Shown: positions 1 through 64,000 of the stretch, in pieces
How the letters are laid out: each line of letters begins with the position of its first letter
Numbering within the stretch: position 1 is the first letter of the stretch
Position numbers and translations under genes: made by a program
The notes under the pieces: model-generated
What the model was told of the DNA's origin: nothing
The model's database searches: none
What the model saw: the letters and a program-made list of their open reading frames with translations, nothing else
From: Escherichia coli
Lineage (GTDB): Bacteria > Pseudomonadota > Gammaproteobacteria > Enterobacterales > Enterobacteriaceae
Strand: one strand, 5' to 3'
NCBI RefSeq assembly: GCF_044324875.1
Contig: NZ_CP172185.1
Length of the DNA stretch: 64,000 nt

Positions 1-1467
1 TTACTGGTATCAGAAATAGCGCCGTCTTTAACGTTGGTGATGGTACTGGTAGTATCTGTACCATGTGCCGCACTATATGCCTTTTTAAGGGAGTCCCATT
101 GTAACGTATTATTGTCCAGGCCCGTTAAGGCGTCGCCAACAGTGCCGAAAATACCACTTTTCAGCCTGTAATTTGGGGAAGTAACGACGCCTTGCGCATT
201 GACGGTAGCCCCCCCACCAAGATTGTCCGCTACTGACTTACTGATAGCATAAAGCTGTGATCCATTGATGGCATCAGTACTGGTAGTGCTGATATCACCT
301 GCTGCCATATTGACAATTTGTCGCTGAGCTGTTGTGTTACCCACAGAAACAGTATCCGCGTCAGTCGCTACAGAACCAGCACCCAGAGCAACTGAATTTT
401 TCCCTTGAGCACTGGCTTGAGCACCAATTGCAGTGCCATTTTCTAAACCGGCATAACTGCCTTGTCCAAGAGCAATAGCATTTACACCACCTGTAATACT
501 ACCATTACCCAGCGCGATAGCATTTGCGCCGTCAGCTTTATTCCCTTGACCGATGGCAATTGCGCCAGCCGCTACTGCCTGACTTTGATTGCCCAGAGCA
601 ATCGTGTTGTCGACATCTGCAATACTGCCGGAGCCCAACGCGATACTATTAAGTCCATTTGCCTCCGCGTTAGTACCAACTGCCGTCGCATTTTCAGCAG
701 CTTTGCTCTCTGCACCCATAGCAATCGCGTTTGCGGCGCTGGCGGCGGATTGTCTGCCGAATGCGAGGCTGTCTACGCCAGCTGCAGCACTGTTGCGGCC
801 TACTGCAATCGCGTTAGCTGCAGATGCGGCGCTACTTGCACCCAGCGCCATTGCATATTCTTTCGACGCATTAGCCGTGGCTCCGAGGGCGATACTCATA
901 ATTCCTAAGGCCTTGCTTTCACGTCCAAATGCGATGGCGTCATCAGCACCAGTCTCTGCGTAATCCCCTTGTGCAATAGAAAATTCACCTGTTGAGTTTG
1001 CATAACGACCAAGTGCGATTGAAAATCCACCCGTTGACGTTGCCGATGCACCTATAGCGAGGCTTCGCTCACCTGCTGAGGTAGTGTTAATCCCTAACGC
1101 CACTGATGCTTCGCCAAGCGAATGGGTCTTAGCGCCGAGGGCTGTTGACCACCTTCCGTCAGCAGTTGCGTGATAACCTACTGCGGTGCTGGAGCCACCC
1201 CCGGTGTCTGTAAAACTATTTGCTTTTACATCTTCACCGATAGCAACCCAGCCTGTTCCTGTTCCCTGGCCATAATTGACGCCCTGACCGTTGTCCCTTC
1301 CTGCCTGAGCCTGTACCCCAAACGACGACAACATTCCCCCAGCAACCAGAGCAGAAATTAACAGCTTACTGCGCCCGGATTTCTTGCCACGGCTCTTCGC
1401 CGTTTCGCTGGCAACGGTGTAACTGCCCGTCGCCGGATTCCAGATAACTTTAAATATTTTGTTCATT
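1..1467 (-). CDS. Trimeric autotransporter adhesin (YadA-like; UpaG/EhaG/SadA-type), N-terminal part only; C-terminus lies beyond the window start
   Basis: Minus-strand ATG at 1465-1467; translation begins [21 protein letters not shown] (extended autotransporter signal peptide) followed by many Gly/Ala/Ser-rich head repeats (SxALG, NAIAxG); reading frame stays open to position 1. Confidence 0.8.
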
Positions 1468-1509
1468 ATTGATGCTCTCTATTCCTTGATATAAGCGCAG
1501 AAGCTGCAT

Positions 1510-2193
1510 TTATTTTTTGTTTTTTCGCTGCCGAGTTTCAGCAGGTTGAACAGTGTCGAACTGGAGATTGTCCATATTGATGGACAACTTCAGATACTTC
1601 AGGTTATTAGGCGAAACGCCTTTTAATGTCAGATTAATGTCTTGCCATTGGCCAGGCATTAATTGCAGAGTGGAATTCATGGTGGTGTTGAAAAGTAATT
1701 GTTGCCACTTTGCCAGAGCTTTGGCATCGGTGGGTCTTTCATTGCCCCATGTCGCATGAAAGCCAATATTTGATACGGGAACGCTTAAAAGGTTAACCAG
1801 CGAAATACGAATAACACTGCCATTTTCAACCGCATCAATAGCCAGCACCCGGCCTGCCAAACCGACCGATCCGTTATTTAAAATGAAATATTGTGTTTGT
1901 GCTGGGTTAAATTCTGTAAAGACAAATTCGTCCTGCTTGTCTTTAACCGCTTTCACCACGCCAGCGAGCGTCTTGGTACTATTTATGACAGTAGTTTGTT
2001 GTTTTTCAAAATGTTCTATCTTTCGCTTATCGAGTTCCTGCTGTTTCTCAAGCGCCTCAATTTTGCTTTTTTGCAACTCTTGCTGTGTAACGAGGTCGTC
2101 GACCTTACTCGCTTTTTCAATATAGTCACACCCTGCCAATAAGCAGAGAGGCACTATTATTAACACGCTTAACAGTGTTTTCTTTAGGTTCAT
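1510..2193 (-). CDS. Lipoprotein with N-terminal coiled coil, SadB-like putative partner of the downstream adhesin
   Basis: Track ORF 227 aa; signal peptide with lipobox LLAGC; heptad-like Q/E/K-rich segment; stop 1510 lies 42 bp upstream of the adhesin start on the same strand. Confidence 0.6.
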   Translation of the reverse strand: MNLKKTLLSVLIIVPLCLLAGCDYIEKASKVDDLVTQQELQKSKIEALEKQQELDKRKIEHFEKQQTTVINSTKTLAGVVKAVKDKQDEFVFTEFNPAQTQYFILNNGSVGLAGRVLAIDAVENGSVIRISLVNLLSVPVSNIGFHATWGNERPTDAKALAKWQQLLFNTTMNSTLQLMPGQWQDINLTLKGVSPNNLKYLKLSINMDNLQFDTVQPAETRQRKNKK

Positions 2194-2750
2194 AGGATGA
2201 ATTCCTTTTCATAATCCCGATACAGTTGATAATTACGGCACAATCATTTTTTTATGAATGATTAGAGTGGAGCATATCCGACAAATAAATTTGTTAGAGA
2301 ATTTTTGTATTAATTGGTTGTGCGAATATGTTATTAAGTGTCAAACAATTTCGGTTTGTGGCCAATAATATTAATCGCGCGGATTTTAATGATCGGTGTC
2401 AATCAATGTCAAATGTTTCACCGGATAAAGATATAGCGGAGGGAAAGGTAAATATTCAGTTGAGTGATGTTTTATTGCGAAGTTTGCGATGCTGATAGAA
2501 AAATTTAAATAATTAATTATGTTTCAAGCATTGATATGCGGTAATTCATTGTTGATATTGATACATCATTATTTAATTTGTACCTGCTTTTCAGAATTTA
2601 GCCTGCTCCGAGCGCTCAGAAGTGTAGGTGGAGTTGAATATATAATGTTAAGAACGTTACAAATATTCGATCTCTGAAACAGGCTCCTGCATGTGCCAGC
2701 AGGAGCGAGTAAATCGTGAGTGGCTGTAATTACAGCGACGAGAAAGGAAC

Positions 2751-3113
2751 TTAAAACGCAGTCTTAGAGAACCCTGTCATCTCTTGCAGGCCCATTTCGC
2801 GGCCCAGCGCGGTCATTGGGTGCACAACGACCAGTCCGCGAACGCTCTTCTTCAGTTTGCCCATATCAGCTTGCTCTTTTTTAGTAATCGCGCGCTGGAA
2901 CGGCATCTTCATCAGCTTCTGTGCTTCCTTACTGAGTTTCTGGCTGTGAACTTCGCGCAGGCGAGCAATTTCTGCTTCCAGAGTGGCTTTCTCTTTTTCC
3001 AGTTCAGCATATTTGTCTGCGGCTTCAACCAGCGACAGATCGGCCTGCTGGTGGCGGATGGCGTCCAGACGATCGCTGAGACGTTTGATTTCGTTTTTTT
3101 CGACTTCTTTCAT
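2751..3113 (-). CDS. yibL: YibL, conserved ribosome-associated protein
   Basis: 120-aa ORF beginning [23 protein letters not shown]; position next to mtlR/yibT. Confidence 0.8.
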
Positions 3114-3396
3114 GTGATGGCTTCTGATAAAGATAAATTTATAGCCCCTAGTATGCGCGACCAGGTGCTTTATTCACAACTGATGACATTGCAATAGTTC
3201 TATAACGTAAACATTAACATGCTTAAAAACTACGCAATTTATTGATTAATTAAGAAATTTAAAGAAAAAAGATAGTTAACAAAAGCGGATGATTATTGAG
3301 GATTGAGCACGTTTTCCTTAATGTCATTTATACCGGGATCTAAACTAAAATTGGCGGCCGCGCATTCCCGGCGCGGGGTTATACGGAGATATCATC

Positions 3397-3606
3397 ATGG
3401 GCAAATTAGGTGAAAACGTTCCGCTTCTTATCGATAAAGCCGTAGATTTCATGGCATCGAGCCAGGCGTTCCGGGAGTATCTGAAAAAACTACCTCCCCG
3501 TAACGCGATTCCGTCCGGAATACCTGATGAAAGCGTGCCGTTATATCTACAACGTCTGGAGTATTATCGTCGGCTTTATCGGCCGAAGCAGGTAGAGGGG
3601 CAGTAA
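3397..3606 (+). CDS. yibT: YibT small protein
   Basis: 69-aa [17 protein letters not shown]..., convergent with mtlR. Confidence 0.65.
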
Positions 3607-3617
3607 GCAGGCGTTGC

Positions 3618-4205
3618 TTACTTTTGGAAGGCTTTTTTTAAGCTGATTTTGGAAATCAGCTCTGTCAGTGAAAGGACCATTGTTGATCGCACAGCCTGTT
3701 GGTAACGCTGAATTTGCATTGCATACAAACTGGAGTCTGCAGGTTCAAACTGTGGCGGCGGTGGTAACGCCGCCACGCAATGCAGTTCACCAAAGGGTCC
3801 AAGGATTTCGTCGTCGGTAAACGCGTACTCGTTGCCGTCGTGATTTAGCTCTTCACGCAATGCCATCAGTAGCTCCGCATCTTCGTATTCCTGGCGGTTA
3901 ATGACGCCCAACCCGTAAATGAGTTTTAAACGCACAGAAAGATCGCCCAGCGGACCGTCGCCGTCGAGTAACGGTTCTACAGCATACTTCACCGCGTAAT
4001 CGTCTTTGCGGAATACCTGAAGCACCAGAAGATTTACCGCCTCGGTCAAAAGCTCGACGGCGGTGATCAGAAAGCTTCGCACGGTTTTGCCAGCATTCAG
4101 ACGCTCAAGCACACGGTTTTCAAAGGCCTGGGTTTGTTCCATTGTTGCCTGCATATCTGACAATCTGTTATTCGGGCGCAGGGTATCCTGCGCCTGGTCC
4201 ACCAT
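3618..4205 (-). CDS. mtlR: Mannitol operon repressor MtlR
   Basis: 195-aa ORF immediately downstream of mtlD on the same strand. Confidence 0.9.
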   Translation of the reverse strand: MVDQAQDTLRPNNRLSDMQATMEQTQAFENRVLERLNAGKTVRSFLITAVELLTEAVNLLVLQVFRKDDYAVKYAVEPLLDGDGPLGDLSVRLKLIYGLGVINRQEYEDAELLMALREELNHDGNEYAFTDDEILGPFGELHCVAALPPPPQFEPADSSLYAMQIQRYQQAVRSTMVLSLTELISKISLKKAFQK

Positions 4206-5353
4206 TATTGCATTGCTTTATAAGCGGTTACCGCCTCGGATACAACCTCGCTGTTGGCATCAAGACCGGAAATCTGTGCCAGCGCCGCCTGCGGACCTTT
4301 GTCAGCGATCAGTGCTGCCAGTTCCTGAGCCTGCGGATCATCTTCACTGCGGAAGTGCATTGCAGCGGCAATACCTTCAATCAGGTTTTTATGTGGCAGA
4401 CCATATTCCAGCGTTCCGAGCAGTGGCTTGATCAGACGGTCGCCAGCACTCAGTTTACGCAGCGGCTGACGGCCTACGCGCTCTACATCATCTTTCAGAT
4501 ACGGGTTCTCGAAACGACCGAGGATTTTCCGGATGTACGCCGCATGTTTGTCTGCGTCAAAGCCGTAGCGCTTGATCAATACTGCACCACTTTCTTCCAT
4601 CGCACCTTTTACCACCGCGCGGATTTTCTCGTCGAGAATAGCGTCACGAATGGTCTGATGACCGGCCAGTTTTCCGAGGTACGCGGTTATAGCATGACCC
4701 GTGTTCAGGGTGAAGAGTTTACGTTCGACAAATGCCATCAGGTTGTCGGTTAACTCCATGCCTGGAATGTTCGGCAACGCGCCTTTGAACTGGGTTTTAT
4801 CAACAATCCATTCGCTGAATGTTTCTACCGTCACTTCCAGCGGATCGTTGGTTGCAGAAGCCGAAGGCGGCACGATGCGGTCAACGGCGGAATCGACAAA
4901 GCCAACGTGTTCTTCTACCCACGCTTTGGCATCTTCCGGCAGGGCGTTCATTACATGGCCTTTCAGCTGCGTGGTGCCGCGTACCATGTTTTCACAGGCG
5001 ATGATGTTCAGCGGGGATTCATTACCTTGTTCTTTACGTTTCACCAGCCCTTTGGCGATTGCCGGGGCAATACGTTCCAGCACAACCGGACCAACGGCGG
5101 TAGTGACTAAATCAACCTGAGCAATCAGATCAACGACATCATCACCAATGCTGCTGACGGCATTGACGCCGGAAACGGTATCTACCTGCTCGGTTTCACC
5201 GACCACATGAACCTGATAGCTATGACGGGCATTCAGGGCATCAAGTACCACCTGATTGACATCGGCAAACGTCAGTTGGATACCCGCGTCTGCCAGCAGT
5301 TTACCGATAAAGCCACGACCGATATTACCTGCGCCAAAATGTAATGCTTTCAT
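4205..5353 (-). CDS. mtlD: Mannitol-1-phosphate 5-dehydrogenase
   Basis: Track ORF trimmed to the internal ATG at 5351-5353 giving [15 protein letters not shown] (Rossmann GxGxxG), 382 aa. Confidence 0.95.
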
Positions 5354-5383
5354 AGTATTAACCTTCATCAATGTTTTTACCCG

Positions 5384-5575
<192 letters not shown>

Positions 5576-5581
5576 ATTGGA

Positions 5582-7495
5582 TTACTTACGACCTGCCAGC
5601 AGTTCCAGCACTTCATCCACGCTGGTGGTGTGTGCCAGACGCTCGATGACAGACTCATCATCCAGTGCATTGGTCAGGCTGGTGATAACCTGAATGTGCT
5701 CGTTGTTACGGGCAGCAATACCAATCACCAGACGGGCAATGTCATCTTCTTCTTCACCGAAGCGCACGCCTTCCGGGTACTGGCAGAACACCACGCCCGT
5801 TTTCAGTACGCGATCTTTCGCTTCAACCGTACCGTGCGGTACCGCGATGGACTCACCCAGATAAGTCGGGGTCAGTTTTTCACGATCCAGCATCGCCTGA
5901 ACGTATTCCGGCTCAACGTAACCGCCTTTCACCAGCTGCTCGCCAGCAAAACGAATCGCTTCTTCTTTGGTGGCCGCTTTGCGACCGAGGAAGATGTTCT
6001 CCGCGCCCAGTTTGAACAGGTTAGCACTGGAATCGTCAAAGCTGTCTTTCAGACTGTCTTTCACTTTCACTTCGTTTTCAGTATGGCGCTGGGCAGCAAC
6101 CAGACGTTCGGTCAGGCTGGTGTACAGGCCGCTGTCGAGGAAGTTGGTCAGCGAAATATGCTGTGCCTGCGGAACCTGGCGCATAGCGCGTTCGGTCAGG
6201 TCACGGTGAGTGATGACCAGGTCCACATCTGGCGGCAGGTTGTTGATCGCGCTGTTAGTAACAGAAATCTGCGACAGACCTGCATCCTGAATTTTCTTAC
6301 GCAGCACACCTGCGCCCATCGCACTGGAACCCATACCGGCATCACAGGCAACGATGATTTTACGTACGTGGCTCAGGTCGTTAGTCACATCGCCCGCAGA
6401 CAGCGGGGACGCACCTTTAGACTCAGCTTTCATGTCCTGCATACGACGAGTTGCTGCTTCAATATCATCTTCTTCTTTCACTTTGCTGGTTTTCAGCAGA
6501 ATGGCAGAGACAACGAAGGAGACAGCCATCGCCGCACACACACCCGCGATGTTAGCGAAATAAGCACCTTTTGGTGTCATCGCCAGTACAGCAAGGATAG
6601 AACCCGGAGATGCCGGAGAAACCAGACCACCGCCCAGGATAGTCAGCGTGAACACGCCAGTCATACCACCGAGGATAACGGCCAGAATCAGACGCGGATT
6701 CATCAGCACATACGGGAAGTAGATTTCGTGGATACCGCCCAGGAAGTGGATGATTGCCGCACCGCCCGCAGACTGTTTAGCGCTACCACGACCAAAGAAC
6801 ATGTACGCCAGCAGCACGCCCATACCCGGACCTGGGTTAGCTTCAATCAGGAAGAAGATGGATTTACCCAGTTCATGGGACTGCTGAATGCCCAGCGGCG
6901 AGAAGATACCGTGGTTAATGGCGTTGTTGAGGAACAGGATTTTCGCCGGTTCAACAAAGATAGACGCCAGCGGCAGCATGTCATGGACAACCATGAAGTT
7001 AACGCCCGCAGCCAGCATTTTGGACAGGGCTTCAACAATCGGGCCAATGCCGAGGAATGCCAGAATAGCGAGGATCATCCCGATGATGCCTGCGGAGAAG
7101 TTATTCACCAGCATCTCAAAACCGGATTTGATCTTACCGTCTACCCAGCGGTCGAAGTGCTTAATGCACCAGCCACCCAGCGGACCTGCAATCATAGAAC
7201 CGAGGAACATCGGCATGTCTGCGCCGACGATAACGCCCATGGTGGTAATGGCACCGACTACGCCGCCACGTTCGCCGCCTACCAGCTTACCACCGGTATA
7301 ACCGATCAGCAGCGGCAGGAGATAAGTGATCATCGGCCCGACCAGCTTCGCCAGCGTTTCGTTCGGTAACCACCCTGTTGGAATAAATAACGCGGTGATG
7401 ATACCCCACGCGATAAACGCGCCGATATTTGGCATCACCATGTTGCTGAGGAAACGACCAAAGCTTTGCACTTTGATCTTAATATCGGATGACAT
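5582..7495 (-). CDS. mtlA: PTS mannitol-specific EIICBA component
   Basis: 637-aa ORF, MSSDIKIKVQSFGRFLSNMVMPNIGAF..., long membrane domain followed by EIIB and EIIA domains. Confidence 0.95.
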   Translation of the reverse strand: MSSDIKIKVQSFGRFLSNMVMPNIGAFIAWGIITALFIPTGWLPNETLAKLVGPMITYLLPLLIGYTGGKLVGGERGGVVGAITTMGVIVGADMPMFLGSMIAGPLGGWCIKHFDRWVDGKIKSGFEMLVNNFSAGIIGMILAILAFLGIGPIVEALSKMLAAGVNFMVVHDMLPLASIFVEPAKILFLNNAINHGIFSPLGIQQSHELGKSIFFLIEANPGPGMGVLLAYMFFGRGSAKQSAGGAAIIHFLGGIHEIYFPYVLMNPRLILAVILGGMTGVFTLTILGGGLVSPASPGSILAVLAMTPKGAYFANIAGVCAAMAVSFVVSAILLKTSKVKEEDDIEAATRRMQDMKAESKGASPLSAGDVTNDLSHVRKIIVACDAGMGSSAMGAGVLRKKIQDAGLSQISVTNSAINNLPPDVDLVITHRDLTERAMRQVPQAQHISLTNFLDSGLYTSLTERLVAAQRHTENEVKVKDSLKDSFDDSSANLFKLGAENIFLGRKAATKEEAIRFAGEQLVKGGYVEPEYVQAMLDREKLTPTYLGESIAVPHGTVEAKDRVLKTGVVFCQYPEGVRFGEEEDDIARLVIGIAARNNEHIQVITSLTNALDDESVIERLAHTTSVDEVLELLAGRK

Positions 7496-7638
7496 AAAAA
7501 CACCCCTTCTTATGTTTGCTGTCGCGCAGGCTGGAAGCCCGAGGTTTTTTGTTAATGTGGCGGCAGAGGTAGCCGGACCTTGTAGATACTGCGAAATCTG
7601 GCACTGAATCGGTTAACTGTCCAGTCGACGGCCTTTTG

Positions 7639-7815
7639 TGTGATATCGGTCACATAAATATAGGGGGTAGAGAGGTAATTGACGTGATGCTCATCACAAA
7701 ACTATTGTGTAAAAAAGCAACAAGGCGGCGATTTTCGCTAAAAATGGCATTTAAATGTGAGTAATGTCACATTTTTGTTTTGTTGGTTTGTTGAATCTTT
7801 GTGATCTGAATCACA
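7639..7815. promoter_or_regulatory. mtlA upstream control region with an array of CRP-type sites
   Basis: TGTGA-N6-TCACA matches at 7639-7654 (tgtgatatcggtcaca), 7683-7698 (cgtgatgctcatcaca), 7756-7771 (tgtgagtaatgtcaca), 7800-7815 (tgtgatctgaatcaca), plus a half-site at 7843-7847. Confidence 0.6.
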
Positions 7816-8031
7816 AGATATTTTCTTACGGCGTTCACCTGATGTGATCTACAGCATGTTATGCCCTCGTCATAAAATCGTTATGTAACTAAGCAACTCA
7901 TCACCTCTAAAAATTATTCTTTGGTGTTATGGCGAGAATCGCGAACCCGAATTATTGTCAAAATATCAGCCTGACTCCCTTCTGGCTGCCAGCCAAAAAA
8001 CAACACTGATAAACGTGAATCCGAGGCAGAT

Positions 8032-8394
8032 ATGTTTCTAAACTATTTCGCGTTGGGAGTGCTGATCTTCGTCTTTCTGGTGATTTTTTATGGAATCATC
8101 GCGATACATGACATCCCTTATCTGATTGCCAAAAAGCGCAACCACCCCCATGCCGACGCTATTCATACAGCGGGCTGGGTGAGCCTGTTTACTCTGCATG
8201 TTATCTGGCCGTTTCTGTGGATCTGGGCGACGCTCTATCAACCGGAGCGCGGCTGGGGCATGCAGTCACATGTTGCGTCGCAAGAGAAAGCGACTGACCC
8301 GGAAATCGCCGCACTTTCTGACCGAATTTCCCGGCTGGAGCACCAACTCGCCGCCGAGAAAAAGACTGACTATTCCACGTTCCCGGAGATCTAA
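8032..8394 (+). CDS. yibI: Small inner-membrane protein, DUF3302 family
   Basis: 120-aa [24 protein letters not shown] with N-terminal TM segment; GAGG-like SD upstream; paralog of yiaW at 17175. Confidence 0.85.
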
Positions 8395-8396
8395 AT

Positions 8397-9533
8397 ATGG
8401 ATCTATTGATTGTTTTAACTTACGTGGCGCTGGCGTGGGCGGTCTTTAAAATCTTCCGCATTCCGGTGAATCAGTGGACGCTGGCGACGGCGGCGCTGGG
8501 AGGCGTGTTTCTGGTGAGTGGTTTGATTTTGTTGATGAACTACAACCACCCTTACACTTTTACCGCGCAAAAGGCAGTGATAGCGATCCCCATCACGCCA
8601 CAGGTGACGGGAATTGTTACTGAAGTCACCGACAAAAATAATCAGCTTATTCAGAAGGGCGAGGTGCTTTTTAAGCTCGACCCGGTTCGTTACCAGGCGC
8701 GAGTTGACAGACTTCAGGCTGACCTGATGACGGCGACGCATAATATAAAGACGCTGCGCGCGCAGCTCACTGAAGCGCAGGCCAACACCACCCAGGTTTC
8801 AGCGGAGCGCGACCGTCTGTTTAAAAATTATCAACGTTACCTGAAAGGCAGCCAGGCGGCGGTGAATCCGTTCTCGGAACGTGACATCGACGATGCGCGG
8901 CAAAACTTCCTCGCGCAGGACGCGCTGGTGAAAGGCTCGGTGGCGGAGCAGGCGCAGATCCAGAGCCAGCTCGACAGTATGGTTAACGGCGAGCAATCGC
9001 AGATTGTGAGCTTAAGAGCGCAACTTACTGAAGCAAAATATAACCTTGAGCAGACTGTCATTCGCGCACCAAGCAATGGCTACGTTACTCAGGTACTGAT
9101 CCGCCCAGGTACATACGCAGCTGCCTTGCCGCTACGTCCGGTGATGGTTTTCATCCCCGAGCAAAAACGGCAAATTGTCGCCCAATTTCGGCAGAACTCG
9201 CTGTTACGTCTGAAACCCGGCGATGATGCGGAAGTGGTGTTTAACGCGCTACCTGGGCAGGTGTTCCACGGCAAACTGACCAGTATTTTACCTGTCGTGC
9301 CAGGCGGTTCGTATCAGGCGCAAGGGGTATTGCAATCATTAACGGTCGTGCCCGGCACGGACGGTGTGCTGGGAACCATTGAACTGGACCCCAACGATGA
9401 TATCGATGCCTTACCCGACGGCATCTACGCCCAGGTGGCGGTTTACTCCGACCATTTCAGCCATGTTTCGGTGATGCGAAAAGTGCTGCTAAGAATGACC
9501 AGCTGGATGCATTATCTTTATTTGGATCATTGA
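8397..9533 (+). CDS. yibH: HlyD-family membrane fusion protein (periplasmic adaptor)
   Basis: 378-aa ORF, N-terminal TM segment, long coiled-coil region (RLQADLMTA...), starts 3 bp after yibI; paralog of yiaV. Confidence 0.85.
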
Positions 9534-9603
9534 GACTTATATCACCTGTGTTTTGCGTGAGCCTGAGCCATACTGATATTTTTCCTCGCACAAAGGACTC
9601 GGC

Positions 9604-10212
9604 ATGAAACTCGTCGGTAGCTACACCAGCCCGTTTGTACGCAAACTTTCTATTCTGTTGTTAGAAAAGGGCATAACTTTCGAATTTATTAATGAACTGC
9701 CCTATAACGCGGACAACGGCGTGGCGCAATTTAACCCGTTAGGGAAAGTGCCGGTGCTGGTGACCGAAGAGGGCGAATGCTGGTTTGATTCGCCGATCAT
9801 CGCTGAATATATTGAATTAATGAATGTCGCTCCGGCGATGTTGCCGCGCGATCCGCTGGAGTCGTTGCGGGTGCGCAAAATTGAGGCACTGGCGGATGGC
9901 ATTATGGATGCCGGGCTGGTATCGGTGCGTGAACAGGCGCGTCCAGCGGCGCAGCAGTCTGAAGATGAATTGTTACGCCAGCGGGAGAAAATCAACCGCA
10001 GTCTGGATGTGCTGGAAGGATATCTGGTCGATGGCACACTCAAAACCGATACGGTCAATCTGGCGACTATCGCCATTGCCTGTGCCGTCGGATATCTCAA
10101 TTTCCGCCGCGTTGCGCCAGGTTGGTGTGTCGACCGCCCACACTTAGTCAAACTGGTCGAAAACCTGTTTAGCCGCGAAAGTTTTGCTCGCACCGAACCG
10201 CCAAAGGCTTGA
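9604..10212 (+). CDS. yibF: Glutathione S-transferase family protein
   Basis: 202-aa ORF with GST N-terminal thioredoxin-like fold motifs. Confidence 0.85.
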
Positions 10213-10309
10213 TGCGCGATATGTCCTCCTGACCCATCTCACGTTACAATCCGTGGTTATGTTAAACGCCCTTCTCCGTGTGAGAGGGCCTTGATCAGCC
10301 AGGTTTCCT

Positions 10310-11701
10310 ATGACAACCGAAACGCGTTTCCTCTATAGTCAACTTCCGGCTATTGATCGCTTATTGCGCGATAGCTCCTTCCTTTCTTTGCGTGATACTT
10401 ATGGTCACACCCGCGTGGTGGAATTGCTGCGTCAGATGCTTGACGAAGCGCGAGAAGTGATTCGTGACAGCCAGACGCTGCCCGCATGGTGTGAAAACTG
10501 GGCGCAAGAAGTCGATGCCCGACTGACGAAGGAGGCGCAGAGCGCGCTGCGTCCGGTGATCAACCTGACGGGAACCGTGCTGCATACCAACCTTGGTCGA
10601 GCTTTACAGGCGGAAGCCGCGGTGGAAGCCGTTGCGCAGGCTATGCGTTCGCCAGTGACCCTCGAGTACGATCTGGACGACGCCGGACGCGGACATCGCG
10701 ATCGGGCGCTGGCGCAGCTGCTGTGCCGTATTACGGGGGCGGAAGATGCCTGTATCGTTAATAACAATGCGGCGGCGGTGTTATTGATGTTGGCGGCCAC
10801 TGCTAGCGGGAAAGAGGTGGTGGTATCTCGCGGCGAACTGGTGGAGATTGGCGGCGCGTTTCGTATTCCTGATGTCATGCGTCAGGCAGGCTGCACCCTA
10901 CACGAAGTAGGGACCACCAACCGCACGCACGCGAATGATTATCGTCAGGCGGTGAATGAAAATACCGCACTGTTGATGAAAGTACATACCAGTAACTACA
11001 GCATTCAGGGGTTCACCAAAGCGATAGACGAAGCTGAACTGGTGGCGCTTGGCAAAGAACTGGATATTCCCGTGGTGACTGATTTAGGCAGTGGCTCGCT
11101 GGTCGATCTTAGCCAGTACGGTTTGCCGAAAGAGCCAATGCCGCAGGAGTTGATTGCGGCGGGCGTCAGTCTGGTGAGTTTCTCCGGCGACAAGTTGTTA
11201 GGCGGGCCGCAGGCAGGGATTATCGTTGGTAAAAAAGAGATGATCGCCCGCCTGCAAAGCCACCCGCTGAAGCGTGCATTACGCGCGGATAAAATGACCC
11301 TCGCGGCGCTGGAAGCCACGTTGCGTCTTTATTTACACCCTGAAGCTCTGAGTGAAAAATTACCGACCCTGCGCCTGCTTACCCGCAGCGCAGAGGTCAT
11401 TCAAATCCAGGCACAACGTTTACAGGCTCCCCTTGCCGCACATTACGGCGCGGAGTTTGCGGTACAGGTTATGCCATGTCTTTCGCAGATTGGCAGTGGT
11501 TCGCTGCCGGTTGATCGCCTGCCGAGCGCGGCATTAACGTTTACACCCCATGATGGACGCGGTAGCCACCTTGAGTCATTAGCCGCCCGCTGGCGTGAAT
11601 TGCCAGTGCCGGTGATTGGTCGTATTTATGACGGACGATTGTGGCTGGATTTACGCTGCCTTGAAGATGAGCAACGGTTTTTGGAGATGTTGTTGAAATG
11701 A
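10310..11701 (+). CDS. selA: L-seryl-tRNA(Sec) selenium transferase
   Basis: 463-aa [24 protein letters not shown]..., PLP-lysine region [13 protein letters not shown]. Confidence 0.95.
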
Positions 11702-13542
11702 TTATTGCGACTGCCGGACACGTTGACCACGGCAAAACAACCTTATTGCAGGCGATTACTGGCGTAAATGCCGATCGTCTGCCGGAAGAAAAAAAGCGCG
11801 GCATGACCATCGATCTCGGCTATGCCTACTGGCCGCAGCCGGATGGTCGCGTGCCTGGTTTTATCGACGTACCCGGTCATGAAAAGTTTCTTTCCAACAT
11901 GCTGGCGGGCGTTGGTGGTATCGATCACGCGCTGTTGGTGGTGGCGTGCGATGACGGCGTGATGGCTCAGACTCGTGAGCATCTGGCGATTTTGCAGCTG
12001 ACCGGTAACCCGATGCTGACAGTGGCGCTGACCAAAGCCGATCGCGTGGACGAAGCGCGTGTTGATGAGGTTGAACGCCAGGTAAAGGAGGTGCTGCGGG
12101 AATACGGTTTTGCTGAGGCAAAACTGTTTATCACCGCAGCAACCGAAGGTCGGGGAATTGATGCCCTGCGCGAGCATTTGCTTCAGTTACCAGAACGTGA
12201 ACACGCCAGCCAACATAGTTTCCGCCTCGCGATCGACCGTGCATTTACCGTAAAAGGTGCCGGGCTGGTCGTCACCGGTACGGCGTTAAGCGGGGAAGTG
12301 AAGGTAGGCGATTCACTCTGGCTGACTGGTGTAAATAAACCGATGCGTGTACGTGCGCTGCATGCACAAAACCAGCCAACAGAAACCGCCCATGCCGGGC
12401 AGCGTATCGCGCTTAACATCGCGGGTGATGCGGAAAAAGAGCAGATTAACCGTGGCGACTGGCTGCTTACCGATGCGCCGCCGGAGCCGTTCACACGGGT
12501 GATTGTCGAGCTTCAAACCCATACACCGCTGAACCAGTGGCAGCCGCTGCATATTCACCACGCCGCCAGCCACGTCACGGGACGCGTTTCGCTGCTTGAA
12601 GATAACCTTGCCGAGCTGGTGTTCGACACGCCGCTATGGCTGGCGGATAACGATCGCCTGGTGCTGCGCGATATCTCGGCCCGCAACACGCTGGCGGGGG
12701 CGCGTGTGGTGATGCTTAACCCGCCGCGTCGCGGTAAGCGTAAGCCGGAATATCTGCAATGGCTGGCGTCTCTTGCACGGGTGCAGAGTGATGCCGATGC
12801 GTTATCTGTTCATCTGGAACGCGGAGCGGTTAACCTTGCAGATTTCGCCTGGGCACGGCAGCTCAACGGCGAAGGGATGCGCGAACTGCTGCAACAGCCT
12901 GGTTATATTCAGGCTGGTTATAGCTTGTTGAATGCGCCGGTTGCCGCCCGCTGGCAGCGGAAAATTCTCGACACATTAGCGACTTATCATGAGCAACATC
13001 GCGATGAACCTGGTCCTGGGCGAGAACGTCTGCGACGTATGGCGTTGCCAATGGAAGATGAAGCGCTGGTACTGTTGCTGATTGAAAAGATGCGCGAAAG
13101 CGGCGACATCCTCAGTCATCACGGTTGGCTGCATCTGCCGGATCATAAAGCGGGCTTCAGCGAAGAGCAGCAGGCCATCTGGCAAAAAGCAGAGCCGCTG
13201 TTTGGTGACGAGCCGTGGTGGGTGCGTGATCTGGCAAAAGAGACGGGAACCGACGAGCAGGCAATGCGCCTGACGCTACGCCAGGCGGCGCAGCAAGGAA
13301 TTATTACCGCGATCGTTAAAGATCGTTATTACCGTAACGATCGGATTGTCGAGTTTGCCAATATGATCCGCGATCTCGATCAGGAGTGTGGTTCAACCTG
13401 CGCGGCGGATTTCCGCGATCGCTTAGGTGTTGGTCGAAAACTGGCAATTCAAATTCTGGAATATTTTGACCGCATTGGCTTTACGCGTCGTCGTGGAAAT
13501 GATCATTTATTGCGCGACGCATTATTATTTCCGGAAAAATAA
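11698..13542 (+). CDS. selB: Selenocysteine-specific translation elongation factor
   Basis: 614-aa ORF with GTPase P-loop [11 protein letters not shown], overlapping the selA stop by 4 bp. Confidence 0.95.
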
Positions 13543-13601
13543 GGAAATGATTAATTAAGTTTTAAAATAAATTAATACAAAATTCTTATGAATTTAAAAA
13601 A

Positions 13602-13637
13602 AGCACATTGTTTAATGAATACAATGTGCTTTTTATT
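13602..13637 (+). terminator. Rho-independent terminator downstream of selB
   Basis: 9-bp stem agcacattg / caatgtgct followed by tttttatt. Confidence 0.55.
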
Positions 13638-13731
13638 AGATTAATTTTGATAATCAATAATACTGATCATATTTTTGAATGAAAATCCTCAGTAAGCTGC
13701 CCGCCCTTTTTTACACTTTCAGGAGTGTGTT

Positions 13732-14883
13732 ATGGCAGCTTCAACCTTTTTTATTCCTGCCGTGAATGTTATTGGTGCTGATTCATTGAATGATGCAATG
13801 AATATGATGGCAGATTATGGATTTACCCGTACCTTAATTGTCACTGACAATATGTTAACGAAATTGGGTATGGCGGGTGATGTGCAAAAAGCACTGGAAG
13901 AACGCAATATTTTTAGCGTTATTTATGATGGCACCCAACCTAACCCCACCACGGAAAACGTCGCTGCAGGTTTGAAATTACTTAAAGAAAATAATTGCGA
14001 TAGCGTGATTTCCTTAGGCGGTGGTTCTCCACACGACTGCGCAAAAGGTATTGCGCTGGTGGCAGCCAATGGTGGCGATATTCGCGATTACGAAGGCGTT
14101 GACCGCTCTGCAAAACCGCAGCTGCCGATGATCGCCATCAATACCACGGCGGGTACGGCCTCTGAAATGACCCGTTTCTGCATCATCACTGACGAAGCGC
14201 GTCATATCAAAATGGCGATTGTTGATAAACATGTAACTCCGTTGCTTTCTGTCAATGACTCCTCGCTGATGATCGGTATGCCGAAGTCACTGACCGCCGC
14301 AACGGGTATGGATGCCTTAACACACGCTATCGAAGCGTATGTCTCTATCGCTGCAACGCCGATCACTGACGCTTGCGCACTGAAAGCGGTGACCATGATT
14401 GCCGAAAACCTGCCGTTAGCCGTTGAAGATGGCAGCAATGCTAAAGCGCGTGAAGCAATGGCTTATGCCCAGTTCCTCGCTGGTATGGCGTTCAACAACG
14501 CATCTCTTGGTTATGTTCATGCGATGGCGCACCAACTGGGCGGTTTCTACAACCTGCCACACGGTGTATGTAATGCTGTTCTGCTGCCACACGTTCAGGT
14601 GTTCAACAGCAAAGTCGCTGCTGCGCGTCTGCGTGACTGTGCTGCTGCCATGGGCGTTAACGTGACAGGCAAAAATGACGCGGAAGGCGCAGAAGCGTGC
14701 ATCAATGCCATCCGTGAACTGGCGAAGAAAGTGAATATCCCGGCAGGCCTGCGTGACCTGAACGTGAAAGAAGAGGATTTCGCGGTACTGGCCACCAATG
14801 CCCTGAAAGATGCGTGTGGGTTTACTAACCCGATTCAGGCAACTCACGAAGAGATTGTGGCAATTTATCGCGCTGCGATGTAA
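13732..14883 (+). CDS. yiaY: Iron-containing alcohol dehydrogenase
   Basis: 383-aa ORF with Fe-ADH family motifs ([11 protein letters not shown], histidine cluster). Confidence 0.9.
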
Positions 14884-15083
14884 TCATCATTCCCCCAATG
14901 GCTGGCTAATTGTCAGCCATTTTTTAAACTATCTCAAAATTTGCGATTTTTGAGAGAGTTTTAGTTATCTCTGTAACCCTTGCCCGTAAATTCGTGATAG
15001 CCGTCGTAAAGCTGTTACCGACTGGCGAAGATTTCGCCAGCCACGTCTACCCTTGTTATACCTCACACCGCAAGGAGACGATC

Positions 15084-16622
15084 ATGACCAATAATCCCCC
15101 TTCAGCACAGATTAAGCCCGGCGAGTATGGTTTCCCCCTCAAGTTAAAAACCCGCTATGACAACTTTATTGGCGGCGAATGGGTAGCCCCTGCCGATGGT
15201 GAGTATTACCAGAACCTGACGCCGGTGACCGGGCAGCTGCTGTGCGAAGTGGCGTCTTCGGGCAAACGAGACATCGATCTGGCGCTGGATGCTGCGCACA
15301 AAGTGAAAGATAAATGGGCGCACACCTCGGTGCAGGATCGTGCGGCGATTCTGTTTAAGATTGCCGATCGAATGGAACAAAACCTCGAGCTGTTAGCGAC
15401 AGCTGAAACCTGGGATAACGGCAAACCCATTCGCGAAACCAGTGCTGCTGATGTACCGCTGGCGATTGACCATTTCCGCTATTTCGCCTCGTGTATTCGG
15501 GCGCAGGAAGGTGGGATCAGTGAAGTTGATAGCGAAACCGTGGCCTATCATTTCCATGAACCGTTAGGCGTGGTGGGGCAGATTATCCCGTGGAACTTCC
15601 CGCTGCTGATGGCGAGCTGGAAAATGGCCCCTGCGCTGGCGGCGGGCAACTGCGTGGTGCTGAAACCCGCACGGCTTACCCCGCTTTCTGTACTGCTGCT
15701 AATGGAAATCGTCGGTGATTTACTGCCGCCGGGCGTGGTGAACGTGGTCAACGGTGCAGGTGGGGAAATTGGCGAATATCTGGCGACCTCGAAACGCATC
15801 GCCAAAGTGGCGTTTACCGGCTCAACGGAAGTGGGTCAACAAATTATGCAATACGCCACGCAAAACATTATTCCGGTGACGCTGGAGCTGGGCGGCAAAT
15901 CGCCAAATATCTTCTTTGCTGACGTGATGGATGAAGAAGATGCCTTTTTTGATAAAGCGCTGGAAGGCTTTGCACTGTTTGCCTTTAACCAGGGCGAAGT
16001 TTGCACCTGTCCAAGCCGTGCTTTAGTGCAGGAGTCTATCTACGAACGCTTCATGGAACGCGCCATCCGCCGTGTTGAAAGTATTCGTAGCGGTAACCCG
16101 CTCGACAGCGTGACGCAAATGGGCGCGCAGGTTTCTCACGGGCAACTGGAAACCATCCTCAACTACATTGATATTGGTAAAAAAGAGGGCGCAGACGTGC
16201 TCACCGGCGGGCGGCGCAAGCTGCTGGAAGGAGAACTGAAAGACGGCTACTACCTCGAACCGACGATTCTGTTTGGTCAGAATAATATGCGCGTGTTCCA
16301 GGAAGAAATTTTTGGTCCGGTGCTGGCGGTGACCACCTTCAAAACGATGGAAGAAGCGCTGGAGCTGGCGAACGACACACAATATGGCCTGGGCGCGGGT
16401 GTCTGGAGCCGCAACGGTAATCTGGCCTATAAGATGGGGCGCGGCATTCAGGCTGGGCGCGTGTGGACCAACTGTTATCACGCTTACCCGGCACATGCGG
16501 CGTTTGGCGGCTACAAACAGTCGGGCATCGGACGCGAAACCCATAAGATGATGCTTGAGCATTACCAGCAAACCAAGTGCCTGCTGGTGAGCTATTCGGA
16601 TAAACCGTTGGGGCTGTTCTGA
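15084..16622 (+). CDS. aldB: Aldehyde dehydrogenase B
   Basis: Track ORF trimmed to ATG at 15084 preceded by aaggaga SD; [15 protein letters not shown]..., ALDH catalytic Cys region. Confidence 0.95.
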
Positions 16623-16653
16623 TATAAGAAGCTGGTCGCATTGGGTATTCATT

Positions 16654-16738
16654 GCCTGATGCGACGCTTACGCGTTTTATCATGCCTACGGGGACCTGAC
16701 CGTAGGCCGGATAAGGCGTACACGCCGCATCCGGCATA
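16654..16738. repeat. REP-type palindromic elements downstream of aldB
   Basis: gcctgatgcgacgcttacgcg ... ccgtaggccggataaggcgtacacgccgcatccggc. Confidence 0.6.
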
Positions 16739-17174
16739 AACAAAGCGCACGTTGTTACAATTTACGTTTTAAACCTACGTGCGCAATAACCCAATAACCC
16801 AGACTACGCCAACAGAAGTGCGTTTCTGGGGCGTGTTTTGCCAGGAGTTTAATCTCGCGTTTCGATGGTGAGCGGGCGAACCAGACCATAAATCACCATT
16901 GGCGTTCCGAGGCCAATCAGCAATAAACGGTAGATAATTGAAGGTTTAATACGCTTAATCTGTACTGTGGATGTTTTACTGGAGTTATTCATTAGTTTGG
17001 CCAATAGTTCCATTATTTCAATATGATAAGCCTCGCACTGTTGAAAAGCCAGGCTGCACATTTCAGAAAGTATATAAAAAACAATATGTCGTTATATAAA
17101 TAAGGAAATTGCACCGCATTATGGTATTTCATAATATGCGTTAATTGTTCTTTTCTATATTCTCTGAGGGAAAT

Positions 17175-17498
17175 ATGTTCCTGGATTATTTTGCATTGGG
17201 AGTGCTTATTTTTGTATTTCTGGTGATATTCTATGGGATTATTATTTTACATGATGTTCCCTACCTGATTGCTAAAAAACGTAATCATCCACATGCCGAC
17301 GCCATTCATGTTGCTGGTTGGGTAAGTCTTTTTACGTTACATGTTATCTGGCCATTTTTGTGGATTTGGGCCACGCTTTACCGCCCGGAGCGGGGATGGG
17401 GAATGCAAAACCATGACTCCTCCGTTGTGCAACTACAACAGCGTATTGCCGGGCTGGAGAAACAGCTCGCCGACATCAAATCCTCTTCTGCCGAGTAA
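17175..17498 (+). CDS. yiaW: Small inner-membrane protein, DUF3302 family (yibI paralog)
   Basis: Track ORF starts at TTG 17145; likely true start ATG 17175 after gaggg SD; 107 aa [21 protein letters not shown]. Confidence 0.85.
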
Positions 17499-17503
17499 TA
17501 CTT

Positions 17504-18640
17504 ATGGATTTACTGATTATTTTAACCTATGTGGCTTTCGCATGGGCAATGTTTAAGATCTTCAAAATTCCTGTAAATAAATGGACCATTCCCACAGCGG
17601 CCCTGGGTGGCATATTTATTGTCAGCGGTTTAATTCTGTTAATGAACTATAACCATCCGTATACCTTTAAAGCGCAAAAAGCGGTTATTTCTATTCCTGT
17701 TGTCCCACAGGTGACAGGCGTGGTGATCGAAGTGACGGACAAGAAAAATACGCTGATTAAAAAAGGTGAGGTGCTATTTCGACTGGACCCGACGCGTTAT
17801 CAGGCGCGGGTGGATCGGCTGATGGCGGATATCGTTACCGCAGAACATAAACAGCGGGCGTTGGGCGCAGAGTTAGATGAGATGGCGGCGAATACTCAGC
17901 AGGCAAAGGCCACGCGGGATAAATTCGCTAAAGAGTATCAGCGTTACGCACGCGGCAGTCAGGCGAAAGTAAACCCGTTTTCAGAACGTGATATCGATGT
18001 GGCGCGGCAAAATTATCTGGCACAGGAAGCCTCCGTAAAATCAGCGGCGGCGGAACAAAAACAGATCCTGAGCCAGCTGGATAGCCTGGTGTTGGGTGAA
18101 CATTCTCAAATCGCCAGCCTGAAAGCACAGCTCGCGGAAGCAAAATATAACCTTGAGCAGACGATAGTGCGTGCGCCGAGCGATGGTTATGTGACCCAGG
18201 TACTGATTCGTCCGGGTACCTATGCCGCGTCGCTGCCGCTACGTCCGGTGATGGTGTTTATACCCGATCAGAAACGACAAATCGTGGCGCAGTTCCGTCA
18301 GAACTCCTTGCTGCGACTGGCTCCTGGCGACGATGCGGAAGTGGTGTTTAATGCTCTGCCAGGTAAGGTATTCAGCGGTAAGCTGGCAGCCATTAGTCCA
18401 GCCGTTCCCGGCGGAGCTTATCAGTCGACCGGCACCTTACAGACGTTAAACACAGCGCCGGGTTCAGATGGCGTTATCGCGACCATTGAACTGGATGAGC
18501 ATACTGATTTGAGCGCATTACCAGACGGTATTTACGCCCAGGTGGCGGTCTACTCTGATCATTTCAGCCATGTCTCGGTGATGCGCAAAGTACTGTTACG
18601 CATGACCAGCTGGGTGCATTACCTTTATCTCGATCATTAA
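17504..18640 (+). CDS. yiaV: HlyD-family membrane fusion protein (yibH paralog)
   Basis: 378-aa [23 protein letters not shown]..., same architecture as yibH. Confidence 0.85.
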
Positions 18641-19611
18641 TCTTCGCTTTCCGCCGTTTGTTCAGGCCGCAGTTGCTGCGACTGAGCAAGCTGGTGGCGA
18701 ATTTCACGCAGCATTTCATCCAGCACATACTGGACCCGCCAGGGCTGGTATTCCCGTTTACGGAAGATAGCCACCAGATCCAGCCACCATTCATACGGGT
18801 GCTGAAAGCAGGGCACCAGCGTGCCGTCTTGCAGGTCGCTCTGCACACTTTTGTCTGGCGCAAACACAATCCCCAGGTGATTTCGTGCCAGCTCCAGCGC
18901 AGATTGCGTGTTGTCGCAAACGTAATTTCCCTTCACGCGATAATCCCGCACCTCTTTACTCCCGGCGACGTTGAAGCGCCAGATATTCGCGTCGTCGATC
19001 ATCATCGAGTCGATCAAAATACAGGAGTGATGTTCGAGTTCGTCAGGACGGCTAATGGGATGTTTCTCAAGATAGCGCTGGCTGGCATAAGCGGTTACGG
19101 CATATTGGGTAATAAAACTGGCAACCAGCGATTCATCTTTTGGTTGGGCGTAGCTGATTAAAACATCACAATCATCGGGAAATTCGACGCCTTCATAAAA
19201 GGCATTACGCTCAAGATTGCAGGTTTTTAGCGATAAGGTGATATCACCGATATCTTTAATTTTATCGATTACATGTTTGGATAAATAGGTAATTATGCCG
19301 GTTGGTGCATAGATAGTGACCCGACCACGTTTCTCATGCTTATAATCTGCAATAAAATTATTAAGCTGCTCGTTTCTGTCCAGCATGTCGTTGATGTACG
19401 GTAACAGCACGGTGCCAAAAGGTGTGAGCATCAGCTGTCGGGTGGTTCGGTCAAAGACTTTTAAACCCACTTTTGATTCAAAATCAGCAAGATATTTGCT
19501 GACGTTGGCCTGTGCGATGCCAAGTACAGTCGCGGCATGGCTGATATTTTCACTGGCAGCGATTACCGAGATAATTTTTAACTCCCGGTACTTAAGTTGT
19601 AATTTTGTCAT
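18637..19611 (-). CDS. yiaU: LysR-family transcriptional regulator
   Basis: 324-aa ORF with N-terminal HTH ([27 protein letters not shown]); convergent with yiaV and overlapping it by 4 bp. Confidence 0.9.
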
Positions 19612-19734
19612 CGCAACAGCCCAATTATATATAATTTTATATATTACTATATAAATATGAATCTTGCACCGGATAAATTGTAAGCATTACTATGCCGACT
19701 CTTTTTTATCTTATTTTAAAATGGAATACCGGAC

Positions 19735-20475
19735 ATGTTAATTAACCGCAATATTGTGGCGTTATTTGCGTTGCCTTTTATGGCAAGCGCAACTGCTTCT
19801 GAATTATCCATTGGTGCTGGTGCGGCTTATAATGAATCGCCTTATCGCGGTTATAATGAAAATACAAAGGCAATTCCGCTGATTAGTTATGAAGGTGATA
19901 CTTTTTATGTTCGTCAGACCACGTTAGGTTTTATTCTGTCGCAAAGTGAAAAAAATGAACTTAGCCTGACCGCATCCTGGATGCCGCTGGAATTTGACCC
20001 TGCCGATAATGACGATTATGCCATGCAACAGCTTGATAAGCGTGATAGTACGGCTATGGCGGGGGTTGCCTGGTATCACCACGAGCGTTGGGGAACCGTG
20101 AAAGCCTCTGCGGCTGCGGACGTTCTGGATAACAGCAACGGCTGGGTGGGGGAGCTATCGGTATTCCACAAAATGCAGATAGGTCGCCTGTCGCTGACAC
20201 CTGCGCTGGGCGTTCTCTATTATGACGAGAATTTCAGTGACTATTACTATGGCATTTCAGAGAGTGAGTCCCGTCGTAGCGGTCTGGCAAGTTATTCCGC
20301 GCAGGATGCCTGGGTGCCCTATGTCAGCCTGACGGCAAAATACCCGATAGGAGAGCACGTCGTATTGATGGCGAGCGCAGGATACAGCGAGCTGCCGGAA
20401 GAGATTACCGACAGCCCGATGGTTGATCGTAATGAGAGTTTTACCTTTGTCACTGGCGTGAGCTGGCGTTTTTAA
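19735..20475 (+). CDS. yiaT: Outer-membrane protein, MipA/OmpV family
   Basis: 246-aa ORF with signal peptide and C-terminal ...SWRF beta-barrel terminus. Confidence 0.85.
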   Translation: MLINRNIVALFALPFMASATASELSIGAGAAYNESPYRGYNENTKAIPLISYEGDTFYVRQTTLGFILSQSEKNELSLTASWMPLEFDPADNDDYAMQQLDKRDSTAMAGVAWYHHERWGTVKASAAADVLDNSNGWVGELSVFHKMQIGRLSLTPALGVLYYDENFSDYYYGISESESRRSGLASYSAQDAWVPYVSLTAKYPIGEHVVLMASAGYSELPEEITDSPMVDRNESFTFVTGVSWRF

Positions 20476-20499
20476 TTCACCGGTGGATGTCGGTGCGGC

Positions 20500-20610
20500 T
20501 GGCCTACGCTCTCGCACCGACTTGTAGGCCTGATAAGACGTGTTAAGCGTCGCATCAGGCAATGTGCACCCTACGGTGGATGCGGCGCGAGTGCCTTATC
20601 CAACCTACGG
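20500..20610. repeat. REP-type palindromic elements at the yiaT side of the accessory locus
   Basis: gtaggcctgataagacgtgttaagcgtcgcatcaggc and ggatgcggcgcgagtgccttatcc units. Confidence 0.6.
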
Positions 20611-22575
20611 ATGGCAATGCTTTTCCTCATTCACCCAGATCCGCATTTCGCCTTCACCCCGGTTGGCCCAGCTAAACCACGGGATAAACGTCAGAATTTG
20701 CGGCTGGCGTTTGGCTGGCGCGCTGTCGTAATGCCACAGCGGTTGCTGCTCTGGATTGCTCTGTTCATACCGGTAACCCGGTGCCTGGATTAAGATCTTA
20801 TGGCTGAACAATCCCTTACCTTCAAATGTCGTAAATGGCGCATCGGCGGGCAGCCACAGGTTATGCAGTGACTCGCCGTTGTCGGCCTGTTCCAGGCAAT
20901 ACACCAGCGGGCCGCGCTGAATCGCCACTTTTCCGGCGACGTGACGCACCAGAGGGTTACCGTAAACGCGGCGTACCGGCATCGGCAAAGTCAGATTCAG
21001 CGTATCGCCCTCCTGCCATTCGCGGGTAATGTGCAAATACCCTTTACGAATATCCTGCTCGACCTCTTCCCCATTCAATATGATCTGCGGCTGTGTGCAC
21101 CAGTCCGGCAGACGTAAAGCCAGCGTATGACGCACCGGCTGGGGCGATTCAACCGCAATTGTCACCTGTTCCTGCCACGGATAGTTCCCGCTAACCCGCA
21201 GGCGCAACGTGCCATTTTCTACCGGCACTTCCATGCTGTTTCCTGCGTAGATGTTGATATACAACGCATCTTCACGCGGCGTGTAGAGATAATGACCAAT
21301 CGAGGTCAGTACGCGGGCGATATTTGGCGGACAACAAGCGCAGCCAAACCAACGCTGGCGGAGCGGTTTAACGTGATCGTAGATATGGTTGAATTTCAGC
21401 GATTTTGGATGTACTTCCAGCGGATTCACATAGAAGAAATGTTTGCCATCCAGTGCCATGCCGCCGAGCACAGTGTTGTACAGCGCGCGCTCCATCACAT
21501 CGGCATATTGACTGTCGCCTTCCATTTCCAGCATTCGCCGGGCAAACATCATCAGGCCGATGGAGGCGCAACTTTCAGCGTATACCGTGTCATTCGGCAG
21601 ATCGTAATCGCTGCTGAACGCTTCACCGCTGCTTTGTGAGCCAATGCCGCCGGTAATATATAACTGACGCTGGGCCATATTGTTCCACAGCCGCAGGCAA
21701 TCCTGACGCTTGCTTTCATCGTGACTTAAACGCGCCAGATGTGCGACGCCAGTCATCAGGTAGACAAAGCGTACTGCATGTCCGATGGCGGTTTGTTGCT
21801 GTGCGATGGGCAAATGCGCCTGGCTGTAGGCTTTATCTTTCACCATCCACGCCGGGCCGTAGGTGTGCCAGTGCGAGGTCTGCCCGCGCTTTTCATATTC
21901 CTGGTCGTAATAGTGCGGTTGCGCACCACGCTGTTCGACAAAATAGTTCGTCAGCGCCAGGTAGCGCGGCTCTTCGGTCACTTCATACAGGCGCATTAGT
22001 GCCAGTTCAATTTCCGGGTGACCAGGATAACCGTGTAACTTACTTTCACCTGGACCAAATACGCTGTCGATATGATCGGCCAGACGGCAAACCACTTCCA
22101 GCAAGCGCCGCTTGCCCGTGGCCTGGAAGAAGGCGACTCCGGCTTCAATCAGATGACCGGCGCAGTAAAGTTCATGACACTCCGCCAGATTGCTCCAGCG
22201 TTCTTCGGGCGCTTTTACCGTAAAGTAAGTATTGAGATAGCCATCTTCGCACTGGGCGGAGGCGATCAGTTCAATCACCTCGTCAGCAGTTTTTTCCAGT
22301 TCGGCATCCGGCTTCTGGCACAGCGACCAGGCTACCGCTTCCAGCCATTTGGCGACGTCGCTGTCCTGAAACACCATCCCGTAAAATTCACCGTCTTGCA
22401 GTCCTGCGGCAATGCGAAAGTTTTCAATCGCATGGCTGGGTTCCGCTTCTGGGATACGATCGTTCAAGGCGTCCCACTGATAAGGAATCACCACATCGCG
22501 GACCAGTTGTTGGTACTGACCGAGGAACGGATCGCTGACCGTCAGTTTATGCAGATCGACTTCCGAAATGTTCAT
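20605..22575 (-). CDS. Glycoside hydrolase, GH127-like (DUF1680; beta-L-arabinofuranosidase-type)
   Basis: Track ORF trimmed to ATG 22573-22575, preceded by TAAGGAG SD that overlaps the upstream transporter stop; 656 aa; Cys-rich motif WFGCACCPPN typical of the family. Confidence 0.75.
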   Translation of the reverse strand: MNISEVDLHKLTVSDPFLGQYQQLVRDVVIPYQWDALNDRIPEAEPSHAIENFRIAAGLQDGEFYGMVFQDSDVAKWLEAVAWSLCQKPDAELEKTADEVIELIASAQCEDGYLNTYFTVKAPEERWSNLAECHELYCAGHLIEAGVAFFQATGKRRLLEVVCRLADHIDSVFGPGESKLHGYPGHPEIELALMRLYEVTEEPRYLALTNYFVEQRGAQPHYYDQEYEKRGQTSHWHTYGPAWMVKDKAYSQAHLPIAQQQTAIGHAVRFVYLMTGVAHLARLSHDESKRQDCLRLWNNMAQRQLYITGGIGSQSSGEAFSSDYDLPNDTVYAESCASIGLMMFARRMLEMEGDSQYADVMERALYNTVLGGMALDGKHFFYVNPLEVHPKSLKFNHIYDHVKPLRQRWFGCACCPPNIARVLTSIGHYLYTPREDALYINIYAGNSMEVPVENGTLRLRVSGNYPWQEQVTIAVESPQPVRHTLALRLPDWCTQPQIILNGEEVEQDIRKGYLHITREWQEGDTLNLTLPMPVRRVYGNPLVRHVAGKVAIQRGPLVYCLEQADNGESLHNLWLPADAPFTTFEGKGLFSHKILIQAPGYRYEQSNPEQQPLWHYDSAPAKRQPQILTFIPWFSWANRGEGEMRIWVNEEKHCHP

Positions 22576-22585
22576 CTTGTGCTCC

Positions 22586-23986
22586 TTAAGGCTGTACATG
22601 ACGCTGACGCAGGTCGCTAGCAATGCGTGACATCATAGGGTTATTGAGTTTGCAAAAGCGGATCGCCATCGCCAGCAGCAGGTGGAATAGCGCAGGCAGC
22701 AATGTTTCCATTGCTGTGATCCCGCCAAGCGAACTGGCGGTCTGGTTTTCCACGCCTGGCTGGTAGGCGACAAAAATAAACAGCAGGCTGATGATCCCGG
22801 CGCTGGAGGCCCAGGCCAGCTTGATGAAAAACAGATTGAAGGCGAAGTTCATGCCGGAAGAACGTACGCGGGTTTTCCACTCGCCGTAGTCATCGGCAAA
22901 GGCCATCAATGAGAAGTGCAGTGGCAATGTGAAGCCAAGAATCACGCCATTACCGAGGATCACCGCCAGCCACAGCGTTTGATAAGCCGGGCCAGAGGGC
23001 AGGAACCACATCAACACCGCCAGCGCAGCGAGGAGCAGGTTGGTGTAGTAGTAAATTTTGACGGTATCGAAACGCCGCGTTAATGGGCTGACAATCACCG
23101 AGCCGATAATGGAGGCGAAGGTGACCATGGTGAAGAACAGCGACGTGTAGCCCGTACTGCCTTGTAAGACGTAGGTAATGAAGTACATATACCCACCGCC
23201 GCGAATATTAAAGACGTTAATCAGCAGGAAAGACATGACCAGCATCAGCAGCAGTTGGTCGTTGTTTCGCAGCCCGGCAAGATGTTCGCGCAGGGTAAAT
23301 TTCCCCATTGTGGAGAGTGGTACCCGTTCACGAACCCAGAAGAAACAGCACAGGAACATCACCACAGCGATGGCGCACAGCACGCCGACGCCCAGTTGAT
23401 AGCCGCGCGCGGCATTACCCTGACCGAAGAGATCCACCATCCACGGTAAGCCTACCGAAACCAGAAATCCCGCTACACCGCAGAGAACGAATCGCCAGGA
23501 CTGGCAGGAGATCACTTCATTGTGGCGGGTGGTCATGGTGTTGATCAGCGCGCAGTACGGCACGTTGATGGCGGTATAACCGACTGAAAGGAGCAGGTAA
23601 GTGCCGAACGCCCAGGCGATTTTTACTCCCATGCTGGCATCTGGCACGGTGAACGTCAGGATGCCGATAATGCCGATGGGAATGGCAATCCATAACTGCC
23701 ACGGACGAAAGCGCCCCCAGTGACTTTGCGTCCGGTCGGCAATGACGCCCATCACCGGGTCGGAGATGGCATCAAACACGCGCAGTGCAATAAACAGCGT
23801 GCCGACCAGCGCCGGAGTTAAGCCAAAAACGTCGGTGTAGAAAAAGGTGAGAAAGTTCATGATCAGGCAAGTTATTACGGTGCCGCCTGCGTCACCCAGG
23901 CCGTAGCCTATTTTTTCCCGTACAGATAACGCATCGTCAATTTTACCTTTAGCGATATCAGCGGTAGTAATCGGTGTAGAGGTCAT
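22586..23986 (-). CDS. Glycoside-pentoside-hexuronide (GPH) family cation symporter
   Basis: 466-aa ORF, about 12 TM segments, motifs GYGLGDAG and [14 protein letters not shown]. Confidence 0.85.
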
Positions 23987-24211
23987 AGATATTCCTCGTA
24001 AATAGGGAGCAATTTTTAGTTTTATTGCAATGACCTGATTAATTCTGCCGTGAACGGGAATATCAACAAGGCGAGAAAAGAGTAAAAAAAGGTGACGATT
24101 CCGACCTGAATTTAAAAGTGTGAATTGGATCAGGTGAAATTAATGTTTTTGATTAATAATCAAAAGGTAATGTGTTTGATCATTAATGAATAAGCGGGAA
24201 ATTACATATCA

Positions 24212-25027
24212 ATGCTCGAATTATCCATGACGTTACCGATTAAAGTGCAAAATGGTGGATTATTTATTTCCCGTGGCGTAGGGAGGCATCCGGCAAGGCG
24301 GCTGGAGTCATGGGAAATTATCTTTGTCGAAAAAGGTCGATTAGCGATTCAGGAAGAAGAGCGGATATTTCTGGTCGATGCGGGAGAGAGTTTATTACTC
24401 TGGCCGAACCGACAGCATGTTGGGGTAGAGGATTTTCCCGCCGATCTCAAATTTTACTGGCTGCATTTTGAGGTTAAAGCGCCGGACAACGACCCGCGCT
24501 GGCTCACTCATCTTAGCGTGCCGCAACAAACAAAGGTTGCCGATCGGCAGGCGCTGGTGGCCCTGTTTCGCCAGTTCTTAAGCGAACAGGAAAAGCATCA
24601 ACGCACTCCGGCGCTGGAGTTTATTGTGCTGCTGATTTTGCAGCAACTCACCCGTGACGCGCGTCTTGATGAACAGGCCGATGCCGCAGGTACCACGCTT
24701 GCCTGGAAAGCGCAGAAACTGATCCGCACGCAATATCATCGCCCGCTTTCCACGGCGCTTTTAGCCCGCGAGCTGTACTGCAATGCCGATTATCTTGGGC
24801 GCGTCTACCGGCGGGTGTTTCATCTGACGTTAACAGAAGCAATTCATCGCCAGCGAGTGCGCGAAGCCGAAAAGCTGTTAATTAGCGAAGCGCGATCGCT
24901 CACTGAAGTGGCTGCGTTGTGCGGGTTTAATGACGTTGGCTATTTCCGACAGATTTTTCGCAAACACACCGGTTTAACGCCAGCTGCGTGGAAGCGACGT
25001 TACAGCAAGGAACATATCAATTCGTAG
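24212..25027 (+). CDS. AraC/XylS-family transcriptional regulator (cupin sensor plus HTH)
   Basis: 271-aa ORF divergent from the symporter; C-terminal HTH region (TEVAALCGFNDVGYFRQIFRKHTG). Confidence 0.85.
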   Translation: MLELSMTLPIKVQNGGLFISRGVGRHPARRLESWEIIFVEKGRLAIQEEERIFLVDAGESLLLWPNRQHVGVEDFPADLKFYWLHFEVKAPDNDPRWLTHLSVPQQTKVADRQALVALFRQFLSEQEKHQRTPALEFIVLLILQQLTRDARLDEQADAAGTTLAWKAQKLIRTQYHRPLSTALLARELYCNADYLGRVYRRVFHLTLTEAIHRQRVREAEKLLISEARSLTEVAALCGFNDVGYFRQIFRKHTGLTPAAWKRRYSKEHINS

Positions 25028-25058
25028 TGCCGGGGCAATGAAGCCCCGGCGTGAGGGA

Positions 25059-25754
25059 TTACTGCCCGTAATAGGCATTGGCCCCATGCTTACGCAGGTA
25101 GTGCTTATCTAACAGTTCGTTTTGCATCGCAGGGAGCTGCGGCGCAAGCTGACGCGAGAACAGGCCCATATAGGCACACTCTTCCAGCACCACGGCGTTA
25201 TGCACTGCATCGGCGGCATTTTTTCCCCAGGCGAACGGGCCGTGAGAATGTACCAGAACCGCCGGGATTTGCGCTGGACTCCTGCCGCGTTCTTCGAGGG
25301 TTTCAATGATCACTTCGCCAGTCTGGTATTCATACTCGCCGTTGATCTCTTCTGCGGTCATCAGGCGCGTGCAGGGGATGGCTCCATAGAAGTAATCGGC
25401 GTGCGTGGTGCCCCAGGCGGGGAGATCCAGCCCGGCCTGTGACCAGATGGTCGCGTGGCGCGAGTGGGTATGCACAATGCCACCGATTTCGGCATAGCGA
25501 CGGTAGAGCGCCAGATGCGTTGGCGTGTCGGACGAGGGCTTTTTGCTGCCTTCCACCCCCTTACCGCTGGCTATCTCAACCACCACCATATCGTCGGCGG
25601 TCATCACGTCGTACTCGACGCCGGAAGGTTTGATTACCATCCATTGCCGCGTTTCGTCTACCGCGCTGACATTGCCCCAGGTGAACGTCACCAGATGGTG
25701 AGCGGGAAGCGCCAGATTCGCCGCCAGCACGTCGGCTTTCAGTTGCTCTAACAT
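25059..25754 (-). CDS. sgbE: L-ribulose-5-phosphate 4-epimerase
   Basis: 231-aa [33 protein letters not shown]..., class II aldolase/epimerase fold. Confidence 0.95.
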
Positions 25755-26608
25755 ATAAATCCAGCCTCCTGCATACGCGCTTCAATCCAGCGCCGCGCCT
25801 GAATAATCTCCAGCACCGGCTCTTTGGCTTTTTCGGTCCACATCTCAATCAGGAAAGAACCGCGATAGTTCAGTTCATGCAGCGTTTTGAAGATGCCAAC
25901 GAAATCGACGCAGCCTTCGCCAAACGGCACATCACGGAACTGTCCGGGACTTTGCTCGGTGACTGGCCGGGTGTCTTTCAGGTGGATTGCGGCAATACGG
26001 TCAATGCCCAGTTTCAGTTCGGCGGAAACATCATTGCCCCAGGCGCTGAGGTTGCCGACGTCCGGGTAGACGGTGAACCACGGCGAGGCGAGCATCTCGT
26101 CCCACTTTTTCCATTTGCTGATGGAGTTCATAAACGCGGTATCCATAATCTCCACCGCCAGCATTACTTGTGATGCCGCCGCCTGTTCGACCGCCCACGC
26201 CAGCCCTTCAGCAAAACGTTGCTGGGTGCCTTCGTCGTGGTCTTCGTAATAGACGTCATAACCCGCCAGTTGAATGGTGCGAATGCCGAGATCGCGCGCC
26301 AGGCGAATCGCTTTACTCATGATTTCCCGCGCCCGTTCGCGCACCGCCTTGTCCCGGCTGCCAAAGGGGAAACGACGATGGGCAGACAGGCACATTGACG
26401 GAATGGCAACACCCGTTTCGATCATCGCAGTGACCAGCGAAGCACGTTGTGCGGCGCTCCAGTCAAGGCGTGACAAACGTTCGTCAGTTTCATCCACCGA
26501 CATTTCGACAAAATCAAAACCGCAGCTTTTCGCCAGCACCAGCCGCTCGGGCCAGGAGAGATCTTTCGCCAGCGCTTTTTCATAAACTCCTAACGGATGA
26601 TTACGCAC
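25748..26608 (-). CDS. sgbU: L-xylulose-5-phosphate 3-epimerase
   Basis: Track ORF starts at a far-upstream TTG; likely start is GTG at 26606-26608 preceded by GGGGAGG SD, giving 286 aa [15 protein letters not shown]... Confidence 0.85.
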
Positions 26609-27263
26609 GCGCGCCTCCCCAGATGGCATCAATTTGCGCATGAAAATCAGCGGCCACTTGCGCCGGATTTGCTGCGCCTGCCAGCGCCCGCCCGGCAATA
26701 AACGCTTTCACGCGGATATCTTTAAACAGCGGCAGGTCAGCAGGGGTAATCCCGCCGGTAATGGAAAGCTCAAGGCCGATATCGGAAAGTGCCTTCATGC
26801 GTGCCAGATCGGCTTCGCCCCACTGTTGCCCGCTGGCTTGCGCGTCACGACCGCGATGATAAATGGCCTGCCGCACGCCAATACGATGCCAGTCGCGGGC
26901 GTCGTCCAGCGTCCAGTTACCGAACAGCTCTATCTGAATTTCACCACCGCAGCGTTGCGCCATCGCGTGGCCTTTTTCCACCGTCGCGAGCGGCGCGGCG
27001 CAGATGATGGTCATCCAGTTGGCACCCGCGCCAAACGCCTGTTGCGCGAGCGTTTCACCCGCGTCGGCGACCTTCCAGTCAGCAACGATGATTTTATCCG
27101 GGCATTGTTCGCGTAAGGCTTTCACCGCGCCAAGCCCTTCGTTTAAACAGAGAATGGTGCCTGCTTCGACGATATCGACGCTGTCTTTTAACAGCGTCAC
27201 GTCGCGCTGTGCGTCTTCAAGTGATGAGTGGTCGAGGGCCAGTTGCAGAAGTGGTCGGCTCAT
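26601..27263 (-). CDS. sgbH: 3-keto-L-gulonate-6-phosphate decarboxylase
   Basis: 220-aa [24 protein letters not shown]..., OMP-decarboxylase-like. Confidence 0.95.
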
Positions 27264-28756
27264 AATGTGTGCTCCTTGATGCGGGCGTGAAAGCCCTGAA
27301 GTGCGGCAATGAGATGCTGATAGCGTTGGTATTTTTGTTGGTAAAGCTGATGTGCGGTCATATCCGGCAGCAGGGTGCGTACCGGGTGCTGTAAATCACG
27401 TTGGGCTTCGCTGAAATCGCGATAAACTCCGGTGCCGACGCGGGCGGCAAGTGCCGCACCAAAGCAGCCGGTTTCTTCCACCTGCGGCAGTTCGATACGC
27501 AGCCCGCTGACGTCCGCCAGCATTTGCATCCAGACATCGGAATGCGCCGGGCCGCCAGTGACGCGCAGGGTGTGCACATCAGTAAAACGTTCGCGCATCC
27601 GGTTGAGATGGGTCATATGGCTGAACACCACGCCTTCATAAATGGCCTGCAACAGGTGTGCGCGGGTGTGAATGGCCTGCATCCCGTAGAAACCGCTGGT
27701 CATCTCGAGTCCGGCGTTGCTGCCGTACAGGAACGGCAGGAAAAAGAGATCGCCCCCGGCCTTTGGCAAGCTGGCAACGGCCTGGTTAATCTCATCAAAC
27801 GAGATTTCTCCCCACTGTGCGGTAAACCATTCGAGGTTGCCGGAAGAGGTGGGGCTGGCTTCGTGAACGATAAATTGACCATCGTTAACGTAGCGACCAT
27901 AGACATACGGATGCGCTTCACCGTCACGTAAACCACGGGTTATGCCGCTGGTCACCGCCCAGGTTCCCATCACCGCATTGAGGGTGAATTCGTCTTCGAT
28001 CCCGGCGCAGAGTGCGGTGGAAACCACATCAAACAGGCCGCCGACAACGGGCGTACCCGCTTTCAGACCGGTCAGTGCGGCTGTCTGAGCGGTGATCTCC
28101 CCGCAGATTTCGGCAGATCCGACAACAGGCGGCAGGGCGTGGTTGATTTCAGCGATCCCCAGCCAGTCGGTGAGGCACGGGTCATATTCCCCAAGACTCA
28201 TGTTGTAGAGATTGGACTCAGAAATATTGCTCTCTTCGCAACCTTTGACGCCGGTTAAACACCAGCGCAGGTAGTCGTGCGTCATCATCACGCAGCCAAT
28301 TTGCGCGTAGCGTTCCGGTTCGTGCTCTTTCAGCCAGCGTAATAGCGACACCGGATGCCCGGTCCACAAGGTTTGTCGCGTCAGCGGGTAGAGTTTTTCC
28401 GGGATGCCATCTTCCTGCCAGCGACGAACGATTTCCATCGCCCGGCGATCCGAGGACAAAATGGCGTTACCGAGCGGCTTGTCGTTTTTATCCAGCAAAA
28501 ACAAGCCCTTTCCCTGTGCGGAGATGCCGATACCGACTATTTGTTCCCCGCTAACACCAGAATGAGTAAGCAGGGGGCGAATGACAGCCATGCAGCATTG
28601 CCACAGTTCTGCCATATCGCGCTCTGCCCAGCCTGGCTGCGGGCTTAATGCGCACAGCGGCAGGCGTTGTACGCCTGCCTCCCGGCCTTCGCGGTCATAC
28701 AGCCCGGCTTTCAGCCAGCTACCGCCACAATCTAACCCCAGCCAGTATTGCGTCAT
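27260..28756 (-). CDS. lyxK: L-xylulose / 3-keto-L-gulonate kinase
   Basis: 498-aa ORF, FGGY sugar kinase signature (MTQYWLGLDCGGSWLKAGLYD). Confidence 0.95.
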   Translation of the reverse strand: MTQYWLGLDCGGSWLKAGLYDREGREAGVQRLPLCALSPQPGWAERDMAELWQCCMAVIRPLLTHSGVSGEQIVGIGISAQGKGLFLLDKNDKPLGNAILSSDRRAMEIVRRWQEDGIPEKLYPLTRQTLWTGHPVSLLRWLKEHEPERYAQIGCVMMTHDYLRWCLTGVKGCEESNISESNLYNMSLGEYDPCLTDWLGIAEINHALPPVVGSAEICGEITAQTAALTGLKAGTPVVGGLFDVVSTALCAGIEDEFTLNAVMGTWAVTSGITRGLRDGEAHPYVYGRYVNDGQFIVHEASPTSSGNLEWFTAQWGEISFDEINQAVASLPKAGGDLFFLPFLYGSNAGLEMTSGFYGMQAIHTRAHLLQAIYEGVVFSHMTHLNRMRERFTDVHTLRVTGGPAHSDVWMQMLADVSGLRIELPQVEETGCFGAALAARVGTGVYRDFSEAQRDLQHPVRTLLPDMTAHQLYQQKYQRYQHLIAALQGFHARIKEHTL

Positions 28757-28759
28757 GGT

Positions 28760-29746
28760 TTATTGCACCTCATCCACGGCTTTCAGCAGATCAGCTCCCT
28801 GCGGCACATCTTTAACAAACATGTCGCGAACCTGATTCCCCAGTGCGTCGCTAAAGGCTTTGCGGTCGAGATCGGTGATGACTTCCACGCCCGCTTCTTT
28901 CATGCCGTCGATGATTTTTTGCTGATCTTCGGCAACCAGTTTGCGCTGGTAGTTACCCGCTTCCTGCGCAGATGAGATCAGCGCCTGCTGGAACTCCGGG
29001 GTTAAGCCGTCAAACTTCGCTTTGTTGATCACCACCAGAAGTGGCGAATAGGCGTGGTGCGTCAGAGAAAGGTACTTCTGTACTTCGAAAAATTTTGCTG
29101 ACCAGACGACGTTGATCGGGTGTTCCTGAGCGTCGATAGTGCGCGTTTCCAGCCCGGTATAGACTTCGGCAAACGGCATCGGGATCGGGTTAGCGCCAAA
29201 GACTTTGAATGCGGCGATATTCATCGGGCTATTGTTGGTGCGAATTTTCAGCCCTTTCAGGTCGGCGGGGGTTTTAACCGGTGCGCGCGAGTTGGTGACA
29301 TCGCGCCAGCCGTTTTCCCAGTAGGCAAGTACTTTCAGTCCTTTACCTTCAAGGGAGACTTTCAGGTCATCACCGACTTTGCCGTCGAGCGTTTTATGCG
29401 CGTGAGCGGTATCGCGGAACAGGAAAGGGACATCAAGCAGGTTGATGACGGGCGAGAGTCCCGTAAAGTTATTGGAGCCGGACATCTCCATATCAATAGT
29501 GCCGCCACGCACGCCGCTGATCATCGCCTGCGCATTACCGAGGGTGCTATCCGGAAACAATTTTAATTTCAGTTCGCCTTTGGTTTTTTCCTGTAATAAT
29601 TCATTGAATTTTTTCGCTGCAATATGTTGCGAGTCGGTTTGCGATGTTTCATAACCGAAACGTAATGATTGTGCCGCCAGAGAAGATGTGCTGAACGCCG
29701 CCACTCCGGCAATTAATAAAGCGTAGGTTACAGAACGTAATTTCAT
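28760..29746 (-). CDS. yiaO: TRAP transporter solute-binding protein (2,3-diketo-L-gulonate)
   Basis: 328-aa ORF with signal peptide, DctP-family. Confidence 0.9.
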   Translation of the reverse strand: MKLRSVTYALLIAGVAAFSTSSLAAQSLRFGYETSQTDSQHIAAKKFNELLQEKTKGELKLKLFPDSTLGNAQAMISGVRGGTIDMEMSGSNNFTGLSPVINLLDVPFLFRDTAHAHKTLDGKVGDDLKVSLEGKGLKVLAYWENGWRDVTNSRAPVKTPADLKGLKIRTNNSPMNIAAFKVFGANPIPMPFAEVYTGLETRTIDAQEHPINVVWSAKFFEVQKYLSLTHHAYSPLLVVINKAKFDGLTPEFQQALISSAQEAGNYQRKLVAEDQQKIIDGMKEAGVEVITDLDRKAFSDALGNQVRDMFVKDVPQGADLLKAVDEVQ

Positions 29747-29758
29747 TATGATTTCCTT

Positions 29759-31036
29759 TTAACTCATCCATTTAAGAGGAGCGGTAATGAGCTCCGGTAT
29801 AAAAATAAATAATGCTAACAACATGAATAAAACCATGACGTAAGGCGCAACGCCTTTTACCGCATCGTCAAATTTAAGTTTCGCTACGCCGCATACCACG
29901 TTAAGAACATTACCGACCGGAGGCGTAATCAGTGATATTGAACAGTTGATAATAAACATGATGCCGAAATAGACCGGATCTATTCCCGCTTCTTTCACTA
30001 ATGGCATTAATACTGGTGTAAGAATTAATACGGTAGGCGTTAAGTCCATGACCGTACTGATCACCATAATAGCGAGCATAATAACGATGAATAATAAGCG
30101 AGGCGAATCAACCAACGGTTGTAATAGCTCCGATACCATCATGGGTAATTCGGCGATCGTAATAAGCCATGCAGATACCTCAGCAGAGGCCACCAGGAAC
30201 ATCACCACGGAAGTGGTTTTCGCCGCGTTAATCAGGACATGATAAAGCGTGGAGAAGGTCATTTCGCGATAGACCACCACCGAGACGAACAGAGCGTAGA
30301 AGGCGGCAACCGCGCCTGCTTCGGTCGGTGTAAATAACCCCGAACGGAAACCGCCAATAATAATTATCGGTAAAAAGAGCGCCCAAATACCGGAAACTAA
30401 GGATTGCCAGACTTCTCGCAGTGAGGCTTTCGGCTGACAAGGTAAATTCAGTCGTTTTGCCTGCCACCACCAGGTAACCATCAGCGTGACACCCATCATG
30501 ATGCCCGGTGCGATGCCCGCCATAAACAGTTTGCTGATGGAGAGTCCGCTGGAGACGCCGAAGATAATGAGCGGAATAGAGGGCGGGATAATGGCCGCAA
30601 TAATACCCCCGGAACCGATAAGCCCGGCGGCGCGGTTTACCGGATAGTTGGCCTGGCGCATCATCGGCACCAGCAGTGCCGCAACAGCTGCGGTATCAGC
30701 AACAGCAGAACCGGACAGGCTTGCCATGATCATCGCTGCCAGCACGCCCACGTAACCCAGACCGCCTGGTCTGTGGCCCACCAGTTTCATTGGCAAGTCG
30801 ACAATACGTTGCGACAGGCCGCCTGCGTTCATGATCTCACCCGCCAGCACAAAGAAGGGAATGGCTAACAGGGAGAAGCTGTCTGCGCCATTTACCAACG
30901 TTTGCGCCAGAATCTGGACATCGAAGATGTCCATCCAGAACATCAATGAGATGCCGCACAGTAATAATGCCCAGGCGATGGGAACGCCAAGAGCGATAGC
31001 CCCTAACAAACTGACAATAAATATAAGGATTGTCAT
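29759..31036 (-). CDS. yiaN: TRAP transporter large permease
   Basis: Track ORF trimmed to ATG 31034-31036 (MTILIFIVSLLGAIALGVPIAW), 425 aa, polytopic. Confidence 0.9.
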   Translation of the reverse strand: MTILIFIVSLLGAIALGVPIAWALLLCGISLMFWMDIFDVQILAQTLVNGADSFSLLAIPFFVLAGEIMNAGGLSQRIVDLPMKLVGHRPGGLGYVGVLAAMIMASLSGSAVADTAAVAALLVPMMRQANYPVNRAAGLIGSGGIIAAIIPPSIPLIIFGVSSGLSISKLFMAGIAPGIMMGVTLMVTWWWQAKRLNLPCQPKASLREVWQSLVSGIWALFLPIIIIGGFRSGLFTPTEAGAVAAFYALFVSVVVYREMTFSTLYHVLINAAKTTSVVMFLVASAEVSAWLITIAELPMMVSELLQPLVDSPRLLFIVIMLAIMVISTVMDLTPTVLILTPVLMPLVKEAGIDPVYFGIMFIINCSISLITPPVGNVLNVVCGVAKLKFDDAVKGVAPYVMVLFMLLALFIFIPELITAPLKWMS

Positions 31037-31038
31037 CG

Positions 31039-31506
31039 TCAGGCTCCTTGTTGTTTTCGGCTGGGGGTATTTGTGAACTGCCGGTATAAGTGACGCAATT
31101 CCAGCAATGCGATAATCAGACTGGTGGGGATAGCGGCGGCGTACATTAAGCCAACGGGGACGCCAAGAATGGGCGATAAGTTGCTCCAGTCTTGCGCTGT
31201 TTTTTCTATAGCGCCCCAGGCCAGCCCCAGACACAGCAATAAAATGAGCGTATGGGTTAGCAGCGAAACACGTTGTTGATTAGCAGGTGAGAGTTTTTCG
31301 ACTAAAAAAGTAACCTGCACATGGCTGTTGTCCATATAAGCAACGATTGCGCCAATAAAGGTTAACCAGACAAATAAAAGTCGGGATAATTCATCAATCG
31401 ATAATATACTTGTGTGGAATCCATATCGAAGAATGATATTAATAAAAATAATACAAGACAGTATTGCGATGATGATCGCAAGAATGCCTTCGAGTATCCG
31501 TTTCAT
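31039..31506 (-). CDS. yiaM: TRAP transporter small permease
   Basis: 155-aa ORF with four hydrophobic segments. Confidence 0.9.
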
Positions 31507-31620
31507 AACGAGTCCTTCTTGTTATGCTATATGTTTTCATTAATTGATATTATTGGTATTCGTAATATTTATTGGAAAGCGACTAATCAGAGATTCAATG
31601 TGCTATTTAAGTGAAACGGA

Positions 31621-32541
31621 TTAACGAGATTCATTCAGAGAGTGAATGCCGTTACGTAATATTTCGATGCGATGGTGCACATCAGCCGTCGCATTTATTT
31701 CCAGTAGCTTGATCCCAGCAAAATGCAATGTTGACGATTCTGCTACATTAAATAACTCGCGAACATGATCTGTGGTCATCAGGCTTTCTGCGCAGAATGG
31801 TGCAAACGGCGCGTGTAAATCCTGCCATTCTCCGTATGCTCCGTTTAGCGTCGTACCAGAGAACATCAACGCGCCGAGTTTTCCGGCTTGTTTCGCCATT
31901 TGGGTATGGGTCAGCGGCAACGCTGTATTGCGCCCTTCAATAGCGGAGCGCGCCCAGTTTATACAGATGCTGATGTCATAATCGGCAATAACTTCCAGCA
32001 CATTTTCTAAAGGCAAAAAGCCTTTGCGTGGAGAGGCAGATGTCATGGCGTCGCAGTGTTCCAGCACCAGTTTGCACGGCCAGTCCCAACTGGCGATTTC
32101 TTTTAACGAGCGGGCAAAAGCATCCGTCGCTTGTATAACATTAGGATTCGTTGCTAACGGTGCAGCCTGGATCTCCAGTGCGAGAACTTTATTGGCCTGC
32201 AATGAGTTGATTTTATTTAATAAGTGTCGATAGTACGCCACGCAGGCCTTGCGTTGTTCTTCATCGCTGGAGGCGAGACCAAAGCCGTTGTTTTCGCTGC
32301 GGCGACGCATGGTTTCCATCACTGCGGTGACGACAAATTTCCAGCTCTCTGGCGTATGACGGAGTAACCATTGATCGCCAAGAGGGTGGAAATTTTCCAG
32401 GCAGGGTTGTTCCAGACCGCGAATATCAGGGGTATCTGATAATTGTCGCCAGAATTCCTTCTCTTCCTCTTCACTTCTTTGATGAAAAGAAGGTGCACAG
32501 GGATACGCACCGATAATATAACCGGCATTATTCGCTTTCAT
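31621..32541 (-). CDS. Hypothetical protein (306 aa) embedded in the yiaK-sgbE operon; not a member of the recalled K-12 operon set
   Basis: Complete ORF co-oriented with the operon, 23 bp downstream of yiaL and 114 bp upstream of yiaM; no recognisable motif by eye. Confidence 0.65.
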
Positions 32542-32564
32542 TTTGTGCTCCAGTAATAACTTTT

Positions 32565-33032
<468 letters not shown>

Positions 33033-33040
33033 TTATCTCC

Positions 33041-34039
33041 TTATAACGCCTGGATTTTTGCCCACACGCTGTCATCAACCGTAATGCCGTTACGGCGGTT
33101 TTCGGCCAGCAGGGTAGTAAATTCGTGGCCGGGTAATCGAATGGCCTGATTTTCGTCAGCGCGTTCAGCGGTGGTAACGTAATCCATGATGCGTTGCAGC
33201 TTGGCATCGCGGGTGGCACCGTCGATAAGCTTGTCCACTTCAATGGCAATAAAAATTTGTGAAATGCCGTATTCGTCGCTGTTGTCCTGGGTGACTTCGG
33301 CAACCGATGCGCCGTCAGAAAGGAGAGTGGCGATCATATCCAGCACAATCGACATGCCCGAACCTTTCCAGTAACCCATCGGCAAAATTCGGCGATTTTT
33401 CTCGATAACGCCAGGTTCTTTGGTCAAATTACCCTCATCATCAAAGCCACCATCTACCGGGAGCTGACGACCTGCCAGACGGTTAACTTCTAACATGCCG
33501 TAGGAAAACATCGACATCGACATATCGACAATGGTGATTGGGGTAGAAGGAATGGCGACGATCAGCGGGTTAGTGCCGATGCGACACTCTTTTGCGCCCC
33601 ACGGCGGCATTACGGCAATGGAGTTGGTCCAGCAAATACCAATATAGCCTTTTTCCGCCGCTTGCCAGCCGTAGCTACCACCGCGCATCCAGTGGTTGGC
33701 ATTACGTAGTGCCACCAGACCAATACCGTGATCGGCAGCCAGTTCAATGGCGCGATCCATCATCTTTTTCGCCGTCAGATTGCCGATCGAACGCTGGGCG
33801 TCCCACTGTTCAATTGCGCCAAGGCTGGTTATACGTTTGGGTTGGGCATCAGGAATGATATCGCCGTTTTCCAGCTGTTGAATGAAACGAGGGAAACGAT
33901 TAACGCCGTGAGAATAAACGCCGGATTCGGTGGTGCGGGCGAACATCTCTGCACAGGCGTCAGCCGTTTCACTGTCAACGCCGCGTGAAATTAAGACTCG
34001 ATTAAAGGCTGCTTTTAACTGCTCAAATGTCACTTTCAT
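33041..34039 (-). CDS. yiaK: 2,3-diketo-L-gulonate reductase
   Basis: 332-aa ORF, Ldh_2 (malate/L-lactate dehydrogenase-like) family. Confidence 0.95.
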
Positions 34040-34240
34040 CCCTGGCTTCCTTGTTTTTTTTGATCGCTTTTTTGGCTTAAAATTTCAATATGCGAAATCT
34101 GATTTCAAATATATCGATCGCTTTTTAACAAAGCAATCTGATTGATGAATTTCAAAAAACTTAAAAATCAAGTGGTTATAAATTATCTGTCGAGATCGTG
34201 AACTACGACACACTTTGCGCTACCATCAGGACGCGACAAA

Positions 34241-35089
34241 ATGGGGAAAGAAGTGATGGGAAAAAAAGAGAACGAGATGGCGCAGGCAAAAGAGCGTCCA
34301 GCCGGAAGCCAGAGTCTGTTTCGCGGGTTGATGCTGATTGAGATTTTGAGCAACTATCCAAACGGTTGTCCGTTGGCGCATCTTTCGGAGCTGGCTGGTT
34401 TAAATAAGAGTACCGTCCATCGCTTATTGCAGGGATTACAGTCCTGCGGCTATGTGACCACCGCGCCCGCCGCAGGGAGTTACCGCCTGACTACCAAATT
34501 CATTGCCGTCGGGCAGAAGGCGCTGTCTTCGCTGAATATCATTCATATCGCCGCTCCGCATCTTGAGGCACTGAACATCGCCACTGGTGAAACCATTAAC
34601 TTCTCCAGCCGCGAAGACGATCACGCTATTTTGATTTATAAGCTGGAACCCACAACCGGGATGCTGCGAACTCGTGCCTATATAGGCCAGCATATGCCGC
34701 TCTACTGTTCCGCAATGGGCAAGATCTACATGGCGTTTGGTCACCCGGACTACGTGAAGTCATACTGGGAAAGCCATCAGCAAGAGATCCAGCCGTTAAC
34801 CCGCAATACCATTACCGAGCTGCCTGCGATGTTCGACGAACTGGCGCACATTCGTGAAAGCGGAGCGGCGATGGACAGAGAAGAAAACGAACTCGGCGTC
34901 TCCTGTATTGCTGTTCCGGTGTTTGATATTCATGGGCGGGTGCCGTACGCCGTGTCGATTTCTCTTTCGACATCACGTCTGAAACAGGTGGGGGAGAAAA
35001 ATCTCCTGAAACCACTGCGTGAAACCGCGCAGGCTATTTCTAATGAACTGGGATTTACTGTCAGGGACGACCAGGGCGCGATCACATAA
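34241..35089 (+). CDS. yiaJ: IclR-family transcriptional repressor
   Basis: 282-aa ORF, N-terminal HTH (LSELAGLNKSTVHRLLQGL), divergent from yiaK. Confidence 0.9.
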   Translation: MGKEVMGKKENEMAQAKERPAGSQSLFRGLMLIEILSNYPNGCPLAHLSELAGLNKSTVHRLLQGLQSCGYVTTAPAAGSYRLTTKFIAVGQKALSSLNIIHIAAPHLEALNIATGETINFSSREDDHAILIYKLEPTTGMLRTRAYIGQHMPLYCSAMGKIYMAFGHPDYVKSYWESHQQEIQPLTRNTITELPAMFDELAHIRESGAAMDREENELGVSCIAVPVFDIHGRVPYAVSISLSTSRLKQVGEKNLLKPLRETAQAISNELGFTVRDDQGAIT

Positions 35090-35184
35090 CGCTTTAGACA
35101 AGTGCCAAAACTTTAACATTTCCTTCGTTGGATCAAAGCAGTAGAGACGCGCTCTCTGGCACTCTGCTGTTTTAGTGCAAAGGA

Positions 35185-35675
35185 GTGATCATGAACCGGT
35201 TTATTATTGCGGATGCGACGAAATGTATCGGTTGCCGTACCTGTGAAGTGGCTTGCGCAGTGTCGCATCAGGAGAATCAGGATTGCGCTGCGTTGTCACC
35301 AGACGAGTTTATTTCCCGTATTCGTGTTATTAAAGACCACAGCTGGACCACGGCTGGACCACGGCTGTAGCCTGCCATCAATGTGAAGATGCACCGTGCG
35401 CGAATGTCTGCCCTGTTGACGCGATAAGCCGCGAACATGGGCATATTTTCGTTGAACAATCACGTTGCATTGGCTGTAAAAGCTGTATGCTGGCTTGCCC
35501 GTTTGGTGCGATGGAGGTCGTTTCTTCGCGCAAAAAGGCGAGGGCGATTAAGTGCGATCTGTGCTGGCATCGGGCGACGGGACCGGCCTGTGTTGAAGCC
35601 TGCCCGACAAAGGCGTTGCAGTGCATGGATGTCGAGAAAGTGCAGCGACATCGGCTACGGCAGCAGCCTGTTTGA
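35185..35675 (+). pseudogene. ysaA: 4Fe-4S ferredoxin-type protein YsaA, interrupted by a frameshift
   Basis: Track ORFs 35185-35370 and 35487-35675 both carry CxxCxxCxxxCP ferredoxin motifs; an 11-bp unit ctggaccacgg is tandemly duplicated at 35343-35364, and removing one copy restores a single ~159-aa frame. Confidence 0.6.
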
Positions 35676-35723
35676 AACGTTTTTCCGGCGTTTCTCAACG
35701 CAGGGATAGTGCGCTTTGTTTAT

Positions 35724-35822
35724 GCCGGATGCGGCTAAAACGCCTTATCCGGCCTACAAATTCTACCAAATTCAATATATTGCAGAAATCATGTAGGCCT
35801 GATAAGCGTAGCGCATCAGGCA
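35724..35822. repeat. REP-type palindromic elements between ysaA and avtA
   Basis: gccggatgcggctaaaacgccttatccggcctac ... gtaggcctgataagcgtagcgcatcaggc. Confidence 0.6.
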
Positions 35823-35826
35823 ATTT

Positions 35827-37080
35827 TTAGTGACTTTCAGCCCAGGCTCTTTCTATCTCTTCTGCCAGAATCTTCACACCCGCCTCAATTTTCTCCGGCT
35901 CCGGCACGTAGTTCATGCGCATACATTGATGTGTATGTGGCCACGGTTTATCCAGCCCTGGGAAGAAGTTGTGCCCCGGCACCATCAGCACGCCCCGTGC
36001 TTTCAGGCGCTGGTAGAGCTGCTCGGTCGTAATTGGCAAATCCTTAAACCATAGCCAGAGGAAAATGGCTCCTTCGGGTTTATGAATCAGGCAGCGATCT
36101 TCCGGTAAATAGCGGCGAATGATAGCGATAGTTTCCTGAACACGCTGGTAGTAAAACGGTTTGATGACTGTTTCAGACAGGCGCAGCAGATCGTTACGCT
36201 TAATCATTTCACACATCATCGCCGGACCAATACCGCCAGGTGCCAGGCTGATAATGCCGTTCATATTGGTGATGGCGGTGATGATTTTTTCATTGGCGAT
36301 GATAATGCCGCAGCGGGAGCCAGGTAGCCCCAGCTTGGAAAGACTCATGCACAGTACGATATTCGGATTCCACAGCGGGCGCGCTTCGCTGAAGATGATA
36401 CCCGGGAACGGGACGCCATAAGCGTTATCAATCACCAGCGGAATGCCGTGTTGATTCGCCAGCGCGTCAAGCTTCAGCAACTCTTCGTCAGTAATCACAT
36501 TGCCTGTTGGATTCGTCGGCCGGGAGACGCAAATCATCCCGGTTTCTTCGCCAATATGCAGATGCTCAAAATCGACGTGGTATTTAAACTGGCCTTCCGG
36601 CAGCAGTTCAATATTCGGACGTGCAGAGACAAACAGATCTTCTTCCAGTCCGGCGTCAGCGTATCCAATGTATTCCGGTGCCAGCGGAAACAGCACTTTT
36701 TTGACCCGACCGTCGGCACGGCGTCCGGCGAACAGATTAAATAAGTAGAAAAACGCGCTCTGGCTGCCGTTTGTTAGTGCAATATTCTGTGGTTCGATAT
36801 CCCAACCCAACTTCTCGCGCAGCATTCCGGCAAGCAGTGTGAGTAGCTCCGTTTTCCCCTGTGGACCGTCGTAATTGCACAGTGCATCAGTCGCTTTGCC
36901 ACTTTCCAGCATGTCGGTCAGTAGCGTCTGGAAGTAGTCCTGCATTTCCGGGATCTGCGCTGGATTACCGCCGCCGAGCATAATCGCGCCAGGCGTGCGT
37001 AAACCGTCGTTCAGATCTTCCATCAGCAGCGTAATGCCGGAGTGGCGGGTAAATTTGTCACCAAAAAGGGAGAATGTCAT
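35827..37080 (-). CDS. avtA: Valine-pyruvate aminotransferase
   Basis: Track ORF trimmed to ATG 37078-37080 (MTFSLFGDKFTRHSG), 417 aa, aminotransferase class I PLP lysine region. Confidence 0.95.
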   Translation of the reverse strand: MTFSLFGDKFTRHSGITLLMEDLNDGLRTPGAIMLGGGNPAQIPEMQDYFQTLLTDMLESGKATDALCNYDGPQGKTELLTLLAGMLREKLGWDIEPQNIALTNGSQSAFFYLFNLFAGRRADGRVKKVLFPLAPEYIGYADAGLEEDLFVSARPNIELLPEGQFKYHVDFEHLHIGEETGMICVSRPTNPTGNVITDEELLKLDALANQHGIPLVIDNAYGVPFPGIIFSEARPLWNPNIVLCMSLSKLGLPGSRCGIIIANEKIITAITNMNGIISLAPGGIGPAMMCEMIKRNDLLRLSETVIKPFYYQRVQETIAIIRRYLPEDRCLIHKPEGAIFLWLWFKDLPITTEQLYQRLKARGVLMVPGHNFFPGLDKPWPHTHQCMRMNYVPEPEKIEAGVKILAEEIERAWAESH

Positions 37081-37257
37081 AGCGGGATATCTGTCGAACT
37101 CTGTAGCAAGGAAGGTAACAATAACGCTACATTTGCTGGGGTGCAAATCGGTCTGTTGAAGAGTGAGCGGCGATTTATCCTGCAACGCTGATTAGGCCTG
37201 ACATTTTATCCTGGTTAGCGGCTTCCCGAGGTACTGACGAACGGGAAGCCGGAAAAG

Positions 37258-39288
37258 TCACTGTTGCCCAGCCCAGATGACCAGCACTTTATCGTCGCCA
37301 TGCTCACGAACAAAGCCGTAGCCCTGCTTCAGCGAAAGTGTCGTTTGTTTGCCCTCGCCAATTGCGGGATGGCGGGCGCGGAACTGGCTGATTTTCTGCC
37401 AGTGCGCGACGCTGGCGGCAGATTTACCGCTAACATCCTGCCAGTTCATATCCGAACGCGTACCTTGCAGCGGATCCGAACCGGTGGGGCCGAACGGACG
37501 CGAGGATTCATCACCATAAAAGATTTGTACCGCGCCTGGCGCTAATAATAATAACTCTGCTGCTTTGTCGCCTCCTTCACGGAACAGGCGGGTATCATGC
37601 GACGAGAGGTAGCTCAACACGTTGAAATCCTGCAATTTCTCCGCCATTTGCTGCCAGGTCGTATCCATCTGCGCCAGACAATCGACTGCTTTAGCCGCCT
37701 GCTCCTGATAATCGAAATTGATCATCGCATCGAAGCCGTGGCGATAGTAGTCACTTTGCATCACGACGTGGCCCCAGGCTTCACCGGTCATCCAGAACGG
37801 TTTGTCATCTAATGCTTTATCGGGGTTAGCTTTTTTCCATTCGCGAAGCGCGGCGCAGGCTTCGGTTTTCAGTTGCTGCCAGGCGGGCAACTCAACATGT
37901 TTGGCGGTGTCGACCCGAAAACCATCAATCCCATAGTCGCGGACCCACTGACTTAACCAGTGGGTTAAGTAATCGCGAGGGGTAAAGCCGTCGATGACTT
38001 TAGCGTGGGTATCCGTTTTGTTTTTATAGAACACCGGCAGACCAGAAGCGGTCGTTGATTCGGTTTTGATATCCGGCAAAAAGGCCAGCGACATAGTGAG
38101 ATCGTCGAATCCAGGATTGTCGTAATCGCCGATATCGGTTCTGATCCAGTTTTTTCCCCACCATTTATCCCAGCCTGTTTTGTCGCTGAAATTAATGTAA
38201 TCGTTAAAGCTATGCCAGGTTTGCCCGGCGGCAGGTTTCCAGTCGCTCCAGCGTTCACCCAACGTTTTTTTCACTTCGTCACCAGAAAGATATAACGCGC
38301 CAAACTGATACTCCTGCATATCCGCCAGCGTGGCATAGCCAGTGTGGTTCATCACGACATCAAAGAGAATACGAATACCGCGCTGATGCGCGCTATCAAC
38401 CAGCGTCCGTAGATCGGCTTCGCTGCCCATATTGGCATCAAGATTCGTCCAGTCCTGTGTGTAATAACCGTGGTAGGCATAATGCGGGAAATCACCTTTT
38501 GTACCGCCGCCGACCCAGCCGTGAATTTGCTCAAATGGGGCGCTTATCCATAAAGCATTAACGCCCAACTGCTGGAGGTAATCCAGTTTGTTGGTCAGGC
38601 CGCGTAAATCGCCGCCGTGAAAAGTGCCAATTTCTGCCATACCGTCTTTATGACGTCCGTAACTCTGGTCATTACTGGGATCGCCGTTTTCGAAACGATC
38701 TGTCAGCACAAAGTAAACTGTGGCGTTATGCCAGTCAAAAGGGGCAGGGGCGTCAGTTTCTGCCCGTTCCAGCAGGAGTAAACCGTTGCTGGTGGCAGCG
38801 GGTTGTAACGTTATTTGACCGTTCTTCACTATCGCAATTTGCTGGCTGTAATAATCCCGTACGGCGGCTCCTTCCGGGAAAGTGGCGCTGACATCCAGTG
38901 TGAGCGGTAATCCATCCCATTTCGGGCATTCACGGACCAGGCTTGCTACCGGTTCGACGGCGTTCTGGATGGAAATCATCAATGTTGGTGTACCGGAGCG
39001 GGTGTCTAGTTGCAGCGTATATTCGCCGTCCCTGAACAATCGCCATTGAGGCGGCGTGTTGCTACAAGGTTGCAGGGAAAGCATCTGATTGAGTTTTATC
39101 GCATCCGCAGGCTGCCAGCACTGTTGGTCAAAATTTAGCGTTAGTGGACGCGTACCTTTGGGCAACTGTGCGTGGCTGACAAATGTTCCCGTCCCCTGTT
39201 CGCTAAAGGCGGGAAACCCCGGAGAAGTCCAGCTGGCGGCAACGGCGAAGCCAGGAAGGAGCGTCAGAAAACAGGCGGCGAGTTTCAT
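37258..39288 (-). CDS. malS: Periplasmic alpha-amylase
   Basis: 676-aa ORF with signal peptide and GH13 motifs (GFRVDTAKH, FDVVMNH). Confidence 0.95.
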   Translation of the reverse strand: MKLAACFLTLLPGFAVAASWTSPGFPAFSEQGTGTFVSHAQLPKGTRPLTLNFDQQCWQPADAIKLNQMLSLQPCSNTPPQWRLFRDGEYTLQLDTRSGTPTLMISIQNAVEPVASLVRECPKWDGLPLTLDVSATFPEGAAVRDYYSQQIAIVKNGQITLQPAATSNGLLLLERAETDAPAPFDWHNATVYFVLTDRFENGDPSNDQSYGRHKDGMAEIGTFHGGDLRGLTNKLDYLQQLGVNALWISAPFEQIHGWVGGGTKGDFPHYAYHGYYTQDWTNLDANMGSEADLRTLVDSAHQRGIRILFDVVMNHTGYATLADMQEYQFGALYLSGDEVKKTLGERWSDWKPAAGQTWHSFNDYINFSDKTGWDKWWGKNWIRTDIGDYDNPGFDDLTMSLAFLPDIKTESTTASGLPVFYKNKTDTHAKVIDGFTPRDYLTHWLSQWVRDYGIDGFRVDTAKHVELPAWQQLKTEACAALREWKKANPDKALDDKPFWMTGEAWGHVVMQSDYYRHGFDAMINFDYQEQAAKAVDCLAQMDTTWQQMAEKLQDFNVLSYLSSHDTRLFREGGDKAAELLLLAPGAVQIFYGDESSRPFGPTGSDPLQGTRSDMNWQDVSGKSAASVAHWQKISQFRARHPAIGEGKQTTLSLKQGYGFVREHGDDKVLVIWAGQQ

Positions 39289-39607
39289 GGTGAATGAGTC
39301 CTTATTGCTGCGATTTCAGACAGTTTGCCAGCGATAAGCCAGACAAAACTCATCCCTGAGCGGTAAGTCCACAGGATGAGAAGCAAGGGTGAGCGATCGC
39401 GCGCAAAAAACGGCTGAATTTTGCGATAAACCCCACATTTTCTGCGATTTAGCGCCAATCTGAATCGTTAACTCGTGACATAGTTTCAGATTTGGACTAT
39501 TCCTTGGGGTGCTCTTGACAGCTATTTTTGATATGATTTGAGATTCAACTCTCAAATTTGTGAAAAATATAAGGTGTTGGAATGATTAAATCCGACCAGG
39601 AGACCTG

Positions 39608-40432
39608 ATGATTTTGACTCCCATACGACGATATGGGGCGATGATTCTTATGTTACTCACTCTGGTGTTTTCGAGTGAGGTGTTAGCGAAGACGCACACA
39701 ACAACAGCGAGTCAAAAGTCCCACTTAACTAAAGCTAGTAATAAACAGGTAAGCAGTAAACAAGAGTATTCTCGCAATAGTGCAAAGAGTAGTTCACTTC
39801 CTGATTTGCGAAAATACCCTTCCGGAACACCAAGGAAAAAGGCGTTTCTCCGGACCGTAATGCCTTACATTACCAGCCAAAATGCAGCCATTACTGCGGA
39901 ACGTAACTGGCTGATTTCAAAACAGTATCAGGGCCAATGGTCACCTGCTGAGCGTGCGCGTCTGAAAGACATCGCCAAACGCTACAAGGTGAAGTGGTCT
40001 GGTAATACGCGAAAAATCCCGTGGAATACCTTGCTCGAACGCGTAGACATTATCCCCACCAGTATGGTGGCGACGATGGCTGCAGCAGAAAGCGGTTGGG
40101 GAACGTCGAAGCTGGCGCGCAACAACAACAATCTGTTCGGCATGAAATGCATGAAAGGACGTTGTACTAATGCGCCGGGTAAAGTGAAGGGGTACTCACA
40201 GTTTAGTTCTGTCAAAGAATCGGTGAGCGCCTATGTTACTAACCTGAATACGCATCCGGCTTACTCTTCGTTCCGTAAATCGCGTGCACAGCTGCGTAAA
40301 GCGGATCAGGAAGTGACTGCCACAGCGATGATTCACAAGCTGAAGGGCTACTCGACCAAAGGGAAGAGTTATAACAACTACCTGTTCGCAATGTACCAGG
40401 ATAACCAACGGTTAATCGCGGCACATATGTAA
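39608..40432 (+). CDS. bax: Bax protein (glucosaminidase-domain)
   Basis: 274-aa ORF with N-terminal hydrophobic segment. Confidence 0.85.
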   Translation: MILTPIRRYGAMILMLLTLVFSSEVLAKTHTTTASQKSHLTKASNKQVSSKQEYSRNSAKSSSLPDLRKYPSGTPRKKAFLRTVMPYITSQNAAITAERNWLISKQYQGQWSPAERARLKDIAKRYKVKWSGNTRKIPWNTLLERVDIIPTSMVATMAAAESGWGTSKLARNNNNLFGMKCMKGRCTNAPGKVKGYSQFSSVKESVSAYVTNLNTHPAYSSFRKSRAQLRKADQEVTATAMIHKLKGYSTKGKSYNNYLFAMYQDNQRLIAAHM

Positions 40433-40539
40433 TTGCATTTCCTCGAGCCTTATCCGACTTGTCGGTCGGATAAGGTTTTTGCTCGCATCAGGTGATTGTG
40501 CTGGGTTACCTGATGTGACGCCGACAATTCTCATCATCG

Positions 40540-41718
40540 CTACAACATGACCTCGCTATTTACATCGCGATACTCTTTTGGCGTCGTGTCATATGCTTTT
40601 TTAAAAACAGAGTAGAAATATTGCAGCGATGGATAACCGCACATTTGCGATATCTCATTGATCGACAAGGTGGTTGAAATCAGCAGACTGCGCGCTTTCT
40701 CCAGCTTCTCGGCATGAATCATGGCATGGATGGTTTCACCCACCTCTTCTTTAAAACGCTTCTCAAGATTGGAGCGCGAGATCCCGACCGCATCGAGTAC
40801 CTGATCCACTTTAATCCCTTTACAGGCGTTATTACGAATGTAATGCATGGCCTGAATAACGGCGGGATCGGTCAGCGAGCGGTAATCTGTTGAGCGCCGT
40901 TCAATGACGCGAACTGGTGGGACCAAAATCCGCTGTAGCGGCATTTCTTCTTTATCTAATAATCGATGCAACAGTTTTGCCGCCTGATAGCCCATTTGCC
41001 GCGCGCCCTGAGCGACCGAAGAAAGGGCGACACGCGACAGATAGCGGGTCAGTTCTTCGTTATCGATGCCAATCACGCATAATTTTTCCGGTACGGGAAT
41101 GTGTAGATGTTCACATACTTGCAGAATATGCCGCGCCCGGGCGTCAGTAACGGCAATAATCCCGGTTTGCGGTGGCAGCGTTTGTAGCCAGTCTGCCAGC
41201 CGATTTTGCGCGTGTTGCCAGTTCTCTGGCGCGGTTTCTAACCCCTGATAAACCACTCCGCGATACTTTTCTTCGGCGACAAGCTGACGAAATGCATATT
41301 CGCGTTCAGTGGCCCAACGTTTACCGCTTGATTCCGGAAGACCATAAAAAGCAAAGCGGTTAACGCCTTTCTCTTTTAAATGCAAAAATGCGCTTTCAAC
41401 CAGCGCATAGTTATCGGTGGCAATGTAATGAACGGGTGGGTAACTTTCGGCAAGGTGATACGAGCCACCAACCCCAACAATGGGGACGTCGACATCAGCC
41501 AGCGCTTGCTCGATTTGTTTGTCGTCGAAGTCGGCAATGACGCCATCTCCTAACCAGTCCTTGATTTTATCAATGCGGGCGCGGAAATCTTCTTCAATGA
41601 AAATATCCCATTCCGATTGTGACGCCTGTAAATATTCCCCTACGCCTTCTACTACCTGCCGGTCATAGGCTTTATTGGCATTGAACAGTAATGTGATGCG
41701 GTGACGTTTAGTAAACAT
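40540..41718 (-). CDS. xylR: Xylose operon activator (AraC family with periplasmic-binding-protein-like domain)
   Basis: 392-aa ORF, C-terminal AraC HTH. Confidence 0.95.
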   Translation of the reverse strand: MFTKRHRITLLFNANKAYDRQVVEGVGEYLQASQSEWDIFIEEDFRARIDKIKDWLGDGVIADFDDKQIEQALADVDVPIVGVGGSYHLAESYPPVHYIATDNYALVESAFLHLKEKGVNRFAFYGLPESSGKRWATEREYAFRQLVAEEKYRGVVYQGLETAPENWQHAQNRLADWLQTLPPQTGIIAVTDARARHILQVCEHLHIPVPEKLCVIGIDNEELTRYLSRVALSSVAQGARQMGYQAAKLLHRLLDKEEMPLQRILVPPVRVIERRSTDYRSLTDPAVIQAMHYIRNNACKGIKVDQVLDAVGISRSNLEKRFKEEVGETIHAMIHAEKLEKARSLLISTTLSINEISQMCGYPSLQYFYSVFKKAYDTTPKEYRDVNSEVML

Positions 41719-41795
41719 GGTTCTTTTCCTGCTGAATCATGCAAAAACTCAAAACCGGTAATACGTTACCGGCTTTGAGAAAATTTTTATCAAAA

Positions 41796-42977
41796 TCAAG
41801 AACGGCGTTTGGTTGCGGAGTCCATCCATACTGCCAGCAACAGAATCGCACCTTTAACGATATACTGCCAGAAAGTCGGTACATCCATCATACTCATGCC
41901 GTTATCCAGTGAAGCCATGATGAATGCCCCCATTACCGCTCCGGCCACGCTCCCGACGCCGCCTGCCAGACTGGTGCCGCCAATCACGCATGCTGCAATT
42001 GCGTCCAGCTCGGCGATATTTCCCGCAGAAGGTGAACCAGCGCCAAGTCGAGAACTGAGGATTAATCCGGCGATAGCGACCATTAATCCGTTAATAGCGA
42101 ATACGGCAAGTTTGGTGCGTTCAACGTTAATCCCGGAGAGACGTGCTGCTTCCAGATTGCCGCCGATGGCATAAATGCGTCGTCCAAATGCCGTCCGCGT
42201 TGCCATAAACATTCCGCCGAGTAACAGCAACGTCAGCAGCAGAACAGGAGTGGGAACGCCACGGTAATCGTTCAACAGCCAGATTGCGCCTAAGACGATA
42301 ATCGCCGTTAATGCCTGGCGACCGACAACTGCGGTAGAGGCCGGAGACTGCAAACCCAAAGCCTGACGGCGCATTCTTCCGCGCCATTGCCAGCCAACAA
42401 AAGCCATTAAGCCAAGCGCGCCAATGATGAAGCCGGTGCTGGCGGGTAGATAGCTTTGCCCGATTTGTGACATCGCGGCGCTGGTGGGGGAAACAGTCGT
42501 GCCGTTGGTGATGCCAATGAGTATGCCGCGAAATGCCAACATGCCCGCGAGGGTGACAATAAATGAAGGGACTTTGCGGTAAGCGACCCACCATCCGTTC
42601 CAGGCACCGAGAAGCAGTCCCAGAACCAAAGTCACAATGATGGTAAGTGGCAAAGGCCAGCCTAACCAAACGTCACAAATCGCCGCGACGCCACCTAACA
42701 GCCCCATCATTGAGCCGACGGAAAGGTCGATTTCAGCAGAAATTATGACGAACACCATTCCTACCGCGAGGATGCCGGTAATCGCTGTCTGGCGTAACAG
42801 GTTGGAGACGTTACGGGCGCTTAAGTAGGCACCATCGGTGGTCCAGGTAAAGAACAGCATGATTGCGATGATAGCTGCAATCATCACGAAGACCTGCAAA
42901 TTCAGTGACTTCAGCCCGGAAAAGCCACCGGATGTCGGTACGGCCAATTTCACTTCAGACGGATTGCTTTTCGACAT
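41796..42977 (-). CDS. xylH: Xylose ABC transporter permease
   Basis: 393-aa polytopic ORF; overlaps the xylG stop by 23 bp. Confidence 0.95.
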
Positions 42978-44496
42978 GATGTTCGCTCCTCAATGCGGCT
43001 TCCATCACCTGCTCCTGAGTCAGGTTATGATTTATCAGGTTGGCTTTTAGTTTCCCTTCATGCATCACCAGTACACGATCGCTAAGGCCGAGCACTTCAG
43101 GTAATTCGGAAGAGATGACAATAACGGCAATACCCTGCTGGACGAGTTGGTTAATTAATTTGTAGATCTCGTATTTCGCGCCAATATCGATACCCCTGGT
43201 AGGCTCATCAAGAATGAGAATGCGCGGGTTGAGTAACAGGCAGCGAGCGAGGATCGCTTTTTGCTGATTACCGCCGCTCAAACGTCCAATAGCAAGGTCG
43301 GGGGACGACGTTTTAACTTTGAGTTGCTGGATTGATTCCAGAATACATTTTTGCTCTGCCGCGTCATCAAGCTGGCTAATACCGCCGGTAAATTTATTGA
43401 GTGCGGCGAGGGTAATATTTTTACCAACCGCCATTACCGGAACGATGCCGTCGCGCTTTCTGTCTTCGGGGACCATCGCAATCCCCTGGGCGATGGCTTG
43501 CTGACAGTTACGAATATCTACCTGTTTGCCATCAATATAAATTTTTCCTTCCCATTGTCCGGGCCACACGCCAAACAGGCACTGAATGGTCTCGGTACGT
43601 CCGGCACCAACGAGTCCGGCAATACCCAGTATTTCGCCACGTTTCAGGGAAAACGAGACATCATTAACTCGTTTAATATGACGATTAACCGGATGCCATG
43701 CCGTCAGATGTTCAATACGTAATATTTCATCTCCGGTGGTATGTGGTTCATTAGGGTAAAGCGCGGTTAACTCTCGCCCGACCATCATGGTGATAATATC
43801 GTCTTCACTCATTCCGGCAGCATCACGCGTACCAATGTGCTGACCGTCGCGAATAACGCAAATCGTATCGGAAATCGCTTTGACTTCGTTGAGTTTGTGC
43901 GAAATATAAATACAGGCGATACCGTGCTGTTGTAGATCGCGAATAATATCCAGTAAAACCGACGTTTCCTGCTCAGTTAATGAGGCTGTCGGTTCATCGA
44001 GAATTAACAAACGCACCTGTTTATTAAGTGCCTTGGCAATTTCAACCAGTTGTTGTTGCCCAAGCCCTAAATCGCCAACGCGGGTATCGGGTGAAATGGA
44101 TAAACTGACCTGTGCGAGCAGCTTCTGACAGCGTAGTGTCATCAGGTCATAATCCATAATGCCATTGTGGGTTATTTCGTTACCCAGGAAGATATTTTCC
44201 AGCACAGTCAATTCTTTCACCAGGGCCAATTCCTGGTGAATAATGGCGATACCTTTGCGTTCGGTATCGCGGATGTGACTCGCCTGAATCTCTTCTCCCG
44301 CAAAAATAATTTCGCCTTCGTAGGAACCATGGGGATAAATACCACACAGCACTTTCATCAGCGTTGATTTACCAGACCCATTTTCCCCACAGAGTGAGAC
44401 GATTTCGCCAGCATTCAACCGCAAGCTGACGTTATCAATCGCCTTCACACTGCCGAAGGTTTTGGTAATGTTCTTCATTTCAAGTAGATAAGGCAT
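42955..44496 (-). CDS. xylG: Xylose ABC transporter ATP-binding protein (tandem ABC domains)
   Basis: 513-aa ORF with two Walker A motifs ([18 protein letters not shown]). Confidence 0.95.
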
Positions 44497-44573
44497 AACG
44501 ACTCCACCTAAGCCAATTCATTCACGCGGCATGGAGAGAAATCACGCCCCCGCTCCTCGCCGGGGCGTAACGC

Positions 44574-45566
44574 TTACAGCTCGCTCTCTTTGTGGAATCC
44601 GTCTTTAACTACCGTTTCTTTGATGTTGTTTTTATTCACATCGATCGGTGTCAGCAGGCGGGAGGGAACATCTTTCAGACCATTATTCAGAGTGGTATCT
44701 GCTTTTGGTTCCTGACCATTGCCCAACTCAACGGCAATTTCTGCGGCAGTATTTGCCAACAATGTAATAGGTTTATACACCGTCATAGTTTGCGTACCGG
44801 CAGCAATACGTTTAATACCTGCGAGATCCGCATCCTGGCCGGAAATTGCTACTTTCCCTGATAAACCTTGCGCACTTAATGCCTGAATTGCCCCACCTGC
44901 GGTGGCATCGTTTGAGGCAACTACAGCATCAATTTTGTTATTATTGGCGGTTAGCGCGTTTTCCATAATTTTCAATGCGTTTTCCGGTAACCAGCCATCA
45001 ACCCATTGGTCACCAACGACTTTAATTTTTCCGGAATCAACGTAAGGTTTTAACACTTTCATTTGCCCGGCGCGGAACAGCTTGGCGTTGTTATCTACCG
45101 GCGAGCCGCCCATCAGGAAGTAATTACCTTGCGGAACAATATCGACCAGGGCTTTTGCCTGCAGTTCACCGACTTTTTCGTTATCGAAAGAAATATAAAA
45201 ATCGATATCCGCATCGTTAATCATACGGTCGTAAGCTAATACTTTAATACCTTCTTGTTTGGCTTCTTTTACAACGTTACTTAATACCTGACCGTTATAC
45301 GGAATAATGACAAGAACATCGACGCCCCGGTTAATCATGTTTTCAATCTGCGACATTTGTGTTTCTTCATTGCCATTTGCAGACTGTACAAATACTTTCG
45401 CGCCGAGAGATTCTGCCTTTTTCACAAAAATATCTCGATCTTTTTGCCAGCGTTCAAGACGGAGATCATCAATCGCCATACCTATTTTGACTTCTTTGGC
45501 GTGTGCCGCAACGTTGGTAAGCAGAAGTGAGGTGCAAAGGGTGAGTAGAATGTTCTTTATTTTCAT
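44574..45566 (-). CDS. xylF: D-xylose ABC transporter periplasmic binding protein
   Basis: Track ORF trimmed to ATG 45564-45566 (MKIKNILLTLCTSLLLTNVAAHA signal peptide), 330 aa. Confidence 0.95.
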   Translation of the reverse strand: MKIKNILLTLCTSLLLTNVAAHAKEVKIGMAIDDLRLERWQKDRDIFVKKAESLGAKVFVQSANGNEETQMSQIENMINRGVDVLVIIPYNGQVLSNVVKEAKQEGIKVLAYDRMINDADIDFYISFDNEKVGELQAKALVDIVPQGNYFLMGGSPVDNNAKLFRAGQMKVLKPYVDSGKIKVVGDQWVDGWLPENALKIMENALTANNNKIDAVVASNDATAGGAIQALSAQGLSGKVAISGQDADLAGIKRIAAGTQTMTVYKPITLLANTAAEIAVELGNGQEPKADTTLNNGLKDVPSRLLTPIDVNKNNIKETVVKDGFHKESEL

Positions 45567-45931
45567 GGTGTAGGGCCTTCTGTAGGTAGAGGACAGCTTT
45601 AATAAGTAACAATCACCGCGATAAACGTAACCAATTTTTAGCAACTAAACAGGGGAAAACAATTACAGATTTTTATCTTTCGATTACGATTTTTGGTTTA
45701 TTTCTTGATTTATGACAGAGATCTTACTTTTGTTGCGCAATTGTACTTATTGCATTTTTCTCTTCGAGGAATTACCCAGTTTCATCATTCCATTTTATTT
45801 TGCGAGCGAGCGCACACTTGTGAATTATCTCAATAGCAGTGTGAAATAACATAATTGAGCAACTGAAAGGGAGTGCCCAATATTACGACATCATCCATCA
45901 CCCGCGGCATTACCTGATTATGGAGTTCAAT
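45567..45931. promoter_or_regulatory. Divergent xylFGH / xylAB control region
   Basis: 365-bp AT-rich intergenic region; CRP-like site ttgtgaattatctcaata near 45819-45834; known XylR/CRP-controlled divergent promoters in this family of loci. Confidence 0.5.
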
Positions 45932-47254
45932 ATGCAAGCCTATTTTGACCAGCTCGATCGCGTTCGTTATGAAGGCTCAAAATCCTCTAACCCGTTAGCA
46001 TTCCATCACTATAATCCCGACGAACTGGTGTTGGGCAAGCGTATGGAAGAGCACTTGCGTTTTGCCGCCTGCTACTGGCACACCTTCTGCTGGAACGGGG
46101 CGGACATGTTTGGTGTGGGGGCGTTTAATCGTCCGTGGCAGCAGCCTGGTGAGGCACTGGCGTTGGCGAAGCGTAAAGCAGATGTCGCATTTGAGTTTTT
46201 CCACAAGTTACATGTGCCATTTTATTGCTTCCACGATGTGGATGTTTCCCCTGAGGGCGCGTCGTTAAAAGAGTACATCAATAATTTTGCGCAAATGGTT
46301 GATGTCCTGGCAGGCAAGCAAGAAGAGAGCGGCGTGAAGCTGCTGTGGGGAACCGCTAACTGCTTTACAAACCCTCGCTACGGCGCGGGTGCGGCGACGA
46401 ACCCAGATCCAGAAGTCTTCAGCTGGGCGGCAACGCAAGTTGTTACAGCGATGGAAGCAACCCATAAATTGGGCGGTGAAAACTATGTCCTGTGGGGCGG
46501 TCGTGAAGGTTACGAAACGTTGTTAAATACCGACTTGCGTCAGGAGCGTGAACAGCTGGGCCGCTTTATGCAAATGGTGGTTGAGCATAAACATAAAATC
46601 GGCTTCCAGGGTACGTTGCTTATCGAACCGAAACCGCAAGAACCGACTAAACATCAATATGATTACGATGCTGCGACGGTGTATGGCTTCCTGAAACAGT
46701 TTGGTCTGGAAAAAGAGATTAAACTGAACATTGAAGCTAACCACGCGACGCTGGCAGGTCACTCTTTCCATCATGAAATAGCCACCGCCATTGCGCTTGG
46801 CCTGTTCGGTTCTGTCGACGCTAACCGTGGCGATGCACAACTGGGCTGGGACACCGACCAGTTCCCGAACAGTGTGGAAGAGAATGCGTTGGTGATGTAT
46901 GAAATTCTCAAAGCAGGCGGTTTCACCACCGGCGGTCTGAACTTCGATGCCAAAGTACGTCGTCAAAGTACTGATAAATATGATCTGTTTTACGGTCATA
47001 TCGGCGCGATGGATACGATGGCGTTGGCGCTGAAAATTGCAGCACGCATGATTGAAGATGGCGAGCTGGATAAACGCATCGCGCAGCGTTATTCCGGCTG
47101 GAATAGCGAATTAGGCCAGCAAATCCTGAAAGGCCAAATGTCACTGGCAGATTTAGCCAAATATGCTCAGGAACACAATTTGTCTCCGGTGCATCAGAGT
47201 GGTCGCCAGGAGCAACTGGAAAATCTGGTAAATCATTATCTGTTCGACAAATAA
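45932..47254 (+). CDS. xylA: Xylose isomerase
   Basis: Track ORF trimmed to ATG 45932 ([18 protein letters not shown]), 440 aa, GGAG SD upstream. Confidence 0.95.
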
Positions 47255-47325
47255 CGGCTAACTGTGCAGTCCGTTGGCCCGGTTATCGGTAGCGATACCG
47301 GGCATTTTTTTAAGGAACGATCGAT

Positions 47326-48780
47326 ATGTATATCGGGATAGATCTTGGCACCTCGGGCGTAAAAGTTATTTTGCTCAACGAGCAGGGTGAGGTGGTTGCT
47401 TCGCAAACGGAAAAGCTGACCGTTTCGCGCCCGCATCCACTCTGGTCGGAACAAGACCCGGAACAGTGGTGGCAGGCAACTGATCGCGCAATGAAAGCCC
47501 TGGGCGATCAGCATTCTCTGCAGGACGTTAAAGCATTGGGTATTGCCGGCCAGATGCACGGTGCAACCTTACTGGATGCCCAGCAACGGTTATTACGCCC
47601 TGCCATTTTGTGGAACGACGGGCGCTGTGCGCAAGAGTGCGCTTTGCTGGAAGCGCGAGTTCCGCAATCGCGGGTGATTACCGGTAACCTGATGATGCCC
47701 GGATTTACTGCGCCTAAATTGCTATGGGTTCAGCGGCATGAGCCGGAGATATTCCGTCAAATCGACAAAGTATTGTTACCGAAAGATTACTTGCGTCTGC
47801 GTATGACGGGGGAGTTTGCCAGCGATATGTCTGACGCAGCTGGCACCATGTGGCTGGATGTCGCAAAGCGTGACTGGAGTGACGACATGCTGCAGGCTTG
47901 CCACTTATCTCGTGACCAGATGCCCGCATTATACGAAGGCAGCGAAATTACTGGTGCTTTGCTACCTGAAGTTGCGAAAGCGTGGGGTATGGCGGCGGTG
48001 CCAGTTGTCGCAGGCGGTGGTGATAATGCAGCTGGTGCGGTTGGTGTAGGAATGGTTGATGCTAATCAGGCAATGTTATCGCTGGGGACGTCGGGAGTCT
48101 ATTTTGCTGTCAGCGAAGGGTTCTTAAGCAAGCCAGAAAGCGCCGTACACAGCTTTTGCCATGCGCTACCGCAGCGTTGGCATTTAATGTCTGTGATGCT
48201 GAGTGCAGCGTCGTGTCTGGATTGGGCTGCGAAATTAACGGGCCTGAACAATGTCCCAGCTTTAATCGCGGCTGCTCAACAGGCTGATGAAAGTGCCGAT
48301 CCAGTTTGGTTTCTGCCTTATCTTTCCGGCGAGCGTACACCACACAATAATCCCCAGGCGAAGGGGGTTTTCTTTGGTTTGACTCATCAACATGGCCCCA
48401 ATGAACTGGCGCGAGCAGTGCTGGAAGGCGTGGGTTATGCGCTGGCAGATGGCATGGATGTCGTGCATGCCTGCGGCATTAAACCGCAAAGTGTTACGTT
48501 GATTGGTGGCGGGGCGCGTAGTGAGTACTGGCGTCAGATGCTGGCGGATATCAGCGGTCAGCAACTCGATTACCGCACGGGGGGGGATGTGGGGCCAGCA
48601 CTGGGCGCAGCAAGGCTGGCGCAGATTGCGGCGAATCCAGAGAAATCGCTCATTGAGTTGTTGCCACAACTGCCGTTAGAACAGTCGCATTTACCAGATG
48701 CGCAGCGTTATGCCGCTTATCAGCCACGACGTGAAACGTTCCGTCGCCTCTATCAGCAACTTCTGCCATTAATGGCGTAA
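47326..48780 (+). CDS. xylB: Xylulokinase
   Basis: 484-aa ORF MYIGIDLGTSGVKVILL, FGGY kinase family. Confidence 0.95.
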   Translation: MYIGIDLGTSGVKVILLNEQGEVVASQTEKLTVSRPHPLWSEQDPEQWWQATDRAMKALGDQHSLQDVKALGIAGQMHGATLLDAQQRLLRPAILWNDGRCAQECALLEARVPQSRVITGNLMMPGFTAPKLLWVQRHEPEIFRQIDKVLLPKDYLRLRMTGEFASDMSDAAGTMWLDVAKRDWSDDMLQACHLSRDQMPALYEGSEITGALLPEVAKAWGMAAVPVVAGGGDNAAGAVGVGMVDANQAMLSLGTSGVYFAVSEGFLSKPESAVHSFCHALPQRWHLMSVMLSAASCLDWAAKLTGLNNVPALIAAAQQADESADPVWFLPYLSGERTPHNNPQAKGVFFGLTHQHGPNELARAVLEGVGYALADGMDVVHACGIKPQSVTLIGGGARSEYWRQMLADISGQQLDYRTGGDVGPALGAARLAQIAANPEKSLIELLPQLPLEQSHLPDAQRYAAYQPRRETFRRLYQQLLPLMA

Positions 48781-48947
48781 ACGTTATCCCCTGCCTGACC
48801 GGGTGGGGATAATTCACATCTATATATCTCAGTAATTAATTAATATTTAGTATGAATTTATTCTGAAAATCATTTGTTAATGGCATTTTTCAGTTTTGTC
48901 TTTCGTTGGTTACTCGTAATGTATCGCTGGTAGATATGGAGATCGTT

Positions 48948-49289
48948 ATGAAAACCTCAAAAACTGTGGCAAAACTATTATTTGTTGTCGGGGCGCTGGT
49001 TTATCTGCTTGGGCTATGGATCTCATGCCCATTGTTAAGTGGAAAAGGCTATTTTCTTGGCGTGTTAATGACAGCAACTTTTGGTAACTATGCATATCTT
49101 CGCGCAGAAAAACTCGGGCAACTGGATAATTTTTTTATCCATATCTGCCAGTTAGTCGCGTTAATCACTATCGGTCTCTTGTTTATCGGTGTTTTAAACG
49201 CACCTATCAATGCTTATGAAATGGTGATCTACCCTATCGCCTTTTTTGTCTGCTTGTTTGGTCAAATGCGTTTGTTTCGCCCGGCATGA
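48948..49289 (+). CDS. yiaB: Inner-membrane protein YiaB
   Basis: 113 aa from ATG 48948 (MKTSKTVAKLLFVVGALVYLLGLW). Confidence 0.8.
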   Translation: MKTSKTVAKLLFVVGALVYLLGLWISCPLLSGKGYFLGVLMTATFGNYAYLRAEKLGQLDNFFIHICQLVALITIGLLFIGVLNAPINAYEMVIYPIAFFVCLFGQMRLFRPA

Positions 49290-49334
49290 GCAACATAAAG
49301 CTCTTACACATTCAGGAATGAAAGGAATGCTGTG

Positions 49335-49772
49335 ATGGACAACAAAATATCAACCTATTCTCCGGCATTCAGTATTGTGTCATGGATAGCTCTCGTTGGT
49401 GGTATCGTTACCTATCTGTTAGGGCTATGGAATGCAGAGATGCAGTTAAATGAAAAAGGATATTATTTTGCTGTACTGGTATTAGGACTGTTTTCTGCGG
49501 CGTCTTATCAAAAGACCGTTCGGGACAAGTATGAAGGCATACCGACCACCTCCATTTATTATATGACCTGCCTGACTGTCTTTATTATCTCTGTTGCGTT
49601 ACTGATGGTAGGTCTGTGGAATGCGACGTTATTACTCAGCGAGAAAGGTTTTTATGGACTGGCTTTCTTCTTAAGCTTGTTTGGTGCAGTAGCGGTGCAG
49701 AAGAATATTCGTGATGCCGGAATAAACCCACCAAAAGAAACACAGGTTACCCAGGAAGAATACAGCGAATAA
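49335..49772 (+). CDS. yiaA: Inner-membrane protein YiaA (YiaB paralog)
   Basis: 145 aa from ATG 49335; shares the repeated LLGLWN...EKGYY motif with YiaB. Confidence 0.8.
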
Positions 49773-49813
49773 TTCACATAAGCCCGGTCAGTCCAATGTG
49801 ACCGGGCTTTTAT

Positions 49814-50809
49814 TTAACTCACTAGTCTGTTTCTGTCGATTCGTTGTACCAGCATAGAAAGTAATAAACTCGCTGCCAACGTCGCGCAAAAGATCCAAAT
49901 AATATCGAGTATTGGCCAGTTTTTAAGCTCAATCCCCCGGGTGCGCAGTGCATGGATAATCAAGGCGTGGAACCCGTATATGCCCAACGAATGGCGGGAG
50001 ATTAAGCCAAGTCCGCGAACGGTACGCGTATCAAGCGTGTTTTTAACCAGAGTCAATAGCGTGATTGCGCAGATAAAAACCATCGGCCCACAGTAAAGAT
50101 ACCAGGTATCGGCAAAATTTCCGCGCCACTGCAATTCATATAATGTCCCGCGAGAGATAATAAAAACCCCCGTCGCAAACAGTGCGGCGCTCCCCCACGA
50201 CAGTGCTTTATGCTGTGTGTCCATCATCCCTATAGCGCGGCCCAACATGCCATAAAGGATGTAGTAAAAAGTATCGCCATTGATATATAAGTTAATTGGC
50301 AGCCATTCAAAACCGTCAATTTTCTGCGGCACTGTGTTTGGGTTAGCGATAATACCAATCACCACCATTAGCACCAGCAACATTTTTCCGCCGACGTTCT
50401 TCACCTGAATCAGCGGTGAAACCAGATAAATCACCGCAATCGCGAAGAAAAACCATAAGTGGTAAAACACTGGCTTTTGCAGCAGGTTTTTCAGCGCTAA
50501 CTCCACATTGATGGAGGTAAACAGCGCAATGTAGAGCAGTGCGATTGCGCTATAAAAAAGCAGACATAAGCCGATACGCAAGAAATGGCGCGGCTGGGCG
50601 CTGCGTTCGCCAAAAAAGGGATAGCCGGAAATCATGAAAAATAGCGGCACGCTGACACGAGAGGCAGAATTCAGAACATTGGCGATATCCCATGTGACGG
50701 GGCTAACACTATGAGCATTGGTCACATACCAGGTAGTGGTGTGAATCATCACCACCATTAAACACGCTATCCCTCGCAGGTTATCAATCCAGTAAATTTT
50801 GGGCTGCAT
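49814..50809 (-). CDS. wecH: Acyltransferase-3 family O-acetyltransferase
   Basis: 331-aa polytopic [27 protein letters not shown]. Confidence 0.85.
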
Positions 50810-50983
50810 CTGTGTCTCTGTATCTGGTTAAAAAAAGTCTGACCGATAAATCATTCGGTTGGCGCACTGGAATAATCTGAGTTTTATCACTACAGCTTAT
50901 AGAGGCTTAAGGAAATTCGTAAGATATCAGCCACTATACCGATATAAATAATAAGACTCACCTGCAAACCAGACGGTAATTTA

Positions 50984-51292
50984 ATGATGATGAACTCTTT
51001 CTTTCCGGCAATGGCGCTTATGGTGCTTATGGCGCTAGTGGGTTGTTCTACACCGCCACCCGTGCAGAAAGCACAACGGGTAAAGGTTGATCCTCTGCGT
51101 TCGTTGAATATGGAAGCGTTATGCAAGGATCAGGCGGCGAAACGTTATAACACCGGCGAGCAAAAAATCGACGTCACCGCATTTGAACAGTTCCAGGGAA
51201 GCTACGAAATGCGCGGTTATACCTTCCGTAAAGAGCAGTTTGTCTGTTCTTTTGACGCAGATGGCCATTTTTTGCATCTTTCCATGCGTTAA
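50984..51292 (+). CDS. ysaB: Small lipoprotein YsaB
   Basis: About 100 aa with signal peptide and lipobox LVGCS. Confidence 0.7.
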   Translation: MMMNSFFPAMALMVLMALVGCSTPPPVQKAQRVKVDPLRSLNMEALCKDQAAKRYNTGEQKIDVTAFEQFQGSYEMRGYTFRKEQFVCSFDADGHFLHLSMR

Positions 51293-51386
51293 GCCCTGCT
51301 TTTTCCCGTTTCGTACTGTATATCTTCCATCCAGCGGGTATACTGATCCCTTCCTTTAAATCCACACGTATCCAGCACGAAATAAT

Positions 51387-52298
51387 ATGCAAAAGTTTGA
51401 TACCAGGACCTTCCAGGGCTTGATCCTGACCTTACAGGATTACTGGGCTCGCCAGGGCTGCACCATTGTTCAACCATTGGACATGGAAGTCGGCGCGGGA
51501 ACCTCTCACCCAATGACCTGTCTGCGCGCGCTGGGGCCAGAACCGATGGCGGCTGCTTATGTTCAGCCTTCTCGTCGCCCGACCGATGGTCGCTACGGCG
51601 AAAACCCCAACCGTTTACAGCACTACTATCAGTTCCAGGTGGTCATTAAGCCATCGCCGGACAATATTCAGGAGCTGTACCTTGGTTCTCTGAAAGAGCT
51701 GGGCATGGACCCGACCATCCACGACATCCGTTTCGTGGAAGATAACTGGGAAAACCCGACGCTGGGTGCCTGGGGGCTGGGCTGGGAAGTGTGGCTGAAC
51801 GGCATGGAAGTGACGCAGTTCACTTACTTCCAGCAGGTTGGTGGTCTGGAGTGTAAACCGGTTACCGGCGAGATCACCTACGGTCTGGAACGTCTGGCAA
51901 TGTACATTCAGGGCGTAGACAGCGTTTACGACCTGGTCTGGAGCGACGGCCCGCTGGGTAAAACCACCTACGGCGACGTGTTCCATCAGAACGAAGTGGA
52001 GCAGTCCACTTACAACTTCGAATACGCGGATGTGGACTTCCTGTTCACCTGCTTTGAGCAGTACGAGAAAGAAGCGCAGCAGCTGCTGGCGCTGGAAAAT
52101 CCGCTGCCGTTGCCAGCCTACGAACGTATTCTGAAAGCCGCCCACAGCTTCAACCTGCTGGATGCGCGTAAAGCCATCTCCGTCACCGAGCGTCAGCGCT
52201 ATATTCTGCGCATTCGCACCCTGACCAAAGCAGTGGCAGAAGCATACTACGCTTCCCGTGAAGCCCTCGGCTTCCCGATGTGCAACAAAGATAAGTAA
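51387..52298 (+). CDS. glyQ: Glycine--tRNA ligase alpha subunit
   Basis: 303-aa [28 protein letters not shown]. Confidence 0.95.
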
Positions 52299-52307
52299 GA
52301 GGCGGCT

Positions 52308-54377
52308 ATGTCTGAGAAAACTTTTCTGGTGGAAATCGGCACTGAAGAGCTGCCACCAAAAGCACTGCGCAGCCTGGCTGAGTCCTTTGCTGCGAACTTT
52401 ACTGCGGAGCTGGATAACGCTGGCCTCGCACACGGCACCGTTCAATGGTTTGCTGCTCCGCGTCGTCTGGCGCTGAAAGTAGCTAACCTGGCGGAAGCGC
52501 AACCGGATCGTGAAATCGAAAAACGCGGCCCGGCGATTGCCCAGGCGTTCGACGCTGAAGGCAAACCGAGCAAAGCGGCAGAAGGCTGGGCGCGTGGTTG
52601 CGGTATTACCGTTGACCAGGCTGAGCGTCTGACTACCGATAAAGGTGAATGGCTGCTGTATCGCGCCCACGTGAAGGGCGAAAGCACCGAAGCACTGCTG
52701 CCGAATATGGTTGCGACTTCGCTGGCGAAACTGCCGATCCCGAAACTGATGCGCTGGGGTGCAAGCGACGTGCACTTCGTGCGTCCGGTGCACACCGTGA
52801 CCCTGCTGCTGGGCGACAAAGTTATTCCGGCTACCATTCTGGGCATTCAGTCCGATCGCGTGATTCGCGGCCACCGCTTTATGGGCGAGCCGGAATTCAC
52901 TATCGACAATGCCGATCAATACCCGGAAATTCTGCGTGAGCGCGGGAAAGTCATCGCCGATTACGAAGAACGTAAGGCGAAGATTAAAGCCGATGCCGAA
53001 GAAGCGGCGCGTAAGATTGGCGGTAACGCTGACTTAAGCGAAAGCCTGTTGGAAGAAGTCGCTTCGCTGGTGGAATGGCCGGTTGTGCTGACCGCAAAAT
53101 TCGAAGAGAAATTCCTCGCGGTGCCGTCTGAAGCGCTGGTTTACACCATGAAAGGTGACCAGAAGTACTTCCCGGTGTATGCGAACGACGGCAAACTGCT
53201 GCCGAACTTTATCTTCGTTGCCAACATCGAATCGAAAGATCCGCAGCAAATTATCTCTGGTAACGAGAAAGTCGTTCGTCCACGTCTGGCGGATGCCGAG
53301 TTCTTCTTCAACACCGACCGTAAAAAACGTCTGGAAGATAACCTGCCGCGCCTGCAAACCGTGCTGTTCCAGCAACAGCTGGGTACGCTGCGTGACAAGA
53401 CTGACCGCATCCAGGCGCTGGCTGGCTGGATTGCTGAACAGATTGGTGCAGACGTTAACCACGCAACCCGTGCGGGCCTGCTGTCTAAGTGTGACCTGAT
53501 GACCAACATGGTCTTCGAGTTCACCGACACCCAGGGCGTTATGGGGATGCACTACGCGCGTCACGATGGCGAAGCGGAAGATGTGGCAGTGGCGCTGAAC
53601 GAGCAGTATCAGCCGCGCTTTGCCGGTGATGACCTGCCGTCTAACCCGATAGCCTGTGCGCTGGCGATTGCTGACAAGATGGACACCCTGGCGGGTATCT
53701 TCGGTATCGGTCAGCATCCAAAAGGCGACAAAGACCCGTTTGCGCTGCGTCGTGCCGCACTTGGCGTGCTGCGTATTATCGTTGAGAAGAACCTCAACCT
53801 TGATCTGCAAACGCTGACCGAAGAAGCAGTGCGTCTGTATGGCGATAAGCTGACTAATGCCAACGTGGTTGATGATGTTATCGACTTTATGCTTGGTCGC
53901 TTCCGCGCCTGGTATCAGGACGAAGGTTACACCGTTGACACCATCCAGGCGGTACTGGCACGTCGTCCGACTCGTCCGGCTGATTTCGATGCCCGAATGA
54001 AAGCGGTATCGCACTTCCGTACCCTGGAAGCAGCTGCAGCACTGGCGGCGGCGAACAAGCGTGTATCTAACATTCTGGCGAAGTCTGATGAAGTGCTGAG
54101 CGATCGCGTGAATGCTTCTACTCTGAAAGAGCCGGAAGAAATTAAACTGGCGATGCAGGTGGTTGTGCTGCGCGATAAACTGGAGCCGTACTTCGCCGAA
54201 GGTCGTTACCAGGACGCGCTGGTCGAACTGGCTGAATTGCGTGAACCGGTTGATGCCTTCTTCGATAAAGTGATGGTCATGGTTGATGACAAAGAATTGC
54301 GAATCAACCGTCTTACCATGCTGGAGAAACTGCGCGAATTATTCCTGCGCGTTGCGGATATTTCGCTGTTACAGTAA
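52308..54377 (+). CDS. glyS: Glycine--tRNA ligase beta subunit
   Basis: 689-aa [23 protein letters not shown]. Confidence 0.95.
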
Positions 54378-54394
54378 TAACGCCGTTATTAAAA

Positions 54395-54421
54395 AGCCTG
54401 CCATCTGGCAGGCTTTTTTAT
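54395..54421 (+). terminator. Rho-independent terminator of glyQS
   Basis: Stem agcctgcc / ggcaggct, loop atct, followed by tttttt. Confidence 0.6.
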
Positions 54422-54673
54422 CGCTAAATAATAGAGCAACCTTTAATAATCTTCTGCTGAATAAAGATTGTCTCATATATTAATTTTATGAGATTTTTTT
54501 AGGATTATATCAAGGAGAAGAAACGAACTTATTAAGCTAGAATAGCCACGGGTGCTTGAGACTGTTTGTCTCAGGTATTCACCGAAAGGCAGACAGAGAA
54601 AAGCCCCACCTGACTATAAATCAAAGTGTACTGCACCCATTTTGTTGGACGATGAAATGGAATAGCCCCTGAT

Positions 54674-55195
54674 ATGTCAAAGCCAAAATACCCTTTTGAA
54701 AAGCGCCTTGAAGTCGTGAATCACTACTTCACTACTGATGATGGTTACAGGATCATCTCGGCACGTTTTGGTGTCCCCCGAACCCAGGTCAGGACATGGG
54801 TTGCCCTCTATGAAAAACATGGAGAAAAAGGTTTAATTCCCAAACCTAAAGGTGTTAGTGCTGATCCTGAGTTGCGTATTAAGGTCGTGAAAGCTGTGAT
54901 CGAGCAGCACATGTCCCTTAATCAGGCTGCTGCTCACTTTATGCTTGCTGGTAGTGGTTCTGTAGCCAGGTGGCTGAAGGTTTATGAAGAGCGCGGAGAA
55001 GCTGGTTTACGCGCGCTCAAGATTGGCACCAAAAGAAACATTGCAATATCAGTTGATCCAGAAAAAGCGGCATCAGCATTGGAGCTGTCAAAAGACCGAC
55101 GCATTGAGGATCTTGAAAGGCAAGTTCGATTTCTTGAAACGCGGCTTGTGTATCTAAAAAAGCTGAAAGCCTTAGCTCATCCCACGAAAAAGTGA
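54674..55195 (+). CDS. insJ: IS150 transposase OrfA (HTH)
   Basis: 173-aa ORF MSKPKYPFEKRLEVVNHYF...; slippery heptamer A-AAA-AAG at 55156-55162 in frame near its 3-prime end. Confidence 0.9.
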   Translation: MSKPKYPFEKRLEVVNHYFTTDDGYRIISARFGVPRTQVRTWVALYEKHGEKGLIPKPKGVSADPELRIKVVKAVIEQHMSLNQAAAHFMLAGSGSVARWLKVYEERGEAGLRALKIGTKRNIAISVDPEKAASALELSKDRRIEDLERQVRFLETRLVYLKKLKALAHPTKK

Positions 55196-56043
55196 AAGTA
55201 CTCAACGAGCTAAGGCAGTTTTATCCTCTTGATGAGCTTCTCAGGGCTGCGGAGATACCGCGCAGTACGTTTTATTACCATCTAAAGGCTCTCAGCAAGC
55301 CTGACAAGTATGCGGACGTTAAAAAGCGTATTGGTGAGATTTATCATGAGAATAGAGGCCGATACGGATACCGTAGGGTAACGCTGTCTCTTCATCGAGA
55401 AGGGAAACAGATTAACCATAAAGCTGTTCAGCGCCTGATGGGAACCCTCTCACTTAAGGCAGCGATTAAGGTCAAGCGATACCGCTCTTACAGAGGAGAG
55501 GTAGGGCAAACCGCCCCCAATGTTCTCCAAAGAGATTTCAAGGCTACGCGGCCAAACGAGAAGTGGGTTACCGATGTTACTGAATTTGCAGTCAATGGGC
55601 GCAAGCTGTATTTGTCTCCAGTAATAGATCTCTTCAACAACGAAGTTATTTCTTACAGCCTTTCGGAAAGACCAGTGATGAACATGGTCGAGAATATGCT
55701 CGATCAGGCATTCAAAAAGCTTAATCCTCACGAGCATCCTGTTCTGCACTCTGACCAGGGATGGCAGTATCGTATGAGAAGATATCAAAATATCCTTAAA
55801 GAATATGGTATTAAACAAAGCATGTCCAGAAAAGGCAATTGTCTGGATAATGCTGTGGTGGAGTGTTTCTTTGGAACCTTAAAATCGGAGTGTTTTTATC
55901 TTGATGAGTTCAGTAATATAAGCGAACTGAAGGATGCTGTTACGGAATATATTGAATACTACAACAGCAGAAGAATTAGCCTGAAATTAAAAGGTCTGAC
56001 TCCAATTGAATATCGGAATCAGACCTATATGCCTCGTGTTTAA
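55192..56043 (+). CDS. insK: IS150 transposase OrfB (DDE integrase core), expressed by -1 frameshift fusion with OrfA
   Basis: 283-aa ORF in the -1 frame relative to insJ; DDE/rve motifs ([19 protein letters not shown]). Confidence 0.9.
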
Positions 56044-56144
56044 CTGTCCAACTTTTTGGGGTCAGTACAAAGTGAGGCCCCTCTATGCATAGACACCATA
56101 AGGTTAGCCTCTTACTCGTTGGAAATCAACACAGGAGGCTGGGA

Positions 56145-56297
56145 ATGCCGCAGAAATATAGATTACTTTCTTTAATAGTGATTTGTTTCACGCTTTTATT
56201 TTTCACCTGGATGGTAAGAGATTCACTGTGTGAATTGCATATTAAACAGGGAAGTTATGAGCTGGCGGCATTTTTAGCCTGCAATTTGAAAGAGTAA
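56145..56297 (+). CDS. hokA: Hok-family small toxic membrane peptide
   Basis: 50 aa MPQKYRLLSLIVICFTLLFFTWMVRDSLCELHIKQGSYELAAFLACNLKE after AGGAGG SD; an in-frame upstream ATG at 56085 gives a 70-codon mok-like ORF. Confidence 0.8.
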   Translation: MPQKYRLLSLIVICFTLLFFTWMVRDSLCELHIKQGSYELAAFLACNLKE

Positions 56298-56455
56298 GAG
56301 TCTTCGGCGGGAAGTTATTCCCGCCTTTCTTACGGTGTTGGGTATTCTCAATGCACCCTAATTTATTTCTTTAATGAATGTTTTTTTTAAAAATACGAAT
56401 GGATTTGGCTATTAGATAAGTTTTTAATCGGGAACAGGAATGGTTCGGAGCCTTC

Positions 56456-56827
56456 ATGAATAAACTGCTTTTACTGTTGATAATGCTCTATCAACGACAT
56501 CTTTCTCCTCGCAAAGGATACCGCTGTGCTTACAGTGTGTTGTACCAAACGCAGGGATGTTCGGGAGCAGTCAAAGAGATTATTCAACAGAAAGGTGTTA
56601 TTGCAGGCTGGGGCGAGATACGTCAGCGTTTTGCAGATTGCCGACTTGCGGCACAGACAATCAGGCAGAAGCAACACCTGAACGAGGTAATACGTAAAAA
56701 GAAGAATAATAATTGTGATTGTTCCGGGTGCGATGGTGCGGTCTGTCGTGATTGCGACATTCCGGTGCCGGATCTGGATTGTTCCTGGGACTGTTCTTCT
56801 CTACATATAAAGCGTTTTTTCCAATAA
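56456..56827 (+). CDS. YidD-like (DUF37/hemolytic domain) protein with Cys-rich C-terminal tail
   Basis: 123-aa ORF; N-terminal LYQRHLSP...C...KGVIAGWGEIRQRFADC resembles the YidD family pattern; C-terminal CDCSGCDGAVCRDCD cluster. Confidence 0.5.
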   Translation: MNKLLLLLIMLYQRHLSPRKGYRCAYSVLYQTQGCSGAVKEIIQQKGVIAGWGEIRQRFADCRLAAQTIRQKQHLNEVIRKKKNNNCDCSGCDGAVCRDCDIPVPDLDCSWDCSSLHIKRFFQ

Positions 56828-56852
56828 AAAAATCCCCGCCAAATGGCAGGGA
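56826..56852 (-). terminator. Rho-independent terminator of cspA
   Basis: On the minus strand: stem tccctgcc / ggcgggga followed by ttttttt, about 30 nt after the cspA stop. Confidence 0.55.
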
Positions 56853-56880
56853 TCTTAGATTCTGTGCTTTTAAGCAGAGA

Positions 56881-57093
56881 TTACAGGCTGGTTACGTTAC
56901 CAGCTGCCGGGCCTTTAGCGCCGCTTTCGATGGTGAAGGACACTTTCTGACCTTCGTCCAGAGATTTGTAACCATCGTTCTGGATAGCAGAGAAGTGTAC
57001 GAACACGTCTTTAGAGCCATCGTCAGGAGTGATGAAGCCGAAGCCTTTGTCAGCGTTGAACCATTTTACGATACCAGTCATTTTACCGGACAT
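56881..57093 (-). CDS. cspA: Major cold-shock protein CspA
   Basis: 70 aa [38 protein letters not shown] with RNP1/RNP2 motifs. Confidence 0.95.
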
Positions 57094-57373
57094 AGTGTAT
57101 TACCTTTAATAATTAAGTGTGCCTTTCGGCGATATGGCGTGCTTTACAGATTTTGAAGCGTTAAAGGAATGTGCACTACGAGGGGTATCAACGATAACTC
57201 TTGAAGGGACTTGCCTTACTACACTGCTTTAATGGTCTGTACGTCAAACCGTTGATGTGCATTAAGCCACGCATTGGCGGGTGATGCAACAATTATTTTT
57301 CATATTTATGATTAATCGGTTGGAAAACGGTCCTGTCATCAGGACCGTAAACAGCAATAAAGTGGATAAAAGT

Positions 57374-57664
57374 CTATTCCATCAACTGCTTACTTAATGC
57401 CGGGTTGGCTTGAATCAAACGCATCAATTTTAGTTCGGCACTTGAAGGCTTCACGCGTCTGGATTCCCATTCCTTTACCATGGCGACTGATACGCCCAAA
57501 ACCCGGGCGAAATCATCGATTTTTAACCCTGTCCCTTTTCGTAACTGCTCAATTTCGGTACAGGACGTTGTTCTGTGCGTCAGGGTAATTTTCTGCGTTT
57601 CATCTTTAAAAACAATCTGTTCCAGGCTGCTCAACAGCTCATGCATTGGATCTTTATATTCCAT
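57374..57664 (-). CDS. yiaG: HTH-type (XRE-like) transcriptional regulator YiaG
   Basis: 96-aa ORF with HTH (LKIDDFARVLGVSVAMVKEWE). Confidence 0.85.
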   Translation of the reverse strand: MEYKDPMHELLSSLEQIVFKDETQKITLTHRTTSCTEIEQLRKGTGLKIDDFARVLGVSVAMVKEWESRRVKPSSAELKLMRLIQANPALSKQLME

Positions 57665-58097
57665 TGAAAACTCCTCAAATCACACTGCGGGATCGTGAAT
57701 TGCATCGAAGCTCATTAAGAATAGTCGGGAAAAACAGACACAGCGGGGTGAAGTCAGGGCATGCTCTGGCTATGATTCGATTCAGCCACTCATTTAGCGT
57801 GACTTATAGCCACCTAACGATCTGATAAATGCCGATATATCTCTTACCACTCCCGGTTTGTAAAGATTTCGAAAATCTAACGTTCTGAGAAGGCGTAAAT
57901 CTCTGGCTACAAAAAAAGCAACGTCACTATCATTTTTTAACAATGAAACAACAAATTAACCTTGTTTCATTTTCTCCATGATTTTACCAGGAAGATTACG
58001 TAGAAAGGGTATCCTGCAAGCCTGTCCTGGACTATCCTTGTCACGTCAGACACGCGTGTGTCGTTGTGCGCTTTTTTTGGGTGAAAGGAGTAAGAAA

Positions 58098-58808
58098 ATG
58101 GCGACAGGAAAGTCCTGCTCTCGCTGGTTTGCGTCTCTTGCGGCGTTATTAATGGTAGTTAGCCTGAGTGGGTGTTTTGATAAAGAAGGCGATCAGCGTA
58201 AAGCGTTTATCGACTTCCTGCAGAATACAGTGATGCGTAGCGGTGAACGTCTACCTACCCTGACTGCCGATCAGAAAAAACAGTTTGGTCCTTTTGTCTC
58301 TGATTACGCGATTCTGTATGGTTATTCTCAGCAGGTGAATCAGGCGATGGATTCCGGTCTGCGCCCGGTTGTAGACAGCGTTAACGCAATTCGCGTACCG
58401 CAGGATTACGTTACGCAAAGCGGCCCACTGCGTGAAATGAACGGTTCTCTGGGCGTACTGGCGCAACAGCTGCAAAATGCGAAGTTGCAGGCCGATGCTG
58501 CGCACTCTGCGCTAAAACAGAGCGATGACCTGAAACCGGTCTTCGATCAGGCATTCACCAAAGTGGTAACGACGCCAGCTGATGCGTTGCAACCATTGAT
58601 TCCGGCGGCACAAACTTTCACGCAACAACTGGTGATGGTTGGAGACTACATTGCTCAGCAAGGTACTCAGGTGAGCTTTGTCGCAAATGGCATCCAGTTC
58701 CCGACTTCGCAGCAGGCAAGTGAATATAACAAACTGATTGCGCCATTACCGGCACAGCATCAGGCGTTTAATCAGGCCTGGACTACAGCAGTTACTGCAA
58801 CCCAATAA
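58098..58808 (+). CDS. yiaF: Lipoprotein YiaF (DUF3053)
   Basis: Track ORF trimmed to ATG 58098 after aaggag SD; signal peptide with lipobox LSGC; 236 aa. Confidence 0.85.
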   Translation: MATGKSCSRWFASLAALLMVVSLSGCFDKEGDQRKAFIDFLQNTVMRSGERLPTLTADQKKQFGPFVSDYAILYGYSQQVNQAMDSGLRPVVDSVNAIRVPQDYVTQSGPLREMNGSLGVLAQQLQNAKLQADAAHSALKQSDDLKPVFDQAFTKVVTTPADALQPLIPAAQTFTQQLVMVGDYIAQQGTQVSFVANGIQFPTSQQASEYNKLIAPLPAQHQAFNQAWTTAVTATQ

Positions 58809-58857
58809 AGAGTAAAAGCCCGAGCGATTATCGGGCTTTACTCCACGCAGTCGCGGC

Positions 58858-59832
58858 TTAGTCCGCGACGTGCGGATTCACACAGTTCTTCTCAACCTTT
58901 CCTTGTAACGCATCAATCAAGTTATCCACGGCACAGGCGGCCATGCCATAACGCGTCTCATGAGTGGCAGATCCAATATGCGGTACTGCGACGACGTTGG
59001 CCATTGAGAGCAACGGCGAATCTACGGATAGTGGCTCTTGTTCGAAGACATCCAGCCCGGCAGCGTGAATTTCCCCTTTCTGCAATGCAGCAATCAGTGC
59101 ATTTTCATCAACCACCGGGCCACGTCCGGCATTAATGAATATGGCGGAGGATTTCATTTTGGCGAATTGTTCTGCGCCAAACAGATGATGCGTTTCATCA
59201 GTTAACGGCAGGATCAGGCAAACGAAATCTGACTCTTGTAACAGTGTATCCAAATCGCAGTAGCGGGCGTTGAAGCGTTCTTCTGCTTCTTTATGGTGGC
59301 GGCGCGCGTTATAGAGGATGGGCATATTGAAGCCAAAGTGCGCACGTTGTGCCAGCGCCATGCCGATCCGTCCCATCCCGACAATGCCCAGTGTTTTATG
59401 GTGAACGTCAGTGCCGTACCAGTCCGGGCCTATGCTCGCGGTCCATTCGCCTGCTTTTACTCGTTCTGCTACCTCCACAACCCGACGAGCGGTAGACAAC
59501 ACCAGCGCCATCAGCGTATCGGCGACGGTTTCTGTTAATACGGTTGGCGTGTGCATCAGCAGAATTTTTCGGGCGGTAAGCGCATCGACATCAAAATTGT
59601 CATAGCCTACGGAGATCGTTGATGTGGCACGCAGTTTCGGCATTTTTTCCAGCAATGCGGCATCAACATTCTCGTTTGAACCCAGTAAACCTTCAGCTTC
59701 GGCAAAAATTGCTGCATTTTGTTCGACGGTTTGTGGGCTGAGGTTTGCCACCTGGTGAACGGTGAAATGCTCTTGCAGGCGTTGCAGTAAATCATCAGGT
59801 AAGGCTTTGTAGAGGATAACGGACGGCTTCAT
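58858..59832 (-). CDS. ghrB: Glyoxylate/hydroxypyruvate reductase B (2-ketogluconate reductase)
   Basis: 324 aa from ATG 59830-59832 ([14 protein letters not shown]), D-2-hydroxyacid dehydrogenase NAD-binding GxGxxG. Confidence 0.9.
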
Positions 59833-59935
59833 TCTTCTCTCCATTCACTGATAAGGCGATCACCTTAGCCTGAAATATGATGAAGGAAAACTGAAGAATG
59901 CCAGGTGATTTTTGCATCACCTGGCATGAAAGGGA

Positions 59936-60595
59936 TTACAGCGGGCTTAAGGTAATTTCTACACGGCGGTTTTGCGCCTTACCTTCTGCGGTGCTGTTGC
60001 TGGCGATTGGGTTAGCCGGGCCAAGGCCCTGAGTACGGATGCGGCTGGCGTCCACGCCCTGGGTGATCAACGCGCTGGCAACGGAATCCGCACGCTGCTG
60101 GGAGAGACGCATGTTCAGGTCGTGACCACCCGTGCTGTCGGTATAACCAATCACGTTAACCGCCGTTTTCGGATACTCTTTCAGTACCATTGCCACGCCG
60201 GTCAGGGTGTTAGCGCCCGCCGGTTTCAGGGTTGCGCTGCTGCTGTCGAAGGTCACATTGTTCGGCATATTGAGGATAATGTTATCCCCGCTGCGGGTTA
60301 CGCTAACACCAGTGCCGCGCATTTTGTCACGTAGCTTCGCTTCCTGCACATCCATGTAATAACCAACGCCGCCGCCCAGAGCTGCACCCGCTGCTGCGCC
60401 AATCAGCGCGCCTTTACCGCGATCTTTCTTCGAAGAAGAGAGCGCACCAATACCCGCGCCAACGAGAGAGCCCAGACCTGCGCCGATAGCAGATTTACCT
60501 GCTTCGCGTTCGCCGGTGTAAGGGTTAGTTGTACAGCCAGATACCGCCAGAGCGCCACTCACTACGGCGGCAATAAGATAAACACGTTTCTTCAT
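59936..60595 (-). CDS. yiaD: OmpA-domain lipoprotein
   Basis: 219-aa ORF, lipobox VSGC, Gly-rich linker, C-terminal OmpA-like peptidoglycan-binding domain. Confidence 0.9.
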   Translation of the reverse strand: MKKRVYLIAAVVSGALAVSGCTTNPYTGEREAGKSAIGAGLGSLVGAGIGALSSSKKDRGKGALIGAAAGAALGGGVGYYMDVQEAKLRDKMRGTGVSVTRSGDNIILNMPNNVTFDSSSATLKPAGANTLTGVAMVLKEYPKTAVNVIGYTDSTGGHDLNMRLSQQRADSVASALITQGVDASRIRTQGLGPANPIASNSTAEGKAQNRRVEITLSPL

Positions 60596-60747
60596 TGTTA
60601 ATCCTTAATAACCTTTTTATTCTTTGCCACGGGTTCCGTGGCGGGAGATTATGCCGCGTGAACATGAAGATTATTCCTGGGAATACTCGGAAATTTGTAA
60701 GTAATATTTAACTGCTCAATACATTTAACCTTTCAGGAGCCTTCGGT

Positions 60748-63081
60748 TTGGCCAACTCATCCTCACGATATTCCGTTCTGACTGCCGCCCACTGGGGGCC
60801 CATGCTGGTTGAAACCGACGGCGAAACCGTGTTTAGCTCGCGTGGCGCGTTAGCCACAGGAATGGAAAACTCCTTGCAGAGCGCGGTTCGCGACCAGGTT
60901 CACAGTAATACGCGGGTGCGATTTCCAATGGTGCGCAAAGGCTTTCTTGCGTCACCGGAAAATCCGCAAGGCATTCGTGGGCAGGATGAATTTGTTCGCG
61001 TGAGTTGGGATGAGGCGCTGGATCTCATCCATCATCAACATAAACGTATTCGTGAGGCTTATGGTCCGGCGTCGATTTTTGCGGGTTCCTACGGCTGGCG
61101 TTCAAACGGCGTGCTGCATAAGGCCTCGACATTATTACAACGCTATATGGCGCTGGCAGGCGGTTATACCGGGCATCTGGGGGATTATTCGACCGGTGCA
61201 GCACAGGCGATCATGCCGTATGTCGTGGGGGGCAGCGAAGTTTATCAACAGCAAACCAGTTGGCCGCTGGTGCTGGAACATAGCGATGTTGTGGTGCTGT
61301 GGAGTGCTAATCCACTCAATACGCTGAAAATTGCGTGGAATGCATCCGATGAGCAGGGGCTTTCTTACTTTTCCGCACTGCGTGACAGCGGGAAAAAGCT
61401 GATCTGCATTGATCCAATGCGATCGGAAACCGTCGATTTCTTTGGCGATAAAATGGAGTGGGTGGCACCGCACATGGGCACCGATGTTGCGCTGATGCTG
61501 GGGATCGCCCATACGCTGGTGGAAAATGGCTGGCACGACGAAGCGTTTCTGACGCGTTGCACCACAGGTTATGACGTCTTCGCCTCTTATTTGCTGGGCG
61601 AGAGCGACGGAATAGCGAAAACCGCCGAATGGGCGGCAGAGATTTGTGGTGTTGGCGCAGCGAAAATCCGCGAACTGGCGGCTCTTTTCTACCAAAATAC
61701 AACCATGCTGATGGCTGGCTGGGGAATGCAGCGCCAACAGTTTGGTGAGCAAAAACACTGGATGATCGTCACGCTGGCGGCAATGTTGGGGCAAATCGGC
61801 ACACCCGGCGGCGGTTTTGGACTTTCTTACCATTTTGCCAATGGTGGTAACCCCACGCGCCGCGCTGCGGTGCTCTCTTCCATGCAGGGCAGCTTGCCTG
61901 GCTGCACCGATGCGGTAGATAAAATCCCTGTTGCCCGCATTGTTGAAGCACTGGAAAACCCTGGTGGCGCATATCAACACAACGGTATGAACCGACATTT
62001 CCCGGATATTCGTTTTATCTGGTGGGCGGGCGGTGCCAACTTTACTCATCATCAGGATACCAATCGCCTGATCCGTGCCTGGCAAAAACCGGAGCTGGTG
62101 GTGATCTCTGAATGCTTCTGGACGGCGGCGGCGAAACACGCGGATATCGTTCTGCCTGCGACCACTTCGTTTGAGCGTAATGATCTCACCATGACCGGCG
62201 ATTACAGCAATCAGCATCTGGTGCCGATGAAACAAGTGGTGCCGCCACGTTATGAAGCGCGTAATGATTTTGATGTCTTTGCCGAGTTGAGTGAACGTTG
62301 GGAGAAGGGCGGCTATGCGCGGTTTACGGAAGGAAAAAGTGAGCTGCAATGGCTGGAAACGTTTTATAACGTTGCCCGGCAACGCGGGGCAAGCCAGCAG
62401 GTTGAATTGCCGCCATTTGCTGAGTTCTGGCAAGCCAACCAGTTAATTGAGATGCCGGAAAACCCGGACAGCGAGCGGTTTATTCGCTTCGCCGATTTTC
62501 GCCGCGATCCGCAGGCGCATCCATTAAAAACCGCCAGCGGTAAGATTGAAATATTCTCGCAGCGTATTGCCGATTATGGTTACCAGGATTGCCCTGGGCA
62601 TCCGATGTGGCTGGAGCCGGATGAGTGGCAGGGCAATGCCGAACCAGAACAGTTGCAGGTACTTTCTGCTCATCCGGCACATCGTCTGCACAGCCAGCTG
62701 AATTACAGTTCTCTGCGCGAATTGTACGCGGTGGCAAATCGTGAGCCTGTCACCATTCATCCTGACGATGCCCAGGCGCGCGGCATACAAGATGGCGATA
62801 TTGTTCGGTTGTGGAACGCACGCGGGCAAATTCTTGCCGGAGCGGTCATTAGCGAGGGAATTAAACCTGGCGTGATTTGTATTCATGAAGGGGCATGGCC
62901 GGATCTGGATTTAACCGCTGACGGTATTTGTAAAAACGGCGCGGTGAACGTTCTGACCAAAGATCTCCCCAGCTCGCGGCTGGGGAATGGCTGTGCGGGT
63001 AATACGGCACTGGCATGGCTGGAAAAATACAACGGTCCGGAACTGACACTTACAGCGTTTGAACCACCGGCCAGCTCATAA
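60748..63081 (+). CDS. bisC: Biotin sulfoxide reductase (molybdopterin oxidoreductase)
   Basis: 777-aa ORF beginning at TTG 60748, [19 protein letters not shown]..., DMSO-reductase family. Confidence 0.9.
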
Positions 63082-63490
63082 TCCAGGTGGGTAGTTGGGT
63101 TTCATCCTGCCATGCGCAGTCGACAATGTGAAAACCCTGCGCATGGTAAAAATCTATCGCCGGTTGATTTTTTTGATAAACCTCCAGCATCAGATGGGGA
63201 TGGCGCTGCTGCACATACTGCATTAGCGCCTTACCAATACCGCGTCTGACGGCCTTCGGTGCGACAAACATTGCAGCCAGAAATCGGCCTTCCATAATGC
63301 TGACAAAACCGAGAAGCTTACCGTCTTCTTCCCAGACCCAGTTTTGCGCGTTGGCAAGATAGGCATCCCGCACCAGCGGAATGCAATCACGCCAGTAATT
63401 CGCTTTTATAAAGGGATGCCCCCAGGTTGTACTTTCCAGCCACAGTTCGAGGATCGCGGGGAGTTCTGAACGTTGCGCTTCCCGAATCAT
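63050..63490 (-). CDS. yiaC: GNAT-family N-acetyltransferase
   Basis: 146-aa ORF with acetyl-CoA binding motif (RRGIGKALM); 3-prime end overlaps bisC by 32 bp on the opposite strand. Confidence 0.85.
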
Positions 63491-64000
63491 GGTTTATTTC
63501 CCGGATAGCAACAGCAGCCAACCACATGATCATTCACCAGCCCACATGCCTGCATAAAGGAGTAACAGATTGTGGTACCAACAAACTTAAAACCACGCTT
63601 TTTCAGGGCTTTAGATAGAGCGTCGGAGGCGGGCGTAGATGTAGGGATTTCGCTCAACGTTGTGGCTTGTGTCACCTGTGGTTGATGATTGACAAACGAC
63701 CAGACAAAGTCGGCAAACGGTTCGCCGTTCTGTTCCATTTGCAGGTACGCCCGCGCATTACCAATAATTGCCTGAATTTTCCCGCGATGGCGGATAATCC
63801 CGGCGTCCTGTACCAGTCTTTCGACATCCTCTTCCTGCATTGCAGCCACCTTCACCGGATCGAACTGATGAAAGCTGGCGCGATAGTTTTCGCGTTTTTT
63901 GAGGACGGTGATCCACGATAATCCAGCCTGCTGCCCTTCAAGGCAGATCATTTCGAACAGTTTTTTACTGTCAGTTTCAGGCACGCCCCATTCATTATCA
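63487..64000 (-). CDS. tag: 3-methyladenine DNA glycosylase I, C-terminal part; N-terminus beyond the window end
   Basis: Minus-strand frame open to the window edge; ...PETDSKKLFEMICLEGQQAGLSWITVLKKRENYR... Confidence 0.85.
   Translation of the reverse strand, partial: DNEWGVPETDSKKLFEMICLEGQQAGLSWITVLKKRENYRASFHQFDPVKVAAMQEEDVERLVQDAGIIRHRGKIQAIIGNARAYLQMEQNGEPFADFVWSFVNHQPQVTQATTLSEIPTSTPASDALSKALKKRGFKFVGTTICYSFMQACGLVNDHVVGCCCYPGNKP

Follow-up and report, generated by a model that had tools for sequence, protein, structure and literature searches.

The left end of a 64,000-nucleotide stretch of Escherichia coli DNA (contig NZ_CP172185.1; hereafter the window) very probably carries, on the minus strand, the 5′ end of a chromosomal trimeric autotransporter adhesin (TAA) gene that is the positional orthologue of upaG, ehaG and sadA. 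The window covers 488 codons of this gene, the C-terminal three-quarters of which, including the membrane anchor, lie beyond position 1; as judged from sequence, the gene appears intact in the source strain over the 488 visible codons, with the remainder beyond the window. It is best annotated as a partial upaG/ehaG-type gene with a sadB partner, and the open reading frames (ORFs) antisense to it are to be ignored. Published work already covers the gene family and its variability, the chromosomal locus, the partner gene and the lack of the adhesin gene in K-12, and RefSeq already includes the present allele from hundreds of genomes. The locus is a classic example of a surface adhesin that varies between strains, of little significance apart from its correct annotation.

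The window opens inside a type Vc adhesin gene

A minus-strand frame starting at an ATG (reverse complement of positions 1464–1466) remains open for 488 full codons and a further 2 nt, to the window edge. The initial annotation had ended the gene at 1467 and counted about 489 N-terminal codons; both figures are corrected here, position 1467 being one base too far and the frame read from it full of stops. Its reading of the frame as a partial trimeric autotransporter adhesin is borne out by Pfam, which finds ESPR, YadA_head and YadA_stalk, and by the PDB, in which heads and necks of such adhesins are the best matches. NCBIfam returns TAA models only (Ata, BimA, EmaA and YadA), all scoring under their full-length cut-offs, as a fragment would be expected to. 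An ESPR signal peptide followed by a passenger of YadA-like head repeats, neck and coiled-coil stalk places the product among type Vc autotransporters, and mtl-side synteny, a sadB-type gene upstream and homology along the visible length place it in the UpaG/EhaG/SadA group.

The extended signal peptide that had been claimed is recovered by Pfam (Table 1), and the AxA rule predicts cleavage after VQAQA. The head that follows is covered by 16 overlapping YadA_head matches (aa 90–377). Residue identity at a lag of 14 within aa 87–380 reaches 37.5%, compared with 11.8 ± 1.8% in 5,000 shuffles (z = 14.6), and a weaker 7-residue sub-period is also present. Column counts place a one-residue slip in the repeat register near aa 254, ruling out a perfect register across all 21 repeats. 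With alanine at 23%, glycine at 17% and serine at 10% of aa 55–380, the repeats are degenerate and rich in these three residues as first described, although the ‘dozens’ claimed reduce to about 21 units unless 7-residue half-units are counted. Tandem Repeats Finder detected no DNA-level repeats in positions 1..1500 and the longest direct DNA repeat in the head is 27 nt at 78% identity; the head repeats are visible at the protein level only.

Structural matches follow the same order along the fragment. The head of Burkholderia BpaC (PDB 7o23; E = 8.8e-29) aligns with aa 89–413 and that of Yersinia YadA (1p9h) matches the fragment with E = 8.7e-14. Both share the 14-residue head repeat, a left-handed parallel β-roll and then a neck, but they come from unrelated organisms and loci, differ in length and have no SadB partner, and are relatives at the family level only. 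The neck is matched by Pfam YadA_stalk at aa 383–425 (E = 6.4e-09), PDB entries 2yo0, 3ntn and 4usx align at the neck and first stalk segment, and 2yo2 and 2yny align with aa 404–457. The GCN4-fused fibre fragments 2yo0, 2yo2, 2yny, 2yo3 and 2ynz, which we take to be SadA-derived constructs, match the neck and stalk modules. Modules related to the first stalk insert recur at aa 1068–1171 of a 1,751-aa homologue and at aa 1099–1202 of UpaG, with 51% identity.

Table 1 Features of the adhesin locus and of the stalk repeats of its relatives
Feature	Coordinates	Strand	Basis
Trimeric autotransporter adhesin gene, 5′ part	1..1466	-	Open frame; Pfam ESPR, YadA_head, YadA_stalk
First stalk insert domain, aa 426–488 (LGGGATV...SAAHGTD..ITNV)	3..191	-	PDB, internal matches
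Neck and first coiled-coil stalk segment, aa 381–425 (...DAINGSQLY)	192..326	-	Pfam YadA_stalk, PDB
Head, aa 87–380, with about 21 degenerate YadA-type repeats of 14 residues	327..1208	-	Pfam YadA_head, 14-residue period
Extended signal peptide, aa 1–55	1302..1466	-	Pfam ESPR aa 1–48, E = 3.7e-16
Antisense ORF of 148 aa in codon register with the adhesin, judged non-genic	462..908	+	ORF list
Antisense ORF of 124 aa, judged non-genic	589..963	+	ORF list
Spacer from lipoprotein stop to adhesin ATG, 43 bp	1467..1509	-	Read from sequence
SadB-type lipoprotein gene, 227 aa	1510..2193	-	PDB 4c47, lipobox, RefSeq names of homologues
AT-rich region upstream of the operon, 29–35% GC	2194..2750	-	Composition profile
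234-bp stalk repeat array, 4.2 copies (outside the window)	7869..8849 of extracted locus
234-bp stalk repeat array, 5.0 copies (outside the window)	6671..7849 of extracted locus

Near-identical relatives are full length and differ in stalk repeats

Two relatives extend the view beyond the window. The gene of strain 50579417, which encodes 1,751 aa (WP_105375197.1), differs from the fragment at 3 of 1,466 nt and 2 of 488 residues, and that of GMF054, which encodes 1,830 aa and whose genome is the closest over 25 kb (99.2%), at 10 of 1,466 nt; neither contains an internal stop. Both proteins end in ...GRWVYKLQGS...GAGIQW. In the 1,751-aa protein, Pfam YadA_anchor is found within the last 599 residues (E = 1.5e-19), together with further stalk and head modules, and the 1,830-aa protein has the same C-terminal sequence as this anchor-bearing homologue. 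The initial annotation had named the lack of a C-terminal YadA-type anchor as the result that would overturn it; these relatives, 3 to 10 nt away from the fragment over the shared 1,466 nt, do carry the anchor.

The relatives carry a tandem 234-bp (78-aa) stalk unit whose copies are 93–95% identical, present 4.2 times in the 1,751-aa protein and 5.0 times in the 1,830-aa protein. As the two share the same head allele, their 79-aa difference in length is essentially one more 78-aa stalk unit. Repeat-unit analysis for recombination-driven length variation had been proposed; we reject the head repeats as the driver of such variation because neither Tandem Repeats Finder nor the direct-repeat search found them at the DNA level, and the 234-bp units outside the window take their place.

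These data also bear on whether the gene could be a remnant in the source strain, with an intact 5′ end and a break downstream of the window by frameshift, stop, repeat-mediated deletion or insertion sequence. The window stops after codon 488 and any break would lie beyond it, stalk repeats as similar as those of the relatives are prone to rearrangement, and the whole adhesin locus has been lost in 23% of complete genomes. Yet every one of the 488 visible codons is open, both close relatives are intact with their anchors, and the genome matches listed are all annotated as YadA-like family proteins. We consider a remnant improbable and favour the 5′ end of a presumably intact upaG/ehaG/sadA orthologue.

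The gene lies at the upaG/ehaG/sadA locus with a sadB partner

Gene order in the window is mtlA, mtlD, mtlR, yibT, yibL, lipoprotein gene, adhesin gene. The mtl side is seen directly, whereas the lld side is known from homologous loci only: yibL, a lipoprotein gene, the adhesin gene and lldP follow one another in all four examined, namely those of strain 50579417, GMF054, CFT073 (RefSeq gene upaG, 1,778 aa) and O157:H7 Sakai (ECs_4480, ‘adhesin’, 1,588 aa). Grin et al. 2014 (PMC3953254) described a sadBA operon between the mannitol (mtl) and L-lactate (lld) operons in Escherichia, Salmonella and Shigella. The adhesin gene goes by the name upaG in uropathogenic strains, ehaG in EHEC and sadA in Salmonella, and the positional orthology of UpaG/EhaG with SadA has been described (PMC12525524, PMC7247748, PMC11054257).

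A megablast search with positions 1..2300 found matches in 4,147 of 5,426 complete E. coli genomes, all of them chromosomal and none on a plasmid. The best matches (99.3%) are annotated ‘YadA-like family protein’ together with ‘DUF3251’ or ‘SadB/YajI family lipoprotein’. An identical locus was not found in this 5,426-genome collection, the highest identity in it being 99.3% across 2.3 kb and 99.2% across 25 kb.

The claimed absence from the K-12 position is confirmed: in MG1655, yibL directly adjoins lldP, and both the lipoprotein gene and the adhesin gene are missing. Homology to K-12 ends at the yibL stop codon (window position 2750) and restarts 22 bp beyond the adhesin stop. This K-12-type yibL–lldP junction occurs in 1,263 of the 5,426 complete genomes (23%), and in K-12 a 5-kb deletion has been reported to take out both the sadB and sadA genes (PMC3953254). 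We also observed that in K-12 (extracted locus 6030..6124) 95 bp take the place of about 6.6 kb and, at the blastn threshold applied, show no match to either flank.

The lipoprotein gene immediately upstream encodes a lipobox (LLAG-C22) with Asp at +2, an inner-membrane retention signal. Residues 23–227 of the product match PDB 4c47, an ‘inner membrane lipoprotein’, with E = 1.3e-70; this entry is the SadB structure of Grin et al. 2014 (PMC3953254). The product is 88% identical to that of the CFT073 gene upstream of upaG, and RefSeq names its homologues ‘SadB/YajI family lipoprotein’ or ‘DUF3251’; searches of Pfam and NCBIfam matched no family. Its assignment as a SadB-type lipoprotein is based on the PDB match and the RefSeq names. 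Within the spacer that separates the two genes, AAGGAATAGAGAG is a likely ribosome-binding region.

Upstream of the pair, 557 bp separate yibL from the lipoprotein gene. A promoter scan of the minus strand gives a score of 11/12 to one strong sigma-70-like site at 2412..2383 (TTGACA-18-TAAAAT), a match to the consensus and no more. Neither the Rfam nor the tRNA scan had a match in or close to positions 1..2800.

The operon resembles that of Salmonella enterica (SadA/SadB; STM3691, STM3690), in which the lipoprotein gene also comes first and which also lies between mtl and lld; its sadB–sadA spacer measures 44 bp, compared with 43 bp here (PMC3953254). SadA is shorter, at 1,461 aa, and has been reported not to bind extracellular matrix proteins (PMC11054257). 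Our link to Salmonella draws on the SadB structure match, the matches to the GCN4-fused fragments and the literature.

Because YadA_head, neck and ESPR are common to all TAAs, domain content alone cannot separate the gene from one for another YadA-like protein, such as an Eib immunoglobulin-binding protein encoded on a prophage, Saa or an unrelated TAA, and EibD (PDB 2xqh) does give a weak match (E = 2.9e-4); such an identity is nevertheless refuted as far as synteny allows, and we give it almost no weight, as the chromosomal position is that of upaG and ECs_4480, the signal peptide is identical to that of CFT073 UpaG over the first 44 residues, the genome matches are without exception chromosomal, a sadB gene lies directly upstream in a pairing reported only for enterobacterial sadBA operons (PMC3953254), and Eib and Saa proteins have 392–535 aa (PMC12525524) against the 1,751–1,830 aa of the close relatives.

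The head is an allele distinct from UpaG and EhaG

The fragment was compared with the two characterised E. coli proteins, a comparison that the initial annotation had proposed and that supports its assignment: both align collinearly from residue 1, UpaG at 56% identity (E = 7e-151) and EhaG at 61% (E = 5e-167). CFT073 UpaG (c4424; WP_001033292.1) occupies the same chromosomal slot and has the same order of signal peptide, YadA head, neck and stalk module. The 56% identity applies to the N-terminal 488 residues, over which the two proteins differ by indels of one 14-residue repeat; at the nucleotide level, identity is 98% in the signal-peptide region and 51–66% across the head. Among full-length proteins the 1,751-aa one is closest to the window gene; it is 76% identical to UpaG overall and about 76% identical to it in the stalk and anchor part.

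The Sakai protein ECs_4480, which we take to be EhaG, its length of 1,588 aa fitting that protein, matches the window gene in slot and architecture. Identity is 61% over the N-terminal 485 residues, and its stalk and anchor are about 78% identical to those of the 1,751-aa homologue. EhaG has a shorter head and stalk, and the head sequences have diverged.

A head-only search with positions 1..1300 found 454 of 5,426 complete genomes (8%) in which at least 80% of the length of this head is matched; the band of at least 99% identity in the same search contains 450 genomes. In about 150 further genomes the match, at 98%, covers positions 1..909 and leaves out 910..1300; in ST131-type genomes it is confined to 661..909, at 85%. 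Carriers of this head allele include multidrug-resistant extraintestinal lineages. These partial matches suggest recombination breakpoints inside the head, for example near position 909, where the roughly 150 genomes change allele. By sequence comparison, the head is an allele distinct from both characterised proteins. Its distribution across strains is mosaic, a pattern that recombination-driven diversification of a surface-exposed antigen would be expected to leave. The description of the gene as strain-variable holds, both in its mosaic head alleles and in the frequency of the K-12-type junction. ‘Extensive sequence variation’ of upaG and divergence between the UpaG and EhaG passenger domains have been reported (PMC7247748).

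What this divergence might mean for function can be framed by the two known proteins, UpaG being associated with bladder cells and EhaG with intestinal cells; a difference in cell tropism between them has been described (PMC7247748). Function is carried over here by analogy from UpaG and EhaG, and the ligand specificity of this head may differ from that of UpaG; specificity cannot be inferred directly because the characterised heads are only 56–61% identical. One could go further and propose that the allele represents a third functional class of UpaG/EhaG adhesin, with a receptor or tissue specificity that could differ from both, a suggestion that we regard as tentative and, on balance, doubtful. 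Were it correct, the mosaic alleles would record recombinational exchange of binding modules. UpaG has also been proposed as a vaccine antigen. Since the head is the exposed tip and is this dissimilar to its UpaG and EhaG counterparts, antibodies against CFT073 UpaG may miss strains with this allele.

Antisense open reading frames reflect codon composition

The two plus-strand ORFs antisense to the head had been called spurious products of its repetition. They are present at exactly the positions given and are spurious, but repetition is not the cause. When the codons of the adhesin fragment were shuffled, keeping its amino-acid and codon composition while destroying the order of the repeats, the open runs in the two antisense frames averaged 101 and 113 codons and reached at most 234 and 309. 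A run as long as the 153 codons seen in the codon-aligned frame arose in 5% of shuffles, and one as long as the 124 codons of the other frame in 32%. The fragment is poor in TTA, CTA and TCA codons (6, 0 and 9, respectively). The antisense ORFs are by-products of codon composition and not of repetition itself.

That one or both are real overlapping antisense genes, an idea for which one could cite their lengths of 148 and 124 codons and the position of the 153-codon run at the 5% tail of the null, has next to no credibility: the lengths lie within the shuffled range, the codon-aligned frame is not conserved, its open run shrinking to 71 codons in upaG and 57 in ehaG, the predicted products are low-complexity strings of Ala, Cys, Ser and Leu with a TTG start, and mtlA in the same window has a 595-codon antisense open run, such ORFs being common by-products here.

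Proposed assembly and function of the adhesin

The steps set out below are drawn from the full-length genes nearly identical to this one and from the literature on the family; what is said of function is taken from reviews and from Grin et al. 2014. The sadB and adhesin genes would be co-transcribed, and H-NS is probably their silencer, acting through the AT-rich region upstream; the derepression of upaG on hns deletion (PMC12525524) fits the composition of that region. The protein would be exported by Sec, aided by its extended signal peptide. The remaining residues, about 1,260–1,340 of them, would form a long coiled-coil stalk, repeated insert domains and a terminal YadA-type anchor. Three anchors, each contributing four β-strands, would together form a single 12-stranded outer-membrane barrel inserted by BAM (PMC5670179), and the three passenger chains would pass outward through it. 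Formation of a homotrimer on the cell surface has been shown for UpaG and SadA (PMC3953254, PMC5670179). The trimeric inner-membrane lipoprotein SadB, which enhances display of SadA, would likewise improve surface display here (PMC3953254).

The result would be a long trimeric fibre with the variable repeat head at its tip. This tip is expected to bind extracellular matrix and epithelial cells and to promote cell aggregation and biofilm formation, as for UpaG and EhaG, which have been reported to bind fibronectin, laminin and epithelial cells and to mediate autoaggregation and biofilm formation (PMC12525524, PMC7247748). Of the earlier label ‘virulence/biofilm factor’, the biofilm part is upheld for UpaG and EhaG by reviews, whereas virulence is a soft label: deletion of upaG produced no significant drop in mouse bladder colonisation (review, PMC12525524).

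Other features of the window

Several observations concern the rest of the window. A 628-aa ORF on the plus strand (5483..7369) runs antisense across nearly all of mtlA (5582..7495, minus strand), its 595 stop-free codons being codon-aligned with that gene; in length it far exceeds the ORFs antisense to the adhesin head. The 228-bp mtlA–mtlD spacer (5354..5581) contains REP-type palindromes such as GCCGGATGCGGCGT/ACGCCTTATCCGGC and lets the mtlD ORF run 61 codons upstream of its real start. The same spacer is shortest in strain 50579417 and Sakai (94 bp in each), almost as long as in the window in K-12 (229 bp) and longest in CFT073 (419 bp), so that its REP content varies between strains. At 9533..9604, between yibH (8397..9533) and yibF (9604..10212), the window has no Rhs element; in GMF054 and Sakai an Rhs core gene occupies this interval, accompanied in GMF054 by an immunity gene. 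A three-gene block at 20605..25027, between yiaT and the sgb/yia operon, encodes a glycoside hydrolase of family 127, an MFS transporter and an AraC-type regulator; it is absent from the corresponding stretch of CFT073 and is also found in Sakai and GMF054. Finally, three RNA features score above the Rfam gathering threshold: the ES036 sRNA at 35758..35800 (plus strand), a sok antitoxin RNA of a hok/sok-type locus at 54550..54703 (plus strand) and a cspA thermoregulator leader at 56826..57253 (minus strand).

Follow-up and report, generated by a model that had tools for sequence, protein, structure and literature searches.

What does the small gene directly upstream of a trimeric autotransporter adhesin gene in this Escherichia coli chromosome encode, and do the two genes belong together? 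An earlier note, made from the letters alone, had proposed a coiled-coil lipoprotein resembling SadB of Salmonella and, with the adhesin, a two-gene export unit. We analyzed the 64,000-nt stretch of contig NZ_CP172185.1 that contains the locus (hereafter, the window) and found the gene to be the E. coli ortholog of Salmonella sadB, an assignment made by sequence, fold, and synteny. The two genes and the segment between them are located at one end of the window:

1..1466, minus strand: 5' part of a UpaG/EhaG/SadA-type trimeric autotransporter adhesin gene, 488 codons (open frame and domain matches).
1467..1509, minus strand: 43-nt spacer, in which the purine-rich AAGGAATAGAGAG at 1475-1487 precedes the adhesin ATG (sequence).
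1510..2193, minus strand: sadB ortholog, an intact coding sequence of 227 aa, from an ATG start codon to a TAA stop codon at 1510-1512 (sequence, PDB, BLAST, and fold matches).

The ESPR, YadA head repeats, and stalk identify the product of the downstream gene as a trimeric autotransporter (type Vc). From the ATG at 1466..1464, the reading frame continues without a stop codon through 488 codons up to the window edge; the gene is truncated by the window start, and the N-terminal part alone is visible. The ESPR covers residues 1-48 (E=3.7e-16) and is accompanied by a YadA_stalk match (E=6.4e-9) and a long run of YadA_head repeats, at least nine of them at E<0.001. The matches in the Protein Data Bank (PDB) were heads and necks of trimeric autotransporters, namely BpaC, YadA, fragments of SadA, and UspA1. 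In other E. coli genomes, the full-length orthologs are 4.8-5.2 kb in length and annotated as YadA-like, UpaG, or EhaG.

Between strains, the adhesin was mosaic and the lipoprotein comparatively stable. The head region of the adhesin (window 1-1316) was only ~48-49% identical to the alleles of UPEC F11 and CUWW10, while the ESPR signal peptide was 85-93% identical to the same alleles and the spacer was conserved as well.

The upstream gene is preceded by the purine-rich AAAAGGAA, 8 nt 5' of its ATG. The reading frame is intact, and its length equals that of most of the homologs, of which 749 were found in the database at E≤0.001. The earlier note had read a lipobox signal peptide and a heptad-rich coiled coil from the translated sequence, and both parts were recovered, followed by a C-terminal domain:

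2128..2193, minus strand: type II (lipoprotein) signal peptide, residues 1-22, with lipobox LAGC and a predicted lipidated Cys22 (direct reading of the sequence).
1918..2127, minus strand: coiled-coil stalk, residues 23-92, ~9.5 heptads (heptad register, shuffle test, AlphaFold2 helix, and gap-free alignment to 4C47).
1513..1917, minus strand: C-terminal beta-sandwich domain, approximately residues 93-215, and a basic tail RQRKNKK (conservation, AlphaFold2, and Foldseek).

In the N-terminus of the protein, MNLKKTLLSVLIIVPLCLLAGC, a short n-region of basic character is followed by a hydrophobic core and by the lipobox leading to Cys22; the next residue, Asp23 at +2, is the predicted inner-membrane retention signal. 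G21, C22, and D23 were invariant in an alignment of 15 diverse homologs, which were 66-87% identical to the query. Beyond the signal peptide, residues 24-92 follow one continuous heptad register, with no stutter and with only one glycine. The a positions are occupied by Y24, V31, Q38, I45, Q52, I59, Q66, T73, V80, and Q87 and the d positions by K27, L34, Q41, L48, D55, F62, V69, L76, V83, and F90, so that Gln alternates with Ile/Val at the a positions. Hydrophobic residues or Gln account for 85% of the a/d positions, a level matched in 3 of 20,000 shuffles of the segment; when Gln is left out, 60% of the positions are hydrophobic, and this was matched in 710 of 20,000 shuffles. The beta domain was far more conserved than the coiled coil and formed the most conserved part of the family in the 15-homolog alignment. 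An AlphaFold2 model of the monomer, computed from the same number of diverse homologs and of moderate confidence (mean pLDDT 67), contained a single long helix at residues 3-85 followed by the beta domain at residues 102-206.

Within the coiled coil (residues 38-87), we observed a 14-residue motif repeated twice, KIEALEKQQELDKR / KIEHFEKQQTTVIN. The pattern of Gln at the a positions aligns with the same repeated motif of Salmonella SadB (4C47).

These properties bear on the simplest alternative, a chance open reading frame or a decayed, unexpressed remnant. Nothing specific speaks for it, beyond the locus probably being silenced in the laboratory (AT-rich DNA lies upstream, and UpaG is reported to be repressed by H-NS; PMC5012682). 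Against it stand the intact frame of a length typical of the family, a ribosome-binding site at a good distance from the start codon, the strong conservation of the lipobox and the beta domain, and the open frame of the adjacent adhesin over its 488 visible codons. Because of the 749 homologs and the conservation pattern, we rejected this reading and consider its probability negligible.

We then asked which family the lipoprotein belongs to. A Pfam-A scan of the protein returned nothing significant (the best match, ETRAMP with E=0.22, is noise), and an NCBIfam scan gave no model above its cutoff and sub-threshold matches only. As these two libraries provided no significant family, the assignment was made through a PDB sequence search, BLASTP, and a fold search. 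With phmmer against all PDB chains, the single strong match was 4C47 (E=1.3e-70, residues 23-227 against 3-207), deposited as "inner membrane lipoprotein" and named "Salmonella enterica trimeric lipoprotein SadB" in the Foldseek library. The BLASTP alignment with 4C47 covered the whole mature protein at 53% identity and 76% positives with 0 gaps. A Foldseek search of the PDB with the AlphaFold2 model placed the three 4C47 chains on top, the best with E=1.3e-18. RefSeq names the gene "SadB/YajI family lipoprotein," in place of an older annotation as "DUF3251 domain-containing protein." The proposed likeness to SadB is therefore upheld by sequence, fold, position at the sadB locus, and RefSeq name; a lack of similarity to SadB, which the earlier note had named as the outcome that would speak against it, was looked for, and the opposite was found.

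Separately, we observed that the SadB/YajI family is poorly covered by HMM libraries: nearly all database homologs come without a precomputed Pfam match.

The joint RefSeq name also suits a protein of the YajI-type branch of the family that would not be a SadB ortholog. YajI was the next Foldseek match after 4C47 (2JWY, E=3.4e-4), and a weak match was found to NF008575, a 183-residue "hypothetical protein" model of NCBIfam that may represent YajI (E=0.005, far below the cutoff). The identity to YajI is ~16%, however, in comparison with 53% to SadB, 2JWY was not among the phmmer matches even at E≤1, and the gene is found at the mtl/lld locus of sadB and not at yajC-secDF / nrdR. On the identity values and the locus, a YajI ortholog was rejected, and we consider membership in the YajI-type branch very improbable.

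The position in the chromosome agrees with published descriptions of sadB. In Salmonella enterica, sadB is STM3690, and its product was named SadB by Grin et al. (2014, J Biol Chem; PMC3953254). According to that study, Escherichia, Salmonella, and Shigella carry the adhesin gene between the operons mtl and lld, with a small lipoprotein gene directly upstream, 44 bp away in Salmonella; in E. coli K-12, both genes were lost in one 5-kb deletion (PMC3953254). For the first 3.2 kb of the window, identities with complete E. coli genomes reached 98.9%, and the features annotated under the match were "YadA-like family protein," "SadB/YajI family lipoprotein," and yibL. We compared five E. coli genomes (a pig commensal, an ETEC strain, UPEC F11, a wastewater isolate, and O157:H7) and found the gene order lldR-lldP / adhesin / lipoprotein / yibL / yibT / mtlR-mtlD-mtlA / yibI-yibH. 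Within this order, yibL-yibT-mtlRDA are inside the window, and lldP is past the window edge, where it is seen in the near-identical genomes. The adhesin is annotated as EhaG in O157:H7 and as UpaG in other genomes. Using blastn, a homolog of the lipoprotein gene was found in 4,149 of 5,426 complete E. coli genomes, as a single chromosomal copy. The alleles fell into classes by DNA identity, with 448 genomes at ≥99%, 1,131 at 80-90%, and 2,270 at 60-80%; the window allele is closest (≥99% DNA identity) to the group of 448 complete genomes.

The earlier note had placed the lipoprotein gene directly before the adhesin on the same strand, with 42 bp between them (1468..1509). The order and the shared minus strand are as described, and the spacer measures 43 nt (1467..1509), one more than claimed. 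The length of 43 nt was found in five of five E. coli genomes inspected, including O157 with its ehaG. A consensus scan for terminator-like and promoter-like sites on the minus strand found none between or inside the two genes, and folding of the spacer RNA gave a structure no more stable than that of shuffled sequences (z=+1.1).

UPEC F11 has exactly the spacer sequence of the window, next to beta-domain DNA with 80% identity; in CUWW10, 41 of the 43 spacer positions match. A 49-nt query across the spacer was ≥99% identical in 1,797 of the 1,938 genomes in which it was found, and the spacer was identical or near-identical where the flanking lipoprotein DNA was only 77-86% identical to the window. 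In O157, 7 of the 43 positions differ, in line with the divergence of the neighboring coding sequence. With the O157 spacer about as divergent as the coding sequence beside it, the conservation is unremarkable and holds within a single allele group. We rejected unusual conservation of the spacer as a feature in its own right: across alleles, only the 43-nt length and the purine-rich tract are constant. Beyond serving for ribosome binding, the spacer could act as a translational or post-transcriptional control element setting the ratio of helper to adhesin, and SadB alleles could be matched to their adhesins, an idea that we regard as improbable. If SadB alleles did match particular adhesin alleles, the site of contact between SadB and adhesin might be revealed.

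Upstream of the lipoprotein gene, two features are relevant for transcription:

2194..2750, minus strand: AT-rich noncoding region of 557 nt, from yibL to the lipoprotein gene, presumed regulatory (composition profile, ORF map, and RefSeq annotation).
2383..2412, minus strand: candidate promoter, TTGACA, an 18-nt spacer, and TAAAAT, agreeing with the consensus at 11 of 12 positions (consensus match alone).

The GC content falls to 0.31-0.35 in 2194..2750. The candidate promoter is sigma-70-like and near-consensus, is located ~190 nt upstream of the lipoprotein ATG, and was the only minus-strand promoter-like site identified by the consensus scan in 1200-3300; the scan found no terminator-like sites on the minus strand of the same region. 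It is part of a conserved island in which TTGACA is invariant and the second hexamer is TAAAAT or TAGAAT, even in CUWW10, the upstream region of which is otherwise barely alignable to the window. A single transcript of the lipoprotein and adhesin genes from an upstream promoter would fit the consensus scans and the spacing, short of proof. UpaG has been listed among the H-NS-repressed autotransporter genes (PMC5012682), from which we infer H-NS binding and, with it, a candidate promoter that is probably silenced by H-NS.

On the minus strand, ~45 nt past the stop codon of yibL, we also observed a perfect 8-bp GC-rich hairpin with an 8-nt loop (2683-2706, GCTCCTGC ... GCAGGAGC). The hairpin may be the terminator of yibL, separating that gene from the lipoprotein-adhesin unit; it is absent from the list of the terminator scan because the T-run behind it is weak.

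The adjacency of the two genes could be historical. A SadB homolog might be transcribed independently of the adhesin and have a role of its own, for example, a general one in the envelope, as presumed for YajI. Such a reading draws on the paralog YajI being without a linked autotransporter (PMC3953254), on the failure of Grin et al. to demonstrate that SadB and SadA interact directly (PMC3953254), and on a detailed study of UpaG assembly that dissected its biogenesis and never mentions SadB (PMC5670179). The evidence on the other side is broader. The 43-nt spacer is fixed across E. coli alleles with lipoprotein DNA differing by up to ~25%, the consensus scan found no terminator or promoter between the genes, and the K-12 deletion removed both genes together; from the spacing and the co-deletion, Grin et al. 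inferred a sadBA operon (PMC3953254). Coexpression of SadB raised the surface signal and protease resistance of SadA (PMC3953254), an effect seen in both E. coli and Salmonella hosts (PMC3953254, PMC11054257), and an independent study of 2024 found SadA-based display to be approximately three-fold higher with SadB (PMC11054257). Across the Enterobacterales, to which all of them belong, 106 SadB homologs were found beside trimeric autotransporters (2026 preprint). Given the co-loss in K-12, the fixed spacer, the lack of intergenic signals in the scan, and the two display studies, a functionally independent neighbor is unlikely, and we assign this reading only a small probability.

We are confident that the best explanation is a sadB ortholog acting as a helper of the adhesin. 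The product would be exported by Sec and lipid-modified on Cys22, with Asp at +2 keeping it in the inner membrane. It would extend into the periplasm as a trimeric coiled-coil stalk of approximately nine heptads bearing three beta-sandwich (MATH-like) domains. The gene would be cotranscribed with the downstream UpaG/EhaG/SadA-type autotransporter from a promoter in the AT-rich upstream region, and the lipoprotein would raise the amount and the structural integrity of the surface-displayed adhesin. As proposed by Grin et al., it may help three unfolded adhesin chains to join in register in the periplasm; the three beta domains would hold the unfolded chains before their Bam-dependent insertion, a proposal even for Salmonella.

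We infer the molecular properties by analogy with Salmonella SadB, to which the protein is 53% identical. Fractionation and mass spectrometry showed Salmonella SadB to be a tri-acylated protein of the inner membrane, the location predicted by Asp at +2, and it forms a homotrimer with a nine-heptad coiled coil and three beta-sandwich domains like YajI and of MATH/TRAF topology (PMC3953254). On the same grounds, lipidation, an inner-membrane location, and trimer formation are expected for the protein in the window, and an effect on adhesin display is carried over from the Salmonella experiments. The mechanism of assisted trimerization remains a proposal because no direct interaction between SadB and SadA was demonstrable (PMC3953254).

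The feature is real and was correctly read by the earlier note, and the gene is one already described and annotated. A publication of 2014 had already reported the sadBA unit, its location between mtl and lld, its occurrence in pathogenic E. coli, and the structure of SadB (PMC3953254), and the RefSeq name is in use; beyond correct annotation, the finding has little importance. In this strain, an intact helper gene stands beside a UpaG/EhaG-type adhesin gene whose 5' part is apparently intact. UpaG and EhaG are reportedly functional when expressed alone in K-12 hosts, which are without the lipoprotein gene. The helper is probably not essential for the adhesin, as the UpaG assembly study makes no reference to SadB (PMC5670179). 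As Salmonella SadB raised display approximately three-fold, the upstream gene should nonetheless be included when UpaG or EhaG is expressed for display, vaccine, or adhesion work.

Elsewhere in the window, some features were observed in passing. The mtlA-mtlD spacer (5354-5581) contains several REP-like palindromes, for example, GCCGGATGCGGCGT / ACGCCTTATCCGGC; translation through them caused the mechanical list of open reading frames to extend mtlD to 443 aa, while the annotated start is MKALHFGAG at 5353. The length of this spacer varies by strain, with values of 94, 228, 229, and 520 nt. Among RNA families, the sok antitoxin RNA matched at the Rfam gathering level at 54550-54703 on the plus strand (86 bits), which suggests, from the sok RNA alone, a chromosomal hok/sok-type locus. 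The cspA 5' UTR thermoregulator matched near it, at 56826-57253 on the minus strand, again at the gathering level (501 bits), and the ES036 sRNA gave a borderline match at 35758-35800 (38.9 bits; gathering score, 37.6). After aldB, the segment 16624-20621 contains paralogs of yibI and yibH, a LysR-type regulator, and an outer-membrane-protein-like open reading frame, a set that we take to be the yiaW-yiaV-yiaU-yiaT arrangement of K-12. In ETEC1738, otherwise the closest genome, the same point is occupied by a HicAB toxin-antitoxin pair and a pseudogene of a restriction endonuclease; the segment is a variable island.

The protein was also compared with known systems. Eukaryotic TRAF/MATH proteins (e.g., TRAF2, 1CZY) resemble SadB in having a trimeric coiled coil followed by three beta-sandwich domains, and the trimerization-helper model of Grin et al. 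rests on this analogy (PMC3953254). The resemblance is topological only, without a detectable sequence relationship; structures of the MATH-domain protein SPOP were at Foldseek ranks 40 and 44 with E of about 0.02, not significant.

Among bacterial helpers, a survey of the neighborhoods of trimeric autotransporters found no new helper families, and the only other helper described beside a trimeric autotransporter is TpgA, which assists AtaA in Acinetobacter sp. Tol 5 (2026 preprint). Unlike SadB, TpgA is no coiled-coil lipoprotein of the inner membrane. It is an unrelated protein that combines a BamE-like domain with an OmpA-like peptidoglycan-binding domain, presumably binds the beta-barrel, and occurs widely in the Gamma- and Betaproteobacteria (2026 preprint). 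The E. coli paralog YajI (PDB 2JWY) is likewise a lipoprotein and agrees with SadB in the topology of its C-terminal beta domain (PMC3953254). It differs in its low identity of ~16%, in its locus at yajC-secDF / nrdR-ribDE-nusB, and in the lack of a linked autotransporter (PMC3953254).

The SadB orthologs beside ehaG in O157:H7 and upaG in UPEC share the locus, the 43-nt spacer, and the architecture with the gene in the window, and the difference is allelic: the window lipoprotein is 66% identical to the O157 protein, and its gene is ~86% identical at the DNA level to that of UPEC strain F11. Salmonella SadB has the lipobox Cys with Asp at +2, approximately nine heptads, a beta-sandwich, and a basic C-terminal tail in common with the protein studied here, and the coiled coils of both contain a repeated K-I-x-x-L/F-E-K-Q-Q motif. 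Its gene also occupies the same position, upstream of a SadA-type adhesin gene at mtl/lld, with a spacer of 44 bp as against 43 nt here. The partner in the window is a UpaG/EhaG-type allele of E. coli, whereas that of Salmonella SadB is SadA. Between the two lipoproteins, ~47% of the residues differ; the differences are mostly in the coiled coil, and the beta domain is well conserved.

Follow-up and report, generated by a model that had tools for sequence, protein, structure and literature searches.

Genomic context of the yibL-sadB spacer

The DNA analyzed here, referred to as the window, is a stretch of 64 kb from E. coli, and its first 8 kb are 99.0% identical to several strains. The minus strand carries the genes mtlA, mtlD, mtlR and yibL in this order, with yibT on the plus strand, and yibL is followed on the minus strand by a lipoprotein gene and an adhesin gene:

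2751-3113, minus strand: yibL, encoding a ribosome-associated protein of 120 aa, with the stop codon at 2751-2753 (open reading frame list and NCBIfam)
1510-2193, minus strand: gene for a SadB-type inner-membrane lipoprotein (DUF3251) of 227 aa, the first gene of the operon
1-1466, minus strand: 5' part of a trimeric autotransporter adhesin gene (UpaG/EhaG/SadA type), which leaves the window at its left end

The YibL protein matched the NCBIfam equivalog NF008244 above its cut-off (E = 8e-57), and the gene is named yibL in matching genomes. The lipoprotein aligned to the solved SadB structure, PDB 4C47 (E = 1.3e-70), and is annotated in matching genomes either as a DUF3251 or as a SadB/YajI lipoprotein. 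The adhesin fragment matched trimeric-autotransporter families, and matching genomes label the gene YadA-like family protein or EhaG. The lipoprotein and adhesin genes are separated by a gap of 43 nt, and the arrangement is that of sadBA/upaG/ehaG, in which the gene of a SadB-family lipoprotein immediately precedes that of a trimeric autotransporter. The lldP gene lies outside the window and was found at the locus by synteny in matching genomes. Based on these data, the locus is the published sadBA/upaG/ehaG operon between mtl and lld. UpaG is an adhesin of uropathogenic E. coli, EhaG of enterohaemorrhagic E. coli and SadA of Salmonella. The sadBA operon, the function of SadB and the mtl/lld location were described by Grin et al. 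2014 (PMC3953254), and upaG corresponds to c4424 of CFT073 (PMC3203889). SadA and SadBA are not expressed in culture, and their native inducing conditions are unknown (PMC3953254). Other publications (PMC7312957, PMC5595812, PMC5854682) name UpaG/EhaG without regulatory detail.

The region upstream of upaG in CFT073 and of ehaG in EHEC O157:H7 occupies the same chromosomal position (yibL, lipoprotein gene, trimeric autotransporter gene, lldP), with the same products. The spacer of the window is an allele of the same family as the spacers of UPEC strains, e.g., UTI89 and Nissle (92-94% identity). We found no essential difference between the upaG/ehaG region and the window, which represents another allele; the promoter position, the invariant TCYGAAAA motif and the hairpin comparison reported below come from the present analysis. 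In Salmonella enterica, the orthologous sadBA operon likewise lies between mtl and lld, and 44 nt separate its lipoprotein gene from the adhesin gene downstream. Its spacer has the same layout, i.e., a hairpin, TCYGAAAA and TTGACA-17-TAGCAT, whereas beyond these conserved blocks the sequence could not be aligned to that of the window. The native sadBA promoter was neither used nor mapped by Grin et al. (PMC3953254). Taken as a whole, the region is an ordinary and largely known control region, together with the 3' end of yibL.

Composition and coding content of the spacer

The gap between yibL and the lipoprotein gene spans exactly 2194-2750 (557 bp). Its GC content is 0.350, or 0.324 for 2194-2680, i.e., without the 70 bp beside yibL, in comparison to 0.505 for the whole window, and an equally low value was reached in only 0.5% of all 557-bp segments of the 64 kb. 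The GC minimum of the 64 kb (2112-2668, GC 0.329) overlaps the spacer, and the TpA step occurs 84 times per kb in the spacer versus 47.

A spacer of 557 bp, containing plus-strand open reading frames of 32-55 codons, could hide the gene of a small protein or a small RNA, but we consider this very improbable. None of the open reading frames in the spacer was conserved in frame between alleles, and the sense (minus) strand of the spacer contained no ATG-initiated frame of at least 14 codons. Matches between alleles at the peptide level all fell on the promoter block, on both strands and with a changing frame. A permissive Rfam scan of 1400-3500 returned only a spurious match to U4 (E = 6.4), the predicted leader folded no better than its shuffled versions, and the sequence was scrambled between alleles outside three short blocks and the hairpin. 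The spacer had been introduced in the preliminary description as a stretch of about 550 bp, AT-rich and non-coding, preceding the lipoprotein gene, and this is what we found: 557 bp with 35% GC and no conserved open reading frame.

Spacer alleles and conserved blocks

We compared 16 spacers, comprising E. coli alleles and those of Escherichia sp. E1V33, E4742 and E10V10, E. marmotae, E. ruysiae, E. fergusonii, Salmonella enterica, Pseudocitrobacter vendiensis and P. corydidari. Five close loci were obtained by a scan of genome contigs with one protein, and the other species were reached by protein look-ups. Gene order was identical in all 16 alleles, the spacers measured 489-560 bp and their GC content was 0.29-0.36; the first eight spacers, aligned together, showed 44-77% mutual identity. 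A common layout was present in the 16 alleles, consisting of a GC-rich hairpin after the yibL stop codon, TCYGAAAA, about 175 nt of intervening sequence, TTGACA-(17/18)-TAnnAT, and a leader of about 183 nt.

Conserved blocks of 10 columns were searched for using one representative for each of six independent lineages, with 30 shuffled-and-realigned controls. The mean column identity across the six lineages was 0.38, and the maximum among the controls was 0.64. Three blocks exceeded all 30 controls:

2597 to 2588, minus strand: ATTCTGAAAA, score 0.89, rank 1
2390 to 2381, minus strand: ATTAAAATCC, containing the -10 element, score 0.85, rank 2
2414 to 2405, minus strand: ATTTGACATT, containing the -35 element, score 0.83, rank 3

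The sequence between the hairpin and the promoter has changed extensively, and we delimited it as a separate feature:

2413-2682, minus strand: AT-rich hypervariable upstream region, recognized by its GC content, its C/G ratio and a scrambled sequence of maintained length

In the window, the sense strand of this region is C-rich and G-poor (C/G 1.72). C exceeded G on the sense strand between the hairpin and the promoter in every one of the 16 alleles, with ratios ranging from 1.36 to 2.70. The region presumably serves as a silencing platform and as an insulator between yibL and the operon promoter.

Ancestry and distribution of the locus

The order of yibL, spacer, sadB and adhesin gene is kept in E. 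coli, E. fergusonii, E. marmotae, E. ruysiae and further Escherichia lineages, as well as in Salmonella enterica and two Pseudocitrobacter species. No mobility genes flank the locus in the matching genomes, where lldP, the adhesin gene, the lipoprotein gene and yibL are the only genes annotated. E. coli K-12 lost the operon by a deletion of about 5 kb (Grin et al., PMC3953254). In carrier strains, all 371 bp of the K-12 yibL-lldP spacer align past the adhesin gene; about 11 bp beside yibL are unaccounted for, and the edge of the deletion lies about 11 bp from the yibL stop codon. Since the K-12 spacer aligns beyond the adhesin gene, the hairpin belongs to the block that is absent from K-12. 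The adhesin had previously been described as horizontally acquired. Due to the synteny across three genera, the lack of mobility genes and the deletion in K-12, we consider the locus ancestral and this description unsupported, although alleles do move. The main correction is that the locus is ancestral, has been deleted in K-12-like strains and exchanges alleles, and is not an inserted island.

We surveyed 5,426 complete E. coli genomes, 5,413 of which have yibL, and 5,398 of the 5,413 fell into three classes:

about 1,875 genomes: the spacer family of the window, made up of an allele with 92-98% identity and an ST131-type allele with about 70% identity
about 2,261 genomes: an EhaG/W/O157-type spacer that BLAST does not align to that of the window
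about 1,262 genomes: the K-12 deletion junction

The K-12-like deletion is thus present in about 23% of complete E. coli genomes, and the closest spacer among the 5,426 genomes was at most 98.2% identical to that of the window. Spacer and sadB alleles cut across species, and the segment is discordant with the flanking core gene. For example, O145 and Escherichia sp. E1V33 share 96.5% identity in the spacer and 98.8% in sadB versus 93.1% in yibL, while E. coli W and the JBRJ strain share 98.1% identity in yibL and are at the saturation baseline in the spacer. Between allele classes, the similarity ends exactly at the yibL stop codon. This pattern indicates that the resident locus has probably undergone allele replacement or carries an ancient polymorphism, as opposed to the insertion of an island.

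Predicted promoter and leader of the operon

Within the spacer we identified the following elements upstream of the lipoprotein gene:

2383-2412, minus strand: predicted sigma-70 promoter of the sadB-adhesin operon, with the -35 element TTGACA (2412-2407), an 18-nt spacer and the -10 element TAAAAT (2388-2383)
2194-2376, minus strand: predicted 5' leader of about 183 nt (GC 0.30), as it follows from the predicted promoter
2242-2263, minus strand: A/U-rich inverted repeat AAUCAUU-N8-AAUGAUU, present in the MFE and centroid folds
2202-2207, minus strand: Shine-Dalgarno element AAGGAA, 8 nt before the ATG at 2193

The predicted promoter was the only promoter-like site on the minus strand in a scan of 2000-3450 and the best on either strand, with 11 of 12 matches. 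The scan ranked the same site first in W, O145 and E4742 and joint first in Salmonella. TTTGACA was invariant in the 16 alleles, and the -10 element was TAnnAT throughout, as TAAAAT, TAGAAT, TAGCAT or TAACAT. The positions kept in TAnnAT are those that matter most for sigma-70. A spacing of 18 nt between the hexamers was found in 15 of the 16 alleles and one of 17 nt in Salmonella, both within the 16-18 nt range accepted for such promoters. An 18-nt spacer is sub-optimal. In comparison to their flanks, the hexamers show purifying selection: the -10 block scored 0.85 and the -35 block 0.83, versus a maximum of 0.64 after shuffling and realignment. In the window, the -10 element TAAAAT is directly followed by a GC-rich CCGCGCG, and transcription is predicted to start at about 2375-2377. 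The promoter is located near the middle of the AT-rich tract 2112-2680. The presence of this strongly conserved predicted sigma-70 promoter agrees with the earlier proposal, in which the spacer regulates the lipoprotein-adhesin unit from upstream. A GATC sequence in the promoter spacer (2391-2394) led us to consider a Dam-dependent phase switch, which was rejected as the site is not conserved between alleles.

Between the -10 element and the ATG lie 163-202 nt in the first 12 alleles, and the leader is 156-195 nt long across the 16. The whole leader of the window did not fold better than its shuffled versions (z = -0.04), and a structured leader, i.e., a riboswitch or a thermometer, was rejected based on this value. 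The inverted repeat in the leader is kept, with arms that are shifted or compensated, in UpaG-type alleles and in P. vendiensis, and is absent from EhaG-type alleles and from Salmonella. The spacer alignments show conservation of an AAGGAA or AGGA element.

Invariant upstream motif

The highest-scoring conserved block lies upstream of the promoter:

2588-2597, minus strand: invariant motif ATTCTGAAAA, with the core TCYGAAAA at 2595 to 2588

At least one copy of TCYGAAAA was present in each of the 16 alleles, with a second copy in Salmonella only, and the aligned copy was located 171-184 nt upstream of the -35 element. The motif was not enriched elsewhere in the 64-kb window. It is conceivable that TCYGAAAA is the docking site of a conserved sequence-specific regulator, a counter-silencer that switches on the sadBA/upaG/ehaG operon; we offer this tentatively, with the odds somewhat against it. 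The consensus sites of CRP, FNR, Fur, IHF, Fis, RcsAB, SlyA, Cra, ArgR, EvgA and SdiA, compared with it by eye, did not fit the motif across alleles. A SlyA-like sequence matching at 9 of 12 positions just upstream of TCYGAAAA in the allele of the window was discarded because it is not conserved. About 24 nt downstream of TCYGAAAA, a TATAWA sequence is semi-conserved in many alleles, and the window has TATCAA at this place.

Given the TATAAT or TATAAA that many alleles have at a constant distance downstream of the motif, and the hairpin of the window, which has no proper U-tract, the operon might be driven mainly from elsewhere, either by a second promoter after TCYGAAAA or by read-through from yibL over a leaky hairpin. 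We regard this as unlikely. The TATCAA of the window lacks both the T at position 6 and a usable -35 element, the scan reported no second promoter in the window, O145 or E4742, and the TATAWA block scored 0.56, under the shuffle maximum of 0.64. As for read-through from yibL, such RNA would be untranslated and C-rich. Both versions also have to contend with the invariance of TTGACA/TAnnAT.

Hairpin downstream of yibL and its probable role

Two hairpins were predicted in the transcribed (minus) strand downstream of the yibL stop codon:

2723-2736, minus strand: small first hairpin GCUGU-AAUU-ACAGC, seen in predicted folds and only in UpaG-type alleles
2683-2706, minus strand: main hairpin with a perfect GC-rich stem of 8 bp and a loop of 8 nt, followed by CUGUUUCA

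The main hairpin begins 44 nt past the yibL stop codon and consists of GCAGGAGC (2699-2706), the loop (2691-2698) and GCTCCTGC (2683-2690). It is the hairpin with an 8-bp stem and an 8-nt loop of the preliminary description, which had placed it one base to the left, at about 2682-2705. Folded alone, it reached -16.5 kcal/mol (z = -2.6 versus shuffled sequences), and its 121-nt context had a z of -3.3. Finding a perfect 8-bp stem by chance in 557 bp is only mildly improbable, and the significance of the hairpin comes from its conservation, not from the perfection of its stem. The core stem is paired in all eight alignable alleles, with two G-U wobbles. Covariation is modest in a stem that hardly varies, with 20 of 500 shuffles reaching the observed score. 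In P. vendiensis, both arms are changed (GCUCCUGU and ACAGGAGC) within a stem of 12 bp that is followed by UUUU. In the unalignable alleles (W/O157, Salmonella, E. fergusonii, E. ruysiae, P. corydidari and E4742), this place is taken by a GC-rich stem that differs in each. In 12 of 12 alleles tested, the first 110 nt folded better than shuffled sequences (z from -1.2 to -5.3), and four later alleles show equivalent stems too. The small hairpin reads GUUGU and ACAAC in the SCPM allele, where both arms have changed with the pairing kept and the stem extends to 9 bp.

It had been suggested that this hairpin might be a yibL terminator. Like intrinsic terminators, it is a GC-rich stem-loop 44 nt past a stop codon, with canonical versions at the same place in other alleles: E4742 has GCCCCG and CGGGGC followed by UUUUUU, and the stem of the JBRJ strain is followed by UUUGCUUC. 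Unlike in them, the 8 nt that follow the stem in the allele of the window contain only 4 U (CUGUUUCA), short of the 5 of 8 that we took as a U-tract and that E4742 and JBRJ attain. Most alleles, including that of the window, have no U-run after the stem and a C/U-rich sequence instead. A consensus terminator scan of the minus strand of 2000-3450 called no terminator, and the scan was also negative in the W, Salmonella and O145 alleles. The stem is stable, conserved and elsewhere accompanied by canonical U-tracts, while the window has a poor U-tract and a negative scan, and the hairpin is probably a weak intrinsic terminator or a 3'-end structure of yibL. Because some alleles carry textbook terminators at the same place, the conserved role of the stem would most simply be to end the yibL transcript. 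Only weak or partial intrinsic termination is expected in the allele of the window, since its U-tract is poor and the scan was negative.

Rho prefers RNA that is untranslated, C-rich and G-poor. As the sense strand downstream of the stem matches this preference, we infer, reasonably in our view, that Rho may act as a back-up, with the stem as a trimmed 3' end. Taken further, the hairpin may not be a terminator at all but a protective 3' stem, up to which exonucleases trim a yibL transcript terminated by Rho, or a protein-binding site. The missing U-run in most alleles, with C/U-rich sequence in its place, the negative scans of the window, W, Salmonella and O145 and the excess of C over G throughout the sense strand all point in this direction, whereas the textbook terminators at the same place in E4742 (UUUUUU), P. 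vendiensis (UUUU) and JBRJ (UUUGCUUC) point away from it; we see it as a possibility to be kept in mind rather than the expected outcome, and continue to favor a weak terminator. The terminator and protective-stem readings overlap, as both place the 3' end of yibL at the stem. A sigma-54 promoter in the hairpin loop (CTGGCACATGCA) was rejected by eye, its GG and GC elements being 7 nt apart and not 12.

Proposed H-NS silencing and control of the operon

The AT-richness of the spacer had been read as typical of promoters silenced by nucleoid proteins of the H-NS type. The composition fits this reading, with a GC content of 0.35 versus 0.505 and an excess of TpA. The high-affinity H-NS motif (tCGATAAATT type, at most 2 mismatches) occurred once in the spacer versus 0.7-1.3 expected, and AA/TT periodicity, which is a crude proxy for curvature and not a curvature model, had a p of about 0.22 in this allele and was strong only in W/O157. 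Totsika and colleagues reportedly found in 2012 that expression of EhaG and UpaG is enhanced in hns mutants of EHEC and UPEC. PMC5012682 and PMC3966885 cite this study for H-NS repression of UpaG and list UpaG among the H-NS-repressed autotransporters of UPEC. Like H-NS-silenced promoters, e.g., those of bgl, proU and, in UPEC, upaC, upaH and the F9 fimbriae, the operon has a competent predicted sigma-70 promoter with AT-rich DNA on either side and is not expressed in culture, and de-repression in hns mutants is reported in the literature. In the allele of the window, the proxy for high-affinity sites is negative and the curvature proxy is not significant. The adhesin part has a GC content of 47-59%, and the genes themselves are not low-GC foreign DNA. 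In the sequence, an H-NS-type promoter is supported only by the AT-richness and the TpA excess; the H-NS motif is not enriched, and A-tract phasing is not significant in this allele (p ~0.2). The position of the promoter near the middle of the AT-rich tract would suit a model in which H-NS coats both flanks.

It might be argued that the AT-richness reflects drift of a long, weakly constrained spacer, with no specific role of a nucleoid protein, and most of the spacer does evolve as if unconstrained, with neither the H-NS motif nor the curvature proxy enriched. Drift would have to account, however, for a length of 489-560 bp, a GC content of 0.29-0.36 and a strand bias that are kept in all 16 alleles despite the turnover of the sequence. 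A near-consensus promoter that is silent in culture also needs explaining, and the repression of UpaG is ascribed to H-NS in the two papers mentioned above. We consider drift quite improbable.

Our preferred reading, to which we assign a probability of roughly 70%, is that the spacer separates the transcription of yibL from that of the sadB-upaG-type adhesin operon and acts as a control region, with an H-NS-silenced promoter. According to this model, which is built from sequence comparison, the main hairpin (2706 to 2683) would end or stabilize the yibL transcript, with termination being partial given the poor U-tract, and the next ~270 nt of untranslated C-rich, G-poor RNA would be a substrate for Rho to stop read-through. 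The sigma-70 promoter (2412 to 2383) would start transcription near 2376, giving a leader of about 183 nt with a good ribosome-binding site before sadB. H-NS on the AT-rich DNA of both sides may keep the near-consensus promoter off in laboratory conditions, and a counter-silencing signal would be needed to open it. TCYGAAAA, about 175 nt upstream of the -35 element, is at a guess the best candidate site for a sequence-specific factor that counteracts silencing. The promoter at 2412-2383 and the invariant upstream motif are concrete targets for experiments, and they are leads, not surprises.

For the Salmonella operon, expression data are available from a Δfur mutant. The effect on STM3690 (sadB) was ascribed to a predicted Fur box, and STM3690 was also listed as Fnr-regulated (PMC3212961); the published Fur box for STM3690 was absent from the Salmonella allele that we examined. 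In the same mutant, STM3690 was down 4.2-fold and hns was up 3.1-fold, which lends indirect support to repression by H-NS, and the authors state that H-NS-repressed genes go down in Δfur (PMC3212961).

Allele-class boundary at the yibL stop codon and the K-12 junction

When E. coli allele classes are compared, the shift in similarity falls exactly at window 2750/2751, i.e., at the yibL stop codon. DNA identity between the classes is ~94.5% before the stop, and past it the sequences are unalignable. The YibL protein is 100% identical across the compared E. coli strains, save for one substitution in O145. SadB identity between the allele classes is only 65%.

In K-12, the strain with the adhesin operon deleted, the entire yibL-lldP spacer (L003 2529-2899) corresponds to the sequence located downstream of the adhesin gene in the carrier strains (compared with L001:327-602 and L002:45-404), with ~11 bp beside yibL being the only part that has no counterpart there. 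The hairpin AAGGGCAAUUCUCUGAUGAGGAUUGCCCUUUUCUUU is part of this spacer, as is a REP-like element. Since the K-12 spacer is adhesin-downstream sequence, yibL of K-12 has therefore acquired the terminator of the adhesin operon following the deletion.

FNR-like element in the promoter spacer

The FNR consensus is TTGAT-N4-ATCAA, and a similar element was detected between the -35 (2412-2407) and -10 (2388-2383) hexamers of the predicted promoter, together with a GATC site:

2389-2402, minus strand: FNR-like element TTGACACCGATCAT, with 8/10 matches to the FNR consensus, within the promoter spacer
2391-2394: GATC, inside the promoter spacer

Judged from its position in the sequence, binding to the FNR-like element would be repressing rather than activating. 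Allele comparison revealed that conservation of this element does not extend to the Salmonella or E. fergusonii alleles. STM3690, the Salmonella sadB, is listed as Fnr-regulated (PMC3212961).

Gene calls and contig labels in the comparison genomes

In Escherichia sp. E4742 (L017 631-1007), yibL is called as a 37-aa DUF2810 fragment and an overlapping antisense 60-aa ORF. These split gene calls suggest that yibL is disrupted in this genome; its C-terminal codons are intact despite the split call. For the SadB-family gene, the annotation in O157:H7 (L009 5776-6444) is 15 nt shorter than that in W (L010 5775-6458), and the N-terminal region of the two aligns in full. The 15-nt difference is probably one of start-codon annotation. 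Two contigs carrying the E. coli locus, L006 and L007, are labelled as Oscillospiraceae and Collinsella metagenome-assembled genomes, and are almost certainly binning contaminants.

Other AT-rich or variable stretches of the window

The divergent yibL/yibT intergenic region (window 3114-3396) is likewise very AT-rich, with a GC content of ~0.32-0.36, and window 13446-14002 (GC 0.338) is the second-lowest GC stretch in the 64-kb window. The mtlA-mtlD spacer (window 5354-5581) comprises 228 bp, whereas other strains have 94, 229 or 319 bp at this position. When the mtlD ORF is extended upstream, the added part translates into an arginine-/glycine-rich string, which is typical of REP/BIME repeats.

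Follow-up and report, generated by a model that had tools for sequence, protein, structure and literature searches.

The spacer between mtlA and yibI in the window (the whole stretch of 64,000 nucleotides, or 64 kb, of Escherichia coli DNA that was analysed) is almost certainly the control region of the E. coli mtlADR operon, serving as activator array and operator alike, with five documented CRP sites and a weak, extended -10 sigma-70 promoter. The existence of a CRP array at mtlA is already known in detail. The spacer is flanked by mtlA on the minus strand (7495 to 5582) and by yibI on the plus strand (from 8032). Among 5426 complete genomes of E. coli, 5402 have it, and its flanks are always annotated as mtlA and yibI. 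The regulated gene, mtlA (5582-7495, minus strand), encodes the mannitol PTS protein EIICBA, as seen from its open reading frame, its Pfam EIIC, IIB and EIIA domains and the RefSeq annotation. Downstream of it on the same strand lie mtlD (4205-5353), coding for mannitol-1-phosphate 5-dehydrogenase (open reading frame, Pfam Mannitol_dh domains and K-12 annotation), and mtlR (3618-4205), coding for the repressor that docks on CRP pairs (open reading frame; Pfam PF05068, E = 2.4e-66). The cognate MtlR is thus encoded within the operon that it regulates, and its sequence is 100% identical to that of K-12 MtlR. On the other side of the spacer, Pfam assigns YibI to DUF3302 and describes YibH as HlyD-like.

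The window was searched for the pattern TGTGANNNNNNTCACA (TGTGA-N6-TCACA) with at most one mismatch, and dinucleotide shuffles (n=100) served as the control. The search yielded six matches per 64 kb, four of them in the mtlA-yibI spacer; the remaining two are located at positions 41100 and 50693. Perfect matches number three in the entire window, and all of them fall inside one 177-bp stretch. The promoter-proximal site, CRP5 (TGTGATATCGGTCACA, 7639-7654, centre 7646.5), has a perfect core. It is followed by CRP4 (CGTGATGCTCATCACA, 7683-7698, centre 7690.5), which carries one mismatch (CGTGA), and by CRP3 (TGTGAGTAATGTCACA, 7756-7771, centre 7763.5) and CRP2 (TGTGATCTGAATCACA, 7800-7815, centre 7807.5), both with zero mismatches to the 16-bp palindrome. 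The most distal site, CRP1 (TGTGATCTACAGCATG, 7843-7858, centre 7850.5), opens with TGTGA at 7843-7847 and has three mismatches, corresponding to 7 of 10 core positions. The four near-perfect sites and the half-site of the preliminary description are therefore all present. Its figure of roughly 40-60 bp for their spacing proved to be loose, the actual distances from CRP5 to CRP1 being 44, 73, 44 and 43 bp between centres and 28, 57, 28 and 27 bp between edges. Three pairs of sites are accordingly 43-46 bp apart (CRP5-CRP4 and CRP3-CRP2 at 44 bp, CRP2-CRP1 at 43 bp); no further pair of sites with up to two mismatches was found at 43-46 bp elsewhere in the 64 kb window.

Could such an arrangement be a chance run of CRP-like words, or a functionless repeat artefact? 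Taken alone, CRP1 would be compatible with this explanation, as its 7/10 core is no better than that of 225 other positions in the window and is not significant by itself; it is placed exactly 43 bp from the neighbouring perfect site, CRP2. For the array as a whole, we regard the explanation as virtually impossible. At the background rate, about 0.0055 sites are expected per 177 bp, versus the four sites with at most one mismatch that are seen, so that their number lies far beyond chance. The shuffled sequences contained a mean of 1.61 matches and in 0 of 100 cases reached the window total of six. Conservation of the cores across the species examined and the recurrence of the region in the complete E. 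coli genomes counted above likewise argue against it.

The five CRP sites of the E. coli mtl operator have been placed at -262.5, -219.5, -175.5, -102.5 and -58.5, with spacings of 43, 44, 73 and 44 bp (Lee et al., NAR 2026, PMC13421365). A comparison of the window with the mapped mtlA promoter and operators, which had been named earlier as a way to check the array, showed that the centres at 7850.5, 7807.5, 7763.5, 7690.5 and 7646.5 coincide exactly, in position and in spacing, with published CRP1 to CRP5, respectively. The first description of the five mtl sites is said to be that of Ramseier and Saier in 1995, reportedly with footprinting. Between the spacer (561 bp) and that of K-12 MG1655, there are 12 substitutions and no insertions or deletions, and none of the substitutions falls in a core pentamer. 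The region is hence the same locus as the K-12 mtlADR control region, having identical core pentamers, spacings (43/44/73/44), promoter hexamers and MtlR, and differs from it only by these strain-level substitutions. The N6 centres of CRP3, CRP4 and CRP5 account for five of the 12 substitutions, against an expectation of about 0.6 over the 30 bp of N6; CRP5 differs from its K-12 counterpart in the N6 centre alone.

The mtlA promoter (7588-7623, minus strand) consists of the -35 hexamer TGGACA at 7618-7623 and an extended -10 element made up of TG at 7602-7603 and CAGATT at 7595-7600, the hexamers being read from the sequence. We placed the transcription start site at ~7588 on the minus strand, which gives a 5' UTR of 93 nt, because the published site positions are relative to the S1-mapped start; as it rests on old S1 mapping, this position may be 1-3 nt off. 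CRP5 at -58.5 does not quite coincide with the canonical class I positions. In an ungapped stack of 12 other enterobacterial species, the -35 element CTGGACAG is invariant and the extended -10 element GTGCCAGATT is different at one position in two species. A generic promoter and terminator scan returned no more than chance and did not flag the mtlA promoter. Two further promoter readings were considered and rejected: the plus-strand combination TTGACG-18-TATTGT at 7679-7708, as a divergent promoter, is not conserved in other species, and a second promoter on the mtlA strand via TATATT at -74 to -69 has a poor -35 element (3/6) and no other support. We also rejected an MtlS-like or other known RNA element, because positions 7300-8200 gave no match to Rfam at E <= 1.

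The -35/-10 spacer of the mtlA promoter contains a Cra (FruR)-like box, ACTGAATCGGTTAA (7603-7616, plus strand), a partly conserved candidate by motif that fits the Cra/FruR consensus, RSTGAAWCSNTHHW. The literature reports a Cra site in the mtl promoter and repression of mtl by both Cra and Fis. A Cra-like box at this location would suit the reported repression by Cra.

Whether CRP actually occupies the sites had been left to footprinting or ChIP data in the preliminary description; published SELEX, ChIP-seq, EMSA and site mutants show that CRP is bound and that expression depends on the sites. Among the clones of CRP genomic SELEX, the yibI/mtlA spacer came second in abundance (38 clones), and PhyloScan ranked it first genome-wide for CRP sites. 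CRP ChIP-seq in ETEC gave two peaks here, for which the 16-mers of CRP2 and CRP1 and those of CRP5 and CRP4 are listed; the CRP4/CRP5 peak was assigned to mtlA and the CRP2/CRP1 peak to yibI (PMC4287617). The 16-mers of CRP2 and CRP1 in the window are identical to those in the ETEC table. In addition, the 16-mer TGTGACGGGGCTAACA in the 5' part of wecH (50693-50708), with one mismatch to the CRP core, is identical in sequence to an intragenic ChIP-seq site of ETEC H10407 (PMC4287617). All biochemistry referred to here is that of the published K-12 and ETEC work.

The published genetics assigns different weights to the five sites. CRP is essential for mtl transcription, and chromosomal replacement of CRP2, CRP4 or CRP5, each singly, abolished both mtlD expression and growth on mannitol (PMC13421365). 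Mutation of CRP3 resulted in a slight drop in expression, and CRP1 is weak, dispensable and normally unoccupied (PMC13421365). The sites are therefore not redundant, as losing CRP2, CRP4 or CRP5 alone is enough to abolish expression. With five CRP sites upstream of one sigma-70 promoter and CRP5 in a class I-like position at -58.5, the arrangement is that of a class III promoter, because far-upstream sites are also required besides CRP5.

The spacing of the sites is linked to a second function. MtlR has no DNA-binding domain and supershifts CRP-DNA solely when two CRP dimers are 43-46 bp apart, with an optimum of 44-45 bp; it docks on the CRP4-5 pair in EMSA (PMC13421365). The 73-bp CRP3-4 pair and the 34-bp malK pair did not bind MtlR unless they were re-spaced to 44 bp (PMC13421365). 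An earlier paper of the same laboratory did not detect the MtlR-CRP interaction without DNA. CRP pairs 43-46 bp apart recruit MtlR, and the array therefore constitutes an operon-specific operator as well as an activator platform. Accordingly, the proposal that the array exerts strong catabolite control on the mannitol PTS operon holds inasmuch as CRP governs mtlADR, but is incomplete in that the 43-44 bp spacing also recruits MtlR. For CRP binding, the requirements of the sites and the docking of MtlR, we rely on the K-12 literature, which presumably applies to the window too, given that the cores, the spacings and MtlR are identical.

The sequence, spacing and conservation of the array were determined directly. 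For the comparison, we used 12 other enterobacterial species with the array upstream of mtlA, including Pseudescherichia, several Enterobacter, Superficieibacter, Klebsiella, Citrobacter, Pluralibacter and one MAG labelled only as Proteobacteria. The 44/73/44 spacings are retained without any indel in 12 of the 12 species; the distance of 44 bp in the pair that matched the search pattern is given by construction, and only the other spacings of each locus are independent. When the 12 species were stacked without gaps, the register was kept over ~300 bp. Invariant columns are concentrated in the cores (37 of 50), are absent from the N6 centres (0 of 30) and are sparse between the sites (13 of 140). 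CRP4 and CRP5 are conserved in the 12 other species. A CRP1-like site at 43 bp, with up to two mismatches, is found in eight of the 12, and only the half of CRP1 that faces CRP2 is conserved.

In a further scan, covering one genome of each species, we looked for pairs of perfect CRP 16-mers with 14-44 bp between them (30-60 bp centre to centre) and retrieved at least 120 stretches. Among the matches listed, 15 pairs have their centres 44 bp apart, and 14 of these are placed directly upstream of an mtlA homologue (67-100% identity). The only pair with another spacing upstream of mtlA among these matches comes from an Actinobacillus locus, which has a 44-bp pair as well, and the pairs not spaced by 44 bp belong to other loci, for instance at 52 bp in the glpT/glpA spacer of Pasteurellaceae. 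The enterobacterial matches are phylogenetically related, and the 44-bp pairs listed represent about three independent lineages (Enterobacteriaceae, Orbaceae and Pasteurellaceae). Among the matches listed, a perfect CRP pair at 44 bp is thus nearly diagnostic of mtlA promoters. Upstream of its mtlA homologue, Actinobacillus sp. GY-402 has three perfect CRP sites spaced by 40 and 44 bp, and the Orbaceae locus has two perfect sites 44 bp apart. The 73-bp module of the enterobacterial species is absent upstream of mtlA in both the Actinobacillus and the Orbaceae loci. Perfect CRP pairs at 57-58 bp centre to centre were seen at no fewer than five non-mtl loci in Enterobacter, Superficieibacter, Yersinia and Serratia; one of them is near atpC and another in a divergent sugar-transporter spacer.

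These patterns bear on a simpler account of the array, namely that the sites are redundant, additive activator elements that ensure strong catabolite control and that their spacing has no special role. Such an account would accommodate the indispensability of CRP for mtl expression and the high CRP affinity of the sites that is suggested by their abundance in SELEX. It is nevertheless very improbable in view of the loss of expression in the single CRP2, CRP4 or CRP5 mutants. Furthermore, the 12 other species keep the spacing with single-base-pair precision as the sequence between the sites drifts, the cross-genome matches listed show the 44-bp pair almost only at mtlA promoters, and spacing variants gain or lose MtlR binding in EMSA (PMC13421365).

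The reading of the array as a combined activator platform and MtlR operator leads to the following picture. At high cAMP, CRP dimers would occupy CRP5, CRP4, CRP3 and CRP2, with CRP1 remaining largely empty, and CRP5 at -58.5 would act in a class I-like manner. When mannitol is absent, an MtlR dimer would bridge two CRP dimers 43-46 bp apart and thereby block activation; the pairs bridged would be CRP4/5 and CRP2/3 or, alternatively, CRP1/2. In the presence of mannitol, dephosphorylated EII-Mtl (MtlA) would hold MtlR at the membrane, and in the presence of glucose, dephosphorylated HPr would compete for MtlR so that repression is restored. The last two steps follow published findings: mannitol transport leads to dephosphorylation of EII-Mtl and to MtlR being sequestered at the membrane, and dephosphorylated HPr competes for MtlR and brings repression back in glucose. 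For the way in which the far-upstream sites activate transcription, the authors of the published work suggested looping or anti-silencing.

Several characterized systems resemble this arrangement. The malEp-malKp control region, with three to four adjacent CRP sites, is likewise a dense CRP array in a divergent spacer that forms a higher-order nucleoprotein activation complex; it differs in that its sites are 34 bp apart and work with MalT, and that MtlR is recruited solely after re-spacing to 44 bp. In CytR-CRP anti-activation (deoP2, cdd and similar promoters), a repressor is likewise held by contacts with two tandem DNA-bound CRP dimers, and the spacing of the pair provides specificity. CytR itself binds DNA and uses CRP pairs ~52-53 bp apart, whereas MtlR has no DNA-binding domain and uses pairs 43-46 bp apart. 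The spacings of 43, 44, 73 and 44 bp in the window do not include the ~52-53 bp pair of a CytR-type operator, and the one CytR-like octamer noticed, GTTGCTTT, lies inside the T-tract block described below and is not conserved; we therefore rejected an involvement of CytR. The mtlA promoter of Vibrio cholerae also has five verified CRP sites essential for activation, including pairs at 43-44 bp that bind MtlR. In contrast to E. coli, whose spacer gave no RNA family match, V. cholerae has the cis-antisense sRNA MtlS and lacks the sequestration of MtlR by EII-Mtl.

The array had further been proposed to control the divergent yibI-yibH genes, a claim that the comparison did not support. Eight of the 12 other species keep the array with neither yibI nor yibH detectable in several kilobases upstream, and in the species that have yibI, its ATG lies about 120, 224 or 344 bp from CRP2. 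On these comparative grounds, the array follows mtlA rather than yibIH. In a bidirectional version of the model, the distal sites CRP1 and CRP2 would also activate or repress a divergent yibI-yibH promoter. In its favour, the spacer is divergent, and the SELEX authors noted that both promoters of such spacers are often controlled by CRP; the ETEC ChIP-seq table, moreover, gives the CRP2/CRP1 peak to yibI (PMC4287617). A candidate extended -10 element facing yibI, TGGTGTTAT (7922-7930), which would put CRP1 at about -86, is conserved in three of the four yibI-bearing species; E. coli, Citrobacter and one Enterobacter MAG have it, Pseudescherichia does not. In addition, yibI is regulated by condition, being induced in urine in UPEC. 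However, the ChIP and SELEX tables assign yibI by position alone, and a literature search for CRP-dependent expression of yibI or yibH, or for a mapped yibI start site, returned only such positional assignments and the induction in urine. The whole array occurs next to no yibI or yibH in the eight species, the distance from CRP2 to the yibI ATG is variable (~120 to ~344 bp), and CRP1 is weak and normally unoccupied (PMC13421365). We therefore consider bidirectional action of the array, and with it CRP control of yibIH in E. coli, unlikely.

The interval between CRP3 and CRP4 is exactly 73 bp in all 12 other enterobacterial species, and its edge-to-edge gap extends from 7699 to 7755. Inside this gap, at -134 to -119, lies a T-tract block (TGTTGCTTTTTTACAC, 7707-7722, minus strand) that is conserved in the ungapped stack. 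Its conserved form is TGTT(G/C)(C/T)TTTTTTACAC, and the opposite strand, GTGTAAAAAAGCAAC, resembles a Fis site. We presume the block to be Fis-like from the Fis motif and from the literature on repression of mtl by Fis. A second block, CCCCCTATATT (7657-7667, minus strand), is located between CRP4 and CRP5 and is conserved in most species examined. It includes a homopolymer at 7663-7667, which reads G5 on the plus strand and C5 on the mtlA strand. To this run maps a 1-bp insertion that reached fixation in an E. coli lineage during 1,200 days of stationary phase and is listed as 'mtlA/yibI intergenic (-172/-365)' (PMC7858067). By its position in the C5 run, the +1 insertion would leave CRP4 and CRP5 45 bp apart instead of 44 bp.

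The invariant, MtlR-incompetent 73-bp interval with its T-tract, the conserved CCCCCTATATT block and the fixed +1 insertion together suggest, as a tentative possibility, that the array is assembled into a fixed higher-order nucleoprotein complex. Such a loop or wrap, with CRP, MtlR, Fis or another factor involved, might be tuned by the spacing of the sites, and the distal sites might perhaps also feed a yibIH promoter in E. coli.

Taken together, the preliminary description recovered, from the letters alone, a promoter that is among the densest in CRP sites and the best characterised of E. coli. To what is published, the present analysis adds a phylogenetic footprint covering four intervals, the 73-bp one included, the near-diagnostic association of the 44-bp pair with mtlA, and indications that the array follows mtlA and not yibIH. 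The wider interest of the system, already published, is that the spacing of the sites, and not a DNA-binding domain, provides MtlR with its promoter specificity. If the complex tuned by spacing does form, the array would carry architectural information beyond that of the published CRP-MtlR pairs.

Follow-up and report, generated by a model that had tools for sequence, protein, structure and literature searches.

A conserved gene pair of a DUF3302 membrane protein and a predicted EmrA-type adaptor, encoded twice in Escherichia coli and possibly forming a pump-less export conduit

Genes for DUF3302 membrane proteins and YibH-type adaptors form an almost obligate pair, and it is this pair, rather than the adaptor, that is conserved as a unit. 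Searching from DUF3302 to the next open reading frame (ORF), we found a YibH-like ORF at -4 to +10 nt in 68 of 68 genome loci, and likewise in 52 of the 55 metagenome loci of divergent sequence, the remaining three being fusions; combined, the adaptor lies directly after DUF3302 in 120 of the 123 loci that had enough sequence (several divergent DUF3302 contigs were uninformatively short), from Campylobacterota to Enterobacteriaceae. Unbiased protein clustering returned DUF3302 and the adaptor as the only families common to distant loci, and the pair spans Proteobacteria, Campylobacterota and Thermodesulfobacteriota. The pair is constant, is sometimes accompanied by its own outer-membrane channel gene and is never joined by a recognised pump, which together suggest that it may be part of an undescribed envelope-spanning exporter.

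Two cassettes in E. coli

The 64,000-nucleotide stretch of DNA analysed here (the window) is E. coli chromosome, 100% identical to chromosomes in which yibI, yibH, yiaW and yiaV are annotated, and it holds these features:

7608..8031, unstranded: mtlA-yibI divergent intergenic region, which holds the yibIH promoter; AT-rich, GC 0.40
8032..8394, plus strand: yibI, DUF3302 inner-membrane protein, 120 aa
8397..9533, plus strand: yibH, predicted EmrA-type periplasmic adaptor, 378 aa
16643..16732, unstranded: left REP-like inverted-repeat arms of the yiaWVUT block; repeats I1 and I2 pair with 20544-20610
17068..17119, plus strand: operator-like element ahead of yiaW, repeated directly over 52 nt at 19623-19674
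17175..17498, plus strand: yiaW, DUF3302 paralogue by annotation, 107 aa; GC3 0.45
17504..18640, plus strand: yiaV, adaptor paralogue, 378 aa
18637..19611, minus strand: yiaU, LysR-family regulator by annotation; convergent with yiaV, 4-nt overlap
19623..19674, plus strand: the operator-like element again, here between yiaU and yiaT
19735..20475, plus strand: yiaT, MipA/OmpV-family outer-membrane protein by annotation
20544..20610, unstranded: right REP-like inverted-repeat arms of the yiaWVUT block, pairing with the left arms

An earlier note on this DNA had described two paralogous cassettes about 9 kb apart, each a small DUF3302 membrane protein followed by a membrane-fusion-type adaptor; all four ORFs were found at the coordinates it gave, Pfam and annotation agree with its description, and the cassettes share orientation at a separation of 9.1 kb. 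Its gaps of 3-5 bp are corrected here to 2 nt for yibI-yibH, with the yibH Shine-Dalgarno sequence GGAG inside the 3' end of yibI, and 5 nt for yiaW-yiaV. Both cassettes are real, translationally coupled two-gene operons; the yiaW ORF is extendable to a TTG at 17145, homologues favouring the ATG at 17175. Inspection of the annotated neighbours (mtlADR, yibF, selAB, yiaY, aldB, yiaU and yiaT) bore out the claim that pump and TolC-like channel genes are absent beside either cassette. The MipA/OmpV-family gene yiaT, near yiaWV, had gone unmentioned in that note. YiaT is unlikely to be a dedicated outer-membrane partner, since genes like it are seen only in enterobacterial synteny and the yiaU-yiaT pair can be present where yiaWV is missing.

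Pairwise comparison, proposed in the same note as a way to date the duplication, shows the copies to be old, with saturated synonymous sites and a dN of 0.18. YiaV and YibH are 77% identical over 378 aa without a gap, and YiaW and YibI 73% identical; pN is 0.16 against a pS of 0.76 for yibH/yiaV, and 0.06 against 0.87 for the yibI/yiaW core. Judged from these alignments, the similarity of the cassettes is far beyond chance and purifying selection acts on both copies. The yiaV sequences form a clade that falls outside the main Enterobacterales group. The yibIH cassette is core, present in 5425 of 5426 genomes, and yiaWV is accessory, present in 70% of E. coli genomes and gained or lost jointly with yiaU and yiaT; the block between the REP-like arms, missing in about 30% of E. 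coli genomes, is low in GC3 and H-NS-associated. In Enterobacter, Lelliottia and Leclercia, yiaU-yiaT are present without yiaWV, and YiaU-like LysR genes also adjoin non-syntenic cassette copies at four loci (L063, L049, L064 and L165 in our numbering).

A constitutive sigma-70 promoter, carrying no H-NS flag, is listed for yibIH in the 7608..8031 region (PMC3946193); promoter fragments from the mtlA-yibI region are induced 5.6-fold in urine, and deletion of yibI causes a fitness defect (PMC5404293). Together with DUF3302 conservation, these data speak against untranslated small ORFs, the outcome that the earlier note had named as counting against its reading. Phenotypes in E. coli are mild: yibH serves as a neutral integration site, yiaW disruption alone was without effect in a macrophage assay, and deletion phenotypes concern adhesion, urine growth and transformation efficiency, not drug efflux. 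The genes themselves are known, and the function of both cassettes is indeed uncharacterised in the searchable literature, in which yiaU-yiaV are given as an excludon pair (PMC12288877).

Consensus scans for promoters and terminators near the cassettes gave no signal above chance, and an Rfam scan there returned zero RNA elements at gathering thresholds. The core of the operator-like element, TATATAAATA-N6-TTGCACCG, occurs at two places only in the window, 17068-17119 and 19623-19674. The element is kept upstream of yiaW in Escherichia, Citrobacter and Pseudocitrobacter, and the core in the yiaU-yiaT gap is kept at the equivalent position in Escherichia sp. (L037) and Citrobacter youngae (L035); we regard the 17068-17119 element as a candidate binding site for the LysR regulator YiaU.

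Neighbours of the pair across lineages

Tripartite efflux systems are classed by their inner-membrane pump: RND, ABC, MFS or PET. In phmmer searches with AcrB, MacB, EmrB, AaeB, YdhK and MdtO, a pump of these classes was never a same-strand operon partner among 172 cassettes in 51 lineages; the queries were E. coli reference proteins, which exotic pump families could escape, and the flank reached at least 1.5 kb on both sides in just 20 of the 51 lineages. AaeB, YdhK and MdtO had zero matches at any locus, and an EmrB-like gene was absent from the flanks, the sole MFS gene being unrelated and 4.8 kb off on the opposite strand (L027). Several apparent partners were rejected: RND genes near three cassettes (L120, L162, L109) are each accompanied by their own AcrA-like adaptor; the ABC gene close to L071 is cysA and lies on the other strand; and big downstream ORFs in Aeromonas, Pseudomonas and Rhizobium are RadD, PBP4, MalT-like or spurious high-GC ORFs. 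The term 'orphan adaptor', applied to both cassettes in the earlier note, thus holds in that no pump is adjacent, but it does not describe a mere loss in E. coli, the canonical pump being missing as an operon partner across all 51 lineages.

A TolC/NodT-family outer-membrane factor gene, by contrast with the missing pump, lies within the operon in 7 of the 51 lineages (loci L084/85, L101, L135, L137 and L107, and also the complete genome of Sulfurovum sp. NBC37-1 and Hydrogenimonas), and the factor at L135 passes the TIGR01845 NodT cutoff. In Campylobacterota, the order is DUF3302, adaptor and NodT-type lipoprotein factor with gaps of 0-16 nt; L137 has a two-component regulator upstream of the operon, and the operons of L137 and L084/85 encode no further membrane protein beyond DUF3302, adaptor and factor. 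These factor genes argue that the module belongs among the tripartite-efflux systems; where canonical NodT-factor efflux operons have a pump slot, however, a 120-130-aa protein with two transmembrane (TM) helices is found here.

Other neighbours recur in fewer lineages. A Na_H_Exchanger gene follows the outer-membrane factor gaplessly in the Sulfurovum lineage and also adjoins the cassette at L135 and L098; SulP comes after the adaptor at L124 and L067 and adjoins the cassette at L107 and L079/80 as well; and PPK2 or Ppx genes are close by at L083, L089, L108, L079/80, L067 and L172. The Na_H_Exchanger and SulP adjacencies mean that a secondary transporter could be the true inner-membrane partner in some lineages.

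The three exceptions to the pairing fuse DUF3302 to the adaptor's C-terminal helix only, and represent two independent fusions, one (P0207) in L079/L080 and one in L110 with a different junction; as these mini-fusions lack any adaptor, DUF3302 can act without one. Co-evolution analysis, another check proposed in the earlier note, gave weak evidence: the adaptor TM region holds more of the highest-ranking inter-protein pairs than expected (19 versus 8.4, p~0.004). An AlphaFold2 run on linker-fused YibI-YibH with a paired alignment, a single chain for which contacts were not output, gave a pTM of 0.48, raised the C-terminal helix by 8-11 pLDDT points and somewhat lowered the N-terminal helices. 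A mirror-tree correlation of r=0.76 between the two proteins was kept out of the evidence because shared phylogeny accounts for it.

The two proteins and their relatives

YibI matches Pfam DUF3302 (PF11742) over nearly the whole profile (E=3.3e-41, model positions 1-76 of 77); it has two TM helices, a loop rich in His/Asp that is nearly invariant, and a tail resembling a coiled coil. Among 72 non-redundant homologues, H26, D27, P29, A33, R36, H38, P39, H40, D42, A43, H45, W49, S51, H56, W59, P60, W63 and W65 are at least 95% conserved. The family comprises 819 clusters at 50% identity, and it is better conserved than its partner, with DUF3302 at 64% identity where the adaptor is at 43%. An intramembrane acidic residue is never invariant, and an obvious energy-coupling element is absent; a PDB profile search with DUF3302 gave weak compositional TM matches only. 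We ruled out that DUF3302 is a divergent form of AaeX/YdhI (DUF1656), for which hhalign against AaeX plus YdhI gave a probability of 0.2%. An anti-phage defence role was likewise rejected: PADLOC gave YibH two coiled-coil-type matches at E~0.005 and the other three proteins none.

YibH carries the Pfam domains CusB_dom_1 (formerly named the HlyD family), HlyD_D23 and Biotin_lipoyl_2. It passes the NCBIfam TIGR01730 cutoff of 94.9 with 99.9 bits, YiaV falling just under at 87.5; neither reaches the EmrA/EmrK subfamily TIGR00998 (113.5 bits for YibH and 110.6 for YiaV against a cutoff of 390.8), and the top NCBIfam matches of YiaV, MdtN and EmrA/EmrK, are both under cutoff. The AlphaFold2 model of YibH (pLDDT 83) has a lipoyl domain split by a long alpha-hairpin, then a beta-barrel, and no membrane-proximal domain. 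Its top Foldseek match is EmrA in 8ZAL/8ZAR (TM-score 0.63-0.68, E=6e-21), with MacA, AcrA and MexA also matched, and over residues 54-285 the alignment to EmrA is nearly indel-free, hairpin lengths agreeing within a few residues. On this model YibH is an EmrA-type adaptor in structure.

Two hydrophobic helices, at 2-19 and 26-50, precede the adaptor fold, instead of the one typical of adaptors, and the protein ends in a conserved C-terminal amphipathic helix. The loop at 17-28 holds 2.6 K+R and zero D/E, which puts the loop in the cytoplasm, the N-terminus outside and the adaptor domain in the periplasm; this N-terminus, compared with DUF1656, is unrelated. Conservation against 10 distant homologues is 0.59-0.67 in the TM region and 0.58 at the C-terminus, versus 0.35 in the barrel and 0.29 in the hairpin. 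The hairpin varies about two-fold in length across the family, from 61 to ~123 residues, and a segment at its tip, R/K..L......S..[DE][IVL]D, is kept in nearly all members.

EmrA of EmrAB-TolC (8ZAL/8ZAR, PMC13139468) has the domain order of the YibH model (a membrane anchor at the N-terminus, the lipoyl domain and long alpha-hairpin, then a beta-barrel that bears a long flexible loop), shares its lack of a membrane-proximal domain and can be aligned at the hairpin tip, although identity is only ~20%. The two differ at both ends: EmrA has one N-terminal helix and YibH two, and the C-terminal helix of YibH begins 4 residues past the last barrel strand, unlike that of EmrA, which comes after a long coil folding back on the hairpin. 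EmrA, moreover, has no DUF3302 partner, whereas for YibH that partner is almost obligate and an adjacent DHA2 MFS pump gene is missing.

The AaeXAB, YdhIJK and YtcA-MdtNOP operons likewise open with a small membrane protein followed by an EmrA-clade adaptor; MdtN is the top E. coli BLAST match of YibH (27% identity, E=5e-22), and a LysR regulator adjoins both aaeXAB (AaeR) and yiaWV (YiaU). These systems, however, have a FUSC/PET pump gene downstream, which yibIH and yiaWV do not, YtcA has nil BLAST similarity to DUF3302, and DUF3302 conservation is far above what is typical for a small accessory protein. AcrZ, which binds the AcrB pump as a modulator with one TM helix, is not needed for assembly. 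DUF3302, likewise small and in the inner membrane, would also be tied to a tripartite-type assembly, but its gene accompanies that of the adaptor and not that of a pump, it has two TM helices, and no other component is as well conserved.

Models for the function of the pair

In the reading that we prefer, DUF3302 and the adaptor's membrane segments would be the inner-membrane part of a TolC-dependent conduit, a proposal for which we see an even chance. The yibIH and yiaWV cassettes would encode the inner-membrane and periplasmic parts of a tripartite-type export conduit, in which a YibH hexamer would dock tip-to-tip on TolC, whose gene lies elsewhere in the E. coli genome. YibI, with both termini probably outside, would together with the TM hairpin and C-terminal helix of YibH make up the inner-membrane component, and this assembly may stand in for an RND, ABC, MFS or PET pump. 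The functional site would be the DUF3302 His/Asp cluster, H26 D27 ... R36 H38 P39 H40 D42 H45 ... H56, and the Na+/H+-exchanger family, SulP and PPK2 neighbours hint at small ions or metal/phosphate species as substrate. The urine-induced yibIH would be the core copy, and yiaWV may be an inducible, H-NS-silenced accessory copy under YiaU control.

A bolder form of this proposal, which we hold only tentatively and consider doubtful, is that DUF3302 and two parts of the adaptor, the TM hairpin and the C-terminal helix, constitute an unrecognised class of inner-membrane translocator, a ring of two-TM subunits with a His/Asp-lined path; with the adaptor and TolC/NodT it would form a complete pump-less exporter, possibly for small ions or metal/phosphate, driven by membrane potential or a proton relay.

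Alternatively, YibH and YiaV could serve transporters encoded elsewhere, with a lineage-specific partner and with DUF3302 in an accessory part comparable to that of AaeX or AcrZ. Some PET/FUSC-family proteins of E. coli lack an adjacent adaptor, aaeXAB, ydhIJK and ytcA-mdtNOP put a small membrane protein ahead of adaptor and pump, and Na_H_Exchanger or SulP does adjoin the cassette in a few lineages. We nevertheless think this somewhat unlikely: adaptor and pump genes are normally linked, yet a canonical pump is never the operon partner in 51 lineages, and the L137 and L084/85 operons have an outer-membrane factor and no transporter. An accessory subunit would also be unexpectedly better conserved than its adaptor, a membrane anchor as the best-conserved part is abnormal for adaptors, and hhalign shows no relation between DUF3302 and the AaeX/YdhI family, DUF1656.

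We consider it improbable that the pair is no exporter at all, DUF3302 being an ion- or metal-binding, sensing or regulatory membrane protein and the adaptor-like protein a tether or scaffold in the periplasm. DUF3302 might, for example, modulate polyphosphate metabolism or ion transporters of the SulP or CPA type. The near-invariant His/Asp cluster would suit such a role, as would the PPK2 or Ppx genes near the cassette in several lineages, the E. coli phenotypes outside drug efflux, and the mini-fusions, which drop the whole adaptor, keep DUF3302 and one helix, and still lie beside SulP-PPK2. Each neighbour association, however, amounts to 2-3 lineages only; the hairpin-tip motif is kept in nearly all members, purifying selection acts on the full EmrA-like fold, and in-operon outer-membrane factor genes are hard to square with a role lacking a trans-envelope duct.

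That the cassettes are decaying or functionless duplicates whose small ORFs are not genes could draw on the absence of yiaWV from 30% of E. coli genomes and on the neutral integration site in yibH, but is effectively refuted by strong purifying selection (pN/pS 0.06/0.87 for the small gene, 0.16/0.76 for the adaptor), by distribution (yibIH in 5425/5426 genomes, 819 family clusters at 50% identity) and by an active promoter and a deletion phenotype (PMC5404293).

The family is a widespread one of adaptors, core in E. coli, with a two-TM protein of 110-130 aa as the sole partner that is constant. Even under a rival reading it offers experimental handles in the adaptor C-terminal helix, the mini-fusions, the DUF3302 His/Asp cluster and the candidate YiaU operator, and further in the operons of culturable Sulfurovum that have their own outer-membrane factor. 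If, as the conduit proposal would have it, the pair is an inner-membrane machine, it would represent a new class of trans-envelope exporter, and a role would be gained for four E. coli genes, one of which affects the fitness of uropathogenic E. coli in urine.

The two cassettes in the window

The window is E. coli chromosome with 100% identity to several sequenced strains, and the four ORFs claimed by the earlier note are all present as described, annotated as DUF3302 (yibI, yiaW) and HlyD family (yibH, yiaV):

8032-8394, yibI; 8397-9533, yibH
17175-17498, yiaW; 17504-18640, yiaV

YibI matches Pfam DUF3302 (E=3e-41); YibH, the adaptor, matches CusB_dom_1 (formerly the HlyD family), HlyD_D23 and Biotin_lipoyl_2. 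The gap is 2 nt between yibI and yibH, whose Shine-Dalgarno sequence sits within the 3' end of yibI, and 5 nt between yiaW and yiaV. The surrounding genes are mtlADR, yibF, selAB, yiaY, aldB, yiaU (LysR family) and yiaT, encoding a MipA/OmpV outer-membrane protein; this annotation agrees with the earlier reading that neither cassette adjoins a pump or TolC-like channel gene. In strain EBJ003 an IS200C transposase separates yiaY from aldB (L001:19571-20029; L numbers denote retrieved DUF3302 loci); it is absent at window 14884-14993. Three Rfam matches in the window are unrelated to the cassettes: the sok antitoxin RNA (54550-54703, + strand), the cspA thermoregulator (56826-57253, - strand) and the ES036 sRNA (35758-35800).

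Pairwise alignment, proposed earlier for dating the duplication, gave protein identities of 73% for YibI/YiaW and 77%, gap-free, for YibH/YiaV, with 70% DNA identity between yibH and yiaV. Synonymous sites of yibH/yiaV are saturated (pS 0.76) while pN is 0.16, and the DUF3302 core of yibI/yiaW has pS 0.87 and pN 0.06; the split is therefore old, with both copies under purifying selection. Neighbour-joining puts the yiaV clade, made up of Escherichia, Citrobacter and Pseudocitrobacter, outside a clade that unites yibH with the single-copy genes of Serratia, Pantoea, Rahnella and Budvicia, and additional paralogous lineages are present; there are at least four paralogous cassette lineages within Enterobacterales. 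Citrobacter sp. MGH106 carries three divergent cassettes (L014, L040, L049) and Serratia grimesii two (L057, L063); such multiplicity within genomes indicates repeated diversification of the family.

Among complete E. coli genomes, 5425/5426 carry yibIH and 3804/5426 (70%) carry yiaWV. Genomes without the latter lack the entire yiaW-yiaV-yiaU-yiaT block between aldB and a GH127 gene, a presence/absence polymorphism, with hicAB in its place in some strains. GC3 is 0.45-0.54 in this block versus 0.58-0.64 in yibIH and core neighbours, and H-NS association has been flagged for the block's promoters, not for that of yibIH (PMC3946193). Repeats within and around the block are:

16643-16732 and 20544-20610, REP-like inverted repeats flanking the block
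17068-17119 (upstream of yiaW) and 19623-19674 (yiaU-yiaT intergenic), two copies of a 52-nt AT-rich element that share an exact TTGCACCG core

The copy upstream of yiaW is conserved in Citrobacter and Pseudocitrobacter; the element is a candidate YiaU operator. Non-syntenic cassette copies are likewise flanked by YiaU-like LysR genes. From the repeated, conserved element and these LysR genes we infer that yiaWV is probably under YiaU control, much as aaeXAB is controlled by AaeR. The convergent yiaV and yiaU overlap by 4 nt (18637-18640), and the pair is among the E. coli excludons (overlapping antisense transcription) listed in PMC12288877.

Human urine raises yibI promoter activity 5.6-fold, and yibH was detected as well; in UTI89, deleting yibI leads to a competitive disadvantage in urine (competitive index 0.33) and reduced adherence to bladder cells (PMC5404293). 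Macrophage adaptation yielded an IS1 insertion into yiaW, whose disruption alone had no effect there (PMC5495878); yiaW deletion reportedly increases transformation efficiency, according to a passage of PMC12844161 citing that result, and yibH has served as a neutral integration site (PMC5852967). We found no characterisation of DUF3302 in the searchable literature, whose coverage excludes subscription journals.

DUF3302 and the adaptor as a pair

Searching 1.84 billion representative proteins yielded 819 DUF3302 clusters, and the top 150 hits listed are small proteins throughout. We sampled 72 loci from species-representative genomes; in all 68 with sufficient downstream DNA, including those of Alcanivorax, Rhizobium, Shewanella, Pseudomonas, Aeromonas and Ferrimonas, a YibH-like ORF lies -4 to +10 nt after DUF3302. 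A divergent query retrieved 80 metagenome loci, and the same order holds in 52 of the 55 informative divergent ones. Unbiased clustering of flanking ORFs returned DUF3302 and the adaptor as the sole families common to distant taxa.

DUF3302 is the more conserved partner (64% vs 43% in Alcanivorax, for example) and contains a near-invariant His/Asp cluster (H26, D27, R36, H38, P39, H40, D42, H45, H56). Its topology by charge counts was ambiguous, our search found no relative of known structure, and kinship with DUF1656 was rejected, the families being unrelated. Against ten distant homologues, YibH identity is 0.59-0.67 in the TM region and 0.58 in the last 39 residues, versus 0.29 in the hairpin and 0.35 in the barrel; this pattern is the opposite of that expected for a membrane segment serving only as an anchor. 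In a simple covariation test across 72 natural pairs, the top inter-protein pairs show enrichment in the adaptor TM region (19 against 8.4 expected) and depletion in the hairpin (4 against 12.9; permutation p ~0.004), a result that is no more than suggestive.

The three remaining metagenome loci are natural fusions, in which DUF3302 is in frame with the adaptor C-terminal helix alone (...RK.LLRM.SW.NY...H), the remaining adaptor being lost:

L079:6001-6318, mini-fusion (P0207), no adaptor gene after it
L080:4810-5127, mini-fusion (P0207), no adaptor gene after it
L110:10001-10468, mini-fusion, no adaptor gene after it

The P0207-type and L110 fusions have different junctions and independent origins. 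Genes for SulP and PPK2 come next in L079 and L080; locus L067 has the order DUF3302-adaptor-SulP-PPK2, likely the ancestral arrangement of L079. The fusions argue that the adaptor C-terminal helix would be the contact partner of DUF3302, and that the DUF3302 C-terminus would share the periplasmic side of the membrane with the adaptor.

Adaptor fold, outer-membrane factors and neighbours

The families closest in sequence to YibH and YiaV are those of MdtN and EmrA/EmrK, whose cutoffs lie far above the scores of both proteins; YibH passes the cutoff of the general adaptor model TIGR01730, and yiaV is entered as an uncharacterised adaptor (TCDB 8.A.1.1.4; PMC10971958). The AlphaFold2 model of YibH (pLDDT 83) lacks a membrane-proximal domain and comprises:

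Residues 2-19 and 26-50, N-terminal helices
Lipoyl domain
Residues 97-152 and 161-218, hairpin helices
Beta-barrel; its loop at 303-320 is modelled with low confidence
Residues 355-374, C-terminal helix

By charge counts (2.6 K+R, no D/E), adaptor loop 17-28 is cytoplasmic. Structurally, YibH comes closest to E. coli EmrA within EmrAB-TolC (TM-score 0.63-0.68, E=6e-21), and residues 54-285 align with EmrA almost without indels, indicating an EmrA-like periplasmic reach in E. coli. EmrA is a hexamer that docks tip-to-tip on TolC, with one N-terminal TM helix and a C-terminal helix that comes after a long coil folding back onto the hairpin (PMC13139468). YibH, in contrast, has a pair of N-terminal helices, with a spacing of just 4 residues between its last barrel strand and the C-terminal helix.

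Genes for TolC/NodT-family outer-membrane factors occur in the cassette operon, with 0-16 nt gaps, in divergent lineages, and lie within 1.5 kb of the cassette in 7 of 51 lineages (172 cassettes):

L084/85, factor-DUF3302-adaptor
L101, L135, L137 and L107, DUF3302-adaptor-factor
Sulfurovum sp. NBC37-1 (complete genome) and Hydrogenimonas, DUF3302-adaptor-factor

The L135 factor scores above the TIGR01845 NodT cutoff. The sole additional gene product in L084/85, a soluble protein of 118 aa, matches no Pfam family; in L137, response regulator and histidine kinase genes precede the operon, which stops after the factor, with stop-rich sequence beyond. No same-strand operon partner like AcrB, MacB, EmrB, AaeB, YdhK or MdtO was found in the 172 cassettes from 51 lineages.

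The main rival explanation, which we consider rather unlikely, is that the partner transporter is unlinked or varies by lineage. The neighbours that bear on it include:

L172:11364-12593, L135:6605-7810 and L098:7887-9107, Na_H_Exchanger (CPA) genes
L063:9289-9960, L055:9193-9861, L044:11626-12294, L072:9070-9849 and L103:1-207, DUF3313 lipoprotein genes beside the cassette

A CPA gene follows the factor gene by 0-13 nt in Sulfurovum and L135 and another lies near the L098 cassette; a CPA transporter within a tripartite-type operon would itself be unusual. SulP genes come after the adaptor in L124 and L067 and lie close to the cassette in L107 and L079/80. Polyphosphate genes (PPK2 or, in Sulfurovum, Ppx-GppA) lie within a few kb in unrelated lineages (L083, L089, L108, L067, L079/L080, L172). 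In Shewanella (L071), sulfate ABC importer genes adjoin the cassette on the opposite strand. The polyphosphate, SulP and sulfate-importer neighbours may be a substrate hint or chance. The DUF3313 lipoprotein (~223 aa, with a lipobox) comes from Serratia, Enterobacter, Franconibacter, Pseudomonas and one metagenome contig. Each association (Na_H_Exchanger, SulP, PPK2/Ppx, DUF3313) spans 2-3 lineages only; they hint at an ion-related substrate, and a secondary ion transporter may be the partner in some lineages.

The earlier note's orphan adaptor reading holds in part: no canonical pump accompanies the adaptor, but the conserved unit is the DUF3302-adaptor pair. The four E. coli genes themselves are already known; they are better described as a conserved two-protein membrane/periplasmic module without any canonical pump, part of the tripartite-efflux world by fold and outer-membrane factor linkage. 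In our preferred mechanism, to which we give an even chance, DUF3302 and the membrane segments of the adaptor would together build the inner-membrane part of a conduit that depends on TolC.

Follow-up and report, generated by a model that had tools for sequence, protein, structure and literature searches.

The 70-bp yibH-yibF spacer of an Escherichia coli strain, very likely an ancestral and empty allele of the RhsA site

Results

Genes and signals at the yibH-yibF junction

The window, a 64-kb stretch of E. coli DNA, contains the yibIH pair followed by yibF and selAB, with mtlA on the other side (Table 1). A preliminary description had placed yibH and yibF only 70 bp apart, and this spacing is exact: yibH ends at 9533, and yibF begins at 9604. 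Gene identities were assigned by profile search. The 202-aa protein gave a full-length match to the NCBIfam YibF equivalog NF007682 (E value, 7e-123; 407.7 bits), the 378-aa protein is an adaptor of the HlyD/EmrA type, and the identity of selA was confirmed. Strain 7/2 has an identical junction, whose flanking genes are annotated in RefSeq as yibH and yibF. Both the sequence and the open reading frame (ORF) list show the 70-bp spacer to be free of ORFs; the two genes run in one direction with nothing but this short spacer between them, the arrangement by which an empty allele is recognized. A paralogue of yibI-yibH, yiaW-yiaV (17175-18637), lies approximately 8 kb downstream, with 73% and 77% protein identity.

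Table 1. Features of the yibH-yibF region (window positions)
Feature	Position	Strand	Remarks
mtlA	5582-7495	divergent	Upstream of yibI; ORF list
yibI (DUF3302 small membrane protein)	8032..8394	+	First gene of the yibIH pair; ORF list, annotation in strain 7/2 and K-12
yibH (HlyD/EmrA-type membrane-fusion adaptor)	8397..9533	+	378 aa; stop codon TGA at 9531-9533
yibH-yibF spacer	9534..9603	+	70 bp; unoccupied allele of the RhsA site, very likely ancestral
Segment not aligning to K-12 by BLAST	9535..9566	+	32 bp; K-12 counterpart is 8,249 bp
Terminator relic, right arm CACCTGTG plus TTTT	9543..9554	+	Orthology to intact hairpins of other genera
CATACT, probable yibF -10 hexamer	9569..9574	+	Conservation in 41 enterobacterial sequences
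Shine-Dalgarno AAGGA	9593..9597	+	6 nt before the yibF ATG; GG invariant or nearly so in the 41-sequence alignment
yibF (glutathione S-transferase-like protein)	9604..10212	+	202 aa; NF007682
selA-selB, conserved right-hand neighbours	10310..13542	+	selA 10310-11701, selB 11698-13542; ORF list and profile match

The corresponding region of K-12 MG1655 reads selB, selA, yibF, rhsA, yibA, yibJ, yibG, yibS, yibW, yibV, yibU, yibH, yibI, mtlA. The multi-kilobase Rhs element with accessory ORFs that the preliminary description had located between yibF and yibH of K-12 is indeed there in RefSeq, extending from rhsA to yibU, and far from being adjacent, the two genes are separated by eight others in MG1655. 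The alignment to the K-12 junctions that had been suggested was carried out and placed the breakpoints at 9534 and 9567, with one correction: the K-12 gene that adjoins yibH is the pseudogene yibU, not yibA. BLAST of window positions 9000-10300 against K-12 returned two blocks, 9000-9534 at 97.76% identity and 9567-10300, which holds yibF, at 99.86%. By pairwise alignment, an 8,249-bp insert in K-12 (NC_000913.3, 3761993-3770241) stands in place of window positions 9535-9566, the 32 bp ACTTATATCACCTGTGTTTTGCGTGAGCCTGA. These boundaries, 8,249 bp in K-12 versus 32 bp, reportedly agree with those of Feulner et al. 1990 (J Bacteriol 172:446), and the older account of the site is said to have regarded the 32 bp as unrelated to K-12.

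We searched the entire 64-kb window for remnants of the island. No homologue of RhsA or YibA was found by tblastn with the K-12 proteins, and blastn with the whole K-12 island as the query detected no island DNA; as a positive control, K-12 RhsA matched the RHS_repeat, RHS, and Ntox34 profiles. Neither the core ORF nor the toxin tip, immunity gene, and orphan tips that mark an Rhs element are present at the site in the window.

The preliminary description had also suggested a strain outside the K-12 lineage, a view that the wider comparison bears out: identity to K-12 is 97.8% over the flanks, and the nearest complete RefSeq E. coli genomes reach only 99.0% over 10 kb. Since identity to GTDB representatives of other Escherichia species is at most 94%, the window is, as judged by sequence identity, E. 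coli proper. Strain 7/2, identical over the 670-bp junction, is only 96.4 to 98.6% identical elsewhere.

A terminator relic and a putative yibF promoter in the spacer

In most genera, the spacer starts with a strong terminator hairpin, GGCAGG-loop-CCTGCC followed by a T run. For the intact hairpins of Citrobacter sp. Awk4, Enterobacter, and Raoultella, the folding energy is -35 to -38 kcal/mol (z scores of -4.4 to -5.3). The window retains a right arm and T tract that are orthologous to the CACCTGCC-TTTT of these hairpins. The left arm, however, is missing in Escherichia and in part of Citrobacter, and therefore no hairpin can form at 9543-9554: the window spacer folds at -13.1 kcal/mol (z score of +1.0), no better than its shuffles, and a terminator scan called no Rho-independent terminator in it.

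Two nucleotides downstream of 9567, where homology to K-12 resumes, lies the hexamer CATACT, some 30 nt short of the yibF start codon. An alignment of 41 enterobacterial sequences shows no change in its ATA or its final T, and CATAAT, TATAAT, and TATACT are the sole variants, a trend toward TATAAT. The hexamer is kept whether the upstream gene is yibH or mtlA. We predict that CATACT is probably the -10 element of an unannotated yibF promoter. A consensus scan recognized no -35 hexamer or promoter in the spacer. Genomic SELEX data were uninformative for a yibF promoter, because the peak assigned to yibF, an RpoE-list entry, maps within rhsA, and the sole RpoD-list entry here is the yibIH/mtlA spacer. 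That divergent spacer between yibI and mtlA carries a constitutive sigma-70 promoter for yibIH (PMC3946193).

The spacer would thus be an ordinary boundary between two transcription units, composed of a decayed yibH terminator, the putative yibF -10 element, a short 5' untranslated region, and a Shine-Dalgarno sequence. Transcription of yibF in the window strain would probably come both from yibIH read-through and from its own promoter, and read-through is plausible because there is no terminator between the two units. In K-12, read-through from yibIH into yibF is impossible.

Single-sequence folds had raised the prospect of a conserved hairpin in which the region upstream of CATACT pairs with the yibF Shine-Dalgarno sequence. 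RNAalifold returned no consensus structure, and the helix was paired in 57.8% of cells versus 56.5% in shuffles, with 95 of 500 shuffles scoring as high; the hairpin was rejected. No known RNA family was found in 9300-9800; the best Rfam E value was 0.38, far below the gathering score.

Three alleles of the site among E. coli genomes

To place the junction in the population, we used 5,426 complete RefSeq E. coli genomes and called a junction contiguous when at least 80% of a 670-bp probe matched in one piece. A contiguous junction as in the window, at 97.6 to 100% identity, was found in 1,521 of these genomes (28%), ST131 included. The K-12-type rhsA/yibF junction is carried by 3,745/5,426 (69%), including O157:H7, O55:H7, and ATCC 8739, and the K-12-type yibH/island junction by 3,716/5,426 (68.5%). 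A third allele, defined by its yibF-side junction and first met in strain K56-43-un, accounts for another 143 of the 5,426 (2.6%). Among the few leftover genomes, strain QL57EC has an IS1 that replaces the stretch from beside yibL to the 5' end of yibF.

In K56-43-un (NZ_CP053079.1), the island between yibH and yibF occupies positions 9634-20000 of the extracted locus (10.37 kb; 36.5% GC) and carries a chaperone-usher fimbrial operon together with genes for an AraC-type regulator and an S6-peptidase autotransporter (SPATE) of 1,226 aa. Past the first 10 nt, it shows no homology to the K-12 Rhs island.

That strains vary at this site is already published as a presence/absence polymorphism of RhsA: Jackson et al. 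2009 (PMC2935791) numbered the yibF/yibH site rhs locus 10 and inferred that the element was gained after the split from B2-type strains.

The short spacer in other genera and other cargoes at the site

A scan of species-representative genomes with a degenerate pattern for the YibF N terminus yielded 120 loci. Of these, 41 have yibF immediately after yibH, across a spacer of 61 to 106 bp, and in most of the 41 selA comes next; the yibF-selA adjacency is seen in most enterobacterial loci. The 41 loci belong to Citrobacter, Enterobacter, Kluyvera, Leclercia, Lelliottia, Raoultella, Klebsiella, Atlantibacter, Pluralibacter, Pseudocitrobacter, and three non-K-12 Escherichia lineages (E1V33, E69, and SCPM-O-B-8794). 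The spacer is exactly 70 bp and colinear with that of the window in Escherichia sp. E1V33, E. coli E69, SCPM-O-B-8794, and several Citrobacter, among them Citrobacter werkmanii and Citrobacter sp. On2M and FP75. By this alignment, the window spacer is orthologous to spacers outside E. coli. Because short homologous spacers recur across other genera, the short spacer is the ancestral state and the Rhs island is derived, in agreement with Jackson et al. 2009 (PMC2935791). One Raoultella locus has a yibH-yibF spacer of 381 bp.

Elsewhere, the region upstream of yibF holds other genes. Citrobacter youngae ATCC 29220 (locus L037, 6326-11298) has an rhs gene beside yibF and, as in K-12, divergent from it; the Rhs protein is 68% identical to RhsA, has a Peptidase_M91-like tip, and is accompanied by a small ORF. 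Citrobacter sp. Res13-Sevr-PEB04-36 (L103, 131-7543) has vgrG and rhs between yibH and yibF. The Rhs cores of these Citrobacter are 67 to 68% identical in protein sequence to E. coli RhsA, and their orientation to yibF is unchanged. Upstream of yibF, Escherichia albertii NBRC 107761 (L009, 89-781) has a MOSC/YiiM-like gene, and Salmonella enterica subsp. arizonae (L064, 75-7175) has genes for an arylsulfotransferase, PTS EIIC/B, a sulfatase, an aldose epimerase, RpiR, and a DUF202 protein; neither has yibIH there. In several genera without yibIH, mtlA adjoins yibF. Enterobacter loci differ in this respect, as L011, L044, and L071 contrast with L057, L072, and L126 in having either mtlA directly at yibF or yibIH in between. 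Klebsiella pneumoniae ATCC 13883 (L077) has only a yibH fragment, the last 43 codons.

Island boundaries

In the three occupied configurations compared (the Rhs island of K-12, the island of K56-43-un, and the vgrG-rhs island of Citrobacter sp. Res13), similarity to the empty allele ends with the TGAG at the yibH stop codon; the entry point of islands falls between about 9534 and 9544. In K56-43-un, the inserted DNA begins after 9534, and from 9539 onward the strain retains a diverged version of the 32-bp segment. The first 100 bp of K56-43-un rightward of 9567 contain 22 mismatches, an ungapped count taken though small indels are present; beyond that, most windows have 0 to 4 mismatches per 100 bp. 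The K-12 and K56-43-un islands, otherwise unrelated, both start with GGGGA[G/A]GGGG directly behind the yibH stop, a match unlikely to arise by chance at a fixed position.

K-12 also has a remnant of the spacer. Its last 22 nt to the left of 9567 (CTGCCCTTTTTCCCATCACCAG; NC_000913.3, about 3761993-3762014; locus L001, 3994-4015, minus strand) are in register with the right arm of the outgroup terminator, the T tract, and the downstream bases. Mean identity of this segment to the outgroup panel is 10.7/22, compared with 11.4 for the window's own segment, and just 0.024% of the other 22-mers in the K-12 island attain 10.7/22. In register with its window counterpart, the K-12 segment is identical at about 9/22 positions, next to a yibF block at 99.86%. 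The alignment of K-12 with the E. albertii spacer continues past the junction for another 17 nt, and the K-12 flank resembles the forms seen in E. albertii and Enterobacter more closely than it does the empty allele of E. coli. On the evidence of this alignment, K-12 keeps the spacer too, as a very divergent allele that switches abruptly to 99.86% identity at 9567, and its RhsA island seems to have come with a foreign flank. Because K-12 keeps a copy of the spacer in register, the true point of insertion is downstream of the yibH stop codon but upstream of the terminator relic. Two 10-mer matches, TTATATCACC and TTTATTTGGA, had been considered as relics of yibH or the spacer in the K-12 island end. 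They occur in swapped order, and in local alignment of the K-12 island end with the window 85 of 300 shuffles scored as high, so the matches were put down to chance.

We looked for signs of site-specific integration. ARAGORN found no tRNA or tmRNA gene in the window or in the occupied loci L001 (K-12), L003 (K56-43-un), L037, and L103, and the RefSeq annotation lists no integrase, recombinase, or transposase in the K-12 and K56-43-un islands. Pfam matches of selected island proteins were to AraC, S6 peptidase/autotransporter, VgrG, and Rhs families. Terminal repeats of the K-12 island are limited to single 10-mers (one direct, one inverted), the K56-43-un island has none of 9 nt or more, and the window spacer contains no repeats.

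Discussion

Ancestral allele or secondary loss

We consider it very likely that 9534-9603 preserves the ancestral form of the RhsA site and was never occupied, and that this reading as a whole explains both the anatomy of the spacer and the entry of islands. The same junction would also be seen if the strain had once carried RhsA and then deleted it, in which case 9535-9566 would be the scar left behind. Loss and degradation of Rhs loci are documented in E. coli strains (PMC2935791), and the IS1 of QL57EC demonstrates that IS-mediated deletion does happen at this locus. Yet spacers homologous to the 32 bp, and colinear with them, occur in Citrobacter and other Escherichia lineages, where the total length is again 70 bp, and a deletion would not rebuild an orthologous ancestral sequence; nor is any Rhs, YibA, or island DNA left in the window. 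Deletion is thus an improbable origin of the junction. Only recombination with an empty allele could rebuild the sequence, and the allele itself would then still be ancestral; the strain may have carried RhsA earlier and regained the empty allele by recombination with an empty-site strain.

The chance that the assembly collapsed or dropped an Rhs element as a multicopy repeat is negligible. Rhs cores are near-identical repeats of several kilobases (PMC2935791), and an E. albertii draft contig does stop 838 bp upstream of yibF, but the contiguous junction recurs at 97.6 to 100% identity in the 1,521 complete genomes and is colinear with outgroups. The 32-bp segment, moreover, is absent in such form from Rhs-bearing strains, and a repeat collapse cannot create it.

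How islands may enter the site

The preliminary description had called the site an unoccupied integration hotspot. It is unoccupied, and because the junction is variable across the family, with different cargoes in E. coli, Citrobacter, E. albertii, and Salmonella, the word hotspot is justified in a descriptive sense. Its stronger sense, that the spacer holds an attachment site for a recombinase of the islands, is very unlikely, although at least three unrelated cargoes (K-12, K56-43-un, and Res13) share a start point immediately behind the yibH TGAG and the two E. coli islands share their left-end G-rich motif. Against it, tRNA and tmRNA genes are lacking from the window and the occupied loci, the annotation of the K-12 and K56-43-un islands shows neither an integrase nor a transposase, flanking direct or inverted repeats are not above chance, and these two islands are otherwise unrelated. 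That the left breakpoint is shared does not argue for an att site, because this is expected if insertions fall anywhere before the terminator: recognizable homology ends with coding constraint, at the stop codon.

Under the reading that we prefer, an ancestral and never-occupied allele, foreign DNA would build up in the unconstrained stretch from the yibH stop to the terminator relic, and islands would most likely pass between strains by homologous recombination in the conserved flanks rather than by site-specific integration. We infer this mode of import because tRNA genes, integrases, and terminal repeats are lacking and the flank is divergent; the model draws on about 22 to 60 bp of divergent flank per island. 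A broader proposal is that the yibH/yibF junction is a cargo slot across enterobacterial genera, used for rhs, vgrG-rhs, and fimbrial plus SPATE modules that would insert into the few bases free of constraint from the yibH stop to its terminator and then move between species, by flank recombination, together with a short stretch of donor spacer. We offer it tentatively, as somewhat less probable than its opposite. If it is true, the K-12 RhsA element is an insertion with a xenologous flank ending at the yibF -10 element, not 8.2 kb replacing 32 unrelated bp.

Unrelated accessory genes gather between core genes at chromosomal hotspots and spread by homologous recombination in the flanks. The yibH/yibF site resembles such recombination hotspots in having unrelated cargoes between two core genes, no integrase or tRNA, and divergent sequence beside the islands; it differs from them, as described, in that transfer is read here from short divergent flanks only. 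With the tRNA and tmRNA island sites (selC, pheV, leuX, and ssrA), it shares an occupancy that varies by strain and a cargo for virulence or competition, but not a tRNA target, an integrase, or att direct repeats.

Relation to the RhsA element and significance of the empty site

The closest known system is the K-12 RhsA element (rhs locus 10) together with the RhsA-less strains of C. W. Hill's laboratory, which concern the same chromosomal site and the same flanking genes. In K-12, the element is a polymorphic-toxin island in which the rhsA core is accompanied by an Ntox34 toxin tip, the immunity gene yibA, and orphan tips; the window is without any Rhs component. Our account departs from the description of K-12 RhsA in that the 32 bp found here are ancestral spacer rather than unrelated filler, with a diverged copy of the 3' part kept in K-12. 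The passage of PMC3150448 that cites Hill's laboratory states that the C-terminal tip of RhsA is toxic and that yibA neutralizes it. Since its site is empty, the window strain has neither the RhsA toxin nor its immunity protein YibA nor the orphan tips, an absence that could affect competition between strains. The empty site also sets the strain apart from the Rhs-bearing lineages of A/B1/E type, K-12 and O157 among them.

Beyond describing the strain, the empty site is of little importance, and our refinements of the published polymorphism are minor. They are of modest value for Rhs evolution and the annotation of yibF: the ancestral nature of the 32 bp, the divergent K-12 flank, the reuse of the slot in Citrobacter and, with SPATE and fimbrial genes, in 2.6% of E. 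coli genomes, and the conserved putative -10 element.

Other features of the window

By colinearity with strain 7/2, the first 2,200 nt or so of the window (about 1-2200; approximate) start inside a large gene for a YadA-like trimeric autotransporter and continue with a DUF3251 gene, upstream of yibL. Between yiaM and yiaL lies a 1.1-kb segment (31518-32634) with a 306-aa ORF on the minus strand (31621-32541). In K56-43-un, an ORF annotated as a DUF4862 family protein occupies the position of this ORF, and the segment is absent from strain 7/2. A copy of IS150 (54627-56071; orfA 54674-55195, orfB 55192-56043) sits beside hokA/sokA, near the IS150 spot of K-12 but inverted relative to the flanks, and is followed by 41 bp (56072-56112) without a K-12 match. 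IS150 in the hokA/sokA region is common to many B2-like genomes.
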